A DNA stretch of 64,000 bases. Source: Fistulifera solaris (Eukaryota). Under the pieces are notes generated by a model. The model was not told the origin of the DNA, did not search any database, and saw only the letters and a list, made by a program, of their open reading frames with translations. The position numbers and the translations under genes were made by a program. Positions 1-64,000 of this stretch are shown here, in pieces. Location: NCBI GenBank assembly GCA_030295235.1, contig AP026139.1, positions 372,001-436,000 of the forward strand, in the 5' to 3' direction. Every line of letters begins with the position of its first letter. Within the stretch, counting starts at the first letter, position 1.

Positions 1-414
1 TACATCGTCTGCTTCATTGTTGTCATCATGCGAAGACTCCTCAGCGATTGAAGTTCGTACTTTTGTAGATCCACCATCCTGTAGCTCTGGTAACTCTACA
101 ATTGTAGGCTTCAGCTCGTACTCGCTCCCCGCATTCGTCGTCTCTTTGTTGGCATTGTCGACTTCCGACATATAATCAGATCTTTCCTCGGAGCCACTCT
201 CGACGTCGGCCTCCTTCGGCTCATCCATGCTTTGAGCTTCAACAATGTCGCGAGAGAGTTCTTCAGTCATTTTCACATACTCTTTTTCCTCTCCGTTGGC
301 TTTTTGCTCGAGCGATGTTTCGGTGGACGACAGCGGTGTAATTGTTGTCCCTGGTTTCGTCAAATTGTCTTTCGCATTCTCGCCAACCTTCTCGCCATGC
401 TCTCCTTCCTGCAT
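1..414 (-). CDS. 5' part of an acidic, low-complexity protein of unknown function (runs off the window start)
   Basis: Reverse-strand frame open from ATG 414 (MQEGEHGEKVGENAKD...) to base 1, 138 codons without a stop, E/D/S-rich; not in the ORF track because the stop is outside the window. Confidence 0.6.
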   Translation of the reverse strand, partial: MQEGEHGEKVGENAKDNLTKPGTTITPLSSTETSLEQKANGEEKEYVKMTEELSRDIVEAQSMDEPKEADVESGSEERSDYMSEVDNANKETTNAGSEYELKPTIVELPELQDGGSTKVRTSIAEESSHDDNNEADDV

Positions 415-1151
415 TTTTAAATCAAAGGATCAGATCTGCCGAGAATTGTAGCTGCACTCTATACGTAATGAAATGAGTTTCTATTTCTCTATATCTTTTC
501 CAGGAAGTGCATTTGCTTGTAAGTATAAGCGGAACAAGCAGTGTGAAGTGCACAAGTCACTAAATAATTTAGGCCGGCATCGTGGCGATACACACTGGTC
601 AAATATATAGATTTCTGGGTACCAGTACGACTTTATCCTAAGGCACCACACACCACAATCTTCACTAAATTTACGCAACTGGTCTTGAGGGCCATTTCGT
701 TCGAAATGTTCGCTCGTGAAGGGTTGCCAGTGATAATCATATACTCATTCAAAGAAGGAACCGAAAGGCAAAACACTCTAGCTACTCGATTTTGCATTCT
801 TGTGCGAACGCGACTGTCAATTGTTTAGCCACTAAGTTGCTACTGTCGTGATGATTCGTGATTGACCTTGTTCGACCTCACGCATCGTGCGCCCGACAGA
901 CGCTCCCATCAAGCGAAAAAATATACGGAGTACCTGGTACTGCCGGTACCTGGTTTTGGTACCGGTACGCTACCGGTATCGTACCTGGTAAGGCGAAACT
1001 GCGAAAACAACACGCTAAATCGCAAAATCGTCCGGCGTTCACAATTGGCTGTCAAACGTCAAACCACAGTGCTTCCATCGCTAAAGACGTTGTTTTCGCT
1101 CGTCAACCTTCTACAATTAAATTTATTTCTTGAAGTATTCTACAACATACA

Positions 1152-2057
1152 ATGGTGAGTAGAAAATATTTTACTGCGCCTTATCGTGTGGATGGGATGA
1201 GCTTATAATAAACAGTGCGTTTCTAATGGTTGGTGGACGGGTCGCAAGTCGGTTTTGTAACATTCTCTTTACTACTTGATATCTCATAGTAAAAGGGAAT
1301 TTTAGTGTCATTGTTGACTTGGTTTCTTGTCAATTCCCATGGATATTGGGGCGATTTCATTTTGAGTTTTCATTTCCTTTCAACTCACTTCATTCTAACG
1401 ATTATGTTTATCCAGGCAACTGAAATCCCAGAGTTCAAACTAATCCTAGTCGGCGATGGAGGCGTGGGAAAGACAACATTCGTCAAGCGCCATTTGACGG
1501 GTGAGTTCGAAAAGAAATACGTCGCTACTTTGGGAGTGGAGGTCCACCCATTGCTTTTTCACACGAATCGTGGGCCTATCAAATTCAACGTATGGGATAC
1601 CGCTGGTCAGGAAAAGTTTGGTGGTTTGCGTGATGGATATTACATTCAAGGGCAATGTGCCATTATCATGTTCGATGTGACCAGTCGCATCACTTACAAA
1701 AACGTTCCTAACTGGCACCGCGACTTGACGCGCGTCTGCGAAAACATTCCAATCGTTTTGACTGGAAACAAGGTTGAGATTAAAGACCGAAAGGTCAAGG
1801 CGAAGCAAATTACGTTTCACCGAAAGAAGAATCTTCAGTACTACGATATCTCCGCTAAATCGAACTACAATTTCGAGAAGCCGTTCTTGTGGCTAGCTCG
1901 AAAGCTTTCCGGAGACAATCAGCTTCACTTTGTTGAAGCTCCTGCCTTGCAGCCACCGGAAGCAACTATTGATGATGCTACTAAGATTCTTTACGAGCAG
2001 GAGATTGCTGATGCCGCCGCACAGCCTCTTCCCGACGATGACGACGACGATCTTTAA
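1152..2057 (+). CDS. RAN: GTP-binding nuclear protein Ran; exon 1 is the ATG alone (1152-1154), intron 1155-1415
   Basis: [37 protein letters not shown] and acidic DDDDDDL tail; ATG|GTGAGT donor and TCCAG acceptor give [10 protein letters not shown]. Confidence 0.97.
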
Positions 2058-2832
2058 ATTTTGATTCGATTCACAAAGTCTCACGGACTTCTCTGTTTTT
2101 TTAAGGCAGTGTTGCGTGATGGAGTACGATGGAAATTCCAGGACCGTGTCTTCGTGTGCAAATAAAGATGCGCTTTGAAAAAACTAGCTCTGAATTTACG
2201 TTTCGTCTACTATTCTCATCATTATTACTTGCTTGTAATCTTCTTAAGGAGTACATCTTTTTATGAGTGCCTAGCGGGTCGCAAACTTATACAACAAGGC
2301 GTAGCTTATCAAATCGCACTAGCAATGGGCAACGCTTGCAAAAGTTCAAACTCTATCTACGATTCATCAAGCAATTCAGTTGCATGGATAGTGCACCGTG
2401 TTAGGAAACGGTTAGAAGAATGAATTGATCAAGCCAGTGGTTTTAAGGTCGAAGAAGATACCTGGTAACAGGAAACCAATTGTTCGATTGGAGTAGCTGT
2501 TGGAAAATTAAGAGGACAAGATAATGGAAGCCGAATTAAATTTGCTAGCTCGCTTAGACGGCTGTCGAAAGTCTAGATGAACTGGCTGTGGTAATTCGTT
2601 TACCTAAGTTTCACCATCTCATCCACGTGACCGGGATTGTTCACGAGGGACAGACAGCGGGACAGTTTGGAGCTTGGAGCTGGAGGCTATGGAGAGCAGG
2701 AGATCGTGTTCTTGCTGTCGTCCGTCGAGGAGTAAGTTTTCATTCGTCAGCAATGATGTTGTTTCTTGTTTCGTTTTAAGCATAGATCGCATAATCCACC
2801 ACTATTCAACCATCAAGGCGTAGCTGTAAAAA

Positions 2833-4270
2833 ATGAAACGCTTTTATCGTTATATCGTTGGATCTAAAAGCGAAAAGCCTGTTCAAAGCAACGGAGAAGC
2901 ACACGAGCGGACAGTTTTACTCGACCCCGGCGAATCTTCGCAATTTACGGTTTTATCAATATCAAGAACGAGATGTCTACCAACAGATGAGGTTAACGTG
3001 AAGTCCGGAAATTGTTCTATGGATAACGAAGCGAACCACGCGTCGCTTGAAAGCTTTTTTCTTCCCATCTGACAACCCTTCGATACAACGATATTACCGG
3101 TTTGACGCTACGCCAATTACTCCGGTTGTCGCTCTTTACAAGCAACCCAACACAGACAGTGGAGTAACGGGTCTGCTGAGAAGATCAGCCATTGTTCCTT
3201 CTCACGGAACATCGGATCATGATTGGATTTTAGTGTCGGTAGGAGGCCGGTCAGGGTGGGCTCGTCGTCATCCAGCGGGGCCTTTTCAGCCCGCTGATAC
3301 ATTTTTAGCTCATCAGGCATGGATGGGGAACCACGCGTTTTTATTCAACGGAAAGTGTATGCTGGGATCGGACGCACCAAGTTTGGTTCTTACGAACGCT
3401 TTGTTGCTGGGTTGTGGGCTCTATCATTTCCTCGTTGTTTTACCGAGACTCACAGCACTACACTCGCAAACATCAATTTGGTACGGAGCGTCAATATCTC
3501 TTTTACTTGCTGTCTTTGTACTTTTATGGATCACAGCATGTTTAGATCCAGGAATTATTCCCGCTCGCTCCTCGCCCCTTCGACCTGAGCCTCCAGCGGG
3601 AATAGTGGGTCATTCTTCAAGCTCATATCGCTACTGCTCAACATGTAACATATTCCGACCTCCCAGATCAAAGCATTGTAATTCCTGCAACGTGTGTGTT
3701 TCGGAATTTGACCATCACTGTCCTTGGACCGGAAACTGTATTGGCGAGCGAAATCACATGTGGTTCGTCTGCTTCTTAGTGGCTGTCACGACACTCTCAT
3801 CGTTTGTTACCGGATGTGTAGCTATACTTGTGGCAGATACTTTTTTCGAACTTTTGGAAATGAACACGGGGGGAATAGGGCCCGTAATCAAGTCAAAGGA
3901 CAGCATGGATTCTACAGCCATTCCACCATCATTACTCTACGACAAGAATGCGTGGTCCACCTTATGGGAGTCCGTTTCAGCCATGCCTGTTACAGTTTTG
4001 TTCGGGCTTTTTCTTTTGCTATGTGCGTGGTCACTTTTGTCCTTACTTGCATACCATGCTCTCTTAATATCAGTTGCGCAAACAACAAATGAAAGGGTAC
4101 GCGGTGTATATTTAACGTCAAGAAACCCCCGTGACAAGGGCTGCTGCCTCAATTGTGTCACATTCTTTACTAGAAGAACGTCCCCAAGTAGACTACCACC
4201 TGATTTTTCCAAAGAAGTAACGCTTCACCATGCTCGCGTTGAAGAGCCATGGGGTGATCGCTCGCCCTAA
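2833..4270 (+). CDS. DHHC palmitoyltransferase (ERF2/ZDHHC9-like), one apparent frameshift near 3056
   Basis: YCSTCNIFRPPRSKHCNSCNVCVSEFDHHCPWTGNCIGERN, DPG and TTNE motifs, four hydrophobic segments; ORFs 2833-3072 and 3047-4270 overlap at a T-run. Confidence 0.9.
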
Positions 4271-4407
4271 CACTGCCTAAATCATGGAGTCGTCCTCCAT
4301 ATTAGACGCTACTTTTACGATAACCGGCGCTGCTTCTTGTCTTGGAAAAGTCCGAAAGGCGGTAGAACGGTGTGCGATTCTGCCAAGCAACCCGCAAACT
4401 CTTCGTC

Positions 4408-4466
4408 AATGTGACTCTCAAGGAGACATTTTCTTCGATAATGTGACTCTCCAGGAGACATTTTCT
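4408..4466. repeat. Two-copy 27-bp direct repeat, period 32
   Basis: aatgtgactctc(a/c)aggagacattttct at 4408-4434 and 4440-4466. Confidence 0.8.
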
Positions 4467-4525
4467 GAAAATATAGATCGCTTACGAAGACTTCGGCAAT
4501 CAATTTTAAACTGCTCCATTTGGTG

Positions 4526-6952
4526 ACTAATTATTTTATTCCCTAATTTCCTTGGCAGAATGCAATTTTGATATTCGGACTGATTTTTTCGTCGTCCATT
4601 TTCATTCTCACATAAAGTTCAAAGTGGCCGCGTGCTGTGTAACTCTCCAGCTACTAGTGCTAGAGTAAAAGGCGAGTCCTAAACCAGTGTCCTAGTGAGA
4701 AGAGAATCTCCGTGGTGCTCCTTTTCTTGGATATTTTGACGAAGCATACTTAATTGTCCGGAACAGAGAAAGGCTCAGGCGAGCCCTAATAACCCCATAA
4801 AAATGTCTGACTAAGGTTTATCGCAAATGCTTGTTGTCCCATCGATCCGTCAATAAATATCTACAAACATATGAGAATGCAACCTAAAGTCAAAATTGCA
4901 TTCTGACTTGAGGAAATTGGGAATAAAAAGGTTTAAGTGGATATTTCAAACATTTACAAACGAAACTGCCTCAACGAAAGCGAGTTCAAAAGAATCTTCA
5001 AATCAAGCCGATGCACAAAAAACAAAAAATGCGATATAAACGTAAAAACCACTTTAACACAACCAACTGCAATATATGCGAATGAAAAATGGAAAATTCA
5101 GTCGAATGTCAAGATTAGATTCTGACGATTAAAAAATTAGGAATAATATTAGTGGAACTGTAAATCACTTGTGAATTCTCAAATAACGCTTAAAGCACAG
5201 TAGTTCAACAGAACACAAAGCATAGGGTAAGCGATGACTCAAATCCTCATAAAAAAGCAGAAAGCGAAACGAATAAGGAACTTTTTAAGAAAATGAGGCT
5301 ACTGGGCAAAAACCGAACAAAATCTTCATTAAAGTCGATAACAAAGGTCCATAATTGGTTGAATTCTTCGTGGGGGTTCAGTTTCAACCTATTCGCCAGC
5401 ACTTTGAAAATTGCAAGCCATCAACCCAACAACATAAACAGCAGCTGACTTTAAAGGGTAAAAAACAAAGCCCCCAAAATTATTGTAATAATCACAATAT
5501 GATGAAACCTTCGTTTACTTTTCGCGGGTACACTATGTCTGTTTGAGGACACGTATTCAAATGATTGTTGTGAAAAATTGGTTGTTGAATCATATGTATA
5601 ATCGTTCAACTTTGATTTATTTCCTCTTTCATAAAATATACACATTGAAGCAACATCGTGAGAAATAGGTTGTTGTACGGAAGCATGAACAATGGCATCA
5701 GCTTGCTTTGGAGTTTGTCAACGGACTCCTTGAAAAAAATTATTTGTTTGCGAGACTCATAGAAGTGCTCGTAAGATCCCAAAGTTTTTTAAGAGAAGTT
5801 CGACTGTAGTTAAATTTCTTGTTGTGTGTTCTGGCGCAAAAACCCTTCTTTTTCCTATATAACATGAATTTTATGACCGAAAAATTAATGCAGGCAAAAC
5901 AAGTTTTGATGTGGTTGTCTGCTTGGTATCGCTGGACACTTGAGTAATCCTGCAAAACAATTTTCTTGTAGGCGCAACTCAGACTTAAGTTAGCGTTGTT
6001 GAATAAGACAGAGTTGAGGAAACCGGCTTGGTCATGGGTGCGGTCTGGCTTGGTCATGGGCATGACTTTGGCTGCTGCTGGTTTATGCGCGGTCCCTTCT
6101 GGTTAAGGAACTGAAAACTGCCCACAACAATTCAGACGGGTGTTTTCCGGGGAAAATGTCAATTCACGATTTGTAATATATAAGTGCTTCTGACTTCGAC
6201 TTGACTGAGCAGCTTAACGAACATAAGCGACTTCAAACAAATAAAAGACAGTTGTTATGACTGCTTAATAATTAAAGTACTCTTGTGATTGCGTTCCGTG
6301 TGCGGTTACCTTGATGCTTCATGCCATTACCCCGGGGAGTCCTTTTAGAAGAAATCTCGGCATTAGTTTTCTGGGCTGGCTTTTCAGTTCTTAACCTTAA
6401 ACAAATGGATGTCTCCTTTCTCATTTTCGCATCCAGAAGTTCAGCAACCAGGCACATAACTATTTAATCCTCTTTTGGTGTGAGTGGAATCTTGAGACAA
6501 TAATAACTATATATTTCATTAAAATGATTTTCAGATGCCCATTTCTTTTTCCGCATTTTATCAGCCATGCTGCGAGTGACCGCGACTCTTGTTCACAATC
6601 AAACGAGAAAATGGACTTGCAAAGGATTCATTGATGAATCGAAAAATAGATGGAGTGAAAGTGGCTGAATATCATCAAGCGCATTATGATTTCCGATGGG
6701 TTGTGAGAAAAAGCGGATTTGTTTGATGTGACTATAATCATACAACGTGCATCGGTCTCCCCCCTCATTGGGAATCGGGCTCTGGACTTGCCATCTACGA
6801 GCACTAGTGCTAGAGCTAGAACCAAAGCCTACGCAGCGAAGTGCCAGATTGGAATATATGTGAAAAAGTGAAACGAAAAATGGAGAAATGAGTCGAATGT
6901 CAAGATTTCATTCCGACGTTAGGAAATTAGTAAAAAAAAAATTAATATTAGT
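4526..6952. mobile_element. Decayed non-autonomous element bounded by about 140-bp diverged inverted repeats, with extra internal partial copies
   Basis: Reverse complement of 4526-4665 aligns by eye with 6800-6952; partial same-family copies at about 4868-4927 and 5070-5152; AT-rich, no credible ORF. Confidence 0.5.
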
Positions 6953-9086
6953 ATCAATTATTTGGTGTACAACGCTCATACGGGACAGAAATGGTAAAGA
7001 AATGCGAAATGCAGCTGTGTCGGTTGAACCCTTCACTAGCGTATGTAAAAACACAGGTTATGAGCTCTAAAAAGTGGCAAAAACAAGTAGTGACTGCTCT
7101 AAAGCCCTTAAAGACTGAATACCGATGCCCATGTGAGTGAGAAACAAGCTAGGGCAGTCACGATTTCTCTGATAAAAAAATCCACATTTTGTCATCATAA
7201 GTGTCCTGAGTTGTTTTGACGTACAATGAATGGTGATGGTAGTATAGTTGAGTGATAGTGTGCTCCTTTTCGAGAACTTTGTCAACACGTAGTTGAGTGA
7301 AGCCTAATAAAGAATCAGGCCACGTCCTACCTTCCCAAGTTGGAGGAGCACGAATGGTTCCGCTTTGCCGGGAGCTCGGATAAGCATACTCGAGGATCAA
7401 ACTAGTGAAATGCTCAGACGAGAACGGACGCAACCACATGCGTCTGGATAAGAATGTCCCCACTTTACTGACAATACATGAGCAAGTCAACCTGATGCTT
7501 GAACGACTGGTTTACTCAACATTCCATCAATTGAGAAGATCAAGGGCGTAAAGTCCATTCATCGAAGCTTGCAAGCCTCTTTGTATTTTGTTGGTTTTGC
7601 TTTTATCATCTGGGCAAATGCTACTTGTGGGTCCTTGCTAACGCATCGACGTGGCGCTCTAGTGTGGTTGTCGGTGCCGGTTCGGCCGGTGTCGGAGTAC
7701 ATGCAGGCACCGCTTCCTCCCCACGTGGAGAAAAGGGCAGTGTTTGGTTGTCTTCATCAAGAAGAGAAAACAGATGACCTTTGAGAAGCTGAGTAGCATA
7801 TCTACTGGTCACATCAAAGGCGTGGCCCACTGCCGCGGACCATTGATTGTATCTTCGCGAAGCTAAAACAAAAACTGACATCCACTAGCAACCGTTATTC
7901 CATTGATGACAAAGGCTTCTTCTTTGCCTTACAAAAGTTATCTTTTTCTCGAAGCCAGCCGCTTTTGAGCTTATCACAATTTGTTTCGAATGAATAGCAA
8001 ATACTTAGGGGGCGAGGGAGGGGTGGTCCGTCTTCGCGGAGAGACTCCCCGTAACAGCGTCTCTTATTTCCTCTTGACGCCAAGTAAGACTTGTTGTAGC
8101 TGCAACCACTTCCATGGTTGATTGTTTTATTACGTGCATTTTTCTCACTCGTCGATCAAAAGGTCCATCTCGTGCGGTTTTTGAGAAATCCAAAAAAAAG
8201 GCGGGAGAAAAATCTTAACAGTCATACACACACAAAATGCGCACCGCCAGTACCATCTCTGTATGCAACCGCGACATCCCCTGTTCCAGCGACCAAGTGT
8301 ATGGGTGAGTTATATCATTCCCTGCTTTAAAAAGCCTTTAATACAACTTGCAAGATGAATTATTGTGAGCACTTCGCGAGCTCAGCGTGCTCCGGCAGCC
8401 AATCGACGAGGTTTGATCGATATTTTCTACACCCAGAAATCTGTCGAGACCACGCTCGCCCGATCAAGCCGTGCCAAAGGAGCTGAGAAAATAGTAACTC
8501 ATTTTTTATCGTTTCAATGCGGCCACAAGACGAGATAAGTGATGTTTTGTTGGGTTGGCCATACCTGGTAGGGATTTTTTTGTTGAGCTCAGGAAGTGCG
8601 GTCTGTCTGTACAACCGTCGACGTTATCCCCGGTTTGAATCGTTGTGATTGGTGCCTGGTACCGTACCGGTACTGGTATCGTCCTTCGCCCGTTTTTTGT
8701 CGACCCTTTGCTTTTGCCACCTCCACGTCATCGAGTTTGGAGCATCAATCGCACTTTTTCAAATGTCTTGCCACTACTAAATGTACTTAGTTTGAAAACG
8801 TCTTAGGACTCGTGCACAGACAGTCGTTCCTCCCGCATTTTCCACCTCTGGGTTGGTTGACACCTCTACTTTTTAACCAACAGTTCTCGAACAGCGGTGC
8901 CACAGCGGATAAGAATGCAAGGCCATCACACACATCACAGCAGCAAGCCAGTAAACAAACTTGAAACGATACCATTGTCCACCATTTTCGTTACAGGGCA
9001 ACAAGCCTCACTAAAGCATAATTAGCAACTCGGCAATTCTCCAGAAATTGACCATTGACTTGGGTTTTTGATCCCCAGCGCTTTAT

Positions 9087-11131
9087 ATGTTGCAGGCGTC
9101 TGTACAGCCCCTTAATTACTCGTTACGCGAACGAAAGCCAAGTCGGTCCGACCCGTTATTCATTTACGCAGACGGAGACGAGGGAGAACTATTGTATTCA
9201 GCAGTAAACCAGAAAGTATTAAATACCGGCATGTCTGACGACTACGACGAAGATGCAAGCATCGGTGATGGCAAAGATAGAAATAAGTCTCGCCGTGAAT
9301 TGCCACCAGGAGCGGTGGCGGCTTTAAAAGCATGGCTGTTATCACCAGAACATTTCTCGCATCCGTATCCCACCCCGCAGGACCAGGCTATGCTCATGCA
9401 GAAGACAGGGATTGATAAAAAGCAACTTAAGAATTGGTTCACAAACGCGCGAAGGCGAATATGGAAACCCATGTTGAAGAAGCAAATTGAGTCGGGACAA
9501 CTATCTGCTAATCCTTCGGGGGTTGTACCAGGACTCATGCTTTCGACTATTCCCGGTGCTCCGATGGCAGTCAATCCTGCGTTAGATAATCCGCATTCTG
9601 TACAGGCGATACGTGCTCATTACCAACAGGCGTCAAAGCAGCAAGAGGCTAATTTGGAACAACAACAAGTAAGTGGAAGCGTGTTTCTCTTATGACTCTG
9701 TATGAATAATCCGTCTTAACTCATTTCCTTTGGCTTTCAGGCGGTACCTGTCGACTCATACGGTAATCCCGTCTATTCTTCGGAGCAAGCGCCACAGTAC
9801 TACTCATCCCAACAGATGACATCCGATGGACTCGGACACTTGTCCACGCTGACATCGGTGAGCTCTCTTGGGAATCTCCGTAGACAGTCATCAAACGTTC
9901 AGCTCAGTAAAACAGACAGTCATGCCGTATTGATGGAACTTTTGCCAGGGATCAAGATCTTGTACGACAAGCTACGGAGTCGGCTCGATTGAAAGCTGAG
10001 GCAAAACAACAAATGGCTTTAGGTGGGCAAGCGTCAAACGGCACAACGCAGTCACAAGTATCAAGTCAGCACCCAATGAAAGCCCCTTCATCTTTAGGCT
10101 CTTCAAGTGGTTTGTTGGGAGGAGCTCTTCAAGGGGTGCCCTCAATGAACTCGTGGCCGCATTTCTCAAGTATCACCTCATTGAACAATCTTGGAACTTT
10201 ACCGGGCGTGAAGAGCATCACAAGTCTAAGCGGTACAGATCTTGCAAGCAAAGGGGAAATAAACAAGAATGGCAATTTAGCTCAAGTGAAGAGCATGGAA
10301 TCCTTTGGAAAGAACGACTCTTATGCGTTCTTGGAGGTTTTCTTCGGCGACCGTTCAAGCAATAGTTCTGCTAATCTGAACTCGTTTGGTAGCTTGTCAA
10401 ATCTGGCGAAGTTTAGACAGGTTGGAGACGAGGACAACGAAATTGGTTTATCTCTCGAAGATGAGTCACCATCGCAACCATTAAAGAAAGAGTTGTCCAC
10501 TGCTGCGCTACCCGCTCCTTTGGTATCTTTGTCTCAGGATTCGTCAGCTAGCATGATGGATTCAGGGACACTAAAACGTGCTTATGACGATGCATTAGCT
10601 GCTAGGGGGCTCATGTCAGTCAGTAGAAGTAGTGAAAATCTGACAGATCTTGTGCTTCCTGAAAAGATTCAACGTACTTTGTCACAGGAATTCATCAACA
10701 AGGAACAGATGTTTTCTCGTTCAACACCTTCAAGTGCACTGGCAAAGAATAGTATAGCACAGCAGCCGTATTCTGGTCAGCATTCTGTAGAGCTGGATGT
10801 TGGTTCGTCGAAACAGTGCTCGCCTTCATGTGACTCGTCTGACACGGGGGGACACGTCCAGGTTCCTACTACCACGAAATGTGCGCTTTGCATGCAAACT
10901 TGTGTTGACACTCAGCTTCGTCCATGCGGTCATATGTTCCACGAGAGATGTTTGAAGCCGAGCCTTCAAGCGCCGCGAGGTCCGCCGAGATGCCCTATTG
11001 ATGATATTCCGATGCATTCAGCCGTGTTGGCTGTGCCCACCGAGGACTTTCCCACGCAACCCGACCAATCTACATGGACTTACACCCACATGCAACCAGT
11101 ATCGTCAGTGACCGACACGAACGGTCTTTGA
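9087..11131 (+). CDS. TALE-class homeodomain protein with C-terminal RING finger; intron 9669-9740, frameshift near 9940
   Basis: RRELPPGAVAALKAWLLSPEHFSHPYPT...KQLKNWFTNARRRIWK (PYP loop, WFxNxRRR); C-terminal CALC...PCGHMFHERC...CPID. Confidence 0.85.
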
Positions 11132-11287
11132 TTCCCAGCTACTTACGGAAAGCCTTTCCGTGATTTAACTAATTATAGCGAGTGAGTTCCAGCGAGAAAT
11201 GTGCTACCAAAAAAATGAAATTAATCAGCAAACTTATTAGAAACATATTGTGATATAATACGTAATTGAAAACGCAGCTATATTGTT

Positions 11288-12309
11288 TCACATCTTCGGC
11301 TTTGGTGAAAAGAAATTAAGGATACTCCCTTTCTTTGGCGTGACAGGCAAAGGTGCTGCCAAACTTGCCCTCGCCTTTTTGGAAGATTGAGCATGTAGTT
11401 CCCTACCTTCATCAGCGCGCTTCTTTTCTTGGTTTGTCGATTTGACGTCAGCTCGTGTGTTAGTTTGTTTTTTGAAGAACGAGTCGACCGTTTTCATTTT
11501 CGGCAACGCTTTCAGGGCATCCTGCGACCTATACTTGACGGATGACATATCCGGCTTTACTGCATGCCACGCAAATTGCTCCATTGCCGAGGCTTGTGCT
11601 TCTATCTTTTGAAGGTCGTATTAGACGGAGATCTAAGCCATTCCTTGGCTAAATTCGTATCCCATAGACAGACCGGCATTCTGGTGTGCAGCCATTTCAA
11701 ACTCGGGCACACGTCGCTTGTGATCAATGTAAACGTATCGAGAACGGGGTCAGTTTCTCTACCAGTCAGCACACTTGTCCAAAGTCCTGGCATCAATATA
11801 AAAGGGAGCTTGTCGTCAGCCGATTCCTTTGGTGACTTCTTTCGATAAACGAAATATGGTTGCTTCTTTCCCAGCTCAGTCTTCCATTCGTAAAAACCGT
11901 CAAACGCAACCAGACAACTCTTTCGGGCATTCGCAAGTCGTGAGAAGCTTGGTTTCTGATACATTGTATCTGATCGAGCATTAAACATCAAGTTAGAGAA
12001 ATGCTGGCTCATTCCACTCGGCAATGGATTCGATGGTGTGCCTCCTCTCGTTACCAGCCCCCAAACCTTCCGCTCAACCTTTATTTGACCATTGGAGTCC
12101 GAGACAAATACCAGAGCATCCATTCCCGGACTTAAATTATAATTGTCACGCATGAAACGATCCTGATTGTCTGAATCAGATCGTTCAGATCTTGTTGGAG
12201 ATGATGATTCGGCCGTTTGCGGTGCGGCGATTTCTAAAGGAAGTGGTACGTTGAGCATCTCCGCTGCAGCCCTTACTGCAGCGCCAGTTTGCGCAGTCCT
12301 TCCACACAT
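11288..12309 (-). CDS. SRAP/HMCES abasic-site-crosslinking protein; frameshift near 11605
   Basis: True start MCGRT (catalytic Cys2) at 12309; YNLSPG, WGLV, FNARSD, GFYEWK, KQPYF, HTRMPV; PIP-box-like C-terminal motifs (TVDSFF, SILNFF). Confidence 0.9.
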
Positions 12310-12763
12310 TTTTCGAAACCATTCAATAGAGTTGATCGGGTAAATACTTGTACAGGTTAATGTTTGGCTTCGCAATGAAAGAATTTCGATAAGGCTTACG
12401 ATCTCGATGATTGCTTGCACCGCCGCGACTAAAAACACATCGAAAATCAACACCGGTGCGACGAAGAGTCAAACAAGCCATTATAGTCGTCGCCGTTAAC
12501 CACACAGCACCTATCTTTCTCTTTCCATATCAAATTGTAATAGCTGATAAACAACGGCATCAATAATCAAGTTTTTAAATCGAACGTGTAAAGTGAGCTC
12601 AGACTAAAGAAAGACGCCAAATTCTAAATATTTGAGCCGTTACGATGGATCGTTCATGTTGTGCCCTGAACAAATATCCAACAAATATCCAGAATCTCTC
12701 ATTCAGATATCATAGACTATCTTGCTTTGTCAACGAAACCGTCAATCACGCAGTGTATGACGG

Positions 12764-13237
12764 CTACGGTCGATCCTTTTGTCGCTCCAACTTGTTCAGA
12801 ATATCATGGACCATATTCTTCATGACAGGCTGACCATGTTTAGTTCTCTGAGTAAGCATTTTTGTTCGCTGCCTTCTCTCTCGTAGCCGATTCTTTCGTT
12901 CCTTTTCAGATTTCTCTTTCGCTATCTGGCTTTCTTCGATCCCTTTCTTTCGTTCTTCGGCTTGTTGAACTGGTTTTTGAAACATGTGTGTGCGTCTTTT
13001 TTTTGTTTCTAGTTCCGTCACTTCCGCTCCACGTTTCCGGCTCGCCCCTCTCCCAGGTTCATATCCTTCCTGTTTCATGACTTTCTGATAACTTCTCAAA
13101 GCCTTGGCTGTCTCCACTCGCTTCTTTTCCTGGCGTTCTCGGAATTCATCGAGCGCCTTTTTGACGCCTTTGCGGTGCGCAAAGTTGTCCAAGGCAACCA
13201 CAGCGGTACGGCGTTTTGGTTCTTCCGATTTGGGCAT
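12764..13237 (-). CDS. Basic coiled-coil protein, FYV7/TAP26(CCDC59)-like rRNA-processing family
   Basis: K/R/E-rich 157 aa ending in RTKHGQPVMKNMVHDILNKL, resembling the family's GQPxM motif. Confidence 0.6.
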   Translation of the reverse strand: MPKSEEPKRRTAVVALDNFAHRKGVKKALDEFRERQEKKRVETAKALRSYQKVMKQEGYEPGRGASRKRGAEVTELETKKRRTHMFQKPVQQAEERKKGIEESQIAKEKSEKERKNRLRERRQRTKMLTQRTKHGQPVMKNMVHDILNKLERQKDRP

Positions 13238-13640
13238 TGTTGATTTTCAGTAACTATGAACAACGAAAAGTGAACAGATGATGATTGTGTCTTTACTTCA
13301 AAATCATTTGTGTTTTGTTCTTTTGCGTTTTGCTGGTTCTTGTTGTGAGAGGTTTTCGCTTTGCGTTGACGGTGCAAGGACATACAATGTGGGACCTCAA
13401 ATTGATTCGGAGGGAGTCCGACCAATGAGAAGTCATTTTCATTATCCTTGACCCTCGTACATCTAGACTGGAACGTGCACGTGGTGCACGTTCTTGGCAA
13501 CGTTCTTGGACATGCGAAGAAGGCAAGCAATGAGATGAGGAGTAATACAGTGAACACGCCGCAAACATCTCGTTACAACAATATCGATCAGCACAACGCT
13601 ACCTGGCAGCGTCACATTCTCTCTATAATTAGTGTCAAGC

Positions 13641-15972
13641 ATGTCAGAAGAATCAACTCTGTTTGTATTATACGGGTCAGCGACGGGCAACGCCGAACAC
13701 ATCGCTAAAGATCTTGCCGCGAGACCCAACACATTATTTGACAAAGTTCTTTGTTTCGAACTCGATCAATTCAAACGAAAATGCCAACCTACTTGGGAAA
13801 AGAGACAATTACCAAACATGCTGTTTTGATAGTCACTTCCACTACAGGCAACGGTGATGCACCGGAGAACGCGTCGCGTTTTGTCCGATATATCAAGCGC
13901 AGTCAAACGGTCGATGAAAAACCATTTCGTCACGTCGCTTATGCCGTTCTAGGACTTGGTGATACTAACTACGATCAATTCTGTCAATGCGCCAAAGTGA
14001 TTGATAAGAAATTACTGGAATTAGGTGGTACTCGCATCAGGCCTTTAACGTGCGCTGATGAGGCCACTGGCCTGGAAGAGGTTGTCGAACCGTGGACTGA
14101 ACGAATTCTAGACGAGATTGCCGTTGCTTGCCGAGGGTCTAGTTGCAATATTGAAGAAGGAAATGAAGAATCGAAAGAAGCTATAGAAGAAAACGAAGTT
14201 GGTCAGCCATTAATTTTAGAGAACGGTGCTCGCGAGTTGACGTTTTCCGATGGCGTCGCGACGGTGCGCGCACTCTTGGGTTTGGAAAATAAATCGCAAC
14301 CCATCTGGATACCCGACGCAAAGTGTTTACCTTCACTCACTGCGAGTCGCTCTTGTGAGCTGTTTGTACCAAAGGAAGAGTCAACTGATTTTTCGTGTTC
14401 GGATTCCTTTACGACCACGAGTAGTTCAGGGCTGCACTACACTATGAAACATCCCTTTGAATCGAGTCCCTTGAAAGCACGTTATTTGACCAATACTTCG
14501 ACAAAAGCAGCTGAAGAAGCAACGTGCTTGCTTGAGTCTACAGAAACTAAAATGTTTTCGGATGAAAGCTTGCTGAAAGCCTCCAGAGTTATCGCATCTC
14601 AATTCTCGTTATCGCCTGAGGACGATTTTTGTACACAGGAGCAGCGTGATCGAAACGGAAAGCGAGTCATAGAGTTGTCGCTAGCTCTACCCGATGATTA
14701 CACGCTCGAATATGCCCCAGGTGACTCGTTGGGTCTGCTAGTCGAGAACACTCCAGAGACTGTACAGTTTGTTCTTGATATGCTTCAAAAGAATCATGGT
14801 ATTCATTCTAACCAACAAGTATCAATCGACGAGGGTAGAGCTGTTACTGTGGAGGAAGTAGCTCGTAGGCATTTTGATTTGTGCTCACCTGTCAAGAGTA
14901 AGAGAATACTTTTCGGCCTGTCCCAGTTCGCGACTGACGAGGCGGAAAGGGTGGCTTTGCAGTTTTTGTCATCAAAAACTACCGAGGGTGATGAAATTTT
15001 CAAGTCGTTTATAGACGAACAGCGCTTGAACGTTGTTGATCTTCTACGCGAGTTTCCTTCGACACAAGGAGTTTCAATGCAGGGATTGTTCGGGATGTTG
15101 CCGGCCCTACCACCTCGTTATTACTCTGTGAGTTCCAGTCCTTTGAAGAACTCCACGACCGTAACCATTGCTTTTTCCGTCGTAGATTATATAACTCCGT
15201 CATTGAAGATTTGTGGAAGAGAACGAGGATTACGACGAATCGGAGGGGTTGCTACAAGATTTTTGGAAACAATTTGTTCGCCCTTGCTTTGTTCGTCAGA
15301 CAAATTTCCATCAGATGAAATCAGCCTCAAGATCTTCCCGAAGCCGACAGCTGAATTCCGCATGCCCAAAACTCTTTCTACACCGCTCATACTCATTGGT
15401 CCGGGAACGGGTATAGCCCCCTTTATGGGATTTTTGGCTCATCGGCGCGCGCTAACCCAATTGTCGGAAGGTCACGCTACTTTGGCGGCGCAAACTGTGG
15501 TTGAGGGCATGTGGCGTGGAGGATACGACGTCATGGAGAAGGATTTATCCATACACAGTACACACGATTTGTTGGATTCCGTTCCCAGAGAGAGAAAGAA
15601 TCATGTTGGTTCTGTAGATCTTTTCTTCGGCTGCCGTCATGCGGATCATGATTGGTTATACCGAAAAGAAATGGAAGACTTGCTCGATGAAAAGATTCTA
15701 TCCGCGCTACACACTGCTTTTTCTCGTGACGGACCCAATAAAGTCTACGTACAGGACAAATTCTTTGAAGGTGAAAACTCGGAACGACTGCTGACCTTGA
15801 TCACTGAGCAAAACGCATCAATCTATGTCTGTGGAGACGGAAACGCCATGGCGAGAGACGTCAAGAACGCTATTGTAAAACTTTTGAGACAAAAATGGGC
15901 GTCGAAGACGCCTCAAGTTATTTAGAAGCTATGAAGAAGCAGAATCGGTTTGTCCTTGACATTTGGAGCTGA
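13641..15972 (+). CDS. MTRR: Diflavin reductase, most likely methionine synthase reductase; frameshifts near 13800 and 15893
   Basis: LYGSATGNAE, STTGNGDAPEN, LGLGDTNYDQFC, ADEATGLE (FMN domain); PRYYSVSS, IGPGTGIAPF, LFFGCRH, AFSR, KVYVQD, YVCGDG; ends FVLDIWS*; no N-terminal membrane anchor. Confidence 0.8.
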
Positions 15973-16048
15973 GGATTAGGCCTTCAATGCTAAGACTAAA
16001 AATCTACTTATTCTCTACAATATCATCTCGACATCAAAGTAAATTCCT

Positions 16049-16575
16049 CTAGACCAAATCATGATCGGGCGCACCTTTGTCATTGATGGTGTGCCACTCG
16101 CCCTCTGCTGCCTTTTCAAGTGTTAAGATGATACGGTTTGGCTTCAAGCGAAACGATGCGCTTGTAATATCGCCAGAAAGTTTTCCAAAACTAAGGCATT
16201 GATCTTCCGTCTTAAAGTTTCGCACTACAAGCGAAAGGGAATGATTCGTAAATTCTAGTGAAATATCGTCAGTGGTGCACTTTTCCCCTATTCCTTCCAT
16301 ATCAATAAAAGTTTCACTTTCATCCCATCATCCAGAAACGCGTACTTGGTAATGTTGCTTTTGTGGTAGTGAAAGGATGAAGTAGCGGTAGCGGGTTGGC
16401 TACCACTCGAAGATTGCTTGGATAGGAGGCGCGGTTCTGCTTTCCCATCCCATGATGGGCCATGTGCCTTGTGAGAATGTGCAAAGTAATAGGCGTTCTT
16501 GCCCTTTCGCTCAATATTTTCCTGCAAAGCCGATTTCCTGTGTTCCTGTTCACTTGAGGCAACTTGTTCCGTCAT
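16049..16575 (-). CDS. CS (p23/SGT1-like) domain co-chaperone; frameshift near 16290
   Basis: NIERKGKNAYYFAH N-terminus; ITKYAFLDDGMKVKL...FRLKPNRIILTLEKAAEGEWHT fits a CS fold. Confidence 0.7.
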
Positions 16576-16978
16576 GGCTTCTTTTTTTCTCTTATCGAAC
16601 GGTAAGAATTATGACTCACGGCGAAGATTATCGATGGCGGAGACCAACGAGCTGGTGATGATGGTCATTGTGGTGTTTACCGAATTTTTCTCGCTATGTG
16701 GGAGAAAAGGAACAACAGCGTGACGTAGACCGCTTACACGTGTCAGAACGTGTGGAAACCGCTTCGACATCAGGTGCGAAGCTAAGGAGCTTCGAAAAGT
16801 AGTCGGACCAGACGTACCTTTAGCTAAAATATTACCGATCGACACTGATGGTCTACGATTGATCTAGATGAGAGAAACAAATAAAGTGGATGTGCAAAGA
16901 CTCTCCCGAGCTCCAACTCCTTCCAACGACAACATGGAACACGTAGTTGCAAGCATTGACTAGTAGGAATTTAGCGTA

Positions 16979-18519
16979 TTAGTCTAATGCGTGCACACCA
17001 TTATCTTCTTCCTCTTGAAGTTCGTGTACGAGCTCATCCTGCGAATCCAAGTCGTTTCTGTAGGCGAGGCGGTCCGTCCCCTTCGCCATTGTGTGGCTGT
17101 CTCTTTGCGATAGCGAAAGCACTCTAGCGAAACCCACTATTGAAGCAACGCAGGTACCGATCACGATACAACCAAAACGTCCAATATCATGGTAGGTACC
17201 ATCTTGATAAGCAACACAAAATGACCCAACTGACGTCGTGCTTGGTACGCAAGCGAGTCGACTCATTAGAATGTAGGCAACGGAACCAGCTAAACCATTC
17301 TGCAACGTGATATTTGTGAAAGCAGCATCCGTTTCTCTTGGAAAGAGATCAGCAAATACGGCCTTTAACGGACCTTCGAATGTAGCACGACCCACGCCGT
17401 GAATAGAGTAGATGAACAAAACGTGCCCCCACCCCCAATTCTTCTCGACATCCGGTTCAACAAAAACGGCACGGCCACAAACGCAAATGCCAACGAGCCT
17501 AGAAATAGCGCAGGTGCTTTGGAGGTCATTCGAGAATAGCACAATGATACAAGAGCTGCTGTTACGCCGTGAATCGCGACAAGAACACCCACGAAGGAAG
17601 TGTCGTGAAAAACTTTGGGGATTACTTGACCCGAAATGAACGAGTTCAGGTACGCACCAGCAAATCCAAAAGCAGCATTGAAGCCAATCATGTATTTGGT
17701 GCGAGAATCTGTGATTAAGAGATTCACCGCTCCCAACGCCTTCGAGCAGCCCGTATTCTGTCTATTTTCTAGAGCATGTCTTGGATAGATTGGGACTGTC
17801 GTGGCACAACATATTGCAATGATTGTTAGAATTGTGTAGAGCAGAAAAACAAGAGCCCATGGTACCCCCACTTTCACCAAAATTGTTGCAAGAACGTCAA
17901 CAAGAGTCTCTTCCACTAAAAAGGAAAAAGCGAATACACCTGCCAATAAGCTAGTTGACTCTTCGATCGTCCGTCCACTTTGTTCGCAATGGACTTGCGC
18001 AGCTTCTGCAAAATAGACACCTTGGGCGGTCCAAAAAACCGATGCACCGATGCCGCCGAGACAGGCCCCCAACCACGCCGAGATTTCAGCGGAACCTTTG
18101 GAGGTGTGTACGAGCATGGAAGCCATCCAAAACAAAGCGATGTAACCACCAAAGAGAATTTGTCCCAAGACTATAGCACCACGGGAACCTATTCTTTGAA
18201 TTAGGAAGGTTGTTGCGCCGATGAAGGAAAACAAAGTATACGTTGCGTAGAGAATTCCGCTTTGCCGGGATCCGATGGTCCCCAGTTGAGCTGTTGCCAG
18301 AGCGAGACAGGCTAGCGCACATGCTGGTACCGCCGCGCAATATATGGAGAAACGAACGAATTGATAGTAGACATGTTCACTTTTTGACCACCGGTGGTCT
18401 TCCGAGTCAATGGAAAGTGTTTCCAGTGGAAGCCACTCGAGTTCCGTTGTGTTCCTTTCGTCTTCCACTTGCAATGAGCACCGAGCAGTCATTCGCACGA
18501 GATGACTGTGAACAGACAA
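16979..18519 (-). CDS. UNC-93-like MFS membrane protein; frameshift near 17460
   Basis: GACLGGIGASVFWTAQGVYF motif, about 10-12 hydrophobic helices, HGVGRATFEG. Confidence 0.75.
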
Positions 18520-18805
18520 TTGCGATAATACTCGACATCAGCAGGTTTGACGGTTTTTAAAAATAAAATTTTGAAAAGTAATTGCGGCATTGATACCAGG
18601 GTACTTGCTATGCGATAAAAGATTTGTCGAAGCAAAACAGCAAAACGCAAAACCTATTTTGCCCTTTTCTATTTAACCTTAAGTGCTTACATTCGAGCTG
18701 TGAAACTCGTAAGGTTACTATTATCACGAGTTCTTTTCATGAATATCATTGTGTGGCTGTGAATCATAGCGTAATAGGAAGAAACGTACAACCAGAGTTG
18801 CTTTT

Positions 18806-21800
18806 TTAGACAAAGCTGTGACTTTGCAAGGTGGATGCGCCGTGAATGTTTGCATCCGCCAGACTTGAACCAGATAAAGTGAGCGTACCGCATTCTTCTC
18901 CTGCCAAGATCCAAAACAAGTTTTGCGGTCCCGCACTTTGCAGTTGATCATCCCACCATCGGTTGATCAGCTTCCGTTCCTGTTGATTCATCGATTTCAA
19001 ACGTACTGTAGCTCCGCTATCCTGGTAAACTTCCTCCCCGTCATCGGATATCGACTCGGTCGGACCGCCATCGGGCGAACCAAGTTGCGCCGCTGGGAAT
19101 GGTTGCTCTGGGCGCGCTCTAGGATTTGACCGTAAACAAGGTTGAAGATAAGCATTCTGAAACGGGTCGTGACAACCAATTAGCGTCCCAAGATCGCCTG
19201 CTTGTCGTGGAGAACGAGGGTCGCGCGCTTTTGTATTTTGCTGCTGTTCTTCCTGTTGCAAGCTGATATCCATGACAGTCGCAACTTCCAACGGAAGTGT
19301 TGAGCTCGTAGCATCGTACCTCGCTCGAGTCGAGCGAAGGAAAGTGTATGTTAGGAAGATCAAAAATATTGTTGCGTAGGCCTCATGCTTTGCACCTTTC
19401 AGAATGAATTGTCCTGTAATGGTCATTTGAGCAATGACGAGACCAAAGACAAATCTTCGAAAAATTTTGGGCCAAAACTGCCCGCCGCTCTCGAAAACGC
19501 TTTCATAAACATAGAGGTGGTGATGAGTCCACATGATACGCGAAAAAAGGCAAAAAAGAATGCATGGTAACAGTACCAATGGTGCAACGACGGCAAAGAC
19601 GACACTGATGACCACAACCAACATGTCTTGAGCCAAGATCTTATGAAACGGGAACCAGCCAGGATCGTCAATTGACCTACAACCCAGAAAAGGGTCGCGT
19701 CGAGCCCGCAGTGTAGCGGATGGGAACACGATGTAGCGCGCTGCGGCCTGCAAGAGGGCCACCAATCGAACCAGTTCCATACCGAGTCCGAGAAAAGTCT
19801 TGATTGTAACAAACGTGATGAAAAACGAAGATAAATGAGGAAGTGCGTTTCCAAGACGCAGAAACGCTGATTCCGGGTTGACGACAATCAGGGCAACTGT
19901 ATCAAAAATGGTAGATGAGATGGTCGTTACCAAAAAAACATTAAGAACTTGAAAGAAAAAGTATCTTGAAAACGCCCGCATTTGAACTTCGCTGTACGAA
20001 GTCATGCCTTCCATTCTGCCTATAGCCATGAATAAAGGGGGCTGAAGTTGCTGGAGTCCCACGATGCACAGGGGTTGCACCATTTGAATACCAGCAGAAA
20101 ACAGAGCTGAAGCACCATGAAGCTGGGCGAGTCGCGGAGAGGAAGTGACCAATGCCTTTTCGCTGACAAACATCGAAACAATAGCAACTGGTACCACATA
20201 AAAGCAAATGATAAGATACACAAGGAAGTCGCCAAGGATAGAACGTGTTCGATGCGCTCCTTTGGACACGTAGATGTTTTCCCATAACACGTCTCGTGGT
20301 TCGGGGGCTGTCGTAACTTGCATAGATCCAGGCTTGGAAGAGTGCATGGATTGGATTGCGACTGTTGCTGCAGTAAACGTTCTCATTACAACAAATGCTT
20401 TGTCGGTTACTTCATTGATGTGATCTTCGATTTTGTCTTGATTCGTGGATTCTCCTGTAGACAAGATAGGTCTCCCCAAGAAGGACATATCTTTGTTAAA
20501 TCGCCCGTACCGTTTTAGAGCTTGTTTCGCATTCGCCAAGGAATTGATTTTTGCTTTTTTGCTCGAATCTGGCTTCACAGCGTATATTCCTTTGCTTTCC
20601 ATTTCTAAGTCGGCCGGGCTTCTCGACCTCAAGCGGCTGACAACGTTTTCATCTGGTAACATGGAATACGTGGCTGATGTGTCTACTTCGTCGGCTTGCC
20701 CTTCGTTCCCTTCTTCTATGGTTGCTGGAGTGCCTTTCTGTGGTAAGCCCAAAAGTCTTCGTTGTTTCGGATCATCCGTGACGAACGGCGACGCTAAAAC
20801 GTAGTCGATATCGTTTGCGCCTTCACCTGCTTCCATCTTATCCAGCATCTTCATCACGCGACTACGCCGCCTTTGTTCTCTTTCAATCTCATTGTTGAGT
20901 TCCTCCAATTGCGAGTATAGTCTCACCAGTCGTTCCTGGGTACCTTCCGCGACGCCACATTCCTCCAGTCGACTCGGTAGCGTGGCCAAGAATTTCTTCC
21001 ACATTGATGGCTCGTATAACTTCTTCTTTTCATTCCGACACAAGAGTAGCAGCTCGTGTTCCAAGCTTGCCAGAATGGCGGTCCTTTGTTGGACCAAGCG
21101 CTCCAAATCTGTACAATTTTGGCACATAAAAACGGACCGTACAGCATCTGGATATACGTGCTTAAAGTAATTCGTGATTTTCTTCGGCGATCGCAAATGA
21201 CGGGGAATATTGGTTACCAACACAGTCCGCAAGTGCGGTTCTCGATTGAGTAAATACAGGTGTCGAATTGAGTTAAATGTTTCATATTCGACTAAAAGTT
21301 CCCTCACCACGATACCGGTCAGCAAGTAGGCCGCGAAACAATGCACCCACAGACGCGGAGATCCCGCACTGACGTTGGCCATGGTGAAACGCATGAAATC
21401 GGTGACTAAAATTTTCCCCACGTGCAGATCGAGAACATTGCTGCCCGTGTAATTGAGCGGCAACAAGACCACAAATGAAAACACCGACATTTTGACGATA
21501 CATCGCAGTGCGAGTCTATGAAAGCGAAGAAAAATGAGGGAATCGTAGCCAATTCGGTTGATAATTTCCTCGTCGGAGAGGAAAAGCATGACTCGGACCC
21601 AGCTCAAGTAGCCCTCCACTGGAAGAGGGGGGAGGTACAAGTTTGGGAAGGCGGTGTCTCCGTGGTGATATGAAGAGGGGAGAGGTCTTTTGACTGTGGT
21701 AGAAGCAGGATAAGAAGATTAAGAAAACCGCTGACAGAGTCAGATAAAGCATCAATAGCGTCGCAAACGTCATGCTCGTAGCCCGGTAGGAACTTTCTGA

Positions 21801-22043
21801 GATGTATTCATTGGTAATATAGTCTGGTAATAAGGATAGTCTTCTATGTTCTATGGAAATACGCGGGTTCATCGCGAACGCTTTCTGCTCTTCTTCAACA
21901 GGGCCAAATGCTGCGACAATAAGCGGCTCGAACGTTTGCATAAATAGCCGTTTTCGAAAGTCGACAAAATGGATCATCCATTGTGGGGCTGATGCGCTGT
22001 CTGTGTTCTTCATCAACACATCGTTTAACCAGTACGAGTCCAT
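18806..22043 (-). CDS. OSCA/TMEM63/CSC1 mechano-/osmo-sensitive cation channel; frameshift near 21625
   Basis: IGYDSLIFLRF, FTMANV, RTVLVTNIP, AFVVM, APEPRDVLWEN, SFFITFV, YVYESVFESGGQFWP. Confidence 0.9.
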
Positions 22044-22457
22044 GTTTACAAGTCAAGACCGAGCGCGCCGGAAACACTGTTATAGTCAAATGCAGTGAAA
22101 GAGATAAAGGGTAAGAAGTTAAGTGGCAAGTCGACGGCAAGAATGTTTGCGCCCCATGCGCTTTTTTTCATCTTTCACTTTTTGCAACGTCTGTACATCC
22201 ATCAGTCGGTGCCTTCCAATGATCCGGTACTCCAACAAGTTGTTTTGCAGCGTCATCGCGTCAATCTACAACGGATAGTCCAACAGACACATCGGCCACT
22301 GCTAGATTGATAGTAGAAGGTGCGTGAAAAATTGGAGCCGGACGAAGGACGTGCTGAGGTGATTACTAGAAATACGTAGTAAATTAAAAAAAAGTTGGAA
22401 AATCGTGTCAAGAGTCAAGAAACAATCAACTCCAACTAGAACCACAAACAAAAGTCA

Positions 22458-24210
22458 ATGATTGGCAAGTCTTCTGCATCAGTTGTCGCGATGCCAATTA
22501 TAAACTTCGCAACATTCGTTCTCCTTTGGTTGGCTAGGATGGTTGCCGGGCAAAAGTCCCCGGAAGACTTCCGCATTCACGGTCTTGCCAACATTGAGCC
22601 GGCGTTTGCATCGGTGGACGGAAATATGTTCTCCGGGTTGATCTCGGCAAGGGAGAATTCGGATGCCGAATTGTTCTTTTGGCTAATCACAAACGATCGC
22701 TCTGATTCGCTTGTTATCTGGTTCAATGGCGGCCCGGGTTGTAGTAGCATTGATGCCGGCTTTTTTCTTTGAAATGGGCCCCGTCACAACGCCATTACAC
22801 CCCGCCGGTTATGACAACTTAGACCGGGGTAACGAAGCACCACTCAAGTATAACAAGTATACATGGGCTAATGTATCCAACATCATGTACATTGAACAAC
22901 CAGTCGGTGTCGGGTACACCCATGGGAGCCCGAAACCCCATAATGAAGATGAAGTCGCCGCCGATTTTTACCGATTCCTGCAAAATTTCTTTGATATATT
23001 CCCCAAAATGCGCAAACAACGTCTCTTTTTGGTCGGAGAATCGTATGCGGGTATGTATGTTCCGTCCATGGCTCATTACATTCACGAAAAAGCCACGAGT
23101 GACGACCCGAAAATCAATCTAAAAGGAATTGCCCTTGGGAACGGTTGGGTGGATGCCGTCAAACAAGGTCCTTTGGTGATTGATTATGCTTGGTGGCACG
23201 GAATGATCGATACCGTATACAGAGATGCTTTATGGAGTGCTTGGGCGGATTGTGTCAACGGGTCGATATCTTCTCCGTTTCATAAGTTCACGGTTCCCGA
23301 TGAATGTGGTATTATGGGAGCCGTGTTGGAGGCCGCCGGTGCGAAAGATGGGCAGTCGCCAAACACCTACGACGTGACAACATGGGACACGTATCCGGTT
23401 TTGACAAGTGACACTGGGTACGTATTTTTGCGGAACGAGTGTGCTCGACTTCAACGACTCACACACCAATGCATTGTTGGACCAAAGAACTTTTGCCAAA
23501 TTTTTGAACCGACCCGAAGTCAAGGAAGCCCTTAACGTTGGTCATGTAAAGAAAGAGTGGATGGGTTGCATACCTGGGGCCGGTAGAAGGAAGCTCGGCT
23601 TACTAGACAATGACAGACCTCTCTCCATGGCGCGGTACATGGCAGATCTTTTAGACAAGACTGATATCGATGTGTTGGTGTACAATGGAGATGACGACAT
23701 GAGTACATGCTCCCAAGGTAGTGAACTCTTCCTAAATGATATGGAATGGTCAGGGCAGTCCGATTGGTTGGATCCCTCCACGTACTCGAGGGGCCTATGG
23801 AAGGTAAACGGAAAGGTGGCGGGTCACGCCAAATCCGTGAGAAATTTGCATTTTCTGGTGGTATATAACAGGTACGAACGGAGATCTTGCGTTGGAATAG
23901 TATCTACAGTCTCTCACACTTTTCATTTCTCCGCAGCGGGCACATGGTACCCTATAATCAACCGGTCAATTCTTACGATTTAATAACGAGATTCACAAGA
24001 GGACGCCCTGATTACATTGATCAAGAGATTCCTTTCACATTGGATCACTATCGTGGATCAGGCAAGCAAATAGTGCCTACACCTCCTGGTCAGCCCATGT
24101 CGCACCTTGTTTCGGCAGCCGTAGGATGTTTGTTTGGTGTCATGATTATGTGGATGAAGACGAAGCGCAGCAAGCAGCAGGGATACGATCCGGTCCCTAC
24201 TCACTTCTAA
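22458..24210 (+). CDS. Serine carboxypeptidase (S10) with signal peptide and C-terminal TM; introns about 23418-23487 and 23872-23935; frameshift near 22765
   Basis: WFNGGPGCSS, EQPVGVGY, GESYAG (catalytic Ser), YNGDDD, SGHMVP (catalytic His). Confidence 0.92.
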
Positions 24211-24606
24211 AAGACTTTTGTCTTGTTTGTGTGAAACTATACTTGATTATCATTAACGTATGTCTCGGGTTTCGGGTCCTGTCGTCACAAGCAAATAATT
24301 TCATCATTTTTAAAACTTACAGTTCGTACCCGATATGATATGCTTATCGCTTCTATTCGCGATGCTGTTTGTATAAGGATATCCTTTTCTCGTTCTCACT
24401 CCTTCTCCACTTATTTGGAAGCAACATTAAAAGTAGCACGCTCACTTAATTTTTTAGAGGGCGAATGAATTAGTAAAAATAGCCACTCACCAAGCGTAAG
24501 TGAGTGAGCAGTGGCACCTGTTACGGATTGTGTCGTTCACGGAATTCAACGGATTTGGGATATGATAGAAAGCAGCTGACACAAATTACCTGTAGCTTGC
24601 ATTCAA

Positions 24607-26542
24607 TCACTTTGTCATCCATGCCGGCAAGTTTGAGACCCTACGTTGGCTAGTCTCACGTGCTTCAGGAGTAGCCTGTTGAACCGAAACCGGAGCAGGA
24701 CTGGGAGAAGGAGCTGACACAGCAGCTGGTGCTTGAACAATATTAGGATTTACACCGTAAGGGTTGGGTGTACCTACCGGAGGTGACCAAGCACCGTAGT
24801 GCTGACGGGCAGCGTCTTCGCCGTAGTAATAGCTGTATCGAAAGAATTCTTCATAGTACGCATCTGGTGCTGGGTGCTGAGGGGTTGGCGCGGCCACTAC
24901 TTGTTGCTGTTGAGAAGGATAGTGTTGTTGCTGGTGACCCTGTGTGTATTGTTCTTGGGCGGCTAACTGCGCAGCATGATACGCCAACCACTCCGCAGAA
25001 TACTGCTCCTCGCCTTGCCGACCGTAGCTTTGAAAGGTCCCTGACATGACCGGGGCGGATGATTGTGCTTCTATGATCGACGCAATCATCTGTTGCACCG
25101 TCTCACACCCTTTTGCTACCCGAAACTGTAGCGATTCGAAACGTTTCGCCGGGGGTTGGATAGGAAGGGATTTGAATCCGACTGCCGCTCTTACCTTGCA
25201 TCTCGCGAATAACACAGCCTTGCCGTCCTATGCACAAGCCTACGTCTTTGTCGGGAATCTGCAGAACTGTGTCAGTTTCGAGAACAAGTGACCTGTACTA
25301 GTTTGCAAAACCGGCTTACTACTCACCTGTATTTGAATTGTAATTTGTTCTTCACCACTTCCGTAGCTGGGCATGTTCTTTAGCAAACTTTCGATTCTTT
25401 CTTTGGCAGCCAAAGCGCCAGCTTTGTCGGCATGCGTAATACTAATGGTTCTTTTTGTCGCATCATTGACATCCGCCGACGGTGGTACTTGAATATTGGC
25501 ACCCGTTTGCTCCTGAATTGCCTTGATCGTAGCTCCACCCTTGCCAATGATCAAACCAACATCCGCATCGGGAACTTGTACTGTCACCAACGCGTGACCA
25601 GCGTCCAAAGCTTCCTTCAACAGACGCTCATCTTTACTCAACGATACACCAAAGGCCGATGCTTTTTCACGAACCATTTTCATGATTATTTCTCGACATT
25701 CGTCAATCGCCTGTTGCGTCGGTGCCGATAACGTAATCGTTCGCTGCGTTTGCCCTGGCTGCAGTTCGTGCTCCTTTTGAATCTGAACTTTGGCTCCGGT
25801 GCGAGCCTGCATGGAGGCAATATTTTCTCCACCGCGCCCGATAATGAATCCGACGACTCCATTGGGTACCAATACATCTTCATCGATCCAATCACCGCCG
25901 TCTGTCGGCAGATTCGCTTGTCCAATCAATTGCGCAACCGAAGCGGGTCGATACGATGACGATGCAGCAGTCCCGACCACCGCCAAGGCGCGACTTTGGT
26001 CGACGATGGCATCCGGATCTTCGGGAGGTACCAAGGGAGGTTCCTGTTCTGCTTGCTGGAGCAATACATCGAGTGACAAATCCACTTGATCGATGAGAGT
26101 CTTGTCACTCCCCGATATGACAATGTGCAATGGCTGCTCGGGAACTCCCGGCAATGGTGGTTTATCGGAGGCCCCTCGTCCCTGTAGTTCCACAGTAACA
26201 CCCGGATAATGCAATTTATCTTCCAAAAAAAAGCCGAAAGTGTTTGGGAGGCCGTTCTCGGGTGGTCTTGATCCATATTCGTTTTTGAATAATCGTTTCG
26301 TCGGCTGTTGCCTCGTTCGGTTTGTTTTGTACCGTCGACGAGAGCTTGGCAGCTACGAGTCGTGCCATTTCCAGCGGAGCTTGTGGTTCCTCCGCCGTCA
26401 AACCCCAACGACTGCGTTTCCGAGACGACGATGATCCTTCGGAGGACGATACGGCGGTCGAAGTATCCGCGCCGGTGAGGCGTGCTGCGATCATCTTGGC
26501 TCGTTCCAGTGCTTCTTCCGCTGATACTTTCGGGTCTGACAT
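24607..26542 (-). CDS. Multi-KH RNA-binding protein (FUBP/KSRP-like), one intron and frameshifts
   Basis: VGFIIGRGGE, VGLIIGKGGA and (after the intron) VGLCIGRQGC GxxG loops; RKRSRWG; Tyr-rich YSAEWLAY C-terminal motif. Confidence 0.85.
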
Positions 26543-26931
26543 TATGAAGAGCTCAAAAGGAGTCCGTTCTTGTTTATTATTCGAATTTTATTGTGAACTA
26601 TAATGTAATCATCGAGGAAAGAAGCATGGGTCCTTTTTTTTGTGGGCATCAATGCATTTGCTTGGCTTTTCGACGTCAGAGGAACGGCCACGTAGCTTAT
26701 AGTACTAATGTGGTCTGTAATGGTATCGGTACCTGGTACCCCATTATTCTTTATGATTGCGCGCGCGGCTTCTCGAAAGGGAAACATGAACGTTCAATCA
26801 TCGACTTCAAACATAAAGGATCAGTTCAATTGTATTTTTTCACCGTACCAACCTCTTTCACGTCCATTTTATACTTTATTGTACTTATCAAAGCGTTTCA
26901 TTGTTTCAAAAAAAGAAGAGATTACGGGAAT

Positions 26932-27316
26932 ATGTCGGTAAGTGAGTTGTAATCAAAAGCGTTATCTTGGGGGCCGCCTCTGAATGACATCGTATTATTT
27001 CCATTTTTCGGGTCATGGCTACAAGGAATCGGTCGAGATGCTCGAAAAACGAATTCAAGCCTTGGAAGTGGGATCGCAATACGAATCGACCAAACAAGCG
27101 GTCCAAAACGCCGAAAAGCAACATCTAGAAACACTTCGTCAGATCAAGGCGGCTCTTTTGAACGAAACGGGAAGCTCATCCTCGAAGGAGGTAGAACGAT
27201 TGATGAAAGAAAATGAAGAATTAAAAAAGAAGAATGCAAAGCTGGAGTATCGTGTCAATCACATGGCAACCTGTATGGAAGAGCTCTATGAGCGGAATAA
27301 GCAACTTCGTGCGTAA
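26932..27316 (+). CDS. Small coiled-coil protein; intron 26938-27025
   Basis: ATGTCG|GTAAGT ... ACAAG|GAATCG gives MS-ESVEMLEKRIQALE; heptad pattern. Confidence 0.7.
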
Positions 27317-27534
27317 CTCGAGTACGCTTCGGCGTAGGAGTCTCGTTTGTCTCGTGATCTTGTTACTTTCTGCGATCAATAGTCGCACTTTTTCTTGGCG
27401 TATTGCAAAACGAAAAAGAACTGCCCAGCGGTGGACTGTTCATCCCCGTAAAAAGCTGCTTATAAACATCGTTTAAATCAATCAAATCTTTATCATCTTC
27501 TTGGGTATGAGTCCCTTACAACTAATTACTGCAC

Positions 27535-28589
27535 TTAGCAGAAAGAGTTACGCCAATTTGTTCTTTTGCAAAGGTCGGGAGCTTTCCAGCAAATGAAGGA
27601 AGCTAGGGCAACAGTCATGCAAAACTGCTGTTGTTGTACGAGATTGGGAACGACATCAGCTACCGACGGTAGCTGGTAAAGGCACCTCGATCATTTTCAA
27701 AACACCGTGAAAGAAGAAAAAGCTCTGTTGACAATAGACCGACAAGATGTGTGAGTCTCAGTCAACCGCAACTTAGAAGACATGGAACAAGAATCTAACT
27801 CACTCGCTGCTGTTCATTCGAAAAGTAATACCAAGAAAAGGCATAAATACCGGCATTCGCGAGCTTGTCGACCCCAAAGAAAATCAATATGGGTGTGATG
27901 CCTGCGATGGATGTTGTTTGTATCGAAAGTGACTCGATTACCCCTGCGATTTTGCCTTTGGTAAGAATCGGGAAAACGATCTGGGAGCAGGCGAATAGGC
28001 TAAACAAAGCCAACGACACCAATGTACGAGATTGCAACGTCGTCTCTCGTGGGAATGTATTCTTTGCCAGAAAGGGGATAGTATCCCTACTTGGAACAGC
28101 GACTAGAGATAGCCCGGCAAGTATCATCAGCTGTCGCCAAACAATCTGGGACGGTATCCACCCGTTCGACGCCCAAAAGGCCAGGCCAGCCGGAAGCATA
28201 AGACAAAATGCTAGATTTGCTTGAAGAAGCTGTAGCATACGATCCGAGCTGAGGCACTCGAGAGTTGCCGCAAGTACAAGAAGAAGCACGCTGAGAGCCG
28301 ATTGGTATTTGTATTTCAAAAGTCCTGAGATTGCGCCGTCTTGACAAGCTTCTTCGCCAAAGAACTTGAGACATGTAGTAGAGGGATGTCCGTCCGATGT
28401 CGAGATCGAAGCATTTCTCACGTCCATGAGCTTGGAAACGCCTACTGCGAGTAAAATCAACATGGTCCATCGCGGCACGTTAACTGTCACCTTCTCCCGG
28501 GTTCCAGGGTCGAAAAACTCTCCAGGTGCCCCTTTCAACGCTGTGGGTGCACCCTTTACCATTTTGGACTTTTTCTTGTTGGAAGGCAT
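27535..28589 (-). CDS. Multi-pass membrane protein of unknown function; probable intron near 27730-27803
   Basis: Start MPSNKKKSK at 28589, several hydrophobic segments; GTGAGT donor at the ORF end; 3' end approximate. Confidence 0.55.
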
Positions 28590-29138
28590 GATTTCTCTGG
28601 TTTCGTAATATTGTAATGGAGATGAAGAGACCCGAGACCCGAGGTAAATTATGCTCGATTTGTGAAATGAGCTGTGATGATTTGTTTTTGTCAAAAAATG
28701 ATGAGTTTAACGATAACGGTAAGCGTTACCCGACCCTATTTATTTTTGAAAACGTGAGCGGGCGGCTTCAACGTGACTGAACTGTTCGTGTTTGAACCTC
28801 AAACTGCCCGTCCGCCGTCACGATCAGAATTGCTGTATGCAAAACACAGTACAGTACGATTTTGTTCGTAAAACTGTACCAGGTACGAATAGTGTATAGT
28901 GTTCCTCGTCGCCGCAGCTCGGAGCCGTTCGTCGTCCGCCTTTTTCTTGACAATGGCAAAGATTGACCAAGACCGCTGCATCAGTCTGCTTTAGCCCATG
29001 CGATTCAACCTTTGCTTGTTCGTTTGATAAGTGTTACGCAGATTGCGCCTAGTTGTCGAAGCCATTATAAAGGCGCTGCATCGTACTTTTGATTCTTTCA
29101 TTTTCTTATCGGTTTCCTTCCAATCGTTCGTGAAAACA

Positions 29139-32100
29139 ATGGATTACGATGATGATGCCTTAAACAACGGGCCAAATATGGAAATATACGATGACGAACA
29201 GCCTATTGATGAGGAGATGATGGATGTAGAAGATATTCCGGTCACGCAAGAGGATTCTTGGGCGGTGATTAGGTACGATCACTCTCGAACCGACCTAGTC
29301 GATGTGCGTTTCTTATGGTCACTCACCATCGGATATTTAGTGCTTATTTCGAAGAAAAGGGTCTCGTTCGACAGCAGCTTGATTCTTTTGATGAGTTTAT
29401 TCAAAACACGATGCAAGAACTAGTAGACGACTCAGGTGACATTCGTGTGTCTCCGGAAGTACAGCACATGGTCGGATACGATGATGAAGCTTACGATGCC
29501 GAGCAGCAAAGGATACTAAACTAGTTTTTGAAATCCACTTTGGTCAAGTGTACTTGTCAAAACCCACAACTGTTGAAAAGGATGGCAAGGTCACCTACAT
29601 GTTTCCTCATGAAGCGCGTCTTCGTAACCTGACTTATGCTGCTCCTCTTTACGTGGATGTTGACCTGAACCAATATCACGTTCCTCGTGAAGTCAATGTC
29701 AACGACCCGTCGGAGGACATGGGTGAACCGGTATCGACAGAACACGCCAAAAAGGAGTTTTTGGGCTACGTGCCGATCATGTTGCGGTGTCTCTTTTGCG
29801 TGTTATCAGATAAAGATGATGCGGAGCTGTCCGAGCTCGGGGAGTGCATTTACGATCAAGGCGGATATTTTGTGATCAACGGGTCTGAGAAGGTGATAAT
29901 TGCCCAGGAGCGTTTGAGTAATAATCACGTGTATGCATTCAAAAAGAAACAACCGTCAAAGTTTTCGTGGGTGATCGAAACACGAAGTCAAGTTGAAAAT
30001 TCGACGAGGCCAGTAAGCTCTTTGTACATTCAGATGTACCACAAGGGCGGGCGAGGCGCAATCGAAGGGAATCAAATTCGCTCTACACTGCCATATATTC
30101 GAACAGATGTCCCAGTCGTTATTATTTTTCGAGCGTTAGGATATGTGGCAGACCGCGATATTATTGAGCATGTTGTGTACGATTTAACGGATGGTGAAAT
30201 GATGGATCTATTTCGTCCTAGTTTGGAAGAAGCTTTTGTTATTCAAAGACAAGATGTCGCTTTGGATTTTATCGGACGACGAGGAAGTGCAAAAGATGTC
30301 ACGAAGGAGGACCGTATGCGTTACGCTCAGGCCATTCTTCAAAAGAAGTTTTACCTCACGTTGGGACTGAAGAGCACTGCGAAACGAAGAAAGGATTTTT
30401 CATTGGATATGCCGTGCACAAACTGCTCATGTGCAAGCTGGGCCGGGCAGATGAGGACGATCGCGATCATTTTGGGAAGAAGCGCCTCGATTTGGCTGGT
30501 CCTCTACTTGGTGGGCTTTTCCGCATTCTATTCCGCAAATTGACAAAAGATGTTAGAAAGCATCTTCAGCGCTGTTTGGATGAAGGAAAGCATTTCAACA
30601 TTGGTGCTTCGATCAAGAGCAATCATATCACAGATGGTTTGAAGTACAGTCTGGCGACGGGTAATTGGGGTGACAAGGGGATGACAGCCAAAGCCGGAGT
30701 CTCGCAGGTGCTCAACCGTCTAACTTACGCTTCTTCTTTATCCCACTTACGAAGATCAAACACTCCTTTAGCTCGTACAGGAAAGCAAGCGAAGCCTCGA
30801 CAGCTCCATAACACTCATTGGGGGAATGGTGTGTCCGGCCGAAACGCCCGAAGGACAAGCAGTTGGTCTTGTCAAGAATCTTGCCTTGATGGCGTACATC
30901 ACTACTGGGACCGCACAAGTTCCGGTCCTAGAGTTTCTTGAGGAGTTCAGCACTGAAAATTTGACTGATATTCTTCCCTCAGTTATCGCTGAACCAAATA
31001 CGTGCAAAATTTTCGTCAATGGCAACTGGGTAGGCATTCATCGTGATCCCAAGGCGCTCGTTGAAACATTTCGCTCTTTACGCCGAATGGTTGACATTGA
31101 CGCAGAGGTTTCCATTGTTCGCGATATCGCAGATAAGGAGGTCCGCATTTACACTGATGCTGGCCGTATTTGCCGTCCGCTATTCATTGTCCATGACCAA
31201 CAACTTGCCATTAAGAAGAGTCACATTGTACAACTTCAAGGTCTGAATCCGAATGAAAAGCGCTTGACTTGGACCGATCTGTTGATGGAGGGCTTGGTCG
31301 AGTACATTGACACAGAAGAGGAGGAGACGACCATGATTGCAATGGAGCCGAAAGATTTGGATGCTACTGACGCATACTCTTCAACTTACACGCATTGTGA
31401 GATCCACCCCAGCATGATTTTAGGAGTCTGTGCTTCAATCATTCCTTTTCCCGACCATAACCAGTCTCCCCGTAATACGTATCAGAGTGCCATGGGCAAG
31501 CAAGCTATGGGTATCTATGCTTCAAATTACCAAGTTCGTATGGACACAATGGCCCATGTACTGCACTACCCCCAGAAACCACTATGCACCACCCGAGCTA
31601 TGGAGTTCCTGCATTTCCGAGAGCTTCCTAGTGGAGTGAATTGCGTCGTTGCAATCATGATTTATACAGGTTACAATCAAGAGGATTCCCTGATTATGAA
31701 TCAATCCGCAATCGATCGAGGACTGTTTCGATCGTCGTACTATCGCTGCTACATTGATCAAGAAAAGGCGAGCTCTGTAGGAACGATAGGTTCATTGACG
31801 TCGGAGCTCTTCGAAAAGCCCGCAATGGACAATACGAGAGGGATGAAGCATGGCGAGTACGGCAAACTCGATGATGATGGTCTTGTCGCCCCGGGAACAA
31901 GAGTGTCGGGAGACGATGTTTTGATCGGGAAAACCGCCCCGATGGACAGCACGAGCGGTATGCCCTCAAGATACACAAAACGTGATTGCAGTACATCGAT
32001 GAAGGCGAATGAAAACGGAATAGTGGACAACGTTTTGATCAGCACCACGAAAGAAGGCTATCGATTCACAAAAGTTCGTATCAGGAACGTGCGAATTCCT

Positions 32101-32853
32101 CAGGTTGGAGATAAATTCGCTTCTCGTCACGGCCAGAAAGGTACTATAGGCATGACCTACCGCCAAGAAGATATGCCATTCACAGTGGAAGGTATTGTCC
32201 CCGACATTATTGTTAACCCTCACGCCATCCCATCCCGAATGACCATTGCGCAGCTTATCGAATGTTTATTGGGTAAAGTTGTCGTGTTCCAAGGTTGCGA
32301 AGGGGATGCCACGCCTTTCACAGATGTCACGGTCGAAGACATCAGTACACGTTTGCACGCCATGGGGTACCAAAAACATGGCAACGAAGCTTTGTATCAG
32401 GGCCACACGGGACGTCCCCTCAACGCTCGTGTTTTCATTGGTCCAACTTTTTACCAGCGATTGAAGCATCTGGTCGATGACAAGGTGCATTCACGTGCAC
32501 GTGGTCCCGTCGCGATGCTCACCCGCCAGCCGCTCGAGGGTCGTTCTCGCGATGGAGGTCTTCGTATGGGTGAAATGGAACGTGATTGTTTGATCACACA
32601 CGGATGTGCCAACTTTATCCGCGATCGATTTTTCATGAACTCGGATCAGTATCGCATTCATATTTGTGAACGATGCGGTCTCACGGCTCAATCCAATTTG
32701 AAGAAGATGACTTACGAGTGCCGCAGTCCGATGTGCGTCGGTCGACCCACGCAGATTTGTCAGGTCGAGATCCCTTACGCGGCGAAACTTCTATTGCAAG
32801 AACTCAATTCCATGTGCATTCAGACACGAATCTTTACGAGGATGGATGCCTGA
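29139..32853 (+). CDS. RPB2: RNA polymerase II second-largest subunit; intron 29273-29340; three apparent frameshifts (about 29520, 30345, 30822)
   Basis: [69 protein letters not shown]-terminal Zn ribbon. Confidence 0.97.
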
Positions 32854-33509
32854 TTATGATCGAGGTTTATTGAAATAGACTTAAGAAACGATCTTGGACA
32901 AGATGGGCACTTCGCTACTGGGAGAAGCTATGCAAGTAGAGCGTAATGATAGGCCTCACTAGTTTGCAAATGTATTTACATTTCCTGAGGTGATCATTGT
33001 AGTGGACGAAATCGTGAAAAGCTATTGGAGTGCGCACATTTGCCTGCTTGGTCGCTCCAGTCGATGAAAAGAAAAAAGAACATTTTGCTGGAAGATGCTC
33101 GTCCATACTTGTTAGGACTTTTCGAACAAAAGATAAAACCGCTCCGATTCGTGATCGTGACTTATGATATCTCATGACTCATGACTGAAGGAACACAAAA
33201 ACTTCCCGGCAACAGCGCGGAATTTTTTATTGGTTCTCTTCAAAAACTCGAATCTTTTGTTGTGAGGCTTTTTGGCAAGAACAAAGGATGAAGTCGTCAG
33301 CGAAAAGAAGATCTGGAGCCGGCGAAGCTTTTGCTATCATTATTCGCCGTCGGGTGAGCATTTGTCTGTTACTCCGTACACAGGTTTGGCAATTTCCGAC
33401 AGAGGCCGTCTCGCGTCGGCTGTTTCTAGTTGTCTTTCAATCCTACTAGCACTGGTAGAGCCAGGAACCGTATTCTTCCGCCCTTCCAACCAGTATATTC
33501 TCTGCTATC

Positions 33510-35561
33510 ATGTATGCTCCTCCTTTAACCGCCGACGAAATCACCACAGCGGCCGGAGTGATTCGTCAACAAACGGGTGTGACCGACGATCCGCACGGCC
33601 AAGAATTGCGTTTCGTGGCCATTTCCACCCAAGAATCGGCCGCACCCGCACGACACGCGCACATTATTACCGTAGAACCACCGACGGGCAAGGCCACCGA
33701 ATATGTCGTCCGCTTGGTTGACCAGACGATTGTTTCGACACTGGAATTGCCGCTGGGAACACAACCCTTGTTTACCCCGGACGATTGTGATTTGGCCGAA
33801 CAAGTGGTGCAGCAATCGCCCGAAGTGGCGGCCGCCTTGGAAGAGCGGTACGGTATCACCGACATGACGCGTGTCGCGTGTGATCCATGGAGTATTCATT
33901 TGGCCTGTGACGATGATACGGCTTTGACACAATGGCGGACCGATGGTATCCCCGGCCGATTGGTACAAACCTTCTTGTATTATCGTCAAGATGGCATGGC
34001 CGACAATCATTACGCTCATCCGATTGATATCTTGCCCGTGGTGGATTTGAATGCCCGGGTTGTGGTGTGTATTCACGGAATGGATCGGCCGGCTCCAAAA
34101 ATTCCTACGGATTCGGTCAATTATCATCGTGACTTGTTGCACAACAACTCGTACTTGGCCACGAAATGGAGAAGTGATGTCCCCAAGTCACTGAATGTTC
34201 TTCAACCCGAAGGTCCTTCGTTCACGGTGACCAACGACACACACGTGGAATGGCAAAAATGGTCATTCGATATCGGTTTCAATTATCGCGAAGGATTGAC
34301 GCTGCACAATATGTCCTTTGACGGCCGCCCCGTTCTCAACCGCGCTTCCTTGGTCGAAATGGCCGTCCCGTATGCCGATCCCTATCCTCCGCATACGCGC
34401 AAGTGTGCGTTCGATGTGGGCGATTACGGCTTGGGGTATTGCGCCAATTCGTTGCAATTGGGGTGCGATTGTTTGGGACACATTCGGTATTTTGATGTCG
34501 TGCTCAATGATGCCGCCGGCAATCCGGTGCACAAGCCGAAAGCCATTTGTATGCACGAAGAAGATCAAGGAATCTTGTGGAAACATGTCGAGTACCGAAA
34601 CGGGTACAATGAATCACGTAGATCGAGAGAGTTGGTGATTTCATTTGTGGCGACTGTCGTCAACTACGAATATCTCTTTTACTGGAGATTGAAACAAGAT
34701 GGTATGATCGATTTTGAAATTAAACTATCTGGCGAGTTGTCGACGAATCTGTTGTCGGCGCCGGAATCGGATGGTCGTCCGACTCATGGAGTTTTGGTGG
34801 CACCCGGTGTTAACTCGCAAATCCACCAACACATGTTTTGTGCACGTCTCGACATGGCGGTGGATGGAGTGGAACACAATACCGTTCGTGAGGTCGATAT
34901 TGTCTCGCGTCCCATCGATCCCGTCTCGAATCCGTACGGCAATGTCTTTGAGCCGGTGGAAACCTTGCTAACCACGGAACAGGCGGCCATCCGGACTCTG
35001 GATGTCACCAAAGCACGCACGTGGAAGATATCGAGCAACAAAACGAATCCCATCAATGGCAAGTTAACTTCCTACAAGCTCGTTCCATTCAGTAAAGGTG
35101 CCGCTCAGCCCGTTCTGATGACCGATCCGTCGTCTGCTGTTTCCAAAAGGGATCTTTTGCTACGTCTCATTTGTGGGTGACTCCTTATCATCCGAAGGAG
35201 CGTTTTCCGGCTGGCGAATATACACCACAAGGTGACGGGTCCGTCGGTTTACCTCAATGGACGAGTCGAGATCGCAGTTTGTTGGATTGTCCGGAAGGCA
35301 TTGTGGTCTGGCACGGTATGTACTTGGATCGCTTTCCTGCTGTTATCGTTATGCTGCACTCACATTCGTTTCGTCGTTCCAGCCTTTGGCGTGCTACATG
35401 TTCCGCGCATTGAAGATTTCCCAGTGATGCCTTGTGAAATTACTGGCTTTAGTTTGAAGCCCGACAACTTTTTCTTGGGAAACCCTGGAATTGATATCCC
35501 ACCGGAAGTCAACGAAGCTAGTAAGCTTGACACTATGGCGTGCTGTGCTGCCAAAGACTGA
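33510..35561 (+). CDS. Copper/TPQ amine oxidase; frameshift near 35150; intron about 35317-35382
   Basis: TVVNYEY (TPQ precursor Tyr), HQH copper ligands, AFDVGDYG catalytic Asp region, HVPRIEDFPVMP. Confidence 0.93.
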
Positions 35562-36945
35562 TCAATACCTCGTGGAATTTGTTCGAAAACTGCAGTTGTC
35601 ATCGTCCACTAAAAAAATGCATTGAATAAGAGATACTTAGGTTGTAGTGATCAGTCTCTATTTTTGCACTGGTCAATCGAGGTCGTCAACGTCCTTCTTC
35701 GTTACTGAATAGCAGATAACAAACGCCGGAGTGCACGTGCAAGTTAGTACCATACCACCACAAGAGCAGTCGCCAAGTTGTACTATGGTTGATACATTAC
35801 TGATATAGAATAAATTCTTCTTTTCCTTTGTGAAGTATACGTTTGTTGATTCCTCCTCTCTATGAAACGGCAAACTTTTCGATTCAGCCCGCGCGACTTC
35901 GTCGAAATATAGTGTGGCTTTACTTTGGTTTTTTCATATTCTTTTGCAAGAAATTGATCCTTCTACAGGATTGCAGGTTGCAGTGATTCAGGGTCAGATG
36001 TTTCACCCTTCAAAAAAATCTAGCGTCTTTGATCTACCTCGTTACAAAATGCCTTCGCGAAGACCGATACTTTATCAATATCGTACTCGGGAATCATTGC
36101 GATCCAAGATGAGTTATGCGCCCTTCCGGCAATTATCGACAGCCGTCATTCTGAAGTCGGGGCAAGCTTCCTGTGACATCCCAATGTCAAAGAACAGAGT
36201 CGCTTCCTTGCACAAGCTGTAAATCCAATGTTATCGGTTTATGAAGCATCAGGCGCTACTTTCTTGCTGTTGTGTAGCGTGGGAATGGAAAGGAAAGGGT
36301 TCGCGGCGGTCGCCTTCTTGCCGCTTTTATGATTCTTGTTCGGACGCATCTTACCTCAAGTCAGGAGCAGGCAAGCTCGGTCTATCGAAACGCAACCAAA
36401 TTATGTCAAGGGATCAGCATTACCTTCTAAACGAAACCACCGTGACGAAAAACAATGGATCGATTACCGCAAAGAAAACACTCCGCAAAAATAAAAACAA
36501 CGCGGCATGTGAAGAGTGTGTTTTGTCTTATTTCGTCTTCTTCTCCTCGCAACGCGGCCTTGTTAGGGTTGAATTTACAGAAAGTCTCTTTAGAAGAACG
36601 TTGCCCCTTATTAAACGTGAAACAACACCACGTACTATATTTGAATTTCAGTACCGCTGCGCGATAACCCCATTTTGCCCATTTTGTCCGTTGTCGGTTG
36701 ATGAAAAGGACCGACCACCATCGATGAAAAGCAAAAAAAAACAGAAGCAATACGGCGAGTACCAACAATGGATGCTTGCTGTTGTCTATTGACTGTCAAT
36801 TAAACCAACTCGCTACGTATGAAATAAGTGTACTAACCTAGCCCTTCAAAAAACAGCTGGCGCTCACGATCCGTTTCGGAATCACAAAGGTGGATCGTTT
36901 ATGTTCCCTAAAGCACTATCATTTGAGACGTAATATTGCCCTACA

Positions 36946-38925
36946 ATGCATTCTGCGCGCTCACCAAATGGTCACAAATCGGGTGACAAGTTTGATCGCT
37001 TCGAAAAATGGTTGCGCGACAACGGCGCAAGGTTCGATCAGGTAAGTGATGAAATCATCCATCCGTGAATGTTATTTCTTCCGTATCGCTGACACTTTCT
37101 TCTATCTTCGCTGGGTGTACATAGCTTGAAATAAAAGTTTACGATGATGGATCCTCGTCGTCGTCTCGTGGAAGAGGAGATGACAGTAACGAGGAGAAAA
37201 AAAGACACTGTGACAAAGGATGAAGGAGAAGAATCCGAAATGCGAGGAGTTCACGCTCTATCTCACATTCCTCCGAATACTCTCGTTATGAGCATTCCCC
37301 GAAAATGTCTCATCACTGTCGAAATGGGCCAAGCTACACCGATAGGTCAAGCCATTCTCAATTCCGATCTCGATCTCGATGCACCAAAACATATCTTCCT
37401 CATGGTCTACTTACTTTGGGATCGCAAAGTAAATGGAAAGAATTCGTTCTTCTTTCCTTATTACGAAGTCTTGCCGAAAACGCTAAAAAATATGCCCATA
37501 TTTTGGTCTAAGGGAGAATTAGCCGAGTTAAATGGAAGCTATCTGCAACAACAGATTGCGGATCGCAACCAAGCCATAGCGGAAGATTACCGTGCCATAT
37601 GCGAAGTGGCACCCCAAATGCGTGAATTGGCCACGTTGGAGGAGTTCAAATGGGCACGTATGTGTGTTTGTTCGCGTAACTTTGGTCTACAGATCGATGG
37701 ACACCGCACGAGCGCCCTCGTTCCGCACGCCGACATGCTCAACCATTATCGTCCCCGTGAAACGAAGTGGACGTTTGACGAGGATCGACAAGCATTCACA
37801 ATAACATCATTGCAACACATTGGCAACGGATCGCAAATTTATGACTCGTACGGACAAAAATGCAATCATCGTTTTTTGCTCAATTACGGTTTTGCCGTGG
37901 AAGACAACCGCGAACTGGATGGCTTCTGTCCCAATGAGGTCCCCTTGGAGCTCTACATCTCCCCGGATGATCCTTTGTTAAATGAAAAACTTGAGTTTTG
38001 GACCAGAGGGGAAATCAGTGACAAAAGTCAAGGAGCTTCAGGGCGAGGGACGACTCGAATACAATCAGTTAACGCCCCAGAATCATTCGGTGCTCCGCCT
38101 CTGTTGAAGCGTATCAGGGTTTGCGTTTCGAGCAATGAGAACACGCGTCTATTATTCAGTCTTTTAAGGGCTTTAGCTTGCAATGGTCCGGAACTAAATG
38201 CTCTGGCATCTCCGGTGTCTGCTTCCTGCGGTCCTATCGTGCGGGGAGACGACCGCAGTTCAGCCAACGTTGCGCGCAGCTTGTTCGGATTTCCTGAGTT
38301 GCCGTCATCAAATAGCGTTTTGACTGGCAGCCCTATACCATTCGGCGCTACCTATCATCGCTCTTGTCGTGACATACGCCACCCTGTTAGCTTGCGAAAT
38401 GAGCGCGCAGCACTACGGTTGCTATTACAAATTGTAGAAAGACATCTCTCGGAATACTCGACAACACTGGCCGCAGATGTGACCGACCTCCTCGACGAAC
38501 TAGCATATCCACGCTTTAGTAATAAACGCCACGCCAAAATTCAAGTTCGTGGAGAGAAGGAAGTATTGCACCATTTTGCGCGCTGGGCAACAACTGGACT
38601 GGAAGTTTTGGATGTGATAGAGGAAGAGTTACAGGAAGAAAGGGGATCCATTGAGGTTTCCAGCACAGGTCGCGTTTCAGTGGTGAGTCATGAAGAACGA
38701 CCTTCCTTCGACTACATGATTCAGCGTATGGAGGAGGATGCCGAATCTCGTGACATCGGACACCATACAATAGTTCGTTATTGTGCAGATGTACTGGGAA
38801 GTCTGAGGCGTGAGGAGTTCAAAAACATTCGCCGACAAAGACTCCTGCAACAAGAGCAACCGCGAGCTAGGACTTCATCCGGGCGCATCTGGAGATCCCA
38901 TGAACCTGGTAGCAGTAACAGATAA
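36946..38925 (+). CDS. SET-domain protein-lysine/histidine methyltransferase (LSMT/SETD3-like); intron 37042-37124; frameshift near 37200
   Basis: FEKWLRDNG, RGVHA, VCSRNF, LVPHADMLNH, IYDSYGQKCNHRFLLNYGF. Confidence 0.88.
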
Positions 38926-39203
38926 TGCAGTAGTCCCTTGTTATTAAGAAGTCTGCGTAGTTTTATCTACTGGCAATGCTGAATAAGGTACATTACCAGT
39001 GGCATACCAACTACACAGTTAGTAGCAGCTCATGTTGTAACTATGGATTTTCGTCGCTTTGTTTATTTATTGCTGAAAATCCCTCGTCACTATTGCTAGG
39101 ATTGACAAAATGATGTGGAAGATGTTCTTTGTAGCGAGGCGACTCACTTAGCGTCGCAGCGAAACCCAATTTTAATAGACGGAAGGCGAACAGTCTCTCT
39201 CTC

Positions 39204-39260
39204 TCGGACTCGGACCGGACACCGGACACCGGACACAGGACACGGGACATCGGACGCCAG
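39204..39260 (+). repeat. Degenerate 7-bp tandem repeat (GGACACC-like, about 7-8 units) in a promoter
   Basis: cggactcggaccggacaccggacaccggacacaggacacgggacatcggacgccag. Confidence 0.75.
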
Positions 39261-39261
39261 G

Positions 39262-39439
39262 ACGTCACACGTCACCTGTTTACCACGCCAACGCTGTTCT
39301 CCTTCTCCCACACACAAAGACACAGTGGTAATCAGTCAGCACTGACGTACTTCGGTCTTCCCATCTCATTCATCGCTCTCGCTTCGTGCTTTCTCGCAGA
39401 TCCTCGTTCTCATGGCAACGACGCAAGGATCCAACGTCA
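39262..39439. promoter_or_regulatory. Cluster of four TGACGT/ACGTCA bZIP-type boxes
   Basis: ACGTCA 39262-39267, 39269-39274, 39434-39439; TGACGT 39343-39348, all within 280 bp upstream of ATG 39542. Confidence 0.5.
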
Positions 39440-39541
39440 CCGTGCGCACGTCGCAAGAACTGTTTTGCTTGTCGTTCCTTGTGGCCAACGTTCACTTTTC
39501 AACTTTAATAAATAAATAACGGATTCACCTTGAAAGGCACC

Positions 39542-40183
39542 ATGAAGTTCTCTGCTGCTTTCGTTGCTTTGATTGCCGGAGCCACGGCTTTCACTCCGGC
39601 TCAGCCTAGCTTTGCTCGCACTTCCGTCAAGGTATACAACCTTGAGAAGGGTGCCGGTAAGTCATCTCAATAAATGATGTTTTTTAAATATTTTTTACTC
39701 AAAATGCAGTTGGATTCTCACGCATTTCGACATTGCAGGAGGTATGTTCGACACACGCAACCCCGAACCCGTGAAGCACGAAGATGCTCGCAAGTCGATC
39801 AGTGAGGCTCCGTCGTTCGAAGAGTACATGAAAATGCGAAATGGCGGTGCCCCTGCTGCCCCTGCCCCTGCACCGGCTGCTTACACACCTCCCGCTGCAC
39901 CGGCATGGGCTCCTCCTGCTGCCCCCGCTTGGGCCCCCCGGCTGCTCCTGCCTGGGCTCCTCCCGCCGCCCCCGCTTGGGCACCTCCTGCTCAAGCGCCC
40001 GCCCCGTGGTCGCCACCGGCCGCCGCCCCGGCTCCTGCTGCCCATGGCGGTGCCCCAGTCAAGGGTGCCGGTGGTATGTTCGATACCCGTGATCCTGAAC
40101 CAGTCAAGCACGAGGACCCTCGCAAGTCGATCAGCGCCGCTCCTTCCTTCGAAGAGTACATGAAGATGCGTAACAACCAGTAA
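39542..40183 (+). CDS. Plastid-targeted small repeat protein (two 38-aa motifs + Pro/Ala/Trp linker); intron 39657-39738; one C missing near 39935
   Basis: MKFSAAFVALIAGATA-FTPAQPSFART bipartite presequence; spliced frame continues into GGMFDTRNPEP; strong codon bias. Confidence 0.85.
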
Positions 40184-41265
40184 TCAAATTCTTCTAAAGT
40201 AGTCTTATGTCTAATAGGTGCCCAATGTGATTATTCTGCCAGATATGTGCTCCCTCAACCCAACTGACTTGCTGCACAACACCTGATAACTTGTTTTTGA
40301 TGGCCAACGATTGAATGCAAAGCCATCAGTTTCGCCTGTCGTATGACCCGTCGAGTTGTGGAACGGAGACGACAAAAAAAGTTGAGAGAATTGTTGGAAC
40401 TCTCATTTCGTTGTGTTTGGAAAGAGCTGCTTTTTGCTTGAAGAGGATCGGATAGCTAGCTCTTTCCGACGTACAGGTAGTGTCGTCAATGGCTTCATGC
40501 TTTTCCCACGATAAGTTATTTTTTCCGTCCTGGCTATAATGACAACCTACTTTTCGATTACAGAGTACTTCATTCTTGTTGGAATAAATGAATATATTGG
40601 GGTCTTTTAATACAGAGTCTAGACAATCACAAAGATCTCCATGATGAATGATGAACTATTCTCAGAAGAGAGCTATGAGGGAAAGGTGCCGGATAAGTGT
40701 TCCTGTTGATTAAGGTTAAGGAGTGTTCCTCCCAACCAACAACCGACAACCGACAACAAATCAACCTGGCTGACGGCGGACGGTCTTGATGGGTAAAGCG
40801 GTAAACCTTCAACATTTTGAAACTTTGCCTACTAAAAATGTATCGATTTGTGAGGCTAAATATTTTACTTTAAACATCTCACTTTGACGTGATTGTATAC
40901 TATATATCAAATACTGCTTAGAAAAAAGCACTGTTTGAGTGTCAGTCGAACAACGTTTCCGTTTGACGTTTTACTGTTACTACTACACACGTGGTCAACC
41001 GACAGAAAAACACCTCACACTACTCACAGCCAATGATTTTCGTAAAGAATGCAACTTGCACCAATCGGGATGGTTCACAAACTGGTGGCTGGAGGGGCTT
41101 TCTCCCTTCACACGAGAATACATTCTCCCGTTCGTGGCCATTCAAAAAAGTTTTAGTAATCGATAGAAACCTTTTATGATGAACAACTACTCATGAAGAC
41201 TTGATCGGAATTAATCAATCAATTGTAGCCATCAAAAATCTTCCGTCATCGCAACCCGCTCTGCG

Positions 41266-42214
41266 ATGGAAACGATGGACTCAGCACAAAGCAGTGAAGC
41301 AGAACATGCCGTTGTGAATCAAGTCGCGCAACCAAGCAACAACCAGCAAACAGGTCGACCTCGGTCACAATCGGTTGCCACCGCTCAGCCCAGTGTGGAA
41401 ACAGTGGTAGCCAAGTCCAAGCGCGCTGCTTCCACGCTCTGGCTTCTCCTGCATGCTCAGGTAAGCACTATTGATTCTTCGTTGTCCATCGTTTTGGCGC
41501 GAGTCGACGTCATTCTGACTGTAGTTTCAAAGAATTGTGTTTTAGGAAACACGTGTCCTTATTCCGGTTGTCAAGAAGCCAAGCGACTACACTTGCATTT
41601 GAAAACATGCCCGTCCAATTGCTCAGTCAACAAAAGTGAAGCATGTCCCACCCGTTGCAATGGCTGTGAGCAAGCACGTCAACTACTGAATCATTATCGC
41701 CGCTGTCGCGGTGAACGGGCGCGTCAAGGGTGTCGGAAAGAAAGTCAACACTGTCTCATTTGTTCCCTCGTGGCCCGCCAAGCCAAATCCATGCTCGGTA
41801 AAGACAAGATGGGTCAATCGTCGTCGTCGTCGCGTTTTAGTAGTAGTAGTAGTAGTAGCATGATCTCGGTATTCAACAAAGACATCATACTGGGCGATGC
41901 CGCCATGATGTCGGGTCCGTCTCCGAGCCTCCACACTATGCCTCCACCGCCACCGCGACGGGGTATTTTGACCCACCGTGTCGCTGACGCGAGTATTCTA
42001 ACCGACGGTCGTCCGCTGAAGTCGATCTCCTTTGCCGACGAAGCGACGCGTCCGCGATCGTCTTCGGTGGTGGAACCCAAAAAGAAATTTTGGTGAGATC
42101 CCGCAGTTTGTCCGTAGGATCCTCTCCCACCACGTGTGAAACAATTCTGGAAGAGGACGGGAGCTGTTCAGTGGATCCCATCGGGGAGTATCCTACCGAC
42201 TCTTCCATGCTATA
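41266..42214 (+). CDS. TAZ-type zinc-finger protein; intron 41461-41532; probable frameshift near 42085
   Basis: LWLLLHAQ/NC...CPYSGCQEAKRLHLHLKTC...CEQARQLLNHYRRC...CLIC, HCCC spacing of TAZ; 3' end approximate. Confidence 0.7.
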
Positions 42215-42438
42215 ATTTATTTATTTTGATTAATTTCCCTCTTATTTTTGTGCACTAAAAAATGAAGTAGTTTTATTTCATTCATTGCTACAACTAACTA
42301 CATCCATTGAGGCGTGTCCTTGTTGGCCGGATGGCTTGTGCATCATCTTTGGTACACACCTCTCGGTTACGCTCTCCCGAAACGAATGAATACCAGTATG
42401 CCTCGGGTGCCGTTTTGTTGGCATGCTTCCTCTTACTT

Positions 42439-43423
42439 TTAGGCCGTTTGATAATGCGGTTCGTGCGGTGCCAACACGACACCATCTTCAAACACGACGG
42501 TCCGAAACCCAAAATCCGGTTCGATGGCTTCCCACCACGTAAACTCGCACGGCACCGATACTTTGCGAGGAACGCCAAACAGCACGTCGTCTTGACCCAT
42601 TCTTTCTTCTTGTTCTTCGAGACTGTAATCCAAAACGAGTGTTTGTACCAATTGTCGAACATCCTCCAGTGACAAGGCGACATTACTGATTTCTTTTTGT
42701 TCCAATTCGTGATGCAATTCTTGTAACGTGTGCGGTCGTTTGCGACACGTCTGTACTAAAAAAGTACCGCAACTTGGAAATGAATTCATGATCAAATTCC
42801 AAATTACTGTACCAGACCCCTCCCGTCAATTCTTTCGAGGGTTGCAATTCGTACAACATGTACAATTTTTTGGATTTGGCGGTAACACTTTTGACGGGTT
42901 TAATGAGACGCCGACTTTCGAGTGTTTTCAATATTTTGGTCAAGGCATTTTGTTGAATATTCGTTTGGAGACGAATATCTTTCGTCCAACATCCCATTGT
43001 TTGGGTACGTTCAATGACTTGATAGACCATTCGTGCTGCCGGATCTAAACCATGGAATTGGAGGGCGACTTGATCTTCCACTAGCGTGTAATGCAATTCT
43101 TTGGCGGTCCGACTCATGACCAAGCGGGAGGTCGCCGTCAATTCATTGATAATGGGAACTAATTGGAGGTATTCATCCTCTGGGAAGTATGTTTTGAGAG
43201 TGGAATTGGAAATTCCGGCGCTCGCATATTCGCTTTGTGTCAATAAGGCAATGAAACGGTCTTTCAATGTAGAACTGGTAGTAGTTGTGGTAGTAATAAT
43301 AGTAGTAGAAGACGACGTGACGACGGTGGGTTCCGGAATCGCCAGGGCTTGTCCGGTTTTGATTTTCTTGGAGGGCGCTGCGGTGGATAATGATACAGCA
43401 GTCCGTTTTTGAGTTGGAGGCAT
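42439..43423 (-). CDS. RPC6: RNA polymerase III subunit RPC6/C34; frameshift near 42760
   Basis: GCWTKDIR..TNIQQNALTKILKTLESRRLIKPVKSV..KKLYMLYELQPSKELTGGVWY...FDHEFI. Confidence 0.88.
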
Positions 43424-43892
43424 GATTTTTAATTTGATATTGATATCACAATGAAAAGAGTGGATGGATAGAATAGTAAGGAGAAGAATTTTGTTGGAAA
43501 AGATACCAGTATCGCCAGCACGATAATAATGGGGATTGTTGGACAACAAATCAACAAATAAAGAATCAACAACATCAACAAAAAATAATACGGAGTACAA
43601 GTAATAAGGTTCGCAAGTAGTAATGTTCTGTGTGGCGGCTGGCGGAAGGACGCCGAAACGTGAACGGGGGTACCGGTACTGGTACCTGGTACCGATTAGA
43701 CATGTACATGACATGGACACTCCACGTCACTATCATGACTCATAACTTCCTCAGATATTCATGCCGACTGACGACTCAAATTTTCGACATTGCATGAGAA
43801 AAATAAATAATAAGATCGTTAAACTCTTCTTTTATACATTATCACTTTGCACCTCGAGGAGAGACGTTTCTTTTCCTTCTGGTAGTTCACTT

Positions 43893-43926
43893 CACACACA
43901 CACACTCACACACTCACACACACACT
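43893..43926 (+). repeat. (CA)n microsatellite directly upstream of the PepN start codon
   Basis: cacacacacacactcacacactcacacacacact. Confidence 0.8.
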
Positions 43927-43936
43927 CTATTGCAAC

Positions 43937-46761
43937 ATGAGATTCCCGGCATCCACCCTCACGACCGCTTTGTTGTGCATGTCTCGTTCGGCTGCCTTTG
44001 TGGTGGCCAAGAGAGGGGCTTCTGTATCGTCGGTGTGTCGTCGTTCTCTCGTGCCCTGGCAACTGCCGCACATGATGACGGTATGTCATCTTTCTACGAC
44101 CAGCACTAATAACAATCAGAATGTAGATTCTCTACCAACTTCGAAACCAATCGAAGTCTTTCGCAAAGACTATCAACCATTACCCTACAAGGTCGATACC
44201 ATTGAACTCGATATTCAGTTGGAACCTCGGAAAACGACCATTACCACCCAAATGACCATCACCAGTTCATCCCAGACCATGACGCTCGATGGTGACCGCG
44301 ACGTTATTCAATTGCAACAAGTCGAATTGAATGGAGTGCTGTTAAAAGAAGGAACCGATTATCAAGTCACGGCGTCCGCATTGACTCTCTTCCAACTTCC
44401 TCTCCATACGCCCTTTCAATTGACCACGAGAGTTACGACCATCCCCGAAGACAATACCGAATTGTCGGGACTCTATCAAGACAGTTCCGGAATGTATTGT
44501 ACCCAAATGGAAGCCATGGGATTTCGACGTTTCACCTACATGGCCGATCGTCCCGATCAAATGGCGACATTTGCGCGAGTGCGCATCGAAGCCGATGCAC
44601 ACCAGTATCCTATACTACTCAGTAATGGCAATTTGGTCGAACAAGGGTCCTGCGAAAACAATACAAACCGACATTACGCCATTTGGCAAGATCCGTTTCC
44701 GAAACCGACCTATTTGTTTGCCATGGTGGCCGGGAATCTCGGTGTCTTACAAGATTCCTACACGACAAAATCTGGACGTCACGTCGATTTGCAAATTTTT
44801 GCGGAACCGCATCAAACTCATTTACTACAATATGCCATGCAATCGCTCAAGAGAGCGATGCAATGGGATGAAGACCGATACGGGTTGGAATATGATTTGG
44901 ATTTGTACAACATTGTGGCGGTAGATTCCTTCAATATGGGTGCCATGGAAAACAAGGGATTGAATGTCTTTAACACGGCCTATGTATTGGCGGATCCGGC
45001 CACGGCGACCGACACCGATTTTGAACGGGTCGAAAGTGTCATTGGACACGAATATTTTCACAATTGGACGGGCAATCGTGTCACGTGCCGCGATTGGTTT
45101 CAGCTCACGCTCAAGGAAGGATTGACGGTCTTTCGGGACCAAGAATTCTCGGCCGATATGAACAGTGCGGCCGTGAACCGGATTGAAAATGTCCGCGCCT
45201 TGCGGGGTCGCCAATTTGCCGAAGATGCTGGACCCATGGCACATCCCATTCGTCCCGAAAGTTATATCAGTATGGATAATTTCTATACGGCCACGGTGTA
45301 TTCGAAAGGAGCCGAAGTCATACGGATGTATCAAACGATTCTCGGTGTGGAAGGTTTCAATCAAGGATTGAAACTCTATTTGGAACGTCACGATGGACAA
45401 GCGGTCACGTGTGATGATTTTCTACAAGCCATGGCGGATGCGAATCAAGACATTGATTTGACATTGTTTCGTCGATGGTATTCGACACCCGGCACTCCGG
45501 TCGTCAAGTACCGGGGAGAATGGAACGAGAATGGGACGTATCAATTGCATTTGGAGCAGGAAACCAGTGATGGGGATCCCTTGCACATTCCTGTTTCGGT
45601 GGGTTTGTTGGATCACGCCACGGGGAAGGAGGTGGTGTCGACCCAGGTTCTCAATTTGAAAGAGTCTCAACAAACCTTTACGTTTTCCGATTTGGCCGGA
45701 CCGGTCGTACCCTCCATTCTTCGTACGTTTTCGGCTCCGGTCAAGCTGGTACCTTTGGAAAAAGACAACGAATCGTCGGTATTGGCGTTCTTGGCCGCAC
45801 ACGACACGGACGGATTCAATCGTTGGGAAGCCGTACAACGATTGTACACGAGTTTGATTTTTCATCATTTGCCTTCAAAAGAAGAGTCGTCGTCCACTTG
45901 GAATTACGTCGAACAAGCCTTTGCACGTACTTTGGATACTTGCTTGGACAACAGTGATTACTCCATTTCTGCCTATGTATTGACTTTGCCTTCCGAATCG
46001 ACTTTGGCCGAAGAGATGGATGTGATTGATCCGATCGGATTGCACCAGGCTCGTTCTACCGTCAAACAGCAACTTGCTCGGCGTTTCCAATCGGTGTTGA
46101 TGGAAAAGTATTCCGCATTGACCGAGTTGTTGTCACAGACCAAGGAATTGAAATTTGATGCCACATCGATTGGTTTACGCCGTTTGCGCAACGTTTTGCT
46201 CGATTACTTGTGTTCGTTGAAAGATACTCCGGAAGAATGTGACCAGGCGGCGCAATGGGCCATGAATCACTATCAGGCCGCCACGGGCATGACGGATCAA
46301 ATGGCCGGTTTGTCTGCGTTGGTGTCCATCGACAATCCGTTCCGTCAAGATGCTTTGGATCAATTTTATCAGCAAGCCGTCGGTAATTCCTTGGTCTTGA
46401 ACAAATGGTTTACCGTTCAAGCTCTCGCTAGTACTCCGACTAGTTTGGAAACCATTCAGAAATTGTATCAGCATCCCGACTTTACCTTAAAAATCCCAAT
46501 CGCGTCCGGGCCCTCGTGGGTGCTTTCACGATGAATGCGGTAGCCTTTCATCAACCGGCCGGCTATCAGTTTTTGGGTGACGTCTTGTTGGAAGTCGATG
46601 CGTTGAATCCTCAACTCAGTAGTCGATTGGCTTCCCCACTCCTTCCATGGCGCAAATACGTGTCCGGACCGTTGATGAAGGAACAATTGGAACGACTGTT
46701 GGCGCAACCGAAGCTGAGTGATGATTTGTACGAAATTGTGAGTCGGGGATTGAAAGAATAA
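43937..46761 (+). CDS. M1 alanyl aminopeptidase N (PepN type) with probable organellar presequence; frameshift near 46490
   Basis: GAMENKG, HEYFH...LKEG, NFYTATVYSKG, N-terminal ...SRSAAF. Confidence 0.93.
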
Positions 46762-47052
46762 AAAGGGAGTATAGTTTTTAGGGTTGTAGAACACCTAGTA
46801 GAGAATTTGCTGAATCATCATTGTTGTTGTGTTGATGTTCTATTGTCCTTTTATCTAACTGAGAGGCCATCAACCCTAGATGGAACGTGCTTCTTGTCGT
46901 AGCGTTACAACTAAAACAAGGGAGACAACTATTTTTGTTGCGATGCATGTCCCTAAAACATCATTCTTTGATCTTCCTTCAACAAAAGTTTACCAGCTTT
47001 CATTCATTTACAAAGTAGTAAAATGGATTCACTGCTCTATTATTGACACAAA

Positions 47053-48479
47053 ATGCTAGTTTGGACGTTTCTGGTGGTATTCGGGTGTCTCCTGATTTGT
47101 AATAGTAGTGTCATTTTACCACAATCATCGCTGTCCTACGCCCGACAAGTACGTTGTTTGCAAGGACACGATGCTGCGGCACCATTGTATCAGTCCCAAC
47201 TTGAACATAATCCATACGATGGAACAACCGCGACACGGTTGGCCGCCAGTCCTTGGGCAGTGCAGCGTTTACAACAAATTGGTCACTTTCCAGACACCGA
47301 AATGATACGAACACTGTTGCAAGAAGCCAATTATACCAGTGCCGCCGTGAATGCTGTATTGGGGACTCATCGAGCATGTCCTTGTCCCGTGTACATCAAA
47401 CCCGCCATGGCTGGTCAAACAAATTGGACGATTACGCACGAAAAGTTGACCACACCCGTGTCCGTCTTGGTAGCACTTTTGTTGTTGGGATTGGCGGTGC
47501 CTCGCGCATCCTTGCCCGATGAGCAGCAGTGGCTAAAGACAGGTATTGTGGTTCCGTGTGACTTCGATCCGTCTTTGGTGATTGCGTATGCTTCCCTCTA
47601 TCCTTTCGATTTACCAACGGGAGAGACTCTCTATTTTGTCACGGATTGGCATCCGCACGTCTTATCGACGACGCGTTTTGTTGAAAACGAAGAACCCGTC
47701 ATGTATTTAGGACCAGATTCCTTGGCCTTGGCGCAACACTTTATTCTGACGCTCGAGGATAAAGTCGAACAGTGGTTGGATTTGTGTACTGGATCGGGCA
47801 TCCAAGCCATACTAACGGTGAAGAGACAATTGTGTCAACACGTCATTTGTGTCGATGTCAATCCCAGGGCTCTCCGCTTGGCGGCATTCAATGCCCGATT
47901 GAATCAAATCGAGGATGCGCAAATTACTTTTTTACAAAAAGATTTGTTGCAAGACGATCGTCTAGAGGGAAACTACCAAGTCATCACCGCCAATCCGCCC
48001 TTTTGCCAGTTCCACCGGACATTCCCGTCCATCGTCATGGTTGGTTCTCGTCGGGTGGTCCTTCCGGTGATGCTGTAGTGCAGGCGATTCTGCATCAAGC
48101 TCCCCATTTACTCGAACAGGGAGGGAAATTGGCCATGGTTTCGGAATTTTTTGCGACGAACGGTGTCTACACGCCGACAACATCCTTCGGACGAGCGCTC
48201 TTATTTACCAATGCCGTTCCCTTGTCAGTGACGGAATACGCGAGACGACGGGCGGATTCGGCACAAGAATATCGCATCTGGTGTGATCATTTGGCCGACT
48301 ATGACCGCATGTCTCCCGGTCTCTTGTTCTTGCACCATATCCCTCGGAAGCTATGGAAACACGTATTGGTTCCTGCCTCGTCGCAGGGATCTCTCTGGAC
48401 TCCGGGGAATACGAACGCCATTCAATTCACGCGAGAATGTTCCCAGCAATACTTGGGTTGGTTTCGATCATATAGATAG
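47053..48479 (+). CDS. Class I SAM-dependent methyltransferase (HemK/MTS-like) with N-terminal signal peptide; frameshift near 48000
   Basis: VMYLGPDSLAL, LDLCTGSGIQA, VDVNPRA, ANPPF, GGPSG. Confidence 0.8.
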
Positions 48480-48576
48480 ATTAGAAATTTTGTTCAATAA
48501 TGGTGCTACGTAAATCTGTATTACAGTCGATCCATCACAAACACACGGATTGGTTCACCGAAAATATGAGTAAGGT

Positions 48577-49422
48577 TTAGCGAAGCATGGAAAACAAAAC
48601 AGTGACTGCTTTCAGGGAATCGTGATGATTTGGTTGTTTGTCTGTCACGTGTCTCTTTTTCAGCCCTCTCACTGCTCCATTTTTTTTTATTATTTGTTCT
48701 TCTACTTCTTCTTCTTTTTTCAATAATAAGTCACGATGATAATAATCTTGTAGAATTTCTTGAGCTTCTACCGCCAAATGCCACTCGATGCGTGTTTGAT
48801 ACATACGGGTCGTCGTCGATGGTTCTTGATAATAGTAGGCTTGTACGTACTGTGCATGGGGTTGTAATAGAGCATGAATTTGTTGCAACGTGGATTGATA
48901 ATAATATTGCCAAGTCTTTGTCGTCGTCGAGACGGAATCATCTTGAATCATGGTCGACGACGAAAAGGCGGTAGCCGTGTCTTGTGCTACTTGCAACAAT
49001 TGTAAAATTAGTACTTCGGCTTGATCCAAATCGGTATAGATTGTATCGCGTTGTTGACACCGTTGTTGTAGTTCGGTCATTCGACTTTCCTTCGTCGTTG
49101 TGGGTGGTGATGATTTTGGTGATGATTGTGGTGGCTCGAGGATGGTGGTTTCGGTCGGTCGTGCCGCCATGGCCGCGAATTTGTCGCGTTTGGGTAAAGT
49201 CGGTATTGTTGCTGTTATAGTGGTGTTTGTAGTGGTGGTGGTGGTGAGTTCCTCCTCCTCCTCCTCCTCCTCCTCCTCCTCCTCATCCTCATCATTATCT
49301 TTGGTAGCCATTGGGTCATGTCGTCGTCGTCCTTCTTCCGCTTGAGCTGCCTGTTGCTGTTGTCGAGCGGCCATGGCGGCCAATTTGTCTGTCTTGCGTG
49401 GTGGTGGTGGTACATGGGACAT
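48577..49422 (-). CDS. Low-complexity protein with helical C-terminal domain, possibly Mediator Med11-like
   Basis: Start MSHVPPPP at 49422; poly-E/T; DLDQAEVLILQLLQVAQDTA...YQSTLQQIHALL helical hairpin; family call from memory only; 3' end uncertain. Confidence 0.5.
   Translation of the reverse strand: MSHVPPPPRKTDKLAAMAARQQQQAAQAEEGRRRHDPMATKDNDEDEEEEEEEEEEEELTTTTTTNTTITATIPTLPKRDKFAAMAARPTETTILEPPQSSPKSSPPTTTKESRMTELQQRCQQRDTIYTDLDQAEVLILQLLQVAQDTATAFSSSTMIQDDSVSTTTKTWQYYYQSTLQQIHALLQPHAQYVQAYYYQEPSTTTRMYQTRIEWHLAVEAQEILQDYYHRDLLLKKEEEVEEQIIKKNGAVRGLKKRHVTDKQPNHHDSLKAVTVLFSMLR
49250..49293. repeat. (CCT)n microsatellite encoding poly-Glu on the minus strand
   Basis: About 14 tcc/tca triplets. 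Confidence 0.85.
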
Positions 49423-49928
49423 TGTCAAGGAGATTGAAAATAAAGATGAAACAAAACAAACCAACCAACAAAAAGAAAGAAAGAAGAACGAAAGGTCGAA
49501 ACACACGGTTCTGGCTGACACCGAACGATGTTAAGTGAACACAGGGTCATGGTTACTGCCGTTTTCAGTTTTCATGCGTTTCCTTCTTTGTGAACTGGTG
49601 CGACATGAAACACAATCCGTTCGATGAATTCACAACGGAAAAAGAACATAATCTATATTATAATGGCATTCTTTGGGTGTGACTACTATATTGACTATTG
49701 ATCGAGAAAAATGTCCGAACGAAACGAGACAGCTTCTTTACTACTCCTCCGTAGTACTCCGGTATTAAAAAAAATTGATTTGAGAATGTGTTTCGTTTAT
49801 TTGTTTGATTTTTTCGAACCATCGATGACTCAAGCCTATGTTGTTGCCATGGAATATTCTTGTTGAATACTCACTCGTAGGCTTCATCGCACAATCATCT
49901 TGAAATAGTAATAGTAATAATAATAATA

Positions 49929-52003
49929 ATGATTAGTAATCCGCAAGATGACGAGTTACCCAAGAAAATGACGAGGAGTCCTTCTCGACAATCGCAAGCC
50001 ACCAATATACCTCTCGGCATACGAGCGAATCTGCAAATTTCTTTGCATCATAATGAAAATAATGACGACAACGACGACGACGACAACGATCCGAAGAACG
50101 ATGATGATAATGATGATAATGATGATCAACAGCCACTATTGTTATCGACAAATGTACCCGTACGACCACGAAGACGTCGTAGACGAAGGAATCATCATCC
50201 ACTATTACCGATGGAAGATCCTCCGTCATCGGCTGATTGGAGTCGGCGGATACCGTGGAACTGTTTGCGTCTGATCGGGAGACTGGTGGTATGGACCATC
50301 ATTTTGAGCTTGGTACTTGCCGTCGTTTGGCATTCGTACGAATTGCACAAACACAAGTACGTACCCGTCTACTACTAGAGAGAAAGAAAGACAGAGACTA
50401 ATAATGCCTTTTTTCTTTCATGTCTTTTTCGTTCTCACACCTCTTGTTCTTCTTCTTTTGCCAGAACGGAACCCATCAAAATTGCCTGGTTCAGTGCCGG
50501 AGCCTTTGTCTTACTCACATTCCCCATTGCCATGTACGGTATCATTATGCATTTGTCGCATTACAACCAACCGCTCACACAAATGTACATTGTCCGCATC
50601 TTGTGGATGGTCCCCATTTATTCGATTGAATCCTGGTTGGCGATGCGCTTTCATGAACACGCCATCTATATTGAGACGTTACGTGACTTTTACGAATCCT
50701 ACGTGCTCTATTCGTTCCTCCAATTTTTAATTCAAGTTTTGGGAGGAGAAGAATCTCTTATATTATTGCTCAAAGACAAATCACCGACCCGGGGATTTCA
50801 TATGTGGGGTTTACAGTTCTGTTTAAAACCGTGGATTATGGGACAACCGGTCCGTAAAACGGTCGGTCGATCGGTCAAACGCGTCCATTGGATGTCTCCT
50901 TTCTATAAACGATGCAAATTTGGAGTCTTGCAATATGTTTTACTCAAATTCCTTTCGGCGATTGTGGTCTTGTTGTTGGAATGGAAAGGTCGTTACAAAG
51001 AAGGAGACTTTTCCTGGTCCAGTGGCTATCTCTATATTTGTATTGTCACGAATTTGTCTCAATGCTGGGCTCTTTATTGCATGATTTTCTTTTATTATGC
51101 CACAAAAATGAATTGGCACCGATCCGGCCCGTGGGAAAATTTTTGTCCGTGAAGGCCTTGGTCTTTTTCACGTGGTGGCAATCGGTCGTTTTGGCGATAC
51201 TGTATCAGTGGGGAATGATCCCGGAACAGTTGGTGAATTTGGAACAAAACTATACGGAAGAAGATGCGGCCAAGGGAATTCAAGATTATTTGATATGCAT
51301 CGAAATGTTTGCGGCGGCATTGGTCCACAGCTTTGTCTTTCCGCATACCGAGTATTTGTCGCACGCTGTCCGGGCCCGGAATCGCGCATTACAACGGAAT
51401 CATCAGGGGGAGGACTCTCATCCGACGGGGAAATGGAAATCGCGACGATTGGGTCGAAGCAAATTTCGTCCTCAATCGTATTCGAGAAATTGGGTCAAAG
51501 ACGATGCCAGTAAGTCGTCGAACGGCATTGAATTGGCATCCTTTGAATCCGCGGTGGATGCCCGGTCGATTGAGACATGGGAAGACTCCTCGATGTGGCA
51601 AAATATACAACCCCAACAGGAAGAACCTCGTTCACGAACCTGCAGTTTGGAGGATCCTTGGGAATTTTCGCCGCATCAGGAAATGGACGTTCCTCGGGCG
51701 GAAGCACTGTCACCCGTGCGGGACGATTCACACCAAGTGGACGATGATGATTCGGCCAGTGAAGGCGACGATGAATACACCAGTAGTGAAGGAGATGACG
51801 GTGATGAACCGGAAAAGACTGGCTTTATTCGGGCGTTGATTGATTCGGCGATTCCGCGTGATCTCGGAGACAGTACACTGGGCATTGTGAAAGGTGATTA
51901 TCATGTCGAGAAGAAGACACTACTCAGTGTCGCCGCTACATCCGATCAATACGATCTTTTTGCAATGAAGAGACTACTACCGCGCAAAGAAATCCCGCCG
52001 TGA
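49929..52003 (+). CDS. OSTalpha/TMEM184/LAZ1 family transporter, paralogue 1; intron 50357-50464; frameshift near 51105
   Basis: YIVRILWMVPIYSIESW, LRDFYESYVLYSF, GVLQYV, KFLSVKALVFFTWWQ, QDYLICIEMF. Confidence 0.9.
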
Positions 52004-52632
52004 ATCAGGAGTATTATGAGAGGAGTGTCTTAGTCTATGTTGTCGGACAAACGATGGATGTCTAGAAAATTTTATCTCGCGAGGCAATACACACCTACAG
52101 TCGATGCGGCCGGCTAGGCGGAATGTACGCAGTTCAGCTAGACGCCATCGACCATAATCATCCGATCATGTAGCGATGGTCACAAACCTATACCTGCACG
52201 TGACAAGCCATCGTTAATGTCGATGCCTCAACCGTTGTTGTAATAGCCAGCAACGCACAAAACAGGAACCTAATCGACGTTTTGTTGAGTATGATTTAAT
52301 CAACAGCGGATTGAAGCACATTAACTATGACGTATTTTTGACCTATCTTGGCTAGAGGGCGGAGTGGATGTTTTTGTAGTTTCTTGGCAAAAAAATGAAG
52401 GAGGTCAACTCGGAACGTGCCAGGTGTGATTGTTTGGATTTTTTCGTCCCTAGCCCGATCCATTGTATCGTGCGCGCGCGGCTGGTTTCGCGTTGCCGTC
52501 CATAAAATTTGCCCTCGACAACAACAACACGTGATTTAATTTGAGTTTCATTGTTTACGAGAATAATTCCTCGGTTGGTGTTAAATGAAGTGACACAATC
52601 TCATCTAATTCAGTTAAATTGCGAACAGTATT

Positions 52633-54801
52633 ATGAGTGAAGCATTTCGTGTTAGGGAGAACTTTGACGAGAGTCGAAACAGCAATAGTAGCTTGACATC
52701 ACAAATCGACTCGACAACATCGAGTCCCATTCATCCTACAGCAATAAACTCCGACGAACGATCTGAATTATCGCAACAAGATGACAGTCAAGATGCTGAT
52801 GAAGAGACAGTACCGTTGACGTCGCAAGGTCCTTTATTAGAGAGTCAGCCCGCGACCCTCGATCCCCATCCCGTGATACGCTCGCGGAGTAAAAGTGCTA
52901 ATAACCAACGAAAGCGTCCAAAACGAAGACGAGCAAAAGATGCTGCTTCGGAATCACAAAAAGGATCCAAGTCTTGGATGCGCACGTGTTTATTGTGGTT
53001 TTGTCGAAATACTCGAGCGGTGCAGTCGACTCTTTCTTGTATGAACCTCTTGGCCCGTTTGCTGTTCTGGTCCTCTATGTTGGCGTCCGTTTTGGGAGTG
53101 TTTTGGTATTCGTATGAGCTCTACAATCATGGGTAAGTTTCACCGACAACAACACGTAGTAGTACTCAGGTTCCTACTGACTCATGTTTGGTTCAGAACG
53201 GAACCCCATTTGATTGCCTGGTTCAGTGCCGGTGCTTTTGTGTTACTCGGATTCCCGATATCAATGTACGGTATTGTGACACATCTGGCCAATTATAACC
53301 AACCGGATACGCAAATGTATGTTGTACGGATCCTGTGGATGGTTCCCATTTATTCGATTGAATCGTGGTTGGCGATGCGTTTTCACAAACAAGCCATCTA
53401 CATTGAGACGCTACGAGACTTTTACGAGTCTTATGTTCTCTATTCGTTTCTCCAATTCTTGATTCAAGTATTAGGCGGAGAAGAAGCGCTCGTATTGATG
53501 TTAAAAGATAAATCACCAACCCGAGGGTATCACATGTGGGGGTTGCAGTGGTGTGTGAAGCCTTGGATTATGGGTCAGCCGATTCGCAGGCCGTCCTTCA
53601 CACAAAGCGATCGAAACAACGGAACGAAACCTATACGTTGGGTCTCCCCCTTTTCATGCGCTGTAAATTGGGGGTTTTGCAGTATGTTTTGCTCAAGTTC
53701 CTCTGTGCTGTATCCGTCCTCATACTCGAATGGAAGGGCCTTTACCAGGATGGCGATTTCTCATGGCATTACGGCTACCTTTACATTTGCATCGTCACGA
53801 ATCTTTCTCAATGTTGGGCCCTTTATTGCTTGATTTTGTTTTATTTCGCCACCAAGAATGAGCTAGCGCCCATTCGGCCGGTCGGGAAATTTATGAGTGT
53901 CAAAGCATTGGTGTTTTTTACTTGGTGGCAATCTGTCATGATCGCTATTTTCGATCAGGCTGGGATGATACCGGAGCAGCTCGTAAATGTGGAGCAGGAT
54001 TGGACTACGGAAGATGTGGCAAAAGGATTTCAAGATTACTTGATTTGCATTGAAATGTTTATTGCTGCAGTGGTGCACTCATTTGTATTTCCGCACACTG
54101 AATACTCTCCCGACGCTGTCGTCGCCCGTCAGCAGGCCTCACAAGGCCACCACTCCGATTTGTCTCCAACGGGAAACGGTATCAGGAGATTTCGACGACG
54201 ATTGGGGCGCAACAAATTGTTTCCGGCGCAATACCATCGCATTCATCCTTACAAAGATAGTATCGGTAAGATATCGCCTGCACATTCAGGTTCTATGGTA
54301 GAAATGGCATCTCTCGGCTCTTCATCACCTCATGCGCTAGAAAGGGTGGAGGACCACATTCCTTGGCAAACGTTTCAACCGCAACAAGTCAATGGTTACA
54401 CTCAATACGTGGGGGATGAGGCTGATGCCCCGCCGATAGAAGCCGATCAGATGGACATAAATAATGGTTTGGGAAGAAAAGTACACGAGTGGTCAGCAAT
54501 TCCCGGTATTGTTGAATACAGCGATGACGAAGAAAATAATCCCTTAGATGACTCTAGCATAGATGACGAAGGAGAGAATAGCGATTCGCATGACTCACCG
54601 ATTGCCCGCCATAAACGTGGATTTGTTCGGGCGCTTCTCGAATCCGCTATTCCCACCGATCTAGGCAGTAGTACTATGGGAATCGTCAAAGGTGATTATC
54701 ACGTTGAAAAGAAGACTCTGCTTCATGTTGCAGCAGCGTCGGATCAGTACGATCTGTTCAACAAGCTGCGACGGAATACGCAAAAGACGACGAGCTCATG
54801 A
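52633..54801 (+). CDS. OSTalpha/TMEM184/LAZ1 family transporter, paralogue 2; intron 53133-53196; frameshift near 53650
   Basis: Same motifs as paralogue 1 and intron at the same codon position. Confidence 0.9.
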
Positions 54802-54904
54802 AATGAGTCGATATCATACATAAATGATGCGGAATGCGGGATGAAATTCTGTATTTATGGGGTGTTAAATTTAACGCGTAGCAATCAACGTTTTCTCCAC
54901 GTAG

Positions 54905-57015
54905 CTACGAAGACGAGGTATGGTGTTCTTCGTCAACGCCATGGACATATTGACCCTCACGCTGAGAAAAATTCTGATCTGTAATAAAAGGAGGGTGCGT
55001 AGGGTAGGCTGCTGTAGGTGGAAGAACCATACGTTGACTCATCATAAACTGTGCCTGCCATACGCTTTGCGCCGAGGGTCCTTTTATTTTGACAATTCTT
55101 GATCGAGTTCCTGGTACGAATTCGCCTCGTTGGCTCGCTCTGATGCGAGTTCCTGACAGGTTCTCCAGTTCCGTGAGCGTACTGCCCCCGCGGCCAAGAA
55201 TGGAACCTATCATCGAGTCTGGTACGAGTAATTGAACGCTGAAAACTCCCGGCGCCACCAACGCTGGCGGCTGAGGTACGAATGCTTCGCTATAACCTTG
55301 GGTTGGCGCAGGGCGGATGGGCGGTGACAAGCTCATCGACTGTTCAAATTGCAACGCAAGTAGCTCAGGAGCTGATGTACTGTGTGATACCGTACGGCTT
55401 ACAGACGAGGAAGCATCTAATGGGCCTTGAGGCTGCGGAAGCAAGTGAAGTTGTTGGTTTAAACTGCTTGGAGTAGTAACGGGCAGCCCCGAGCTTGGTA
55501 AGTAAGAAGCTTGTTGAGTCCTGTAGCTTCCAAGAAAATCAGAGGTCGGAAGGTGACCAAATGGAAGCCGCTGATTGAGCATGATCCCTGGCAAATCGGG
55601 GGACGAAGAAATTCGCCTAGGTACACTTGCAGTCTGAGACAAAAGATTAACTTCAGGTGCGGCGCTCCAGTTGGTCGAATCGGTCGCGAGTATTCGATTT
55701 TGATTTGAAGGAATAGGTAGAAGTACCGGCTGCAATTGTCCTCCATACGAGTCGGGGACAGCTTTCGTGTAGCTTGTCGTCATGTTGGCATACCGACAAA
55801 TATCAGGATGCGCAACCATACCGTCCAAAAATCAAATAGACACAGCTTAGACACGACTCCAAGGACTGACCAGTGATCGTAACGATGCGTTCCGAGGTGT
55901 TCAGCATCATGGACGATAAAGTGTAGCCACCAGCATTGTCGACGGCATCTTTCGCCGACAATCGAACAGACGAAACACCCGTGCTTTCCTCCATGAATTT
56001 AATGTTCGATCCGGATTTTCCGATTATCATTCCACAACTTGACGCAGGGACGAGTAATCGCACGACGAAGTCGAACACTGGTGTTGTTCCTCTTTGGCGC
56101 TGCAGTTGCCACGCTACATGTTGGGAATGCTGCTGTTCCTGTAGCATGTGAAGTCTGCCTAGAAGCAATTTAAGCGCAGTTTTACAGTTATCGGGCTCCC
56201 CTTGGACCAGACAAACACGATCTTGAGTACCTGGATAGTAATCCCCAGTCTGGCTCAGCTTAATCCTCGTTGATGATTGCTTCTGAAACTCCGAAATCGT
56301 TTGCCCCGATCGCCCAATGATTGAACCAGCGACATTGTTTGAGACCAGCAACTTGAATGCCGCTGCGCAGGTTGCTGAATTTGGTCTTGCGTATTGATCG
56401 GCTTGATGGGATGGAGACGAAGATTGAGTAGGAGCCACAATGTCTCGGTAGCTCGTTGGTTGAGAAAATGAGGTAAAGTCGGATGGCGAGCTTGCCGACC
56501 AACTGGACACTCCTTCTTCTGTAAAGTGACTAGCGTGATGTTGAGGTTGAGATGTATGAGTATGAGATGAATGAGTGTGTGGCGTGTGAGAGGCTAGCCC
56601 CTCTCTTGCAAAGTCAGGCTCTTCTTCGCTTGTACTCAAGTGAGGCAGCGATGAATTTCCTAAACTTGTTGGTGTTGTTGTGGTTCCGGTTGTAGGAACC
56701 GATGAATGTTCGGGCGAGGGCGATTTCGATGTGCTGATTGGCCCCACTTCACATTTAATGGTTGCTGTGCCCTCAGGAGCTAGTAACGCTATATTTGTAG
56801 TTGTGTGGGAAAGGGGCTGACTGTGTGAGGGAGCTGTGCTGTGAGAGCGAATGTCGTGTGCTAGGGATGATGTGAGGTGCTGATTGTGTGACGAATTTTG
56901 AGATGTAGAATTTTCCTTAAGTCAAAATAGTAACAAAGAATGTGAGAACGAGAGGCAACCAACAAAGCCTGTCTCAGAAAAGGGTTCTGCATCTACGTAC
57001 ACTCGATAAGGACAT
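54905..57015 (-). CDS. Three-KH RNA-binding protein (NOVA/PCBP-like); intron 56916-57000; frameshift near 55828
   Basis: AGSIIGRSGQ, CGMIIGKSGS, IGSILGRGGS; YYPGTQDRV and FVPGTRSRIV as in NOVA-type KH; ATGTCCTTATCGAGT|GTACGT first exon joins in frame. Confidence 0.85.
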
Positions 57016-58090
57016 AATTCGCTGTTAACCTGTCTCCGAATGTTGACGTAAACGAGATTGTCCAATTTATAATGTTTCAGGCACAAATCACAACAAGCAG
57101 AAACTACGATGGGTTGACAATGCAGCCATTCCCTCCGATTCTGAGGAAGAAATTACAAGCAGGGTGAGTGCATGCACTTGTCGAAACGCCTATAACGCAA
57201 TCGTCTTATTTCTTTCACAAGGTCACGCATTCTGCTTCACAATAGAGCTCTTTTCTCTGAAGAAGTTTGGTTGAAAAGCATCTTGTTGTCCCCCTAAAAA
57301 GTGAGAAAGGAACGATTTTGTTTGCTTAACGGCGGGATCTCAGAGCCTAAGTTCGACGAGCCGCTATCGCTTCTCCGGAAACAGTTAATGTCGTTCTTAC
57401 CAGCAACAATAGACCTTCTTTGTGAAGCAACTGCTTCTTTTGCCATTGGATCGAAAAGATGGGAGCTATAAGAAGATGCACGCACTTTTTGCTCCTTGTC
57501 GTCTTCGAAGTTTCATGTCGTTCGTTGCTGACTGACGTGCGTACTTGCTACTTGCGTTTGTAGTCTACGTCCGACGTCAAAACATGAGCAATTTAGTCGC
57601 GGATACGAACGGCTCTGTGCGTACTACGTTGTCTGTAAAGTACAGCCCATTGTACAACAGCTTTTAATGTACAAAAGTGATGACGAATGACGTCGACTGT
57701 GACTTTGTCTCGTGATTTGTGGTATCACATACCGGGACTCGATATACCTTGTAAATAGCGATAAATGAGTAAACCGGTAAGATAGTCTCGCCGTAAATAT
57801 TCATAAGTATGGTAAGGTTTCTCCTACTTAAATCTCTAAGCAATTTTCTATTATGGCGAACGCCATGCCGCTACTTAGGAGAAGTGAAAACCGTTCCCGA
57901 GCTCCGACACACGAAGAGACATTTGTGAGATCAATCGAACAACATCAAAAAATTTCGACCGTCGTTTGCATCCTTCATTTTCTGCGATCCGATTGTGTCA
58001 ACAGTTTTGGTCGCTCGCTATCTCAAATAGCCCATTATTTCAAAACAAAAACCAAAGAAATACTTTCATTATCAACAACAGAACAAAAAA

Positions 58091-59165
58091 ATGTCGACAA
58101 ATCGCATCTCGGTTTACAGTCAATACACCCGCAGCAGCTCAAGTTCCAGTACCAGCGAGAACTTGCCTCCGCGAACTCTTGCTCGTTTATCGCGAGAAGT
58201 CCGCAATTTACAGAAATCTCCCCCCTGAAGGTGTAAGACTTGTCGTAGATGAAGAGACTGGTTTGCCCACGAACCTTGGAGAGCTCATGGTACGTCGTTC
58301 TCCGACTGCAAAGAGAGGTTGCTTTCGCTGCAATTGAATTCGCTGAAATGGAAGGTGACCCCCAGTCCCAACGTGTTTTAGTCTCTTCATTAGTGTACTG
58401 TCGCACTGTTTCCGTTGAAACGCTCACGTACACAATTGGCTATACCAAAATTTTACACTTGATTGCCCAAGCCGATGTTGTTTTTTGTTACGATCAAAAA
58501 GAACTTTTGTGTACAAATCCGCCTCCAAATAACCGTATTGCCGCCGGGGGTCCTTGTGGAAAACCTCTTCTCACTCTAAACTTTTTGTCACTGATCTTTT
58601 CTAGGCTGAAATGCAAGGCCCCCAAGGGACCCCTTATGAGGGCAAATACTTTCTGCTGAAGCTTGTGTTCGGTTCGGAATTTCCTGCAGTTCCGCCGCGA
58701 GGATTTTTTCTTACCAAGATTTTTCACCCTAATGTCGATTTGTCGACGGGGGCTATTTGCGTTAACACACTCAAGAAAGATTGGACATCGGAGACAAAGC
58801 TTAGTCACGTTTTGGCTGTGATTCGTTGTTTATTGATTGTCCCGTTCCCGGAGTCAAGTTTGAACGACGAGGCAGGGAAACTATTTATGGAGTCCTATGA
58901 TGAATATGCGAAGAGAGCTCGTTTACTTGCCGATGTCCACGGACGATCCTCATCAGTGACAAAAGAAGGAGCTGATCCCGCCGACGATGTCACTTTGTCA
59001 AAAAGTATAGCAGACGAACGAGGGGTGTTGCAGTCTTCTTCCGATAGTAGCCGCAACAATAGTCAAAAACTGGCTAGCTCTCCCGTCTCTCCTTCCAAGA
59101 AACTTGTTGCAGGAGCTGTTGGTGCGAAGAAAGTTAACAAGAAGAAAAGCCTAAAGCGATTGTAG
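58091..59165 (+). CDS. UBE2S: Ubiquitin-conjugating enzyme E2 S; intron 58290-58604; extra C near 58220
   Basis: ENLPP...SPPEGV, GPQGTPYEG, KIFHPNVD..GAICVNTLKKDW, CLLIVPFPESSLNDEAGKL, C-terminal KKKSLKRL. Confidence 0.9.
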
Positions 59166-60023
59166 CGTACTCTCGTTAGCAACTCTCGACGATGACCAGC
59201 AGCGATTTCATTCAGCATCTTATCATCGGCTTTCGAAATAATAACGATGCGCCGTAACATTAGGTAGCTGAAACTTCAAAGCAGCAATGTAATTACATTT
59301 CCTAGTTAGATTCATCAGCACGTAAAAATATTTAGCTAACCGTCGCAGTCAAATATTCTTTGACCATAGCCCATAAAAGCACACGAAATGATACTCTCTG
59401 CTGATTCTGTGATTTCGTGTCAAAACTTCGTCTTGTGATCTCCGCAAGTCAAAATCTTTTGTCGCCCTACTCTCTCTTCATCTGCTTTACCTTTTGTCAA
59501 CCACTTCGAGTCTTCGCGTTGCCAATAGCTACCCTGGTACCGGTACCGTAGCTTGAAAGTGAGGAACGAGCCTGTATGCTCCAACGACACGTACTGTCAC
59601 CTTTGCAGTACAATGTACAGGGTGTTTCACCAAATCTTTCGAAGGGCACGTTCACTACCGCAAGGAAACCGCTACGAGCTGCATCAATTCAAGTTGACGT
59701 ATATACTCCAGACGGTGTCAGTACATTTTTCAATGTCGAAAAAATCTGATGGACGTCGGACGTCGTGCAAAGAAGCACTCGATCGACCGACTAAAAAGCA
59801 AACATTCTTGCAGTCGAAGAAAGTCGCGTTGTCATTATTGTTGCATACCAGGTACCTTGTCAACGTATTAGAAGAAAAGATCGCTCTTTCCAAAGAACCC
59901 AAATTTTCTCTTGCAGGACCATTTATCAGCAATATACAGGCCTGCCAGCACGAGAGAAGTCGCTCAATATCGGTTTCAAGTTCACTTTTCTTCTTGCAAA
60001 GCTTTGATTCTCTATTTTAGAGG

Positions 60024-63000
60024 ATGTCGGCATTGCCAAAGAAAATACCGCGAAAGCTATTCAGCTATGACAACGTCGAACCTTCGCCTGCGACAGAGCC
60101 CCCGAGACCGACGTCCGAAGCCGCTCAGAATTATATTCCCAACTCGTATCGAAATTCCAAGTTGTCGCATGCCAGCATCCAAGCCATTCGTGACAAAAGC
60201 ACGCTCTCGCCTGATTTGCGAAGCCAGATCGACTATCAGCAGAGTGAAGGATTGTATCCGGCTTCGTTTCCGCACTATGTGAGAGGACGGGACAGTTTGC
60301 GCAAACACATCACCCAGCTCTTCACCAGCCGAATCGCCATTTATGACGGTGCGATGGGAACGATGATCCAAAATTATGCCAAGAAGAACAAACTGGAAGA
60401 GGACGAGTACCGCGGAGAACGTTTCAAGGACTGGAAGTGCAACGTGAAAGGTAACAATGATATGCTGAGCATCACTCAGCCGCACATCATTCAGGGAATC
60501 TACCGCCAGTACCTCGAAGAGGGAGGATCAGACTTGATCGGCACCAATACGTTCTCGTCAACGACCATCGCCATGGCCGACTACGAGATGGAGGCGTACG
60601 CATATGAATTGAACTACTGGGGTGCCCGTTTGGCCCGCGAGGTTTGTGACGAAGTGACCGCCAGAGACCCCGCCAAGCCGCGTTTCGTGGTTGGTGCGAT
60701 TGGCCCTACGAACCGCACTGGTTCGATTTCTCCGTCTGTTGAAGACCCGTCCGCCCGGAACGTGACATTTGACGAGTTGGTGGAGACGTATTTCGAGCAG
60801 GTGGTCGGGTTGATGGACGGCGGTGCCGACATTTTGATGGTAGAGACCATCTTCGACACGCTGAATGCCAAGGCTGCGTTATATGCGATTGGGGAGTACT
60901 TGGAGTTCAGCGGCTTGGATATTCCTGTCTTTGTGTCTGGTACTCTCGTTGATCAGTCGGGCCGCACGCTTTCGGGTCAAACCGGCGAGGCGTTCTACGC
61001 CTCGATCCGCCACGCCAAGCCGATGTGCGTGGGATTGAACTGCGCCCTTGGTGCCCAACACATGACCCCGTTTGTGGAACGATTGGCCGGTTGCGTCGAG
61101 TGCTTTATGCACGTTTGTAAGTATATAGAAATGGGAATAGTGCAGGCCTAAACGATTTTCGCTTGTCTGACTCGTTTGGACTTCTTCTCATTCAGACTCT
61201 AACGCCGGTCTTCCGAATGCAATGGGTGGATATGACGACTCTCCCGAAACAATGGCGGAACAGAATCGGTTGTTCTTTGAGAATGGTTGGTTAAATATGG
61301 TCGGCGGTTGTTGTGGGTCTACCCCGCCTCACATCAGGGCTATTCGTGAGGTCTCGGAGGGCTACGAACCGCGAAAGCTTCCGGATGTCGGTCGTCCCAA
61401 GATGTGGCTGTCGGGCCTGGAGGACATGAAGGTAGAGGACGTGCACAACCACCTCGGTCTTCCGTTCTTGAATGTTGGCGAGCGCTGCAACATCGCGGGC
61501 TCGATCAAGTTCAAGAAGTTGATGATGGCGGGGGACTACGGTGCTGCGATGGACATTGCCAAGCAGCAGGTCGAGGACGGTGCGCACGTAATTGACATTA
61601 ACGTTGACGACGGCATGCTGGATGGTCTGGCAGCTATGCAAAAGTTTGTCAAGATTGCAGTGACGGAGCCTGAGGTAGCGAAAGTCCCGTTCATGTTGGA
61701 TGCCTCGAAGTTCGAGATTGTGTTGGCCGGCTTGAAGTGGTGCCAGGGCAAGCCCATCGTGAACTCTATTTCGCTGAAAGTCGGCGAAGAGATGTTTATT
61801 GAGCACGCGACGCTGCTGAAGAAACATGGTGCGGCTGTTGTTGTGATGGCGTTCGACGAGGAAGGTCAGGCTGCGACAGAATCGGAGAAGGTCCGCATTT
61901 GCAAGCGTTCTTACGATATCTTGGTGAACAAGGTCAAGTTCCCACCTGAGGACATTATTTTCGATCCGAATGTGTTAACGATTGGTACTGGCATGGAAGA
62001 GCACGCGAACTACGGCGTTGATTTCATTAATGCCTGCAAAACAATTAAGGAAGAGTGTCCGTACGTGAAGATCAGCGGTGGTATCTCGAATCTTTCGTTC
62101 GGCTTCCGTGGTGTGACGAAGATTCGGGAGTCGATTCACGCCGTGTTTCTGCACCACGCCATTTTGGAATCCGGCATGGATGTCGGTATCGTCAACGCAA
62201 AAGAGATGCTTGCGATTGACGCGCTGGAACCTGACATGCTTGAATTATGCGAGAATCTAGTTTTCAATAAGACTGAGGACGCTACGGACGAAATGTTGGA
62301 ACGTACCGCCTACGAACGAGCCGTTATTGATGCCCAAAAGAAAGGACTACCTCCTCCCCGAAAGCCTCGAGGCAAGGTTGTGAACAAACCTAGAATGATG
62401 TTCAGCTATGACAACGTCGAACCTTCGCCTGCGACAGAGCCCCCGAGACCGACGTCCGAAGCCGCTCAGAATTATATTCCCAACTCGTATCGAAATTCCA
62501 AGTTGTCGCATGCCAGCATCCAAGCCATTCGTGACAAAAGCACGCTCTCGCCTGATTTGCGAAGCCAGATCGACTATCAGCAGAGTGAAGGATTGTATCC
62601 GGCTTCGTTTCCGCACTATGTGAGAGGACGGGACAGTTTGCGCAAACACATCACCCAGCTCTTCACCAGCCGAATCGCCATTTATGACGGTGCGATGGGA
62701 ACGATGATCCAAAATTATGCCAAGAAGAACAAACTGGAAGAGGACGAGTACCGCGGAGAACGTTTCAAGGACTGGAAGTGCAACGTGAAAGGTAACAATG
62801 ATATGCTGAGCATCACTCAGCCGCACATCATTCAGGGAATCTACCGCCAGTACCTCGAAGAGGGAGGATCAGACTTGATCGGCACCAATACGTTCTCGTC
62901 AACGACCATCGCCATGGCCGACTACGAGATGGAGGCGTACGCATATGAATTGAACTACTGGGGTGCCCGTTTGGCCCGCGAGGTTTGTGACGAAGTGACC

Positions 63001-64000
63001 GCCAGAGACCCCGCCAAGCCGCGTTTCGTGGTTGGTGCGATTGGCCCTACGAACCGCACTGGTTCGATTTCTCCGTCTGTTGAAGACCCGTCCGCCCGGA
63101 ACGTGACATTTGACGAGTTGGTGGAGACGTATTTCGAGCAGGTGGTCGGGTTGATGGACGGCGGTGCCGACATTTTGATGGTAGAGACCATCTTCGACAC
63201 GCTGAATGCCAAGGCTGCGTTATATGCGATTGGGGAGTACTTGGAGTTCAGCGGCTTGGATATTCCTGTCTTTGTGTCTGGTACTCTCGTTGATCAGTCG
63301 GGCCGCACGCTTTCGGGTCAAACCGGCGAGGCGTTCTACGCCTCGATCCGCCACGCCAAGCCGATGTGCGTGGGATTGAACTGCGCCCTTGGTGCCCAAC
63401 ACATGACCCCGTTTGTGGAACGATTGGCCGGTTGCGTCGAGTGCTTTATGCACGTTTGTAAGTATATAGAAATGGGAATAGTGCAGGCCTAAACGATTTT
63501 CGCTTGTCTGACTCGTTTGGACTTCTTCTCATTCAGACTCTAACGCCGGTCTTCCGAATGCAATGGGTGGATATGACGACTCTCCCGAAACAATGGCGGA
63601 ACAGAATCGGTTGTTCTTTGAGAATGGTTGGTTAAATATGGTCGGCGGTTGTTGTGGGTCTACCCCGCCTCACATCAGGGCTATTCGTGAGGTCTCGGAG
63701 GGCTACGAACCGCGAAAGCTTCCGGATGTCGGTCGTCCCAAGATGTGGCTGTCGGGCCTGGAGGACATGAAGGTAGAGGACGTGCACAACCACCTCGGTC
63801 TTCCGTTCTTGAATGTTGGCGAGCGCTGCAACATCGCGGGCTCGATCAAGTTCAAGAAGTTGATGATGGCGGGGGACTACGGTGCTGCGATGGACATTGC
63901 CAAGCAGCAGGTCGAGGACGGTGCGCACGTAATTGACATTAACGTTGACGACGGCATGCTGGATGGTCTGACAGCTATGCAAAAGTTTGTCAAGATTGCA
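60024..64000 (+). CDS. METH: Cobalamin-dependent methionine synthase (partial, runs off the window end) with internally duplicated Hcy- and pterin-binding modules; introns 61117-61195 and 63458-63536
   Basis: DGAMGTMIQ, TNTFS, GAIGPTNRT, ETIFDTLNAKAA, GLNCALG, YSNAGLPN (across the intron), GGCCG, NVGERCNIAGS, DINVDDGM, VNSISLK, DPNVLTI, SGGISNLSFGFRG. Confidence 0.95.
60060..64000 (+). repeat. Tandem direct repeat, period 2341 bp (copy 1 60060-62400; copy 2 62401 to beyond the window end)
   Basis: Visual comparison finds one difference (G61630 vs A63971); the ORF track shows the same off-frame ORFs offset by 2341. Confidence 0.95.

What the first reader, a model, noticed from the sequence alone, without database searches (positions are those of the whole stretch)
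39542..40183. Plastid-targeted 'dumbbell' protein: two 38-aa motifs joined by evenly spaced Trp repeats, a candidate multivalent linker
Seen (after splicing and restoring one C): presequence ATA-FTP, then KGAGGMFDTRNPEPVKHEDARKSISEAPSFEEYMKMRN, then a linker AAYTPP-(AAPAWAPP)x4-AQAPAPWSPP, then KGAGGMFDTRDPEPVKHEDPRKSISAAPSFEEYMKMRN. The two motifs differ at many synonymous sites but only 3 residues, indicating selection. Established: pyrenoid Rubisco linkers (EPYC1; diatom PYCO1 with KWSP motifs) are disordered repeat proteins with aromatic stickers. Inference: a bivalent scaffold or condensate protein of the stroma or pyrenoid. I cannot assign it to a named family.
Basis: partly seen in the sequence, partly recalled or inferred. 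Interest (0 to 1): 0.72.

Follow-up and report, generated by a model that had tools for sequence, protein, structure and literature searches.

The report
Two-headed diatom plastid docking protein
A small diatom chloroplast protein carries two copies of a highly conserved, undescribed peptide module that many other algal chloroplast proteins also carry as a tag, so it probably ties two copies of one still unidentified chloroplast target together, perhaps the carbon-fixing enzyme Rubisco.

Summary
The gene has two exons (39542-39656 and 39739-40183). Contigs from two runs lack the 82-nt intron. The frame break is one base missing from a C-run: every contig covering it has an extra base. The two 38-aa motifs differ at 20 of 114 nt, but only 3 codons change the residue (dN/dS about 0.02).

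The motif is not private to this gene. It is a module with no Pfam or PDB match, found in 257 proteins of diatoms, bolidophytes and a xanthophyte. Of these, 109 are motif-only preproteins with a mature part of about 40 aa. Another 31 have two or three copies. Eighty are fused by Pro/Ala linkers to bestrophin, fasciclin, an RCCR-fold domain, peroxidase, an iota-CA-like domain and others.

Sixteen of 121 diatom bestrophins end in the motif or its C-terminal helix. A published experiment shows that the C-terminal extension of PtBST3 is needed for pyrenoid localisation (PMC11142338).

My reading: the motif is a disordered docking module and this protein is a bivalent cross-linker. Rubisco or the pyrenoid is the leading target, at about 0.35 to 0.4, but it is unproven. 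I found no description of the motif in print.

The parts
39542..39656 (+). Exon 1. It holds the signal-peptide-like region (39542-39589, ending ATA), the +1 Phe, a short transit-peptide-like stretch, and the first residues of motif 1 (K at 39647).
   Evidence: Translation. The presequence pattern is shared by 130 of 165 family members that have an N-terminal motif; the +1 residue is F in 121 of them.
39657..39738 (+). Intron, 82 nt, gtaagt..gcag, phase 1.
   Evidence: Contigs without the intron in runs X3 and X5 (tables 5 and 8).
39739..39842 (+). Motif 1, the remainder (G..MFDTRNPEPVKHEDARKSISEAPSFEEYMKMRN).
39843..40060 (+). Pro/Ala-rich linker with Trp or Tyr before [AST]PP. It contains the frame break.
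   Evidence: The homologous linkers are listed.
39888..39991 (+). 24-nt tandem repeat, 4.4 copies, encoding AAPAWAPP units.
39934..39939 (+). Run of six C where the window lacks one base compared with every covering contig.
   Evidence: table 4 (insertion behind 39933 or 39934 in X1 and X2).
40061..40174 (+). Motif 2 (KGAGGMFDTRDPEPVKHEDPRKSISAAPSFEEYMKMRN).
40175..40183 (+). Last two codons (N, Q) and the TAA stop.

Best explanation
Shown. This is an expressed, spliced nuclear gene of a diatom-like alga. It encodes a preprotein of about 190 aa with a signal peptide, an ATA|F site and a short transit-like stretch, which is the stramenopile pattern for import into the plastid stroma. The mature protein is intrinsically disordered. 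It consists of two copies of a 36-38 aa module joined by a Pro/Ala spacer of about 70 aa with Trp every 8 residues. The module consensus is G-A-G-G-M-[FA]-D-T-R-[DN]-P-x5-[ED]-D-P-R-K-S-I-S-x-A-P-S-F-E-E-Y-[ML]-K-x-R. It is an old, strongly conserved unit of ochrophyte plastid proteins. It occurs alone as a mature peptide of about 40 aa, in tandem, and fused through Pro/Ala linkers to the N- or C-termini of unrelated proteins.

Inferred. The module is a docking peptide (a 'sticker') that folds on binding. Its invariant C-terminal part, SFEEY[ML]K.R, is the only segment predicted to be helical. It would present F, Y, M/L and R on one face. This part can also work alone, as it seems to at the tails of bestrophins and in multi-copy proteins. 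All carriers would be brought to one conserved plastid target. With two modules on a spacer that is probably extended, this protein would bridge two target particles or two sites, acting as a bivalent cross-linker or adaptor. The aromatic residues in the linker may add weak contacts.

Most likely target. The leading candidate is the Rubisco matrix or pyrenoid. Bestrophin channels and an iota-CA-like protein carry the tag. PtBST3 needs its C-terminal extension to reach the pyrenoid. The arrangement also parallels the Chlamydomonas Rubisco-binding motif.

My odds: gene model 0.95; module is a docking motif 0.7; target is Rubisco or the pyrenoid 0.35 to 0.4.
For: Gene model and expression. Spliced contigs exist, and the extra base is present in all four covering contigs.

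Selection. dN/dS between the two copies is about 0.02.

Family size and forms. There were 104 hits among proteins of near length, 146 representatives at E<=1e-3 and 31 longer proteins. An HMM finds the module in all 257 collected proteins: 226 have one copy, 28 have two and 3 have three. By form, 109 are small motif-only preproteins, 53 have the motif N-terminal to a partner of more than 60 aa, 21 have it C-terminal, 25 are plain two-copy proteins, and 3 are two-copy with a partner.

Conservation. Columns not fixed by the regex used to extract the instances are nearly invariant. Examples are G-x-G-G-M, A-P before SF, E33 and K36. Alignment A3 of 88 proteins gives the same picture.

Fusion partners. 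All 80 fused proteins were scanned against Pfam. The results were Fasciclin 11, Bestrophin_2 4, and peroxidase, CaMKII_AD x2 (iota-CA-like), Methyltransf_11 and EF-hand 1 each; 61 had no Pfam family. Among the proteins without a Pfam family, one domain type in 14 proteins has the RCCR/bilin-reductase fold (model pTM 0.65; Foldseek 3agb_A E 3e-8). A second unknown domain occurs in 11.

Disorder. The AF2 model of close homologue P0008 has mean pLDDT 60 and pTM 0.16. Apart from the signal-peptide helix, its only helices of four or more residues lie over SFEEYMKMR, at 65-73 and 168-175. The Atlas model of the motif-only protein P0083 has pLDDT 0.39.

Multivalent relatives. P0178 has nine [FY][ED][ED]YM.SR words spaced 23-45 aa apart, plus the full module at its C-terminus.

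Bestrophins. Sixteen of 121 diatom bestrophins end in the module (3) or in a word like ..S[FM][EA][ED]FL[KR].Q (13). There were 0 matches in the other 51,544 residues, and 0.015 were expected from shuffled tails.

Published experiment. Removing the C-terminal extension of PtBST3 moves it from the pyrenoid to stroma thylakoids. The authors found no motif in the extension (PMC11142338, passages read).

Parallel system. [quoted passage not shown]

Presequence. 130 of 165 members with an N-terminal motif have a hydrophobic start followed by [AGSC]|F/L/W.
Against: - No result here shows binding to anything. The target is inferred only from the fusion partners and one published truncation.
- I could not verify that PtBST3 itself carries the module. 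P0303, an unnamed 519-aa bestrophin of the same length as PtBST3, ends in a much weaker variant.
- The most frequent identifiable partners are the RCCR-fold domain (14), fasciclin (11) and peroxidase (1 by Pfam, plus P0196 by a weak PDB match). These are not known pyrenoid or CCM proteins. They point as much to pigment or ROS chemistry at thylakoids.
- The commonest form is a free peptide of about 40 aa, which has no cargo to dock. A pure tag model does not explain it.
- Motif-only forms occur in Tribonema and Triparma. These lineages, as far as I recall, have inconspicuous pyrenoids or none.
- No named hit came from Phaeodactylum or Thalassiosira. Only about a quarter of records carry names, so this is weak.
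- The protein is near neutral (pI about 6.8 to 8.2 for the window's pieces and for homologues). EPYC1, as I recall, is basic.
Confidence: 0.4

Rival explanations
1. The architecture is the same, but the module docks its carriers to a thylakoid-surface hub such as a photosystem, an antenna complex, or ferredoxin/FNR. This protein would then bridge two such complexes.
For: The commonest partners with a recognisable fold are an RCCR/ferredoxin-dependent bilin-reductase-fold domain (14 proteins), fasciclin (11) and haem peroxidase (P0262; P0196). Fasciclin is the fold of water-soluble carotenoid-binding AstaP proteins, which I saw only in the search listing. Bestrophins and the iota-CA-like protein P0197 are membrane proteins anyway. 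Automatic labels call the family 'PS II complex 12 kDa extrinsic protein'.
Against: No chain of any solved diatom photosystem or antenna complex in the PDB matches the module or P0122 at E<=10. The PsbU-type label has no support from Pfam. The presequence has no second hydrophobic lumen-targeting domain. The PtBST3 truncation result concerns the pyrenoid.
Confidence: 0.2
2. The module is mainly a small regulatory peptide that works like CP12. The free 40-aa form binds and regulates one or two stromal enzymes. The two-copy protein is a tandem duplicate that raises dose or avidity. The fusions are secondary.
For: Motif-only preproteins are the largest class (109 of 257). They are the only form seen in the named Tribonema and Triparma records. 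The peptide is disordered and extremely conserved, like CP12.
Against: The module has none of the CP12 hallmarks, and the mature protein has no Cys. Eighty fusions to at least nine unrelated partner types, at either end through flexible linkers, are what a localisation tag looks like, not an enzyme regulator. Multi-copy arrays such as P0178 are also hard to explain as regulators.
Confidence: 0.15
3. The module binds itself. It would be an oligomerisation tag, so that all carriers, free peptides and two-headed proteins co-assemble into a network without an outside target.
For: A self-binding tag would explain free, tandem and fused forms together. The PYCO1 stickers do oligomerise (PMC10288592).
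Against: Nothing here tests it. The module is predicted to be disordered, with one short helix and no coiled-coil character. Near-invariance over the whole 36 aa across ochrophytes fits a conserved folded partner better.
Confidence: 0.1
4. The protein is a polyprotein precursor. The Pro/Ala linker is cut out and two free 40-aa peptides are released.
For: The free peptide is the commonest form. Both copies begin with the same K-G-A-G-G.
Against: The linkers vary widely in length and sequence (17 to 95 aa) and have no conserved cleavage site. The same kind of linker joins the module to folded partner domains, where cleavage would defeat the fusion.
Confidence: 0.05

Closest known systems
Chlamydomonas Rubisco-binding motif (RBM) shared by EPYC1, SAGA1/2, RBMP1/2 and CSP41A (PMC7673724)
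   Same: Both are short conserved motifs in disordered regions. Both occur in one or many copies, often at the exact C-terminus. Both sit on soluble and membrane proteins of unrelated function, including a bestrophin-type channel.
   Different: There is no sequence relation. The RBM is [D/N]W[R/K]xx[L/I/V/A], whereas the module here is 36-38 aa, has no Trp and has an acidic helix. Binding of Rubisco is shown for the RBM but not here. The RBM has no free single-motif peptide form that I know of.
PYCO1, the Rubisco linker of Phaeodactylum (PMC10288592)
   Same: Both are diatom plastid-targeted disordered repeat proteins with aromatic residues in low-complexity spacers. PYCO1 also has a short helical motif that binds the large subunit and contains an acidic residue, an aromatic residue and a Met (AAEWGSMNQ).
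   Different: The protein here has no KWSPRGGS or GTGYNP sticker. It has 2 modules rather than 5 or 6 repeats. The module is widespread in ochrophytes, whereas PYCO1 is described as not widely conserved (preprint 10.1101/2023.10.26.564148). WSPP and WAPP in the linker only look like KWSP.
CP12 (small disordered Calvin-cycle regulator)
   Same: Both are small, nuclear-encoded, disordered, highly conserved plastid peptides that also occur fused to other proteins.
   Different: The module has no Cys pairs and no CP12 core sequence, and Pfam finds nothing. Its fusion partners are much more diverse.
Encapsulation peptides of bacterial microcompartments and CsoS2/CcmM-type carboxysome linkers (from my own knowledge)
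   Same: Both are short amphipathic helices on flexible linkers at either end of cargo proteins. They recruit cargo to a CO2-fixing compartment.
   Different: The comparison rests on architecture only. Different kingdom, no sequence similarity, target unknown here.

Membership tests
Generic sticker-and-spacer multivalent linker or adaptor | Intrinsic disorder with short conserved motifs separated by low-complexity spacers | tested here: met
   AF2 model of homologue P0008: mean pLDDT 60, pTM 0.16, helices only over SFEEYMKMR. Pro/Ala makes up 60-88% of the linker in most two-copy relatives.
Generic sticker-and-spacer multivalent linker or adaptor | The same motif is shared by other proteins of the same compartment | tested here: met
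   80 fused carriers and 16 of 121 bestrophins.
Generic sticker-and-spacer multivalent linker or adaptor | The motif binds a multivalent client (Rubisco) and drives condensation | not testable with these tools
   This needs biochemistry.
PYCO1 | KWSPR/Q(GGS) sticker that binds the small subunit, and GTGYNP self-sticker | tested here: not met
   Neither string occurs in the window's translated pieces or in homologues P0008 and P0235. The motifs were taken from the paper.
EPYC1 / Chlamydomonas RBM proteins | [D/N]W[R/K]xx[L/I/V/A] motif | tested here: not met
   The module has no Trp. In the linker, Trp stands in A-W-[AS]-P-P, with no basic residue after it.
CP12 | Conserved Cys pairs and a match to the CP12 domain | tested here: not met
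   No Cys in P0001, P0002, P0003 or P0005. No Pfam hit at E<=10.
PsbU / 'PS II complex 12 kDa extrinsic protein' (automatic label of P0122 and of the Atlas cluster) | PsbU domain, similarity to solved PSII extrinsic subunits, and a presequence for the thylakoid lumen | tested here: not met
   No Pfam family for the window pieces or P0122. No PDB chain at E<=10 for P0003 or P0122. Exon 1 has only one hydrophobic segment.
Stramenopile stroma-targeted preprotein (ASAFAP-type) | Signal peptide followed by an aromatic residue at +1 of the cleavage site, then a transit-peptide-like stretch | tested here: met
   ATA|FTP in the window. The same pattern occurs in 130 of 165 relatives, with F in 121. 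This was judged by a simple rule of my own, not by ASAFind or SignalP, which are not available here.

The most novel reading that the evidence does not exclude
The 36-38 aa module, with its minimal SFEE[YF][LM]K.[RQ] helix, is the general pyrenoid-targeting and Rubisco-binding signal of diatoms and their relatives. It would be the red-lineage counterpart of the Chlamydomonas Rubisco-binding motif. Two-headed proteins like this one, and many-headed ones like P0178, would be the missing Rubisco cross-linkers of diatoms that lack PYCO1. Tagged bestrophins and iota-CA would be what fixes the CO2-delivering thylakoid inside the matrix.
Probability: 0.3. Interest if true: 0.9.

Novelty: new variant of a known kind. 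Interest (0 to 1): 0.7.

Why it matters
Diatom pyrenoids are credited with about a fifth of global CO2 fixation. Only one linker, PYCO1, is known, and it is absent from centric diatoms. The Thalassiosira pyrenoid proteome found no repeat linker and no shared targeting motif (preprint 10.1101/2023.10.26.564148; review PMC13655443).

A conserved module is reported here. It is carried by bestrophins, an iota-CA-like protein and dozens of other plastid proteins, and it occurs in bivalent and multivalent form. That gives a concrete, cheap test: tag the module, delete it, or pull down with it. If the target is Rubisco, the result would explain how pyrenoids assemble in much of the red lineage and would offer a portable targeting tag. 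If the target is something else, it would still reveal an unknown organising hub of the ochrophyte plastid. Either way, a Pfam-less family of at least 257 proteins gains a defined domain.

Tried and rejected
- **Complex prediction, no verdict.** I ran the module (alignment A3) against a diatom RbcL and RbcS taken from metagenome locus L009 (alignments A2, A1). The verdict was 'no answer' with score 0.00, and the controls were not run. The tool did not use my alignments, and it is untested on peptides. I draw no conclusion from it.
- **Sequencing runs.** No listed holder is on record as RNA. The spliced contigs of X3 and X5 are the only sign of transcription.
- **Text searches.** The motif words gave only unrelated matches. 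Searches for diatom pyrenoid motifs, linkers, DPC proteins, LCIP63 and fasciclin found no description of this module. 'Complex 12 kDa extrinsic' found nothing relevant.
- **PtBST3 sequence.** The held supplement of PMC11142338 has no sequence text. My bestrophin search returned no record named Phaeodactylum among the 120 listed of 717. Whether PtBST3 carries the module therefore remains open. bioRxiv supplements (the candidate tables of both pyrenoid preprints) are closed and may bear on this.
- **Pseudogene reading.** Rejected because of the extra base in all four covering contigs and the low dN/dS.
- **Reading the linker as PYCO1-like stickers.** Rejected.
- **Partner domain ending in PGCPGC.** It has no Pfam or PDB match.

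Full report
**1. The observation**

The region 39542-40183 holds a two-exon gene on the + strand.

- Exon 1 (39542-39656) begins with a hydrophobic stretch ending ATA, then F-T-P and a short hydroxylated/basic stretch.
- The intron 39657-39738 has gtaagt..gcag ends.
- Exon 2 gives the first motif and the start of a Pro/Ala linker.
- The reading frame then slips by one base inside a run of six C (39934-39939). The rest of the linker and the second motif are read in the next frame, down to TAA at 40181-40183.

I laid contigs of four public runs on the stretch.

- Two runs (X3 record 17, X5 record 19) hold contigs that join 39655 to 39738 and skip exactly the 82 nt. So spliced RNA, or a copy of it, exists.
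- All four contigs that cover the C-run have one more base than the window. In X1, one contig has +C and is otherwise identical. A second X1 contig has +T with 10 other differences and is probably the other allele. The two X2 contigs have +C.
- The frame break is therefore an error of the assembly or a strain difference.
- X1 may be the sample the window was assembled from. It still disagrees with the window at this base.

A 98% identical database protein, P0006, reads straight through with four AAPAWAPP units. That record starts inside the intron, so its deposited gene model lacks the presequence.

Tandem Repeats Finder reports the 24-nt repeat at 39888-39991 with 4.4 copies.

The two motif copies differ at 20 of 114 nt. 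Fifteen codons differ synonymously and three change the residue. This gives pS 0.71, pN 0.039 and dN/dS about 0.02. Both copies have been kept by selection for a long time. The window holds no further copy.

**2. What the motif is**

The motif has no Pfam family (E<=10) and no PDB chain (E<=10). It is nevertheless far from unique.

- The near-length search gave 104 hits.
- The exhaustive search of cluster representatives gave 146 at E<=1e-3.
- The search among longer proteins gave 31.
- Named records come from diatoms (Coscinodiscus, Odontella, Entomoneis, Proboscia, Nitzschia, Cylindrotheca, Trieres), from Triparma and Bolidomonas, and from the xanthophyte Tribonema. The Atlas cluster of the motif-only protein lists haptophyte members.

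I built an HMM from 257 motif instances and ran it on the 257 collected proteins. All have the module: 226 once, 28 twice and 3 three times. By form they split as follows.

| Form | Proteins |
|---|---|
| Small preprotein, only presequence plus module (mature part about 40 aa) | 109 |
| Module near the N-terminus, followed by more than 60 aa | 53 |
| Module at the C-terminal end, after more than 90 aa | 21 |
| Plain two-copy 'dumbbell', like the window's gene | 25 |
| Two-copy plus a partner domain | 3 |
| Three-copy | 3 |
| Fragments or unclear | 43 |

The consensus is [KIL]-G-A-G-G-M-[AF]-D-T-R-[DN]-P-x5-[ED]-D-P-R-K-S-I-S-A-A-P-S-F-E-E-Y-[LM]-K-x-R. Columns that my extraction pattern did not fix, such as G-x-G-G-M, A-P, E33 and K36, are almost invariant (also alignment A3).

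Among 165 proteins that start with Met and have the module at residues 25-75, 130 show a hydrophobic start followed by [AGSC]|F/L/W, and the +1 residue is F in 121. This is the stramenopile pattern for stromal import, here judged by a simple rule of my own. There is no second hydrophobic domain that would send the protein on into the lumen.

**3. Partners**

I scanned all 80 fused proteins against Pfam.

| Partner | Proteins |
|---|---|
| Fasciclin | 11 |
| Bestrophin_2 | 4 |
| Peroxidase | 1 |
| CaMKII_AD x2 (P0197) | 1 |
| Methyltransf_11 | 1 |
| EF-hand | 1 |
| No Pfam family | 61 |

- P0197 has the domain type of iota carbonic anhydrases. It contains an HHHSS string and, by eye, a hydrophobic segment between the module and the domains (sequence).
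- A further protein, P0196, is ascorbate-peroxidase-like by a weak PDB match (E 4e-4).
- Of the proteins without a Pfam family, 14 share a domain of about 270 aa. I modelled it (pTM 0.65). It has the fold of red chlorophyll catabolite reductase and ferredoxin-dependent bilin reductases (3agb_A E 3e-8, TM by target 0.65).
- Eleven share a domain of about 95 aa that ends in PGCPGC. It has no Pfam or PDB match.
- Two share a third unknown domain.
- The joints are Pro/Ala-rich linkers like the one in the window.

**4. The short form of the motif**

Some relatives repeat only the C-terminal part.

- P0178 (356 aa) has nine words of the type [FY][ED][ED]YM.SR spaced 23-45 aa apart and ends with the full module. 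P0117, P0156 and P0222 are similar.
- I searched bestrophins with P0239. Of 717 hits the best 120 were listed, and I analysed 121 bestrophins in all, counting P0241.
- Sixteen of the 121 end, after a disordered extension, in the full module (3) or in ..S[FM][EA][ED]FL[KR].Q.. (13). These include records named Amphora, Fistulifera, Epithemia and Seminavis.
- The pattern occurs nowhere else in 51,544 residues of these proteins. Shuffled tails give 0.015 matches per 121.

**5. Structure**

AF2 on the close homologue P0008, with an alignment of 24 sequences, gives mean pLDDT 60 and pTM 0.16. Apart from the signal-peptide helix, the only helices of four or more residues lie over SFEEYMKMR in both modules. 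The Atlas model of a motif-only protein has pLDDT 0.39. The protein is therefore a disordered chain with two short helix-prone segments.

**6. How it most likely works**

The features listed here are those of a docking peptide that recruits carriers to one conserved target:

- strong conservation of a disordered 36-aa peptide;
- use at either end of unrelated proteins through flexible linkers;
- occurrence in two, three or about ten copies;
- a helix-prone end that can act alone.

A protein made of two such peptides and a Pro/Ala spacer would bridge two targets.

Which target is an inference. Three points favour Rubisco or the pyrenoid.

- Bestrophins and an iota-CA-like membrane protein carry the tag.
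- In Phaeodactylum, removing the C-terminal extension of PtBST3 moves it from the pyrenoid-penetrating thylakoid to stroma thylakoids, and the authors found no motif there (PMC11142338).
- Chlamydomonas uses just such a shared C-terminal motif, also on a bestrophin-type protein (PMC7673724).

Several points speak against it.

- The most frequent partners (RCCR-fold domain, fasciclin, peroxidase) are not known pyrenoid proteins and suggest pigment or ROS chemistry at thylakoids.
- The commonest form is a free peptide.
- Motif-only forms occur in lineages that I recall as having no conspicuous pyrenoid.
- I could not show that PtBST3 has the module.

My odds are 0.7 that the module is a docking motif and 0.35 to 0.4 that the target is Rubisco or the pyrenoid.

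**7. Comparison with known systems**

- It works like the sticker-and-spacer linkers EPYC1 and PYCO1 and like the Chlamydomonas Rubisco-binding motif, but it is a member of none. It has no KWSPR or GTGYNP (motifs) and no [D/N]W[R/K]xx[LIVA]. The WAPP and WSPP of the linker only look like KWSP.
- Trp in the linker is not conserved in the family. Of 31 multi-copy relatives, 15 have Trp in the first inter-motif linker, 11 have only Tyr and 5 have no aromatic residue.
- It is not CP12: it has no Cys and no Pfam hit.
- The automatic label 'PS II complex 12 kDa extrinsic protein' is attached to P0122 and to the Atlas cluster. Pfam, PDB and the presequence do not support it.

**8. Novelty**

- A full-text search for six words of the motif found nothing relevant.
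- The 2026 review of pyrenoid linkers names only PYCO1 for diatoms (PMC13655443, passages).
- The Thalassiosira pyrenoid study reports no repeat linker and four components of unknown function (preprint 10.1101/2023.10.26.564148, passages).

I rate this a new variant of a known kind: a new, undescribed module family used in the known sticker-and-spacer manner.

**9. Verdict**

Interest is 0.7, because a cheap experiment could show either the general pyrenoid-targeting signal of diatoms or an unknown organising hub of their plastids.

Noticed in passing
window 37135-38925 (+): The gene just upstream encodes a SET-domain protein with a Rubisco-LSMT substrate-binding domain (Pfam Rubis-subs-bind E 4e-12, SET E 1e-5). 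Standing next to a candidate Rubisco-related gene may be chance.
   Followed up: partly
P0006 (98% identical public record), compared with window 39657-39738: The deposited protein model starts inside the intron and lacks exon 1. The record therefore has no plastid presequence and would not be predicted as plastid-targeted.
   Followed up: partly
P0178, P0117, P0156, P0222 (database proteins): These proteins have three to nine copies of the short helix word [FY][ED][ED]YM.SR at 23-61 aa spacing. Three of the four end in the full module. Their valency resembles known Rubisco linkers.
   Followed up: partly
121 diatom bestrophins (P0239-P0241, P0263-P0380): Sixteen end in the module or in ..S[FM][EA][ED]FL[KR].Q.. 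after a disordered extension. There were no matches elsewhere, and 0.015 were expected by shuffling.
   Followed up: yes
P0250 and 13 relatives (alignment A5): A Pfam-less domain of about 270 aa fused behind the module has the fold of red chlorophyll catabolite reductase and bilin reductases. This suggests a diatom RCCR-like enzyme family that carries the tag.
   Followed up: yes
P0049, P0076, P0238 and 8 others: A partner domain of about 95 aa that ends in PGCPGC has no Pfam or PDB match. It is found behind one or two modules.
   Followed up: partly
window 39200-39260: A CGGACA-like microsatellite lies about 300 nt upstream of the start codon.
   Followed up: no
window 39619-40018, run X1: Two contig versions differ at 10 or 11 positions per 146-209 nt, including inside the intron and at the C-run. 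This looks like two alleles of a heterozygous diploid (table 8).
   Followed up: no
Atlas cluster of P0083; UniRef name of P0122: The family carries the automatic name 'PS II complex 12 kDa extrinsic protein'. Pfam, PDB and the presequence do not support it, so it is probably a propagated mislabel.
   Followed up: partly

Follow-up and report, generated by a model that had tools for sequence, protein, structure and literature searches.

A diatom methionine synthase with two near-identical substrate modules and a single predicted cobalamin domain

What a methionine synthase would do with two copies of its substrate-binding module and one cobalamin domain is the question raised by a locus of the diatom Fistulifera solaris. 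The cobalamin-dependent form of methionine synthase (METH) constitutes the main sink for vitamin B12 in algae, and diatom growth can be limited by this vitamin. The available part of PMC11197592 indicates that the vitamin may reach limiting levels. Canonical MetH (E. coli and Thermus MetH, human MTR; PDB 9ssp, 4ccz, 8ssc, 8g3h) has one homocysteine (Hcy) barrel and one methyl-folate (Fol) barrel for each set of cap, cobalamin (Cob) and activation (Act) domains, whereas the gene studied here has two of each barrel, with the same domains in the same order per unit.

The window is the 64,000-nt stretch at positions 372001-436000 of contig C29 of genome assembly G000, and the gene, on the forward strand, runs past its end. 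By every sequence feature tested (Pfam domains, zinc cysteines, cobalamin motif) the gene belongs to the MetH family, as originally predicted, and it probably encodes a single chain of ~2,110 aa, in the order [arm-Hcy-Fol]-linker-[arm-Hcy-Fol]-cap-Cob-Act. A start codon and short unique N-terminus (MSALPKKIPRKL; 60024..60059), with the same start at a second locus on contig C27, precede a 2341-bp unit that begins at 60060 and is repeated head-to-tail. Unit 1 (60060..62400) comprises an N-terminal arm of ~90 aa (60060..60338), an Hcy/zinc barrel interrupted by intron 1 (60339..61353; Hcy S-methyltransferase family, PF02574), a methyl-folate barrel (61477..62196; pterin-binding family, PF00809) and a tail with linker. 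Unit 2 (62401..64000) is cut by the window end, with its arm at 62401-62679, its Hcy barrel at 62680-63694 and its folate barrel from 63818. S-methyl_trans (E 1e-62/4e-77) and Pterin_bind (E 1e-50 in both) are matched in both units, each of which retains the zinc-cysteine motifs GLNCA and GGCCG, whose role in a (Cys)3Zn site is taken partly from general background and partly from the available text of PMC539065. One cap (PF02607, E 1e-26), one B12 domain (PF02310, E 3e-18) and one activation domain (PF02965, E 2e-105) follow unit 2 downstream of the window (C29, ~436740-438600, forward strand), in agreement with the earlier proposal of one B12 domain for two substrate modules. The cobalamin motif GDVHDIG, which is presumed to correspond to the B12-domain motif DxHxxG, is found in ORF L005. 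More than two units at this locus were rejected, as the sequence beyond the window gives two, then cap, B12 and activation domains; a genome-wide profile search of G000 found only two activation domains, one per locus.

Removal of the 79-nt intron leaves a unit of 2262 nt, or 754 stop-free codons, and the frame stays open across the junction 62400/62401 (...KPRMMFSYD...). Introns 1 (61117..61195) and 2 (63458..63536) are identical, on the forward strand and bounded by GT..AG. The in-frame doubling is thereby confirmed in its period, introns, codons and frame, and so is the single substitution reported in the comparable 1.6 kb, intron included: the only mismatch between units within the window is 61630 G / 63971 A, which is non-synonymous and occurs in its A form in one public contig. 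Downstream of the window, a single base breaks the frame at both loci in one and the same C run, and a further break occurs in another run at each locus. These homopolymer breaks are likely assembly errors; in homologues the reading frame is continuous to the C-terminus.

The junction was checked with contigs, not raw reads, from public runs of one study (X1-X4), whose RNA nature is a guess and which may include the source of the assembly itself. It is bridged in all four runs examined, with 0 differences in the contigs of X1 and X4 (62248-62522) and X2 (62248-62430), and with 19 in that of X3 (62181-62942). The 79-nt intron is absent, as if spliced, from the X1, X3 and X4 contigs. No single contig covers the whole doubled stretch, and the contigs thus support the junction and the splicing, not a full-length transcript. 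A continuous two-unit protein of 2,117 aa is recorded in EukProt for Amphora coffeiformis.

The age of the doubling can be judged from the syntenic locus on C27, which is ~90% identical over the neighbourhood, appears from its sequence to be a homoeologue or a deeply diverged haplotype, and is doubled with the same unit boundaries. In a four-way alignment of both units from both loci, the core (first 2151 columns; 60060..62210 in unit 1) differs between units at 1 column on C29 and 33 on C27, and between loci at 143-145, with 125 sites following locus and 0 following position; in the tail (last 199 columns), by contrast, 67 sites follow position and 1 follows locus. In the core, units differ by a dS of 0 and 0.064 and loci by one of 0.29 (dN ~0.006), and the introns differ at 0-1 columns within a locus and 24 between loci. 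Near-identity ends at 62210. The following ~190 nt (62211..62400), encoding a position-specific tail helix and a Pro/Lys/Arg-rich linker into unit 2 (…KKGLPPPRKPRGK…) that is conserved across stramenopiles, differ from their unit-2 counterpart at 102/199 columns, and dS measured over 120 nt of this tail has reached saturation between units, with dN of 0.37-0.43 between units vs 0.03-0.07 between loci. Because the tails are position-specific and saturated while the core is locus-specific, the duplication is far older than the split of the loci, and the core has been homogenised by conversion. Repeats of one gene resemble each other more than they resemble those of orthologues, and the border to the diverged flanks is sharp, as in concerted evolution. 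The doubling is thus almost certainly old and common to diatoms and other stramenopiles, its units being kept near-identical by recurrent conversion that halts at the position-specific tails. Near-identity had originally been attributed to either very recent duplication or ongoing gene conversion; the site patterns favour the latter, and the former is contradicted by the saturated tails and by the presence of the doubling at C27 and in other stramenopiles.

A homologue search aimed at the junction (proteins of 1,319-3,765 aa) returned 120 matches from 302 candidates, counts that do not represent prevalence, with two complete units in 70 proteins, three in 2 and one in 48. Identity between units of the same protein has a median of 100% (at least 99% in 54/72; minimum 83%), compared with 82.7% between proteins (150 random pairs). 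Two-unit proteins occur in Nitzschia inconspicua (2113 aa), Epithemia clementina (2119 aa), Skeletonema menzelii (2111 aa), Amphora coffeiformis (2117 aa) and Mucochytrium quahogii (2102 aa). Three-unit proteins occur in Skeletonema marinoi (2858 aa), Chaetoceros tenuissimus (2869 aa), Stephanodiscus triporus (2893 aa) and Chrysophaeum taylorii (2877 aa). The suggestion of an expandable 'accordion' array is partly borne out by these four species; a change of copy number within a living population is hypothetical. The junction linker is also present in one-unit entries from Euglena longa, Epipyxis, Corethron, Proboscia and one entry clustered with Aureoumbra; the genera named are taken to be diatoms, pelagophytes or chrysophytes, as the case may be. 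In a quick tree built from the cores of 72 units of 44 selected proteins, 26 of them multi-unit, pairing by protein is seen for 20 of the multi-unit proteins, grouping by position for 3 and no resolution for another 3. By contrast, tails taken from 22 proteins sort by position (3 changes, as against 15.8 with shuffled labels; 0/500 shuffles as low); the exceptions belong to one clade, in which conversion seems to extend into the tail. This grouping fits one ancient duplication, its 59 columns being too few to prove a single origin.

The 48 one-unit matches include 19 that carry the junction linker (by BLAST), 4 judged by eye to begin within folate barrel 1 or the linker and 25 clean proteins of ~1,360 aa. 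The linker or folate-barrel-1 start in the 23 former matches implies derivation from doubled genes, and some of the 25 clean proteins may be real. P0331 (1,359 aa) equals P0328 (2,110 aa) minus exactly one 751-residue unit, with 1 mismatch, and in the P0328 cluster the 1,359-aa entries P0331 and P0338 differ from the shortened P0328 by 1-2 mismatches. The 2,110- and 1,359-aa forms are 99.9% identical, and a 2,869-aa form shares one cluster with 2,115/2,130-aa forms; collapse or expansion during assembly would look the same as a real change of copy number. Among 19 proteins on contigs of at least 100 kb, hand-picked from tables and including some same-species pairs, 14 have 2-3 folate barrels, 1 starts at the junction, 2 are fragments and 2 are single-unit (Ectocarpus fasciculatus and the Thalassiosira pseudonana model). 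The T. pseudonana METH model (protein 693) is listed with 1,359 aa in Table 1 of PMC4523565, a source available in part. Like the Karenia isoforms, which may be truly single, it has the same arm, Hcy, Fol, cap, Cob and Act, minus one unit of 751-754 aa, the exact product expected from either assembly collapse or loop-out. As far as these sequences go, collapse and real loop-out yield the same, indistinguishable product. It appears that assembly often drops the doubled form.

The full set of three zinc cysteines is retained by 116/122 units, with six exceptions; conversion alone would suffice to keep them so, and the informative cases are the diverged units. Zinc cysteines have been lost from the distal Hcy barrel (Hcy1) of P0012/P0147 and of a clade formed by P0045, P0046, P0047 and P0055, the latter also lacking the DGAMGT motif. 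Of 216 conserved positions, these distal barrels show changes at 20-33 and deletions at 2-47, whereas the folate barrels beside them have 3-9/201 changed, as in an ordinary unit (Fisher p 6e-8 to 2e-18 vs Hcy). Folate barrel 1 of P0046, P0047 and P0055 groups by position in a folate-only tree, with modest support (0.84), and so was not simply overwritten; the folate barrels of P0045 differ at only 3 sites and are therefore still converted. The unit differences of P0055 fall on conserved columns in 2/25 cases in the folate barrel vs 32/70 in the Hcy barrel (p 0.0006), and this test of selection vs conversion is significant in 1/5 proteins (p 0.0006, 0.07, 0.19, 0.20, 1.0). In the reverse case, P0021 and P0145 (two long contigs, which may come from one organism that might have another METH), it is the proximal Hcy barrel that has GGCSG, the distal barrel being intact. 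No decayed folate barrel was found among the diverged cases, with the sole exception of a S>W change that P0012 has within SGGISN, a motif of its folate barrel 1, and that its cluster mate P0147 lacks. Taken together, the two independent lineages and one reverse case suggest that one Hcy site is enough, that either can be the live one, and that both folate sites are kept.

Predicted structures were obtained for a circularly permuted fragment (model A) and for the Fol1-linker-arm-Hcy2-Fol2-cap part of a homologue (model B; 1,166 aa, pLDDT 83.7, pTM 0.70). Unit 2 of model B superposes on the N-terminal half of human MTR with an rmsd of 1.9 A over 633 residues (Z 46.9), and a model for folate barrel 1 aligns with 362 residues of human MTR (9ssp) at an rmsd of 2.5 A (Z 35.8); the methyl-folate barrel fold also matches 4ccz. 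The ~90-aa arm is predicted to be ordered in both models (pLDDT 76-96 per block for the unit-2 copy in model A), and the glycine-rich linker to the cap has low confidence in model B. Where folate barrel 1 lies with respect to the B12 domain is defined by neither model, and a pTM of 0.70 is uninformative on B12 reach. The arm does not align to human or Thermus MetH chains and has no match in Pfam and no usable match in Atlas, which implies neither novelty nor absence elsewhere. An arm search of representative proteins gave 63 matches, all but two shorter than 400 aa; the one prokaryote match (L012) was rejected, as it covers 15 residues of an ORF that is unrelated and is due to chance.

On balance, the explanation favoured for the locus as a whole, the identity of the doubled METH included, is that a tethered B12 is shared by both units and that selection keeps the second methyl-folate site. 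Its functional part, in which the single B12 domain visits both units and the second folate site is selectively retained, is in biochemical terms a prediction with an even chance of being right. One tethered B12 domain would reach both folate barrels, and a second, pre-loaded barrel would re-methylate cob(I)alamin sooner, shortening the lifetime of this form and allowing more turnovers per B12, fewer oxidative inactivations and a lower cost of reactivation in an oxygen-rich cell; one Hcy site would suffice, the second staying intact mostly through conversion. According to the available parts of PMC10293825 and PMC13483994, the cob(I)alamin of MetH is oxidised in roughly one of every 2,000 turnovers, and the B12 domain is freed from a docked resting state when methyl-folate binds. 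MetH turnover has also been reconstituted in trans between complementary mutants, and the Fol:Cap linker is described as steering the B12 domain to its own module (10.1101/2024.08.29.610163, available in part); unit 1 has no such linker, which counts against B12 reaching it. Unit 1 appears to have been retained even though loop-out between the repeats would leave a canonical one-unit gene. Economy of B12, put forward with the original prediction, is plausible, and the comparative sequence data favour a second folate site, not both extra substrate sites. G000 also has METE-family matches on contigs C34 and C35, so that B12 economy is not forced and the doubling is not confined to B12 auxotrophs.

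Other explanations place less weight on the catalytic role of unit 1. Its folate barrel might act as a sensor, a reservoir, an alternative docking site for the cap that regulates the resting state, or a platform for loading or reactivation partners, with B12 chemistry confined to unit 2, a reading regarded as unlikely. The missing Fol:Cap linker and the persistence of folate motifs while Hcy1 decays would suit it, as would the mutually exclusive binding of cap and methyl-folate to the same folate-domain element (PMC10293825, in its available part), yet loss of the zinc cysteine from the proximal barrel of P0021/P0145, with the distal one intact, suggests that B12 works at unit 1, and three-unit forms bring further modules. 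It is more improbable still that the duplication is neutral or entrenched, unit 1 bringing no benefit and surviving only through repair by conversion. Conversion can account for the near-identity with no need of selection on unit 1, there are clean single-unit proteins (Karenia, E. fasciculatus, the T. pseudonana model) and Hcy1 decays once conversion ceases; against this, the tail of unit 1, which escapes conversion, shows conservation (between loci, dN 0.067 vs dS 0.23; 60% median identity between species), the diverged folate barrels of P0055 spare conserved columns, and 750 extra residues seem to have persisted in distant lineages despite the option of one-step loop-out.

A similarly low probability attaches to the production of two polypeptides, by a cut in the basic, Pro-rich linker or by a second start at the Met-Met before FSYD, which would yield a one-unit METH and a free Hcy-Fol module acting in trans. 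The linker is basic and of low confidence in model A (pLDDT <50 at 385-396), turnover in trans is possible for MetH, as noted above, and the junction Met is present in both G000 loci; this Met is not conserved among homologues, however, and the linker is ordered in the larger model B (pLDDT 74-89 per block). An assembly artefact or a very recent, strain-private duplication, as might be read from the 1 difference in 2,151 columns on C29, was rejected as extremely improbable: the C27 locus has its own converted pair, the unique 190-nt junction is bridged by contigs of four runs from one study, and the same junction occurs in at least 70 homologues.

By sequence the enzyme is a member of MetH, yet it departs from the canonical one-module architecture, with 2-3 Hcy-Fol modules per cap/Cob/Act, a linker of its own between the modules, within-gene concerted evolution and, in each module, an arm that solved chains lack an alignable counterpart to. 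The nearest precedent appears to be MetE (PMC539065, available in part), an internally duplicated methionine synthase in which one barrel has lost its binding sites, like the distal Hcy barrel in two lineages here. MetE differs in being B12-independent and non-homologous, with long-diverged halves and a single active site, whereas METH doubles whole two-barrel modules that are near-identical. In concerted evolution and gene accordions, tandem repeats are more alike within than between species. METH repeats are likewise closer within species, with a copy number of 1-3 among database entries; they differ in that the repeat is a 750-aa catalytic module in one housekeeping gene, flanked by position-specific linkers. 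Literature searches aimed at doubled METH, covering sources other than subscription papers and supplements, found no description, and an earlier mention is possible; nor is it described in the available parts of the algal papers PMC4523565, 10.1101/2023.06.07.544158, PMC12803021, PMC11197592 and PMC6451014.

A broader proposal, made tentatively, is that in most diatoms and several protist lineages one cobalamin is served by 2-3 modules, raising turnover per B12 or shielding cob(I)alamin from oxygen, and that the ~1,360-aa diatom models are largely collapsed assemblies. The doubling is a clear case of conversion acting within one housekeeping gene for a very long time, and it warns that internal repeats of near-identical sequence vanish from assemblies. 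Any read or peptide that comes from the doubled part is counted twice for each molecule, and if the ~1,360-aa models are collapsed, METH read and peptide counts and estimates of B12 demand need revisiting. A multi-module METH, if true, would be a new way of running a tethered-cofactor enzyme, testing the distance over which a cobalamin domain can move and whether turnover is limited by re-methylation from folate, with the natural variants that have a dead distal or proximal Hcy barrel as ready-made probes.

In the 3' half of METH, the gene for B12-dependent methionine synthase, the reading frame at the window locus (G000:C29, stretch L005) is broken by one base at ~6575 and ~7585, within homopolymer runs, and one-base breaks in such runs are found at the second, syntenic METH locus on contig C27 (L007-L008 region; B 16059 and 16661). 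At both loci, these breaks are probably assembly errors. Immediately 5' of METH lies a gene at window 58092-59165 (+), which has a syntenic counterpart on C27 and which, judging by a motif, looks ubiquitin-conjugating (E2)-like. At window 54905-56921 (-), one putative protein, presumably KH-domain-like and RNA-binding, is broken into two ORFs at the C29 and C27 loci alike.

The window also contains an older tandem gene pair (50462-50761 / 53194-53493 and 51820-51960 / 54618-54758; 72-81% identity, copies ~2.7-2.8 kb apart), present on C27 too, whose ORFs appear to encode organic-solute-transporter-type membrane proteins. At 39734-40173, short direct repeats rich in GC encode a Pro/Ala-rich stretch. 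METE-family (PF01717) matches are located on two other contigs (G000:C34:145567-146603 and G000:C35:161565-162594).

P0088 (Euglena longa) and P0091 stand out among the METH homologues: a euglenid entry, from outside the stramenopiles, contains the arm and the junction linker that connects units 1 and 2. The Karenia entries have a single unit with the arm present. This type of METH may have been transferred between eukaryotes. In P0021 / P0145, the B12-proximal Hcy barrel lacks a zinc cysteine while the distal Hcy barrel is intact, providing nature's own test of whether B12 gets to unit 1.
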